A DNA stretch of 19,895 nucleotides from an uncultured Deferribacteres bacterium (GTDB lineage Bacteria; Zhuqueibacterota; Zhuqueibacteria; Zhuqueibacterales; Geothermadaptataceae). The position numbers and the translations under genes are program-made. The notes beneath the pieces were generated by a model that searched no databases, had not been told where the DNA came from, and saw only the letters and a program-made list of their open reading frames with translations. Below are positions 1 to 19,895 of this stretch, one piece after another (the stretch's first letter is position 1; each line of letters begins with the position of its first letter). The stretch lies in NCBI GenBank assembly GCA_964014485.1, contig CAXHAT010000150.1, forward strand, positions 1-19,895, written 5' to 3'.

Positions 1-12
1 GCACGAGAGATA

Positions 13-1566
13 ATGCCCCCTGTTGACAACCCGCCAGCGAATGTGTTAAAATCCGGAAAACTCTTGAAAAACAGCGATTCTAACGGCGTTCATTCGGCGC
101 CATCGTGGCGGCCTTTTGATTATCACGATCTCGTCGCGTTCAGCCGCGATGAAGTGGAGATCGTTGAAAAACACCCGGCGGCGAAAACGACGAAGCTTTT
201 CCGGCATCAAAATATGCGCAAGCAATTCCTGTTTTTTCTGATGCGGGAAGGTCTTGCAAGCCTGTGGCGGAAATTTGTCTCGCGACGGTTTTATTCGCGC
301 ATTGCGTCGAAGAGCGTTTTCCTGATCGTGAAATTGAAAGGCAAAGACGAATTCTACGCAGGCTTTCAGCATTCGCTCGATCAGCCGGTTTATTATTTTT
401 TGCCTGAGTCGAAGTCTGACACGCCGCCAACAATTGCCGCCGAAGACGCTTTCGCAGCATTCGATCCTTTTATTGGATATTCTGAAAAAGCGTCGTCAGG
501 CGAAGCGGAAAAACGCTTCAAGCCGATTCTGCTCGATTCGAAAAATAGAAAAAAGACTGCCGAAGCGCCGTTTGATTTGTATCTGATCGGCTGCGGCGAT
601 TATGTCCGCACGACGGTGCTGTCTGCGTTCGAAGAATTTAATCCAAAGGCGGCGGTCGATTTCAATTATGAAGTTTTGCAGGCAAAATGGCTGCGAGGTT
701 TTGAGCATCGCACGAACGATTTTGATTCGGCGCTGACGACGTTCTCGGACGGACATAAAAAATGCGCGATTCTCGCGTCGTATCATTCGCACCACGCCGC
801 GCAAGCCTGTCGCCTGCTCGAATTTCCCGACACAACGGTTTTTATCGAAAAGCCGCCGTGCGTGACGCGTGATGATTTGCGTCGTCTGCTCGAAGTTTTC
901 GATCCCAAGCGCGTTTTCATTGGCTACAATCGGCGATTCATTCCCTGGAATCATGATGTCAAATCGTTGATCGAAAAATATCGCTCGCCGGTGATGATCA
1001 ATGTGCAGATCACTGAAGCGCAGATCACGCAGGATCACTGGTATTTTGCTCCGAATCAAGGCACCCGCGTCACTGGAAATCTTTGTCATTGGATCGATTT
1101 GGCGGTTTTCTGGATTGATCAAAAACCGACGCGCGTGAGCGTTGCCAAGAACGAGGCGCTGGGCATCGATTATTCGATTTTCACGCTGCATTTCGAAGAC
1201 GGCTCGATGGTCAATTTCATTCCTTCCGATCTCGGCGACGGCACGAGCGGGGTGCAGGAGCGGATTTCGATCAAAAACGAAGCCTTTGAAGTGCGCATCG
1301 ATGATTATCTGCGCATGAGAATCTGGGAAAAAGGCGCGGTGAAAACATTGCGCAAATTACGGCGAGACAAAGGGCACAAACGCATGTACGCCGCCTTCAA
1401 AAATGCGCTCGAAAATGGTGAGCCGTCAGCGTATTCGGCGAAGGATTTGTTGTATTCGACTCTGACTTACATCGCTTTTGTCGAGTTGTTTTATTCTTCC
1501 GAAAATTCGATGGAATTGGATTTTTCCGAACTTAAGCTTCTACTTAACAAGGCTCCAAATTTTTAA
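13..1566 (+). CDS. Gfo/Idh/MocA-family oxidoreductase with an atypical N-terminal extension; divergent paralog of the next gene
   Basis: Rossmann motif YLIGCGDY, family motif FIEKPP, GYNRRF, HWY..NQGTRVTGNLCHWIDL and RDKGH. The exact start codon is uncertain. Confidence 0.8.
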   Translation: MPPVDNPPANVLKSGKLLKNSDSNGVHSAPSWRPFDYHDLVAFSRDEVEIVEKHPAAKTTKLFRHQNMRKQFLFFLMREGLASLWRKFVSRRFYSRIASKSVFLIVKLKGKDEFYAGFQHSLDQPVYYFLPESKSDTPPTIAAEDAFAAFDPFIGYSEKASSGEAEKRFKPILLDSKNRKKTAEAPFDLYLIGCGDYVRTTVLSAFEEFNPKAAVDFNYEVLQAKWLRGFEHRTNDFDSALTTFSDGHKKCAILASYHSHHAAQACRLLEFPDTTVFIEKPPCVTRDDLRRLLEVFDPKRVFIGYNRRFIPWNHDVKSLIEKYRSPVMINVQITEAQITQDHWYFAPNQGTRVTGNLCHWIDLAVFWIDQKPTRVSVAKNEALGIDYSIFTLHFEDGSMVNFIPSDLGDGTSGVQERISIKNEAFEVRIDDYLRMRIWEKGAVKTLRKLRRDKGHKRMYAAFKNALENGEPSAYSAKDLLYSTLTYIAFVELFYSSENSMELDFSELKLLLNKAPNF

Positions 1567-1597
1567 CAAACCTATTCCTACTTAACGATAATCATCC

Positions 1598-3793
1598 ATG
1601 AAACAAGTTATACAATATCAAAAAACCGGCGAGATGGAGGTGGCGGAACTGCCGGCGCCGGTGTTGAAACCGGGCGGGATTTTGGTGCATCATCAGTTCT
1701 CGCTCATCAGCGCGGGGACGGAACGCACTTCCGTTGAAACCGCGCAGGCGTCGATGGTCGGGAAGGCGAAATCGCGGCCAGATTTGGTGAAGCAAGTGCT
1801 CGACAATGTGAAGCGAGAGGGGCTTGGCGCGACTTATGAGAAAGTTCAGAATCGTCTCGACAATTATAAAGAGTTGGGCTACAGCGCCGCCGGGATCGTG
1901 CTGGAATCGTCATGCGATAAATTCAAGCCGGGCGACCGGGTGGCGTGTGCCGGGGCGGGTTACGCTTCGCACGCGGAAGTCGGGTTTACGCCGCAAAATC
2001 TGGCGGTGAAAATCCCGGATTCGGTGGCTTTCGAAGACGCGGCTTTCACCACGCTTGGCGCGATTGCGCTGCAGGGCGTTAGGCAGGCGGACGTGCGCTT
2101 GGGCGAGAGCGTCGCCGTTGTCGGGCTGGGGCTGCTGGGATTGATCACTGTGCAATTATTGAAAGCGAACGGCTGCCGCGTGATCGGGCTGGATATCTCG
2201 GACGATAATTTTTCAATCGCGAAAGAGCTTGGCTGTGACGATTGCATTTTGAGCGGCGGCGAGGCAGCGTCGCAGGTCGAAAGTTTCACGCGTGGGCACG
2301 GCACGGACGCGGTGATTTTGACGGCTTCCACAAAGTCAAACCAGCCGTTGGAGATGGCGCTGCAATTTGCTCGGAAACGCTCGAAAATCGTCATCGTCGG
2401 CGTAGTGGGCATGGAGCTGCCGCGTTCGCCGTTTTATGAAAAAGAAATTGATCTCCGAATTTCCTGCTCCTACGGTCCCGGCCGCTACGACGCGGATTAC
2501 GAAGAAAAAGGCGTTGATTATCCCGTCGGCTATGTGCGCTGGACGGAGAATCGTAACATGGAAGCGGTGCTCGATTTGGTCGAGCAAAAAAAGCTGAATT
2601 TCAAAGCGTTGGTCAGCCACACGATTCCGGTGCAAAACGCGCTGACCGCGTATGAGATGATCACCGGAAAGCGCAAGGAAAAATTTCTTGGCGTTTTGCT
2701 GCAATATCCCGAACAGCTCAAGTTTCACAACGGGCTTTATCAAAACGGCGCTTCGACGATCTCGCAAAACGGATTTCATGCGACGGAAAAAGTCAAAATC
2801 GGTTTTGTCGGCGCGGGGAATTTTGCGCAGTCGTACTTGCTGCCAAACTTGCCGAAAGAAACGGTGCAATTGCAGGGCATTGCCGCATCACGTCCGGTGA
2901 ACGCCAAAGCGGTCGCGAACAAATTCGGCTTTTCTTTTGGCGCGACCGAGGCGCAGGAAGTGATCGCCGCCGAAGACCTCGACGCGGTTTTCATCGCCAC
3001 GCGCCACGATTCGCACGCACGGTTTGTGATCGATGCTTTGAATGCTGGAAAGCACGTTTTTGTGGAAAAACCGCTGGCGGTGACGCCGGAGGAATTGCAG
3101 GCGGTGCGCGAAGCCTGGGAGAAAGTTTCCGAGAAAAAGCGCGTGGCGTTGGCCGTCGGCTTCAACCGCCGGTTTTCACAGCCGTTTCAGGATATCAAAC
3201 GCTTTTTTATGAACTGGCAGGAGCCGATGGTGATCAATTATCGCGTCAACGCCGGGTTCATTCCGAAAACACATTGGACGCAGGACGCTGCGCAGGGCGG
3301 CAGAATGATTGGCGAGGGCTGTCACTTTATCGACACAATGCAGTTTTTGACTGGCGCGCATCCAGTGCGCGTGTTCGCCGAGTCGATTGATTCGCGTAAT
3401 ACGGCGGTGGAGACGAAAGACAACATCAACGTCTCGATCAAATTTTCAGACGGTTCGATTGGCAATTTGCTCTACATCGCGAACGGCACGCCGAGCTTGG
3501 AGAAAGAATATTGCGAAGTTTCGTGCGGCGGGAAAACGGCGATCATGCAAAATTTCAACCGCGTGGATTTTTACGCCGGGCGCAAAGCCAGCAAGAAAAA
3601 GTATGACTGCGGCAAGGGGCATCGCGAGGAGGTCGAGCATTTTTTCAATGTTTGCCAAGGCAGAGAGACGCCCGAACTGACGTTTGAATCGATTTATCTT
3701 ACGACGCTGGCAACGTTCAAGGTTTTGGAATCCTTGCTTAAAGGAACTGTAGTCAATATTCACAATTTCTCTTCTGGCTGTCAGAATGATTAA
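1598..3793 (+). CDS. Bi-domain oxidoreductase (N-terminal MDR/alcohol dehydrogenase-like domain + C-terminal Gfo/Idh/MocA domain), typical of polysaccharide loci
   Basis: N-domain SLISAGTE, LGYSAAG, VGLGLLG, SCSYGPGRYD..YEEKG.DYP..YVRWTENRN. C-domain GFVGAGNFA, ATRHDSHA, HVFVEKPLA, GFNRRF. Confidence 0.92.
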   Translation: MKQVIQYQKTGEMEVAELPAPVLKPGGILVHHQFSLISAGTERTSVETAQASMVGKAKSRPDLVKQVLDNVKREGLGATYEKVQNRLDNYKELGYSAAGIVLESSCDKFKPGDRVACAGAGYASHAEVGFTPQNLAVKIPDSVAFEDAAFTTLGAIALQGVRQADVRLGESVAVVGLGLLGLITVQLLKANGCRVIGLDISDDNFSIAKELGCDDCILSGGEAASQVESFTRGHGTDAVILTASTKSNQPLEMALQFARKRSKIVIVGVVGMELPRSPFYEKEIDLRISCSYGPGRYDADYEEKGVDYPVGYVRWTENRNMEAVLDLVEQKKLNFKALVSHTIPVQNALTAYEMITGKRKEKFLGVLLQYPEQLKFHNGLYQNGASTISQNGFHATEKVKIGFVGAGNFAQSYLLPNLPKETVQLQGIAASRPVNAKAVANKFGFSFGATEAQEVIAAEDLDAVFIATRHDSHARFVIDALNAGKHVFVEKPLAVTPEELQAVREAWEKVSEKKRVALAVGFNRRFSQPFQDIKRFFMNWQEPMVINYRVNAGFIPKTHWTQDAAQGGRMIGEGCHFIDTMQFLTGAHPVRVFAESIDSRNTAVETKDNINVSIKFSDGSIGNLLYIANGTPSLEKEYCEVSCGGKTAIMQNFNRVDFYAGRKASKKKYDCGKGHREEVEHFFNVCQGRETPELTFESIYLTTLATFKVLESLLKGTVVNIHNFSSGCQND

Positions 3794-3825
3794 AGTCAAA
3801 ATTATTTGATCTTATCATTTTGACT
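3780..3825. repeat. Short palindromic element (family D, GTCA(A/G)AATGAT...ATCATTTTGAC) overlapping the stop codon of the oxidoreductase
   Basis: gtcagaatgat (3780-3790) and agtcaaaat (3794-3802) are both complementary to atcattttgact (3814-3825). It resembles the element at 12296-12368. Confidence 0.55.
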
Positions 3826-3839
3826 CAAACTGACGACGA

Positions 3840-5117
3840 ATGTATAATAAATTCAGCGCTCATGTTGAGCAGTTAAAAAAATATATTCTCTCCGAAAATT
3901 TTCACGGTTACGATCCTTTTGATGCTTTGAACGCGCCGATTTTTCGAAGCCGTTTTTTGCGAAATAATCGTCTGGCGCGACTTGGCGCGCAGCAGGTTTT
4001 GAAGCGTTTGCCATGGAATTTGCGCCCGCTTTTGAAGATTGAAAAGGGCGAAAATCCGGTGACGTTTGGGTTGTGTTTGCAGGGGTTTGCGTATTTGGAA
4101 GCACTGAGAACAGTGAAATGTCATTCAGTCCCGAATCAATCGGGGTATTTGGAAAATAAGGAAGAACGCGCTCTTGAAGACGATCAGCCATGTAGTGGAC
4201 GCGAAGCATCCGGGACTGCATTCCCACGCAAAGCGCGGGAACGAGAAATTGACGTCTGTTTGCAGAAGCTTGAAGCGTTGCAATCCAAGGGCTACAGCGG
4301 GGCGTGTTGGGGGTATGATTTTGATTGGGAAGCGCGTTACGCCACGATTCCGGCGTTTGTGCCGACGGTCGTTGCGACGGGATTTATCACGAATGCGCTG
4401 TTTGAGTATTTTCAACTTTCACGGGATGAGCGTGCGCGCCGCTTGTGCATCTCAGCTGCGGATTTTGTGTTGAATGATCTCAACAAAACCTGGCGCAACG
4501 GTAGGTTTTGCTATTCATATTCGCCGCGCGACACGCAGATTGTTTTTAACGCGACGATGAAAGGTGCGCGCTTGCTGGCGCAGGTTTATTCGCTGACGAA
4601 TGAACAAAAGCTGGCGGACGAAGCGCGACAGACCATCGAATTCGTCATGGCCTATCAGCGCGAGGACGGGGCGTGGAGCTATTCGCACGGCGACAAACGT
4701 ACGTGGGTGGATAATTTTCACACGGCCTACGTTCTCGACTGCCTCGACGTTTATCGCGAACACACTGGCGACCGCTCTTTTGACGCGCAGTTTGACAGGG
4801 GCATGGAGTTTTATCTGGATCATTTTTTCACCGAAAGCGGCGCGCCGAAATATTACGATCAATCGCTCTGGCCAATCGATTCCACCGCCGTCGCGCAGTC
4901 GATTTTGACGTTGACGCGCTTTGGGCGCCTGGAATTGGCCGGAAAAGTCGCGAATTGGGCGGTTGAAAACATGATGCATCCGGACGGCTATTTTTTTTAT
5001 CGCAAATATCGCTGGATCACCAACAAAACTTCATTCATGCGCTGGTCGAATGCGTGGATGTTTTTGGCGTTGGCGTTTTATCAGTATAAAGTGACCGTCT
5101 GCCAACCGGAATCTTGA
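3840..5117 (+). CDS. Conserved polysaccharide-locus protein with probable (alpha/alpha)6 barrel (QW-repeat / AGE-epimerase-like fold); carries an apparent repeat-derived in-frame insertion
   Basis: Motifs GYDPFDALN, GYSGACWGYDFDW, PTVVATGF, QW-like QREDGAWSY, WVDNFHTAY and MRWSNAWM. Function is not assignable from the sequence. Confidence 0.8.
   Translation: MYNKFSAHVEQLKKYILSENFHGYDPFDALNAPIFRSRFLRNNRLARLGAQQVLKRLPWNLRPLLKIEKGENPVTFGLCLQGFAYLEALRTVKCHSVPNQSGYLENKEERALEDDQPCSGREASGTAFPRKAREREIDVCLQKLEALQSKGYSGACWGYDFDWEARYATIPAFVPTVVATGFITNALFEYFQLSRDERARRLCISAADFVLNDLNKTWRNGRFCYSYSPRDTQIVFNATMKGARLLAQVYSLTNEQKLADEARQTIEFVMAYQREDGAWSYSHGDKRTWVDNFHTAYVLDCLDVYREHTGDRSFDAQFDRGMEFYLDHFFTESGAPKYYDQSLWPIDSTAVAQSILTLTRFGRLELAGKVANWAVENMMHPDGYFFYRKYRWITNKTSFMRWSNAWMFLALAFYQYKVTVCQPES
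4197..4248. repeat. Single arm of REP-like family C inside the CDS
   Basis: The reverse complement tttctcgttcccgcgctttgcgtgggaatgcagt matches 15882-15915 at 32/34 positions. Internal hairpin ttccc-acgc-aaa-gcgc-gggaa. Confidence 0.9.
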
Positions 5118-5119
5118 AC

Positions 5120-5150
5120 TTGTTGAAATTGAGCTGGGATTGTATATTAT
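5120..5150 (+). promoter_or_regulatory. Candidate sigma70 promoter for the DUF4160/DUF2442 pair
   Basis: TTGAAA (5123-5128) -16 nt- TATTAT (5145-5150), or TTGTTG -17 nt- TATATT. Pattern match only. Confidence 0.35.
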
Positions 5151-5191
5151 TGAAGCAAATTACTGGTTGGTAAAAGGAACTGGAAGCCGTT

Positions 5192-5440
5192 ATGCCTGAA
5201 GTTGCAAGATTTTACGGTATCGTTATCAAATTGTTTTTTGGCGACCACCCGCCGCCGCACTTCCATGCAGTCTATGCAGAACATATCGGCGTATTCAATA
5301 TCGACACTCTGGAAATGATGGAAGGCGACTTGCCGAATAGAGCAAGAAAGCTTGTAATTGAATGGGCTAAGATTAACCAGAGCGCGTTGAAGAAGATGTG
5401 GGACAGCCAAGAATTTCAAAAACTACCGCCGTTGAAATAA
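5192..5440 (+). CDS. DUF4160 domain protein (putative HicA-like toxin of a TA-like pair)
   Basis: 82 aa with the characteristic MPEVARFYGIVI..FFGDHPPPHFHAVY and GDLP.RA.KLV.EWA patterns. Confidence 0.88.
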   Translation: MPEVARFYGIVIKLFFGDHPPPHFHAVYAEHIGVFNIDTLEMMEGDLPNRARKLVIEWAKINQSALKKMWDSQEFQKLPPLK

Positions 5441-5442
5441 AC

Positions 5443-5694
5443 ATGAAACACCCCAAAGTGAAATCGGCGACAGCGATTGATACTCATATTCTGTTAGTCG
5501 AGTTTGATAATCAAGAAAAGAAGGCTTATGACGTCACGCCTTTGCTTAAAAAGGAAATGTTCGCTCCGTTAAAAAATCACGCTTTTTTCAAAGCCGTGAA
5601 GGTTGAGCAAGGCGGCTACGCCATCTCCTGGAACGAAGAGATTGATATCAGCGAATATGAGTTATGGAGAAATGGACGAGCTTTGCCGCAATAG
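5443..5694 (+). CDS. DUF2442 domain protein (putative antitoxin)
   Basis: ATG at 5443, 2 nt after the upstream stop. L.VEFDN...YD..P, F.PLKN...F..V.V..GG.AISW..EIDI..YELW is the DUF2442 pattern; canonical partner of DUF4160. Confidence 0.85.
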   Translation: MKHPKVKSATAIDTHILLVEFDNQEKKAYDVTPLLKKEMFAPLKNHAFFKAVKVEQGGYAISWNEEIDISEYELWRNGRALPQ

Positions 5695-5834
5695 TCAGGT
5701 GCAATAGTTCAACTCCGAAAAGCTGCTTACTTTCGAGTTTTTCAATTTCATCTTTAGAAACTTAATAACACCCGCCTAAACATATTCCATTATCTATAAC
5801 GCAATTTGTTCAAAGCCGTAAGCAGGAGGGAGAG

Positions 5835-7058
5835 ATGAAGCTTGCGATTCATGGCGGCGCGCCGGTGCGGACAAAGCCGTTTCCAGCGTGGCCGATTTGG
5901 GGTGAGGCGGAAGAGCGCGCCTTGCTGCGTGTTTTGGAGAGCGGAAAATGGGGCAGCATAGACGGGGGCGAAGTTCGAGAATTCGAGAGAGAGTTTGCTG
6001 AATATCACCAGGCAAAATTTGCGATAGCTTGCACCAACGGCACGGCCGCTTTGGAAATCACATTGCGCGCCGCCGGAGTTCAAGCAGGCGACGAAGTTCT
6101 TGTTCCGGCCTACACTTTCGTTGCGACGGCGACAGCGGTTTTGAACAATGGCGCGATTCCGGTATTCGTCGATATTGACCCCGAAACATACAACATCGAC
6201 CCTGCAAAAGTTGAAGAAGCGATCACCGGAAAGACTTTTGGCGTGATTCCGGTGCATTTTGCCGGCCGTCCGGCTGACATGGATCGAATCATGGAAATTG
6301 CACAAAAGCGCGGGCTTGCGGTGATTGAGGACGCGGCGCAAGGGCCGGGCGCGAGTTGGCGCGGCAACCCAGTCGGGGCGCTTGGAACGGCGGGGACGTT
6401 CAGTTTTCAATCTTCCAAAAATATCAATGCCGGCGAGGGCGGGCTTATTCTCACAAACGATGAAAATGTTGCGCGGTTGGCAAAAAGCTTTGTCAACTGC
6501 GGGCGCGACGAAGGCGGCGTTTGGTACGCACATTACCGTTTGGGCGGTAATTATCGTATGACAGAATTTCAAGGAGCTGTTTTACGCACACAATTATCTC
6601 GGTACAGGGAGCAGTTTACGATGCGGGAAGCAAGTGCGAGAATCCTTGATAAGGGTTTAAAGCAATCCCCAGGAGTCTGGACACTGAGTCAGGACTCGCG
6701 CATAACCGGTCATGCGCAGCACCTTTATATTTTTCGCTACGACTCCGCAGAGTTCGATGGATTGAACAAGGAGAAATTCGTGACGGCGCTCAATGCGGAA
6801 GGGATTCCTTGCAGCGCGGGCTATCCTATTCCTCTCTACAAACAACCCCTTTTTCAGAAGCAGGCGTTTGCGTCATTCAGCCGCTCTTTGCAATCGAAAG
6901 CAAACTATAAAGACGTTTTTTTGCCGGAAACCGAGAATGCGTGTTACAAGGAAGCGATCTGGCTGCCGCAAAACGTTTTACTAGACAGCCCGGACGGCGT
7001 GAAGTCAATCCTTGAAGCAGTCTCAAAAATCCATACACATCGGCGCGAATTGAATTGA
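5835..7058 (+). CDS. DegT/DnrJ/EryC1/StrS PLP-dependent sugar aminotransferase, RifK/BtrR-like subfamily
   Basis: TNGTAAL, VPAYTFVAT, PVHFAG, IEDAAQ, FSFQSSKN (PLP lysine), AGEGG and NYRMTEFQGAVL. Strong RBS AGGAGG upstream. Confidence 0.93.
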   Translation: MKLAIHGGAPVRTKPFPAWPIWGEAEERALLRVLESGKWGSIDGGEVREFEREFAEYHQAKFAIACTNGTAALEITLRAAGVQAGDEVLVPAYTFVATATAVLNNGAIPVFVDIDPETYNIDPAKVEEAITGKTFGVIPVHFAGRPADMDRIMEIAQKRGLAVIEDAAQGPGASWRGNPVGALGTAGTFSFQSSKNINAGEGGLILTNDENVARLAKSFVNCGRDEGGVWYAHYRLGGNYRMTEFQGAVLRTQLSRYREQFTMREASARILDKGLKQSPGVWTLSQDSRITGHAQHLYIFRYDSAEFDGLNKEKFVTALNAEGIPCSAGYPIPLYKQPLFQKQAFASFSRSLQSKANYKDVFLPETENACYKEAIWLPQNVLLDSPDGVKSILEAVSKIHTHRRELN

Positions 7059-7203
7059 TGCGGAAGCTGTTCACAATAAAAATTCGCAAAGCCTCAACTC
7101 GTAGCAAAAAAGATTTGCAGATTGGCGACCGCAAGCGCACACAAGTTTTGACAGTTTTGAGCCAATTCGCTTTTGCGGCAAAACCAGCTTTTCTCAAAAA
7201 ACA

Positions 7204-8301
7204 ATGATCTGGATCGATTTCGACAATTCGCCCCACGTACCGCTTCTAAGCCCGATTGTTCATGCCTTGCGCGATGAGGGGATGGAGGTGCTCTGCACGG
7301 CAAGAGATTATACGCAAACAATTGCCTTGCTGGAACAAAGCGGGCTGCCGTACTTGCACGTTGGACGCAGCTTCGGGAAGAAGAAGCTTGTCAAAGCCGC
7401 CTCATTGGCGCTGCGGTTGGCGCAATTGTACGCAGCTGTTCGGAACAAACCGATTCAGCTTGCCGTGAATCACGGTTCTCGCACGCAAACCGCTTGCGCA
7501 CGAATGCTCGGCCTCCCGAGCCTGGTAATGGCGGACTATGAATACACAGACGTGAGCGTCTTTCGCCGCTTTGCTACAAAATTCTGCACCCCGAAAATTA
7601 TCCCATCGGAAAATTTAACGAGTTTGGGGTTTGAAAACGAGCAGATCACGCAATACGACGGTTTTAAAGAGTGCATTTACCTCGAGAATTTTCAGCCAGA
7701 GCCGGGGTTTCGCCGCAAACACCGCTTGCCGAAAGACAAAATTCTGGTGACCCTGCGCCCGCCGGGCACTGCGGGGAATTATCATGACGCCCGCAGCGAA
7801 AAATTGTGTTTTACGCTGTTAGAAAGACTGATCTCTTCGGAAAAATACTACACCGTTTTGCTGCCGAAGAATCCCTTTGAAAAACGCGACTTTTTAGCGT
7901 TCCTGAAGGAGAAAGCGCGATTCGACAACTGGATTATCCCGGAAAATCCGCTGCCCGGCTTGCAATTGATCTGGCATTCCGACGTGGTCGTTTCCGGCGG
8001 CGGGACGATGAATCGCGAAGGCGCATTGCTCAATGTGCCGACCTACAGCATTTTCACCGCTCGCAAAGGTGCGGTGGATCAGCATTTAGAAAAAGAAAAA
8101 AAGCTGAGTTTTCTAGACTCGACTGATGATATAAATAAACTTCCGCTCGCAAAGCGGGAAATTCCAACGCATTTCACTTTTGCTCTGCCTTCAGTGCGGG
8201 AAGAAATTGTTCGAAAGATCATCGATATGGCTACGAAGGGAAAAAAATCATTCGAACCAATCCGCCGCGACTCTCAAAACGTAATTCTACAAGAGTCGTG
8301 A
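7204..8301 (+). CDS. DUF354 family protein (GT-B-like putative glycosyltransferase)
   Basis: N-terminal IWIDFDNSPHV, TARDY.QT, HGSR, FKECIYL and GGGTMNREGALL. Confidence 0.88.
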   Translation: MIWIDFDNSPHVPLLSPIVHALRDEGMEVLCTARDYTQTIALLEQSGLPYLHVGRSFGKKKLVKAASLALRLAQLYAAVRNKPIQLAVNHGSRTQTACARMLGLPSLVMADYEYTDVSVFRRFATKFCTPKIIPSENLTSLGFENEQITQYDGFKECIYLENFQPEPGFRRKHRLPKDKILVTLRPPGTAGNYHDARSEKLCFTLLERLISSEKYYTVLLPKNPFEKRDFLAFLKEKARFDNWIIPENPLPGLQLIWHSDVVVSGGGTMNREGALLNVPTYSIFTARKGAVDQHLEKEKKLSFLDSTDDINKLPLAKREIPTHFTFALPSVREEIVRKIIDMATKGKKSFEPIRRDSQNVILQES

Positions 8302-8381
8302 AAATCCCGCGATGGATACGCGCTCATTGTTGAGCCAAGAATTGAGCATTAAACGCATCACGCACCGACAACCTGAGGATT

Positions 8382-9818
8382 ATGCTCATGCTGAGAAGGA
8401 TCTCGCCTATAAAGTATGTTCTCCTTTGCTTAGACGTCATTTCGATTTGGTCGGCGGCAGGGTTTACCATTTTGCTGCACTACAGAGCAAACCTGCACGA
8501 TTTGGTCAATGCTTTTCAAGCGTATGACCTGCTGATCATTGGCCTTATCGGCACGGCGGTCTTACCGCTTGCGTTCAAATCGCGAGACCTTTATAAGCAC
8601 TCCCTTTACCGCAAAAAAGCGGATCAATTCACGGAAATTCTCAAATCGATCCTGATTGCTTTTTGCATCCCCGTGATTGTTTTCCTGTTTTTTGCCGGAT
8701 ATTATATTGAGCCTTCGCGCTACGCCATCTCAATTTATTTTGCTTCTCTCCTGTTCATGCTGGTTTTGAACCGCCTGGTATTTTTTCGGAAATACATTCT
8801 ACGGCGGCTTCAGGAGAGCGCGATCTTTCGCAATCGCATTTTGATTGTCGGCGCAGGCGAAGCCGGGCAAAAATTGCTGACCAGCATCGTGCAAGAAAGT
8901 CTCGTGCACGACCCAATCGGTTTTTTGGATGATGATCCTGAAAAACAAGACCTGACCCTTTTTGGCAGAAAAGTCCTCGGCAAAATCGCTGATCTGGAAA
9001 CGATTCTAAAAAAGAATCCCGTCGATGAAATTGTCATCGCGATCAACTCCATCGATTACGAAAAAATTATCGATATTTTCAGCCGGTGCAAGAATTCACA
9101 CCGAAGAATTTCCATCGCCAGTAAGCACTTTGAAGTGGTTTCCAAGGAAGCGGTTCTGGCGGAAAACGAAAACTTTCCGTCTGCAACTTTCAATTTTGTA
9201 GACATGCCCGGCTATAAAGGTTTTCTGAAAACGCTCTGCGACAAATTGATCGCTCTGACTATTCTCCTTATCCTGACTCCGCTTTGGCTCGTTTTCGCTT
9301 CCCTGATAAAACTGACTTCTAAGGGCCCGGTTTTTTTCAAAACCACGGTCATCGGAAAGCACGGCAGGCCTTTCGTTTGGTATAAATTCCGCACAATGCG
9401 TCACGCCGCTGATGATTCGATTCATCGCGAGCATGTCGCTGACATTATTCGCAACGGTAAAAACGGCAAAAAAATCAAGGCGGATCCGAGAATCACCAAA
9501 ATCGGCGCGTTCCTGCGCAAATTCAGTCTCGATGAATTCCCGCAGCTCATCAACGTGATTCGCGGCGAGATGAGCCTGGTCGGGCCGCGTCCTTGCCTGC
9601 CGTACGAATACGAGCTTTACAAAGAATGGCACAAAAAACGTTTCGAAGTTACCCCGGGCGTGACTGGCTTGTGGCAGGTTTTTGGTCGCAACAAGGTCAC
9701 TTTCGATGAAATGGTCGTGTTGGACATCTACTACTCGGAAAATTATTCTTTTTGGTTAGATTTCAGGATATTGTTTAACACCGCGCGCGTGGTGTTCTCG
9801 GGCTTGGGCGGCGCTTGA
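8382..9818 (+). CDS. Large polyprenyl-phosphate sugar phosphotransferase (WcaJ/WbaP-like initiating transferase)
   Basis: N-terminal hydrophobic helices, Rossmann-like [10 protein letters not shown]...GFLDDD domain, and C-terminal [45 protein letters not shown]. Confidence 0.95.
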
Positions 9819-9838
9819 TCTCTAAGCGACCGTTTGAT

Positions 9839-10045
9839 AGTCCTGGAAGGACGATTGATAATAGCCAGGCGATTTATCGCCTGGAGCCAAAGGTCTTGCA
9901 TGATTTTAAGTCCCGTCAGGGACGATTGAGACTGTGGGAGCGCGACAAAACTTCATTCGTCCCTGACGGGACTACGGTGACAAACAAAACGTTGTCTGCC
10001 CCAGGAGTTCACTCCTGGGCTATTTTCGACCGTCCCTACGGGACT
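9839..10045. repeat. Four-arm palindromic REP/MITE-like element (family G)
   Basis: Perfect 17-bp inner inverted repeat agtcccgtcagggacga (9909-9925) / tcgtccctgacgggact (9957-9973). Outer arms 9839-9884 and 10000-10045 are related and inverted, each with an 8-bp hairpin and a TTYA loop. Confidence 0.85.
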
Positions 10046-10077
10046 TTCAAGAGAGCCGCAAGAACGTCACAAAAAAA

Positions 10078-10164
10078 CTAAAGTGTGAACTACAAACCAC
10101 TGTGCCTGCGCTTTCGCTCTGAGTGTTGGAAAAGCACCGTCGTTTGTAGTTCAATCTTCAGATT
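10078..10164. repeat. Inverted pair of GTAG-type REP-like sequences (family H)
   Basis: tgaactacaaac (10086-10097) / gtttgtagttca (10142-10153) form a perfect 12-bp IR. The second copy is GTAG followed by the hairpin caatc-ttca-gattg. Confidence 0.7.
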
Positions 10165-10245
10165 GTCCTCTGCCGCGCGGCCTGCTCTCAAAGCCAGAGA
10201 GCTTGATTTTCGAAAACGTTGATTCTAACCGAAAGGCCGTTCAAA

Positions 10246-11253
10246 ATGATCACAATTGGCGTTGTCGGCGCGGGCTATTGGGGCGCAAACATCATCCGCA
10301 CCTTCGCAAATCTCAATTCTTGCCGACTAAAAACCGTCGCCGATCCAAAATCGGGCAGGCGGGATTTTGTTCAAAACACTTTTCCAAGCGTTGAAGCCGT
10401 CGAAGACTTTCGGCAGATTTTGCGCGACCCTGCAATTGATGCGGTGAGCATCGCAACGCCGGTCAATACGCACTTTGAGGTCGCGAAAGAGGCGCTGCTG
10501 GCGGACAAGCACGTTTACGTCGAAAAGCCGTTTACGCATTCCGGCGAGAGCGCACGAAAATTGGTTGAGCTGGCGGAGGAACGCGGCAAGAAAATTCTCG
10601 TCGGGCACTTGTTTTTGTACCATCCCGTTATCAAGACTTTGAAAGAACTTATCGACGCGGGCCGGATCGGTGATTTGTATTGCATTGAAGCGCGGCGTAT
10701 GAATTTGCGGCCTCCGGTCAGCAGCGTCAACGTTGTTTGGGATTTGGCGCCGCATGATTTTTCGATCATCAATTATTTATTTGGCGAAAAACCGAAGCGT
10801 TTGCGGGCGCACGGGCGTGCGTTTAAAAATCCTGAATTGGCGGACAATGTCGTCGTCACTTTGGAGTATTCAAAAAACCGTTGCGCCGAAGTTTACGTGA
10901 ATTGGCTCAACTCCGACAAGACGCGCCGGATGACAATCTTTGGTGCGGCGGGATCGATTGCGTACGATGATATTCAGCCGGTGGATAAAATCCGCGTTTA
11001 CGGCGAAGGAATCGACTCGCGCATTGGCGCGAAAGACGACGAAGCGGTGCAATTGGCCTACAAGCCCGGCGACATTGTCGTCCCGTCCATTCCTGGCGGG
11101 CAACCGCTCGATCTTGAGTGCCGCCATTTCATCGAGTGCATCGAAAACGATCTGCCAATCCTGAGCGACGGCGAAAACGGCTACGACGTCGTCCGAACCC
11201 TCGAGTGCGTCGACGCCTCATTGGCGAAGGACGGCGCGTGGGTGGAATTGTAG
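10246..11253 (+). CDS. Gfo/Idh/MocA oxidoreductase (putative NDP-sugar 3-dehydrogenase, WbpB/WlbA/RifL-like)
   Basis: IGVVGAGYWG, IATP..TH, HVYVEKPF, VGHLFLY and WDLAPHD. ATG 10246 is preferred over TTG 10219. Confidence 0.9.
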   Translation: MITIGVVGAGYWGANIIRTFANLNSCRLKTVADPKSGRRDFVQNTFPSVEAVEDFRQILRDPAIDAVSIATPVNTHFEVAKEALLADKHVYVEKPFTHSGESARKLVELAEERGKKILVGHLFLYHPVIKTLKELIDAGRIGDLYCIEARRMNLRPPVSSVNVVWDLAPHDFSIINYLFGEKPKRLRAHGRAFKNPELADNVVVTLEYSKNRCAEVYVNWLNSDKTRRMTIFGAAGSIAYDDIQPVDKIRVYGEGIDSRIGAKDDEAVQLAYKPGDIVVPSIPGGQPLDLECRHFIECIENDLPILSDGENGYDVVRTLECVDASLAKDGAWVEL

Positions 11254-11273
11254 AAAAGTGTGAGCGGCTATTC

Positions 11274-11350
11274 TTTTGACTGGATCAACGGGATTAACTG
11301 GATGAAGAAATGAGAGAACAATTCAGTCGATCCCGTGAATCCCGTGAAAA
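11274..11350. repeat. Imperfect inverted repeat built from 9-bp subunits (family B, AC(G/T)GGATT)
   Basis: ttttgactggatcaacgggattaactggat (11274-11303) vs attcagtcgatcccgtgaatcccgtgaaaa (11321-11350). A second copy lies at 17776-17861. Confidence 0.75.
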
Positions 11351-11413
11351 ACGACTCATCCCAACCCGGACGAGCCGGAACCAAGCGGCAACAGGCACTC
11401 AACCTCATGACTG

Positions 11414-11704
11414 AACGCAGAGACGCAGAGATCGGAGAGCTTCGCAGAGTTTTTTTTAAACAAAAATCTGGAGATATGTTTTTGCGGTATCTTACTTTGG
11501 AACTCTGCGGGATTGAACTCAAAGTTAAAGATTCTCTGCGCATCTCTGCGTTTTGGAAAGTTTTACCAAGTTTTGGCAAAAAATAACTCAACAGACACTA
11601 AACGACATGGAGCTGAAGAACTCAAAAGAGTTGAGCGCTTTCGATTTCGTGTCCAACAAAAAAGAAAACTCTGCGACGCTCTGCATCTCAGCGCTCTCTG
11701 CGTT
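11414..11704. repeat. AACGCAGAG.../...CTCTGCGTT inverted-repeat family (family A): one left arm and two right arms
   Basis: aacgcagagacgcagagatcggagagcttcgcagag (11414-11449), ctctgcgcatctctgcgtt (11534-11552) and ctctgcgacgctctgcatctcagcgctctctgcgtt (11669-11704). Confidence 0.75.
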
Positions 11705-11729
11705 TAAAAACGAACGTTGAAATAACGAA

Positions 11730-12293
11730 ATGAACACTCCTTTTGTCCACGAAAAAGCGATTTGCGAATCGGAAACCATCGGTGCAGGCACGCGGATTTG
11801 GGCGTTTTCGCATGTCATGTCCGGGGCGCGAATCGGGCGGGACTGCAACATCGGCGAGCATTGTTTTGTTGAAAACGATGTGGTGATCGGCGATTCCTGC
11901 GTGATCAAAAACAACATCGCCGTTTGGGACGGCGTGCGTATGGAAGACCGCGTTTTTCTCGGCCCAAACGTCGTTTTGACCAACGACCTTCGCCCGCGCG
12001 CAAAAGCTTTTTCGGAAAAATTCATCCCGACGCATTTTCTTGACGGCGCCAGCGTCGGCGCGAACGCAACGATCGTTTGCGGCGTGACGATCGGGCGATG
12101 GGCAATGGTCGGCGCTGGTTCCGTTGTCACCAAAAACGTGCCGGACTTCGCGCTGGTTTACGGCAGTCCGGCGCGCCTGCGCGGATTCGTCTGCATGTGC
12201 GCCAAAGATTTGGATTTTTCGGACAACAAGGCGGTTTGTGAATGCGGTGAGGAATATCGCAAGGAATCGCCGCATAAAATTATGTTGGTTTAA
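11730..12293 (+). CDS. Hexapeptide-repeat (left-handed beta-helix) sugar N-acyltransferase, WbpD/WlbB/FdtC-like
   Basis: IGAGTRIWAFSHV..GARIGRDCNIG, GPNVVLTND..PR, GANATIVCG..IG..AMVGAGSVVTK.VP, G.PAR and a C-terminal Cys cluster CMC...CECG. Confidence 0.92.
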   Translation: MNTPFVHEKAICESETIGAGTRIWAFSHVMSGARIGRDCNIGEHCFVENDVVIGDSCVIKNNIAVWDGVRMEDRVFLGPNVVLTNDLRPRAKAFSEKFIPTHFLDGASVGANATIVCGVTIGRWAMVGAGSVVTKNVPDFALVYGSPARLRGFVCMCAKDLDFSDNKAVCECGEEYRKESPHKIMLV

Positions 12294-12295
12294 TG

Positions 12296-12368
12296 AAGGC
12301 AAAATGATGGTAGGCAAAACCATTAACGTGTTTAAAATTAATGATTTTTCCTGCCATTATTTTGTCTT
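12296..12368. repeat. Inverted repeat (family D, GGCAAAATGAT...)
   Basis: 12296-12325 matches the reverse complement of 12339-12368 at 25/30 positions. Three of the five mismatches are G-U pairs on the + strand. Confidence 0.75.
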
Positions 12369-12453
12369 TGAAAGTTTCTTTGCTCTTTGAAGCATTTATA
12401 GATTCTGTCTAATCCATTACTCCAATTTCAAAATCTAGCAAGGATGCTATAAA

Positions 12454-13566
12454 ATGAAAATTCTCGTAACCGGCGGCGCCGGTTTTATTGGATCGCATAC
12501 AGTTGACGGATTGCTAAAAAGAGGACACAGCGTCCGCATTCTCGACTGTTTGCAGCAGCCGGTTCATCTCAAAGGCAAGCCGGATTACATTCCCAAAGAA
12601 GCTGAATTTATTTTTGGCGACGTGCGCGACAAAGCGACGCTCACCTACGCCCTCGAGGGCGTGGACGCAGTTTATCATTTCGCCGCTTATCAAGATTATC
12701 TCCCCGATTTCAGCACATATTTTGACGTTAACAGCGTGAGCACGGCGCTGATTTACGAAATCATTGTCGAGAAAAAGCTGCCGGTGCAAAAAGTCATCGT
12801 CGCTTCGTCGCAGGCGGTGCTTGGCGAAGGATTGTATCGCTCCTCGGCGTGTGATGAATTCGTGCCGAACATCCGCTCCGCCGAGCAGCTCGCGCGCGGC
12901 GATTGGGAACATCGCTGCCCCGATACTGGAGACGCGCTGCACTGGGCGCGCACGCCGGAAACGTGCTACAATCCGCAAAATCAGTATGCTTTGTCCAAAC
13001 ATTCCGAGGAGAGCATCGCCGTTCATTTGGGACGGCGATACGAAATTCCTTCAGTGGCCATGCGCTATTCCATCGTGCAAGGGCCGCGACAGTCGTTCTA
13101 CAACGCCTATTCCGGCGCCATGCGGATATTCGCGCTCCATCTCTATTTCAAAAAGCGCCCGATGATTTACGAAGACGGCAAGCAAATTCGCGACTATATC
13201 AACTATCGCGACGTGGTCGCCGCCAACCTGCTTGTGCTCGAAAACGAGCGCGCCGACTACCAGGTTTTCAACGTCGGCGGCGGCGAGCCTTACACCGTGA
13301 ATGAATTTTATGAGATTTTGCAGGAAGAAACCGGACATTATCAAGAACCGGTGCTGGACAATTTTTACCGTTTCGGCGACACGCGCAACATTTGTTCAGA
13401 CGTCTCGAAATTGCAAAGCCTGGGCTGGAAGCCCAAAAGTACAATTCAGGAAAGCGTCCGGGAATATTGGCGCTATCTCAACGAACAATCTGACATCGAA
13501 GACATTCTCGAGTATGCGGAAAAACGCATGAAGCATTTGAATGTCGTTCGCAAAGCGGGAGATTAA
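12454..13566 (+). CDS. NAD-dependent epimerase/dehydratase (extended SDR)
   Basis: ILVTGGAGFIGSH, ASS, catalytic YALSK, GPRQ and DGKQIRDY. Confidence 0.93.
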   Translation: MKILVTGGAGFIGSHTVDGLLKRGHSVRILDCLQQPVHLKGKPDYIPKEAEFIFGDVRDKATLTYALEGVDAVYHFAAYQDYLPDFSTYFDVNSVSTALIYEIIVEKKLPVQKVIVASSQAVLGEGLYRSSACDEFVPNIRSAEQLARGDWEHRCPDTGDALHWARTPETCYNPQNQYALSKHSEESIAVHLGRRYEIPSVAMRYSIVQGPRQSFYNAYSGAMRIFALHLYFKKRPMIYEDGKQIRDYINYRDVVAANLLVLENERADYQVFNVGGGEPYTVNEFYEILQEETGHYQEPVLDNFYRFGDTRNICSDVSKLQSLGWKPKSTIQESVREYWRYLNEQSDIEDILEYAEKRMKHLNVVRKAGD

Positions 13567-13569
13567 ATC

Positions 13570-14559
13570 GTGATCATCACCCAAACGCCGCTGCGCATCA
13601 GTTTCGCGGGCGGCGGCACCGATCTGAGTGAGTTTTACCGCAGAGAAGGGGGCGCGGTTCTCAGCACGGCGATTGACAAATATATTTTTGTCATCGTCAA
13701 GGAGCGCTTTGACGACAAAATCTACGTGAATTCCACGCGCAAGGAAATCGTCGATTCCATCGATGATCTGAAGCACGAACTGGTGCGCGAAGCCATGCGC
13801 ATGGCGGGCGTCACCAAGGGCGTGGAAATCACCATGCTTGCGGATATTCCTTCAGAAGGATCGGGTTTGGGTTCTTCCAGCAGTTTGACGGTGGGACTTT
13901 TGAACGCTTTTTACATCTTCCAGAGCGAACAAGTTACGCCCGAGCGCCTGGCGCGCGAAGCGAGCGAAATCGAGATCGAGATTTGCGGAAAGCCGATTGG
14001 GAAACAGGATCAATACATCGCGGCGTACGGCGGGACGCGGGAAATCTTTTTTCACAAGGACGACAGCGTTGAAACGAGAAAATTACATTTATCTCCGCCG
14101 GAATTTCGCAAATTGGGCTCGGAGTTACTATTATTTTTCACGGATTTAACAAGAAAGTCCGAAGATATTCTGACGGAGCAGAAAGCCAAGACCGCGAACA
14201 AGATGGCGCAACTGCGCGAACTCAAGAATTTCGTGCCGCACGTACGCGAAGCTGTTGTCACCCGAAATTATCCGCGAATCGGCGAACTGCTCCACACAAG
14301 CTGGCAGATCAAAAGTCAGCTTGCGAGTAAAATTTCCAACGATAGGATCGAAGAACTTTATGATAGAGCTCGAAATGCTGGCGCTCTTGGCGGAAAGGTT
14401 GCCGGAGCTGGCGGCGGCGGTTTTCTGCTTCTCTATGTACCACGCGACAGACAAGAGACGGTGCGGCAAGCGCTTAAGGATTTGCGCGAGCTTCCGTTTC
14501 TCCTCGAACAGGATGGCAGCAAGGTTATCTTTAATCAAAGAAGATACCCGGCGCGGTAA
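13570..14559 (+). CDS. hddA: GHMP kinase, D-glycero-alpha-D-manno-heptose-7-phosphate kinase-like
   Basis: TPLRISFAGGGTD, P..GSGLGSSS, GKQDQY and GGKVAGAGGGGF. Adjacent to gmhA-gmhB. GTG start. Confidence 0.85.
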   Translation: MIITQTPLRISFAGGGTDLSEFYRREGGAVLSTAIDKYIFVIVKERFDDKIYVNSTRKEIVDSIDDLKHELVREAMRMAGVTKGVEITMLADIPSEGSGLGSSSSLTVGLLNAFYIFQSEQVTPERLAREASEIEIEICGKPIGKQDQYIAAYGGTREIFFHKDDSVETRKLHLSPPEFRKLGSELLLFFTDLTRKSEDILTEQKAKTANKMAQLRELKNFVPHVREAVVTRNYPRIGELLHTSWQIKSQLASKISNDRIEELYDRARNAGALGGKVAGAGGGGFLLLYVPRDRQETVRQALKDLRELPFLLEQDGSKVIFNQRRYPAR

Positions 14560-14585
14560 GGACGACCTCAGGAGAACACAATACT

Positions 14586-15806
14586 ATGACCACGACTAAA
14601 AGCTACTTTGACAGTTACATCTTTGGACTAAAGTCGGCTCTGGATGAAATTGATTTTGATACCGTAGACAATATTATTCAAACCTTGCTGATCGCGCGAC
14701 AGAACGATCAGCAAGTTTTCGTAATCGGCAACGGCGGCAGCGCCGCGGCCGCCTCGCACTTTGCCTGCGATTTGGGCAAAGGCACGATTCGCGAAAACGA
14801 TCCGCATTTCAAACGATTTCGCGCCCTCAGTCTCACCGACAACGTCGCGCTGATGACGGCCATCGGCAACGACATTTCTTACGACGATATTTTCACCGAA
14901 CAACTCAAAAATTATCTCAATCCCGGCGACGTGGTGATCGCGATCACGGCTTCGGGCAATTCGCCCAACGTGGTCAAAGCGCTGGAATACGCCAATGCTT
15001 GCGATGCGATGACCATCGGCTTGCTCGGCTTTGGCGGCGGCAAGTCCGCAAAGTTGGCGGACATGAGTTTGGTCGCGTCCAGCTATAACTACGGCATCGC
15101 GGAAGATTTCCATCTCATCATGAATCACGTTTTGACGCAGATCGTCCGCCGCCTGCTCAGCAGCCAGGAAGAGCGCGTCGTTTTTCTGGATCGCGACGGC
15201 GTGATCAACGTCAAAAGGGAAAACGATTACGTCAAAAGCTGGGACGAATTTGAGTTTGTCCCCGGTGCGGTTGAAACGCTCAAAACGGTTTATGACATGG
15301 GTTATAAACTCGTCGTGCTCACCAACCAGCAGGGCGTTGGCAAGGGCGTGATGAGTGAGACCGCGCTGAACGAAATCCACCAAAAAATGACCGCCGCTTT
15401 GCACGAAAACGGCGTGCGTCTCGAAAAAATCATCCATTGCGCGCATCTGGAAAAAGACGGCTGCGAGTGCCGCAAGCCCGGCCCCGGCATGTTTTACCGC
15501 GCGCACAATGAATTGAACTTCAATTTCAATCTTGGCGAGAGCTTTTTTATCGGGGATTCCGTCTCAGACGTTCAGGCTGGCAACGCTGTTGGCTGCCAAA
15601 CGATATTCCTCGGCCCGCCGCGCGAGTTTCCGACGGACGGCGTTCCCAATGCGCACGTCCAAAAAATCGATCAAGTCATCAAACATCTTCCCAAGCTTCA
15701 CACCAACGGCAAACTGCAAGCCGGCGTTAGCGCGCGTTTGAACGGCAAAACCGTTCGCCCCAAAACGCGCCGCGTTCTCAACGGCCTTGCTCCAGCCGCT
15801 GTTTAG
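14586..15806 (+). CDS. gmhA-gmhB: Fusion of sedoheptulose-7-phosphate isomerase (GmhA, SIS domain) and heptose-1,7-bisphosphate phosphatase (GmhB, HAD-IIIA)
   Basis: SIS: GNGGSAA.ASHFA.DL, TAIGND..Y..IF, SGNSPNV, EDFH. HAD: FLDRDGVIN, TNQ.G, CAH....CECRKP.PGM, IGDS.SD..AG. RBS AGGAG. Confidence 0.93.
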   Translation: MTTTKSYFDSYIFGLKSALDEIDFDTVDNIIQTLLIARQNDQQVFVIGNGGSAAAASHFACDLGKGTIRENDPHFKRFRALSLTDNVALMTAIGNDISYDDIFTEQLKNYLNPGDVVIAITASGNSPNVVKALEYANACDAMTIGLLGFGGGKSAKLADMSLVASSYNYGIAEDFHLIMNHVLTQIVRRLLSSQEERVVFLDRDGVINVKRENDYVKSWDEFEFVPGAVETLKTVYDMGYKLVVLTNQQGVGKGVMSETALNEIHQKMTAALHENGVRLEKIIHCAHLEKDGCECRKPGPGMFYRAHNELNFNFNLGESFFIGDSVSDVQAGNAVGCQTIFLGPPREFPTDGVPNAHVQKIDQVIKHLPKLHTNGKLQAGVSARLNGKTVRPKTRRVLNGLAPAAV

Positions 15807-15838
15807 AAACAAGCATTATCTCTTATTCAGCAAATCGC

Positions 15839-16125
15839 GCGAAGCGCGCGTTATTCCCCCTTCTTCAAGGATGGACAGTTTTTTCTCGTTCCCATGCTTT
15901 GCGTGGGAATGCAGTTCCGGGGCGCTTCGCGCCCATTCTCTTCGCGGACTGTTTCGCTCGCTATACCGCGCGAGAGCGGCGCGAAGCGCCTGGGCTGCAT
16001 TCCAACGCGAAGCATTGGAACGAGAAATCAGGATTTTGCGCTCGAAGCCCGAGTTTGTCGATGAGCCGGTGAAAAAACTGTCCGCCCCTGAATCCCCTTC
16101 GAAGGGGGGAATTTAGGCGCTTCGC
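15839..16125. repeat. Nested inverted-repeat element: a complete family C REP doublet inside a family E element
   Basis: Inner arms 15882-15934 / 15978-16027. Outer arms ggacagttttttc (15873-15885) / gaaaaaactgtcc (16071-16083), attcccccttc / gaaggggggaat, and gcgaagcgc (15839-15847) / gcgcttcgc (16117-16125). Palindrome ccccttcgaagggg at 16094-16107. Confidence 0.88.
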
Positions 16126-16168
16126 ACCAATGCCGACGGATTGCATCCGCCAACAAGTTTTTCAACAA

Positions 16169-17722
16169 ATGGCTAAAAAATTCTTGCTCACAACGTGCTT
16201 GATTGTCATCAGCACGTTCCAAAACACAATCGCCCAAAACCGAAATCTCACGCTCCCAACTTACCATTGGGCGCAGGATTTTCTGCTTGAACTGCGATTG
16301 AGAAATCCAAACCAAACGCTTTTCAGCGGCGCGCGGCCTTTTTCCGTGCATCAAATTTCGAACGTCTTGCAAAGCCAAACCACCAACACTGGTTTCGAGA
16401 AATTTCTCCATCAACGCCTCGGAGATTTCCAAAATGGTTTTGCGCCGAAACTTGATCTCAATGACGGCGAACCGGTTTTCCATCTTGGCGCGATTGCTTC
16501 GAACCGCTTTGGGCGCATCGACGGGGAAGCGCGCTCGGTGCTTTCGAATCGTTTTCTTATGGGCGCGTCGTTTTCGCCGAATTTTCATGTCGTCAACGCG
16601 TTGCATTTTGACGAAAGTCTGCTGACTGATCCGAATTACGTCGGGCGGGTCTGGAACGACATTGCCGTTTTTACCGAGCAGGCCTACGGGATTTATGCCC
16701 GCGAACGTTTTTCGCTCAAATTCGGGCGCGATTTTCTGAGGTGGGGGAGAGGGCGGGACGCTTCGCTGATTCTGTCCGATCATTCGCGCACCATCGACCA
16801 TTTTCAATTTCAATGGCGTTCGAAGAAGTTCCAATTTACCTGGTTCGCCGGAAAGCTCGACCCGATGCGCGTTTCAGATTCAGTGGCGGCCGCACTTGGC
16901 GCGCCAAAAGCGGAGCGCTATCTCACCGGCGGGCGCGTTGATTTTTCTTTTTTTAATAACAAATTGCAGCTCGGCGCGGCGCAGACGGTTTTGTACGGCA
17001 CGGCGGGCGGACCGAAGTGGTTTTTTCTCAATCCGTTCATCGTCTATCACGGCGAAATCCTGAACGACGGCCTCGAAGCCAACAGCATGGGCGCGGTTGA
17101 TTTTAGCTTTTTCCCCAAACCGGGACTGGAATTTTACGGCGAGCTTTTTATCGACGACTTCCAGCTCGAAGCGAGCGTGATCGATGATTTGGAGCCGAAT
17201 GAAATCGGCGTGATTCTCGGCGGCGAGATCGCCGATCCGGGCAATGTTTCAGGTATGGCGTTGGGCGCGGAATACACGCGCGTCACCAATCGCACCTACA
17301 ATTCGCCGACGGAGTTTGATAAATATTTACACCGCAACCGCAGTCTCGGACATTTTCTCGGCAACGATTTTGACCGCTGGCTTTTGCACGGACGGCACTA
17401 CTTCGGCGGCGGCCTGCAAGTTTTTCTCAGCGCCGAATTTTTGCGCAAAGGCGAAGGCCGCATCGACGCAATCTTCGACACGCCGTGGCTCAATTCCACG
17501 CTCGAACAAGGCTACTCCGAGCCGTTCCCGACCGGCGTTGTTGAAAAGACCAAAAAGTTCTCACTCCGTTTGCGCTGGCAACCCAAATGGCGCGTCTTCG
17601 CGGAAGTCGCCGGTTCCTACGCTTCGTCAAACAACTTCGCCAACATCGAAAACGCCGAGAATTCAGGCACGGAAGTTTCTCTGAGATTGTGGTATGAGTG
17701 GCATAAGTTTTTGAAGCTTTAA
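16169..17722 (+). CDS. Capsule assembly Wzi-family outer-membrane beta-barrel protein
   Basis: Signal-peptide-like start MAKKFLLTTCLIVISTFQNTIA at ATG 16169, Wzi-like GR....WG.G...SLILSD motif, alternating aromatic beta-strands, and locus context. Confidence 0.72.
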   Translation: MAKKFLLTTCLIVISTFQNTIAQNRNLTLPTYHWAQDFLLELRLRNPNQTLFSGARPFSVHQISNVLQSQTTNTGFEKFLHQRLGDFQNGFAPKLDLNDGEPVFHLGAIASNRFGRIDGEARSVLSNRFLMGASFSPNFHVVNALHFDESLLTDPNYVGRVWNDIAVFTEQAYGIYARERFSLKFGRDFLRWGRGRDASLILSDHSRTIDHFQFQWRSKKFQFTWFAGKLDPMRVSDSVAAALGAPKAERYLTGGRVDFSFFNNKLQLGAAQTVLYGTAGGPKWFFLNPFIVYHGEILNDGLEANSMGAVDFSFFPKPGLEFYGELFIDDFQLEASVIDDLEPNEIGVILGGEIADPGNVSGMALGAEYTRVTNRTYNSPTEFDKYLHRNRSLGHFLGNDFDRWLLHGRHYFGGGLQVFLSAEFLRKGEGRIDAIFDTPWLNSTLEQGYSEPFPTGVVEKTKKFSLRLRWQPKWRVFAEVAGSYASSNNFANIENAENSGTEVSLRLWYEWHKFLKL

Positions 17723-17737
17723 TCGCAGTTTTTTCTA

Positions 17738-18209
17738 AACGCAGAGCCGCAAAGAACGCAGAGAAATGACAAATTTTAGACGGGATTACAGGATAGAACT
17801 GGATTTAGGTCTTCTGAAGCAAACTACAAATATCTTGTAAATCCTGTTAATCCGGTCAAAAAATAACATACTGGTTTCCGGCTTGTTGGCTCGTTGCCAA
17901 GCTGCACTTGGCAACGCAATTGTTTTCGAAGTTCTGCTTCGAGTCAAAAAAATGCGAAGTACAACTTCGCGAGCAGGCCCCGTTAACCAAGCTCCAGCTT
18001 GGTAACGAGAAGAAAGCGGAGACAGGAGTGCAAAGCTTGCTTTGCCTTTCCGGCTCGTTACCAAGTTACACTTGGTAACGCAATTGTTCTCGAAGTTCTA
18101 CTTCGAGTCAAAAAAATGCGAAGTACAACTTCACGAACAGGCTCCGTTACCAAGCTCCAGCTTGGTAACGAGAATCAACCAAACTCAGCGCTCTCCGCAG
18201 CTCTGCGTT
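17738..18209. repeat. Composite repeat array: a family A inverted pair enclosing one family B element and two tandem family C-related elements
   Basis: aacgcagagccgcaaagaacgcagag (17738-17763) / ctcagcgctctccgcagctctgcgtt (18184-18209). Family B at 17776-17861. Near-identical 124/123-bp copies at 17888-18011 and 18052-18174. Confidence 0.9.
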
Positions 18210-18217
18210 AAATTTAC

Positions 18218-18246
18218 TTGGCCGCTTGATCAAGCCGTATTAAATT
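18218..18246 (+). promoter_or_regulatory. Candidate sigma70 promoter of pgi with a palindrome in the spacer
   Basis: TTGGCC (18218-18223) -17 nt- TAAATT (18241-18246). Perfect palindrome gcttgatcaagc at 18224-18235. Confidence 0.35.
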
Positions 18247-18290
18247 GCCCGCTTCAAAATTAGACTGATCCTGAACCACAATCGAGGAGG

Positions 18291-19637
18291 ATGAAGGTGG
18301 CTGATCATATCGAGCTTGATCTCAGTTTTGCGAAGCCGGAGGCTGCTGGCGAGCATGGCGTTGGCGTGCAGGAAATCACAGGGCTGCAAGAGCGCGCGGA
18401 AGAAATTCATGCGGATTTGAGCGAAAAACGACGCTCCGGCGCATTACCTTTTTACAATTTGCCTTACGAAGAACAGATGGCGGCGGAAATGCGCCAGTTC
18501 GCCGACGACATTGCCGGGAAGTTTGAGAATTACGTTCACGTCGGCATTGGCGGCTCGTCGCTGGGGCCGAAGGCGGTTCACAGCGCTTTGCACCATCCGC
18601 AATACAACGCCCTGCCCGCCGAAAAACGCGGCAACCGCCCGCGCATGTTTTTTCTGGAAAACGTCGATCCCGATTCGGTCAACGCGGTGTTTGACATTAT
18701 CGACGTTTCGAAAACGCTGTTCAACGTTGTGACCAAGTCCGGCAGCACGGCGGAGACGGCGGCGATTTTTTTGGTCGTTTGCGGCGCGCTGCAGGAAGCG
18801 CTGGGCGAGCGCTGGCGCGAAAATATCGTTTTTACCACTGATCCCGAAAACGGCGACTTGCGCAAGCTTGCCAAGTCTGAGCAAATTTTAGCGTTTTCCA
18901 TCAATCCCGGCGTTGGCGGAAGGTTTTCGGTGTTCACGCCGGTCGGCCTGCTTCCCGCCGCGATTTCGGGACTGGATATTTCTGAATTGCTCGCCGGCGC
19001 CGCCGCGATGGACGAACGCTGCAAAACCGCCGATCTTGAGGCGAATCCGGCCTACGCTTTCGCGGCGCATCAATATCTCGCCAACGTCAACCACGGCAAA
19101 TCCATCGCGATCATGTTCCCCTACGCCGACGCGCTTTACGATGCGGCGGATTGGTTCTGCCAATTGTGGGGCGAAAGTCTGGGCAAGGAAAAAGCGCTGG
19201 ACGGCGGCACGGTCAACGTCGGGCAAACGCCGGTGAAAGCCCTCGGCGCGGTTGATCAACACAGCCAGGTGCAGCTCTACATCGAAGGGCCGAACGACAA
19301 GTTTTTCACTTTTCTGCGCGTTGAGAATTTCAAAAACGCCGTCACGATCCCGCCGCTTTTCAGCGATTACAAAAGCTACGGCTACCTCGGCGACAAATCA
19401 CTGCAAATGCTCTTGAACGCAGAACAGGAAGCGACGGCGGAAGCGCTGGCCGCGCACCATCGTCCCGGGATGACGATCACATTTCCCCGCGTTTCGGCGC
19501 ATACGCTTGGACAATTTTTCTACCTGCTGGAAGTCGCCACTGCTTTCTCCGGAGGATTGTATAATATCGATCCGTTTGATCAACCAGGGGTTGAGCATGG
19601 CAAAATATTGACTTACCGGAAAATGGGTAGAGAATAA
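18291..19637 (+). CDS. pgi: Glucose-6-phosphate isomerase
   Basis: GIGGSSLG, TKSGSTAET, VGGRFSVFTPVGL, QLWGESLGK, DQHSQVQLY and PFDQPGVE.GK. RBS GAGGAGG (the start could be GTG 18297). Confidence 0.96.
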   Translation: MKVADHIELDLSFAKPEAAGEHGVGVQEITGLQERAEEIHADLSEKRRSGALPFYNLPYEEQMAAEMRQFADDIAGKFENYVHVGIGGSSLGPKAVHSALHHPQYNALPAEKRGNRPRMFFLENVDPDSVNAVFDIIDVSKTLFNVVTKSGSTAETAAIFLVVCGALQEALGERWRENIVFTTDPENGDLRKLAKSEQILAFSINPGVGGRFSVFTPVGLLPAAISGLDISELLAGAAAMDERCKTADLEANPAYAFAAHQYLANVNHGKSIAIMFPYADALYDAADWFCQLWGESLGKEKALDGGTVNVGQTPVKALGAVDQHSQVQLYIEGPNDKFFTFLRVENFKNAVTIPPLFSDYKSYGYLGDKSLQMLLNAEQEATAEALAAHHRPGMTITFPRVSAHTLGQFFYLLEVATAFSGGLYNIDPFDQPGVEHGKILTYRKMGRE

Positions 19638-19727
19638 AATGCACACCTAAAAGAAGAAAAAAAGTCCGGGTTTCACTGCCCGGCAACTGCCGCGGGAAGC
19701 GAAGTGTGCATCGCTTTCCCACCCCAT

Positions 19728-19768
19728 AAAGCCCGCTGAAAACTGGATGTTTTCAGCGGGCTTTTTTT
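19728..19768 (+). terminator. Rho-independent terminator
   Basis: aaagcccgctgaaaac-tggat-gttttcagcgggcttt forms a perfect 16-bp stem followed by a T-run. Confidence 0.9.
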
Positions 19769-19832
19769 GTTTAGAGCAGATAGAGGAGCGAAAAGCATGC
19801 TTTGCCAATCTTCCGATTTTTGACGATAGTTT

Positions 19833-19895
19833 TGGAATGGTGGAATGGTGGAATGGTGGAATGGTGGAATGGTGGAATGGTGGAATGGTGGAATG
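19833..19895. repeat. Perfect 8-bp tandem repeat (TGGAATGG)n, truncated by the window end
   Basis: Seven full units plus 7 nt of an eighth. Confidence 0.97.

What the first reader, a model, noticed from the sequence alone, without database searches (positions are those of the whole stretch)
4091..4250. Palindromic repeat inserted in-frame inside a protein, creating new peptide sequence
Seen: 4197-4248 is an arm of the same repeat found intergenically at 15882-16027 (32/34 identity over the core). It is translated without a break as ...GREASGTAFPRKARERE... in the 425-aa ORF. The surrounding segment also holds a 10-bp direct repeat gtatttggaa (4091-4100, 4145-4154) flanking a mini-palindrome cccga-atcaa-tcggg. 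Inference: about 35 aa between AYL and IDVCLQKL are extra relative to homologs as I recall them, so selfish palindromic DNA appears to have been accepted into a loop of a probably functional enzyme. Known precedent: Rickettsia palindromic elements. I am not aware of a report for this repeat family.
Basis: partly seen in the sequence, partly recalled or inferred. Interest (0 to 1): 0.8.

Follow-up and report, generated by a model that had tools for sequence, protein, structure and literature searches.

The report
REP hairpin repeat translated inside a gene
One arm of a mobile hairpin repeat, whose own transposase gene lies elsewhere in the genome, sits in frame in a floppy loop of an otherwise well-conserved sugar-enzyme-like protein; this is real but a known kind of event.

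Summary
Bases 4194-4247 (54 nt, codons 119-136) are a single arm of a dispersed two-hairpin repeat: 53 arms at 29 loci, E 5e-10 for this copy. It is read without a stop in the 425-aa ORF 3840-5117.

The loop holding it is 36 residues longer than in 117 of 119 homologs. AlphaFold models residues 96-128 as disordered between two helices of a confident alpha/alpha-barrel.

The repeat is a REP/REPIN family:
- 23 of 29 loci are inverted doublets.
- Four stem pairs covary.
- Doublets flank a REP-associated tyrosine transposase gene on contig C1.

Only half of the extra 36 residues is repeat-derived. The left half (4101-4193) matches nothing. The lengths fit two separate 54-nt insertions, which is an inference.

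The host protein keeps 63 of 64 invariant positions, so it does not look decayed.

A second intragenic arm sits in a polyketide synthase. Another palindrome family lies in frame in about 25 long ORFs.

In-frame REPs are already described (Rickettsia RPEs; Di Nocera 2013), so this is a new member of a known kind. Nothing shows expression, and Logan contigs do not bridge the right junction.

The parts
3840..5117 (+). Host gene, 425 aa (P0001): alpha/alpha-barrel protein in a polysaccharide-biosynthesis gene cluster
   Evidence: ORF and translation. AlphaFold mean pLDDT 90.6. Foldseek best matches are cellobiose 2-epimerase and AGE-type barrels, E 2e-8, 10-13% identity. Neighbours are sugar-modifying and capsule genes.
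4098..4247 (+). Loop codons 87-136. It holds 50 residues where 117 of 119 homologs hold 12-14.
   Evidence: Alignments A1 and A2 and the spacing count. Residues 96-128 have pLDDT below 50 and no secondary structure.
4194..4247 (+). Single REP arm, 54 nt, exactly codons 119-136 (SGREASGTAFPRKARERE)
   Evidence: nhmmer E 5.2e-10, 41.2 bits. Alignment with 39 other full-length arms; conservation stops sharply after ...ACGAGAA.
4197..4211 (+). Hairpin 1 of the arm (6-bp stem, GAA loop) with one C.A mismatch
   Evidence: Pair counts. This mismatch occurs only in the two intragenic arms (2 of 40). It is a synonymous change in both reading frames (read from the sequence).
4221..4241 (+). Hairpin 2 of the arm, followed by the conserved tail CGAGAA (4242-4247)
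4101..4154 (+). 54-nt unit closed by the second copy of the 10-nt direct repeat (first copy 4091-4100). It holds two small hairpins (4102-4115, 4130-4144). Its origin is unknown.
   Evidence: No significant match in the genome, to 14 doublets or in 40 relatives.
4155..4193 (+). Codons 106-118 (NKEERALEDDQPC). Under the two-insertion model, E87 plus these 13 residues are the native 14-residue linker.
   Evidence: Inference from lengths only: 50 - 18 - 18 = 14, the spacing in 90 of 119 homologs.
15883..16026 (.). Intergenic inverted doublet (REPIN-like) of the same family, between a SIS/HAD gene and a Wzi gene

Best explanation
A single arm of a REP/REPIN-type hairpin repeat lies in frame in a surface loop of an intact alpha/alpha-barrel protein and is tolerated there as 18 extra residues.

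Shown:
- The arm belongs to a family of 53 arms, mostly inverted doublets between genes. The stems covary.
- Doublets of the family flank a REP-associated tyrosine transposase (RAYT) gene on another contig.
- The loop is 36 residues longer than in nearly all homologs.
- The loop is predicted to be disordered.
- The rest of the protein is as conserved as its relatives.

Inferred:
- The arm was placed by the RAYT, or is what remains of a doublet placed by it. The mechanism would be the single-strand, IS200/IS605-like one known for this enzyme class.
- The insertion survived for three reasons. Its length is a multiple of three. The repeat is open in almost every frame. The site is a loop that also accepts unrelated insertions in other lineages.
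- The 36 extra residues probably arose as two separate 54-nt insertions: the direct-repeat-bounded unit 4101-4154 and the arm 4194-4247. I put about 0.45 on this sub-point.
For: Family and anatomy:
- 53 arms at 29 loci.
- 23 loci are inverted doublets. The only full-length internal singlets are the two intragenic copies.
- Four stem pairs change on both sides: GC 31/AT 9, TA 31/GC 9, CG 29/AT 10, AT 20/CG 19. Pairing there is 39-40 of 40.

Transposase:
- The ORF at L020:1165-1703 scores 98.7 bits on NCBIfam NF047646, REP-associated tyrosine transposase (cut-off 80, E 2.6e-28).
- A doublet lies on each side of it, at L020 967-1114 and 1715-1862.

Insertion:
- 117 of 119 homologs have 12-14 residues where P0001 has 50.
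- Of 80 genome loci of relatives, 43 could be measured. 42 have the short spacing and one is 5 residues longer.

Tolerance:
- pLDDT is below 50 for residues 96-128, between helices 73-95 and 130-146, in a model of mean pLDDT 90.6.
- P0064 and P0091 carry unrelated 36-37-aa insertions at the same place.
- A same-family genome (G009) has a different dispersed repeat, 45 matches, in frame about 12 residues further on.

Intact host:
- 63 of 64 invariant and 56 of 60 near-invariant columns are kept.
- Mean identity to the other 31 sequences ranks 14th of 32.

Frames: each of the six frames is stop-free in 29-39 of 40 arms.

Assembly:
- Per-run contigs from three runs of one study reproduce 3840-4251 and 4249-4550 with no differences.
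- The exact 425-aa protein is on 5 contigs in NCBI and ENA, the longest 89,758 nt.
Against: - No close ortholog exists (the best is 55-65% identical). No empty site is available, and both the insertion boundaries and the two-event model rest on lengths alone.
- The left 93 nt of the extra segment match nothing.
- No Logan contig bridges the right junction 4248/4249 by 31 nt or more. One record reaches only 3 nt past it. Contigs break there because other copies of the repeat share the 31-mers.
- The junction was not found in JGI metagenome contigs.
- The RAYT scores below Pfam's Y1_Tnp cut-off (20.1 against 23). It matches the solved E. coli TnpA-REP only at E 0.002.
- Folding energies of the arms are not better than shuffles (z -0.5 to -1.1). 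Structure is supported by covariation only.
- The conserved end (ACGAGAA) is neither the GTAG nor the CGTC tag of the described REP superfamilies (PMC3733652).
Confidence: 0.8

Rival explanations
1. One composite event rather than two. A whole doublet, or an arm with carried-along DNA, of about 108 nt entered once. The left arm and spacer were then replaced or decayed while the right arm stayed intact.
For: Intergenic members are nearly always doublets of 87-158 nt, a size range that includes 108 nt. In the REPIN view recalled from Bertels and Rainey (listed, not read), singlets are remnants of doublets. The polyketide synthase insertion is a mosaic of several repeat families.
Against: The right arm is still about 90% like its family. 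The left part scores like shuffled sequence against 14 doublets (p 0.27-0.89). Decay that unequal is unlikely without replacement. The lengths fit 18 + 18 + a native 14 exactly.
Confidence: 0.3
2. The repeat-coded residues have been recruited. Residues 130-136 (RKARERE) now form the start of the helix that homologs begin with their own sequence, so the arm is no longer neutral.
For: AlphaFold starts helix 130-146 inside the repeat-coded part, with mean pLDDT 83 for residues 131-140. MAFFT aligns FPRKA..RERE with the family's FPEK...Y... segment.
Against: Other copies of the repeat encode the same FPRKA peptide in that frame, so the likeness to FPEK is not gene-derived. It is also two residues out of register. 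No functional data exist.
Confidence: 0.1
3. The gene is dead or dying, and the insertions accumulate because nothing selects against them.
For: Two or more insertions lie within 150 nt. No expression data exist (one search listed no RNA run).
Against: The 425-aa frame is intact. It keeps 63 of 64 invariant and 56 of 60 near-invariant columns, mid-range among 32 sequences. Both units are exact multiples of three. The structure prediction outside the loop is confident.
Confidence: 0.05
4. Assembly artefact: the contig was joined wrongly through a repeat.
For: Logan contigs break at 4245-4251, and other copies branch there.
Against: Both flanks are halves of one gene family, in the same frame and order. 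The left side and the arm are covered by contigs from two runs, and the right side starts at 4249 in a third. The identical protein is on 5 contigs in two archives.
Confidence: 0.03

Closest known systems
REP/REPIN elements with REP-associated tyrosine transposases (REPtrons), including intragenic REPs (Di Nocera, De Gregorio, Rocco 2013, PMC3733652; passages read)
   Same: Short hairpin units, mostly between genes, mostly as inverted dimers, with compensatory stem variants. A single transposase gene of the RAYT family is flanked by the repeats. A minority of units lie in frame inside genes.
   Different: The conserved end is ACGAGAA, not GTAG or CGTC. Each arm holds two hairpins and is about 50 nt, longer than the 20-40 nt given for REPs. 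The host is an uncultured marine-metagenome bacterium, not one of the phyla that paper lists in the passages I read.
Rickettsia palindromic elements (RPE; Ogata et al. 2000, cited through PMC3733652 and PMC3184786, not read itself)
   Same: Palindromic repeats are read in frame inside genes that still look functional and add peptide segments to loops.
   Different: There is no evidence of sequence relatedness (not tested). This genome is large (8.4 Mb), not reduced. Here a cognate transposase gene is present; the CGTC-type REPs, to which that paper assigns RPE-4 and RPE-6, are said to lack a dedicated one (PMC3733652).
MITE and small-repeat ORF fusions in enterobacteria, pneumococci and others (review: Delihas 2011, PMC3184786; passages read)
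   Same: Small repeats with open frames are fused in frame to host genes, internally or at the ends.
   Different: Those are mostly TIR-type MITEs moved by DDE transposases. This one is a hairpin repeat tied to a Y1 (HUH) transposase.

Membership tests
REP/REPIN-RAYT system | Dispersed short hairpin-forming repeat units, mostly outside genes | tested here: met
   53 arms at 29 loci. Only 2 loci have protein homology on both sides of the repeat. At 7 other loci a long stop-free frame crosses the repeat; in the 5 with an identifiable domain or gene start, that domain or gene begins after the repeat, and C133 and C46 matched no family.
REP/REPIN-RAYT system | Units paired as inverted doublets (REPINs) | tested here: met
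   23 of 29 loci are inverted pairs 87-158 nt long, 22 of them with the tails outward.
REP/REPIN-RAYT system | Stems kept by compensatory changes | tested here: met
   Four pairs change on both sides, with 39-40 of 40 arms paired at each. The alignment and structure are my own, so the counts lean towards that structure.
REP/REPIN-RAYT system | A RAYT gene flanked by the same repeats | tested here: met
   NCBIfam NF047646 equivalog, 98.7 bits against a cut-off of 80. Doublets lie 51 nt upstream and 12 nt downstream of the ORF. The His-hydrophobic-His and Tyr motifs are visible in the translation. Pfam Y1_Tnp is below its cut-off.
REP/REPIN-RAYT system | Transposase acts on the repeat (binding and cleavage at the conserved tag) | not testable with these tools
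   Needs biochemistry.
GTAG- or CGTC-tagged REP superfamilies (Di Nocera 2013) | GTAG or CGTC tetranucleotide at one end of the unit | tested here: not met
   The conserved end of 40 aligned arms is ...ACGAGAA, and the flanks beyond it are unrelated.
Rickettsia palindromic elements | Sequence relatedness to RPE families | not tested
   No RPE sequence was fetched. The likeness is in behaviour only.
AGE / cellobiose 2-epimerase-type (alpha/alpha)6 barrel (host protein) | Barrel fold | tested here: met
   Foldseek E 2.2e-8, TM 0.54-0.64 to cellobiose 2-epimerases, on a model of mean pLDDT 90.6.
AGE / cellobiose 2-epimerase-type (alpha/alpha)6 barrel (host protein) | Family-level sequence match and catalytic residues | tested here: inconclusive
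   Only a 51-residue stretch matches Pfam Pec_lyase above its cut-off. GH127 and GH88 are below theirs. TIGR02474 scores 24 bits against a cut-off of 189.8. Catalytic residues were not mapped.

The most novel reading that the evidence does not exclude
In this lineage hairpin repeats may be a regular source of new protein segments, not a rare accident.

- One loop of this barrel family has taken unrelated 36-37-residue insertions in three lineages, and a dispersed repeat nearby in a fourth.
- Two 54-nt two-hairpin units may sit side by side here, the left one being the last trace of a lost repeat family.
- Part of the repeat-coded peptide is modelled as the start of a helix.
- A second palindrome family is read in frame in about 25 long ORFs of this large, free-living-type genome, many of them polyketide or peptide synthases.

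If the loop or its DNA attracts the transposase, or if the peptides are used, this would be repeat-driven protein innovation outside reduced genomes.
Probability: 0.15. Interest if true: 0.55.

Novelty: new member of a known kind. Interest (0 to 1): 0.3.

Why it matters
It adds a clean, anatomically resolved case of a transposase-linked hairpin repeat read as protein. The case comes from a large genome of an uncultured marine bacterium. The full-text search for 'Calditrich' with 'RAYT' found no paper.

It also ties the repeat to its likely transposase. That makes simple tests possible: cleavage of the arm by the enzyme, and activity of the host protein with and without the 18 or 36 extra residues.

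For annotation, it warns that peptides such as those coded by this arm and by the 24-nt palindrome are repeat-derived and should not be read as conserved motifs.

Tried and rejected
- Left half as a decayed second arm: local alignment of 4087-4198 to 14 doublets gave p 0.27-0.89 against shuffles. nhmmer with filters off found only the known arm. Rejected as untestable by similarity.
- Left half as another repeat family: the only hit in the genome is an 18-nt exact match on C204 at E about 0.01. In 40 relatives there are scattered single hits at E 0.001-0.1 at different positions. Treated as chance.
- The 10-nt direct repeat as a target-site duplication: its background rate is too high for it to carry weight alone.
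- Thermodynamic support for the hairpins: z -0.4 to -1.1, not distinctive.
- Terminator or promoter role: no terminator-like site at the arm. The promoter-like match at 3820-3848 overlaps the start codon.
- Known RNA family: no Rfam match in 4050-4300 at E up to 1.
- Expression: no RNA holder listed.
- Right junction in other data: no Logan record bridges it by 31 nt or more. No exact match in JGI metagenome contigs.
- Other Y1 transposase genes: seven Pfam Y1_Tnp matches, none on a contig that carries arms of this family.
- A large 'hairpin plus ACGAGAA' superfamily: 61 of 1449 tag sites follow a perfect stem of 6 bp or more, against 12-23 for control words. That is little more than this family itself.
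- Earlier notes on this genome and on this sequence: none fitted.

Full report
**What is there.** The window is contig C150 of an 8.4-Mb, 465-contig genome. The ORF 3840-5117 encodes 425 aa (P0001). It lies in a cluster of sugar-modifying and capsule genes: a GFO/IDH/MocA oxidoreductase, a DegT aminotransferase, a sugar transferase, an epimerase, a GHMP kinase and Wzi.

AlphaFold with a 32-sequence alignment gives a confident model, mean pLDDT 90.6 and pTM 0.89. Its best solved look-alikes are cellobiose 2-epimerase and related (alpha/alpha)6 barrels (E 2.2e-8, TM 0.54-0.64, 10-13% identity). Sequence families say little more.

**The repeat.** 4210-4248 is 92% complementary to 15882-15920. Two rounds of nhmmer over the genome found 53 arms at E up to 0.01. 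The copy in the gene scored E 5.2e-10.

An arm is about 50 nt and has four parts:
- a 5-6-bp hairpin with a GAA or AAA loop;
- a short spacer;
- a second hairpin;
- the tail ACGAGAA, after which the flanks are unrelated.

The 53 arms lie at 29 loci:
- 23 loci are inverted pairs of 87-158 nt.
- One is a partial tandem.
- Five are single arms. One of these is a 29-nt fragment and two sit at contig ends.
- The two full-length internal singlets are exactly the two copies that lie inside genes.

Four stem pairs vary on both sides (GC 31/AT 9, TA 31/GC 9, CG 29/AT 10, AT 20/CG 19), with 39-40 of 40 arms paired at each (my own alignment and structure). Folding energies are no better than shuffles, so covariation is what supports the hairpins.

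**The transposase.** On contig C1 a 179-aa ORF matches NCBIfam NF047646, REP-associated tyrosine transposase, at 98.7 bits (cut-off 80). Pfam Y1_Tnp is just under its cut-off. The solved E. coli TnpA-REP matches weakly (E 0.002).

A doublet lies 51 nt before the start and another 12 nt after the stop. A third lies about 340 nt further upstream. This is the layout called a REPtron in PMC3733652 (passages read). The tail is neither GTAG nor CGTC, so the family falls outside the two superfamilies named there.

Arms of this type were not found in the 9 same-family genomes searched. Single-arm matches turned up in 7 of 31 other genomes of the same order or class (one of the seven, G016, is unpublished).

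**The insertion.** In a 120-sequence alignment the stretch between the L86 and I137 columns holds 14 residues in 90 homologs, 12 in 23 and 13 in 4. It holds 50 in P0001.

Two homologs, P0064 and P0091, hold 51 and 50 residues there. Their sequences are unlike P0001's and unlike each other's. Among 80 genome loci of relatives, my motif ruler measured 43. Of those, 42 have the short spacing and one is 5 residues longer.

The arm with its conserved inner flank is 4194-4247. That is 54 nt and exactly codons 119-136. Residues 96-128 have pLDDT below 50 and no secondary structure, between helices 73-95 and 130-146. The last seven repeat-coded residues are modelled as the start of the second helix.

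**The other half.** 4101-4193 has no significant match:
- in the genome;
- to 14 doublets (p 0.27-0.89);
- in 40 relatives.

The 10-nt direct repeat is real and bounds a 54-nt unit with two small hairpins. Such repeats occur at 0.35 per kb. Removing 18 + 18 residues leaves 14, the commonest native spacing. I therefore favour two separate 54-nt insertions, but only at about 0.45. A single composite event is the main alternative.

**Is the gene alive?** P0001 keeps 63 of 64 columns invariant in the other 31 sequences and 56 of 60 near-invariant ones. That is mid-range for the set. The sequences were chosen as P0001's best hits, which favours it somewhat. The best relatives are only 55-65% identical, so no dN/dS estimate was possible.

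**Is the assembly right?** Logan contigs of three runs of one study, labelled marine metagenome, match with no differences:
- 3840-4126 and 4108-4245 in run X1;
- 3932-4116 and 4118-4251 in run X3;
- 4249-4550 in run X2.

They bridge the left junctions. None bridges 4248/4249 by 31 nt or more, and other copies of the repeat branch off there. The best holder may be the sample the window came from. The exact protein is on 5 contigs in NCBI and ENA, the longest 89,758 nt. A junction pattern was not found in JGI metagenome contigs.

**Why it could survive.** Each of the six frames is stop-free in 29-39 of 40 arms, so length is the main filter. Both units are 54 nt.

The second intragenic arm (C114:8436-8487) is read on the other strand and in another phase. 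It lies inside a 67-residue insertion in the acyltransferase domain of a 1598-aa polyketide synthase. The insertion shows as a gap against CurL.

Both intragenic arms share one G-to-A change that breaks a pair in hairpin 1. The change is synonymous in both genes and is seen in none of the 38 other arms. With two cases, this may be shared descent or selection against a strong hairpin. I cannot tell which.

**Wider pattern.** The ortholog in a same-family genome (G009, 67% complete) carries a different insertion about 12 residues downstream. Its DNA has 45 matches in that genome, three of them being the insert itself and two near-identical copies.

In G000 a 24-nt palindrome has 326 copies at up to 3 substitutions. 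Of these, 49 lie in stop-free frames of 300 aa or more with at least 100 aa on each side, in 25 ORFs. One is a 3140-aa KS-AT-aminotransferase-C-A-PCP-TE synthase, where two of three sites fall between Pfam domains and one falls inside the adenylation domain. I did not check homology on both sides for the other 24 ORFs.

**Comparison with what is known.** In-frame palindromic repeats were first reported in Rickettsia (Ogata 2000, cited in PMC3733652 and PMC3184786; not read). Intragenic REPs, single and dimeric, in several species are described in PMC3733652. In-frame fusions of other small repeats are reviewed in PMC3184786.

Full-text searches found no paper holding 'Calditrich' with 'RAYT' and none holding the peptide word RLRGND. 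This scan's own notes list some 210 findings of the same kind in other genomes (unchecked AI notes). The case is real and tidy, and a new member of a known kind.

Noticed in passing
G000 genome-wide; for example L107 (C3:18400-28200) and L019 (C114:6000-11400): A 24-nt palindrome has 326 copies (up to 3 substitutions). 49 lie deep inside 25 long stop-free ORFs, often as pairs about 45 nt apart, read as peptides like SFPRRRES...DSRLRGND or VIPAQAGI. Many hosts are polyketide or peptide synthases of 1000-3140 aa.
   Followed up: partly
L019:2219-3391 (C114 polyketide synthase, acyltransferase domain): A 67-residue insertion relative to CurL (4mz0). It is a mosaic of the 24-nt palindrome, one REP arm of the family studied here, a third roughly 10-copy repeat and a lone hairpin-1 motif.
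   Followed up: partly
L002:1726-1884 (-), genome G009: The ortholog in a same-family genome carries an in-frame insertion of about 50 residues, with RRSRRDA(F/L)E twice, about 12 residues downstream of the site in P0001. Its DNA has 45 matches in that 67%-complete genome.
   Followed up: partly
Proteins P0064 and P0091 (alignment A2, columns between L86 and I137): Two distant homologs have unrelated insertions of 37 and 36 residues at the same loop as P0001, nearly the same length as here. Their DNA could not be fetched.
   Followed up: no
window 17888-18174: Two 98-nt direct repeats (91% alike) plus 26-nt units. The units are a hairpin followed by AACGAGAA, the same tail as the REP family, with different stems.
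   Followed up: no
window 9839-9884 (-) and 10000-10045 (+): Two matches to Rfam Acido-Lenti-1 RNA above its gathering score (46.3 and 50.6 bits) on opposite strands. They flank a 21-nt inverted repeat at 9909-9973, between the sugar transferase and an oxidoreductase gene.
   Followed up: no
G000 C105:1532-1604, C213:324-395, C386:3773-3845, C459:88-153 and 1607-1679: Five arms carry the same insertion of about 24 nt inside the loop of hairpin 2. This looks like a small element nested in the REP.
   Followed up: no
window 5192-5694: A small DUF4160 gene overlapping a DUF2442 gene sits between the barrel gene and the aminotransferase gene, inside the polysaccharide cluster.
   Followed up: no
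window 19825-19895: An 8-nt tandem array (TGGAATGG) runs to the end of the contig, which probably explains why the assembly stops there.
   Followed up: no
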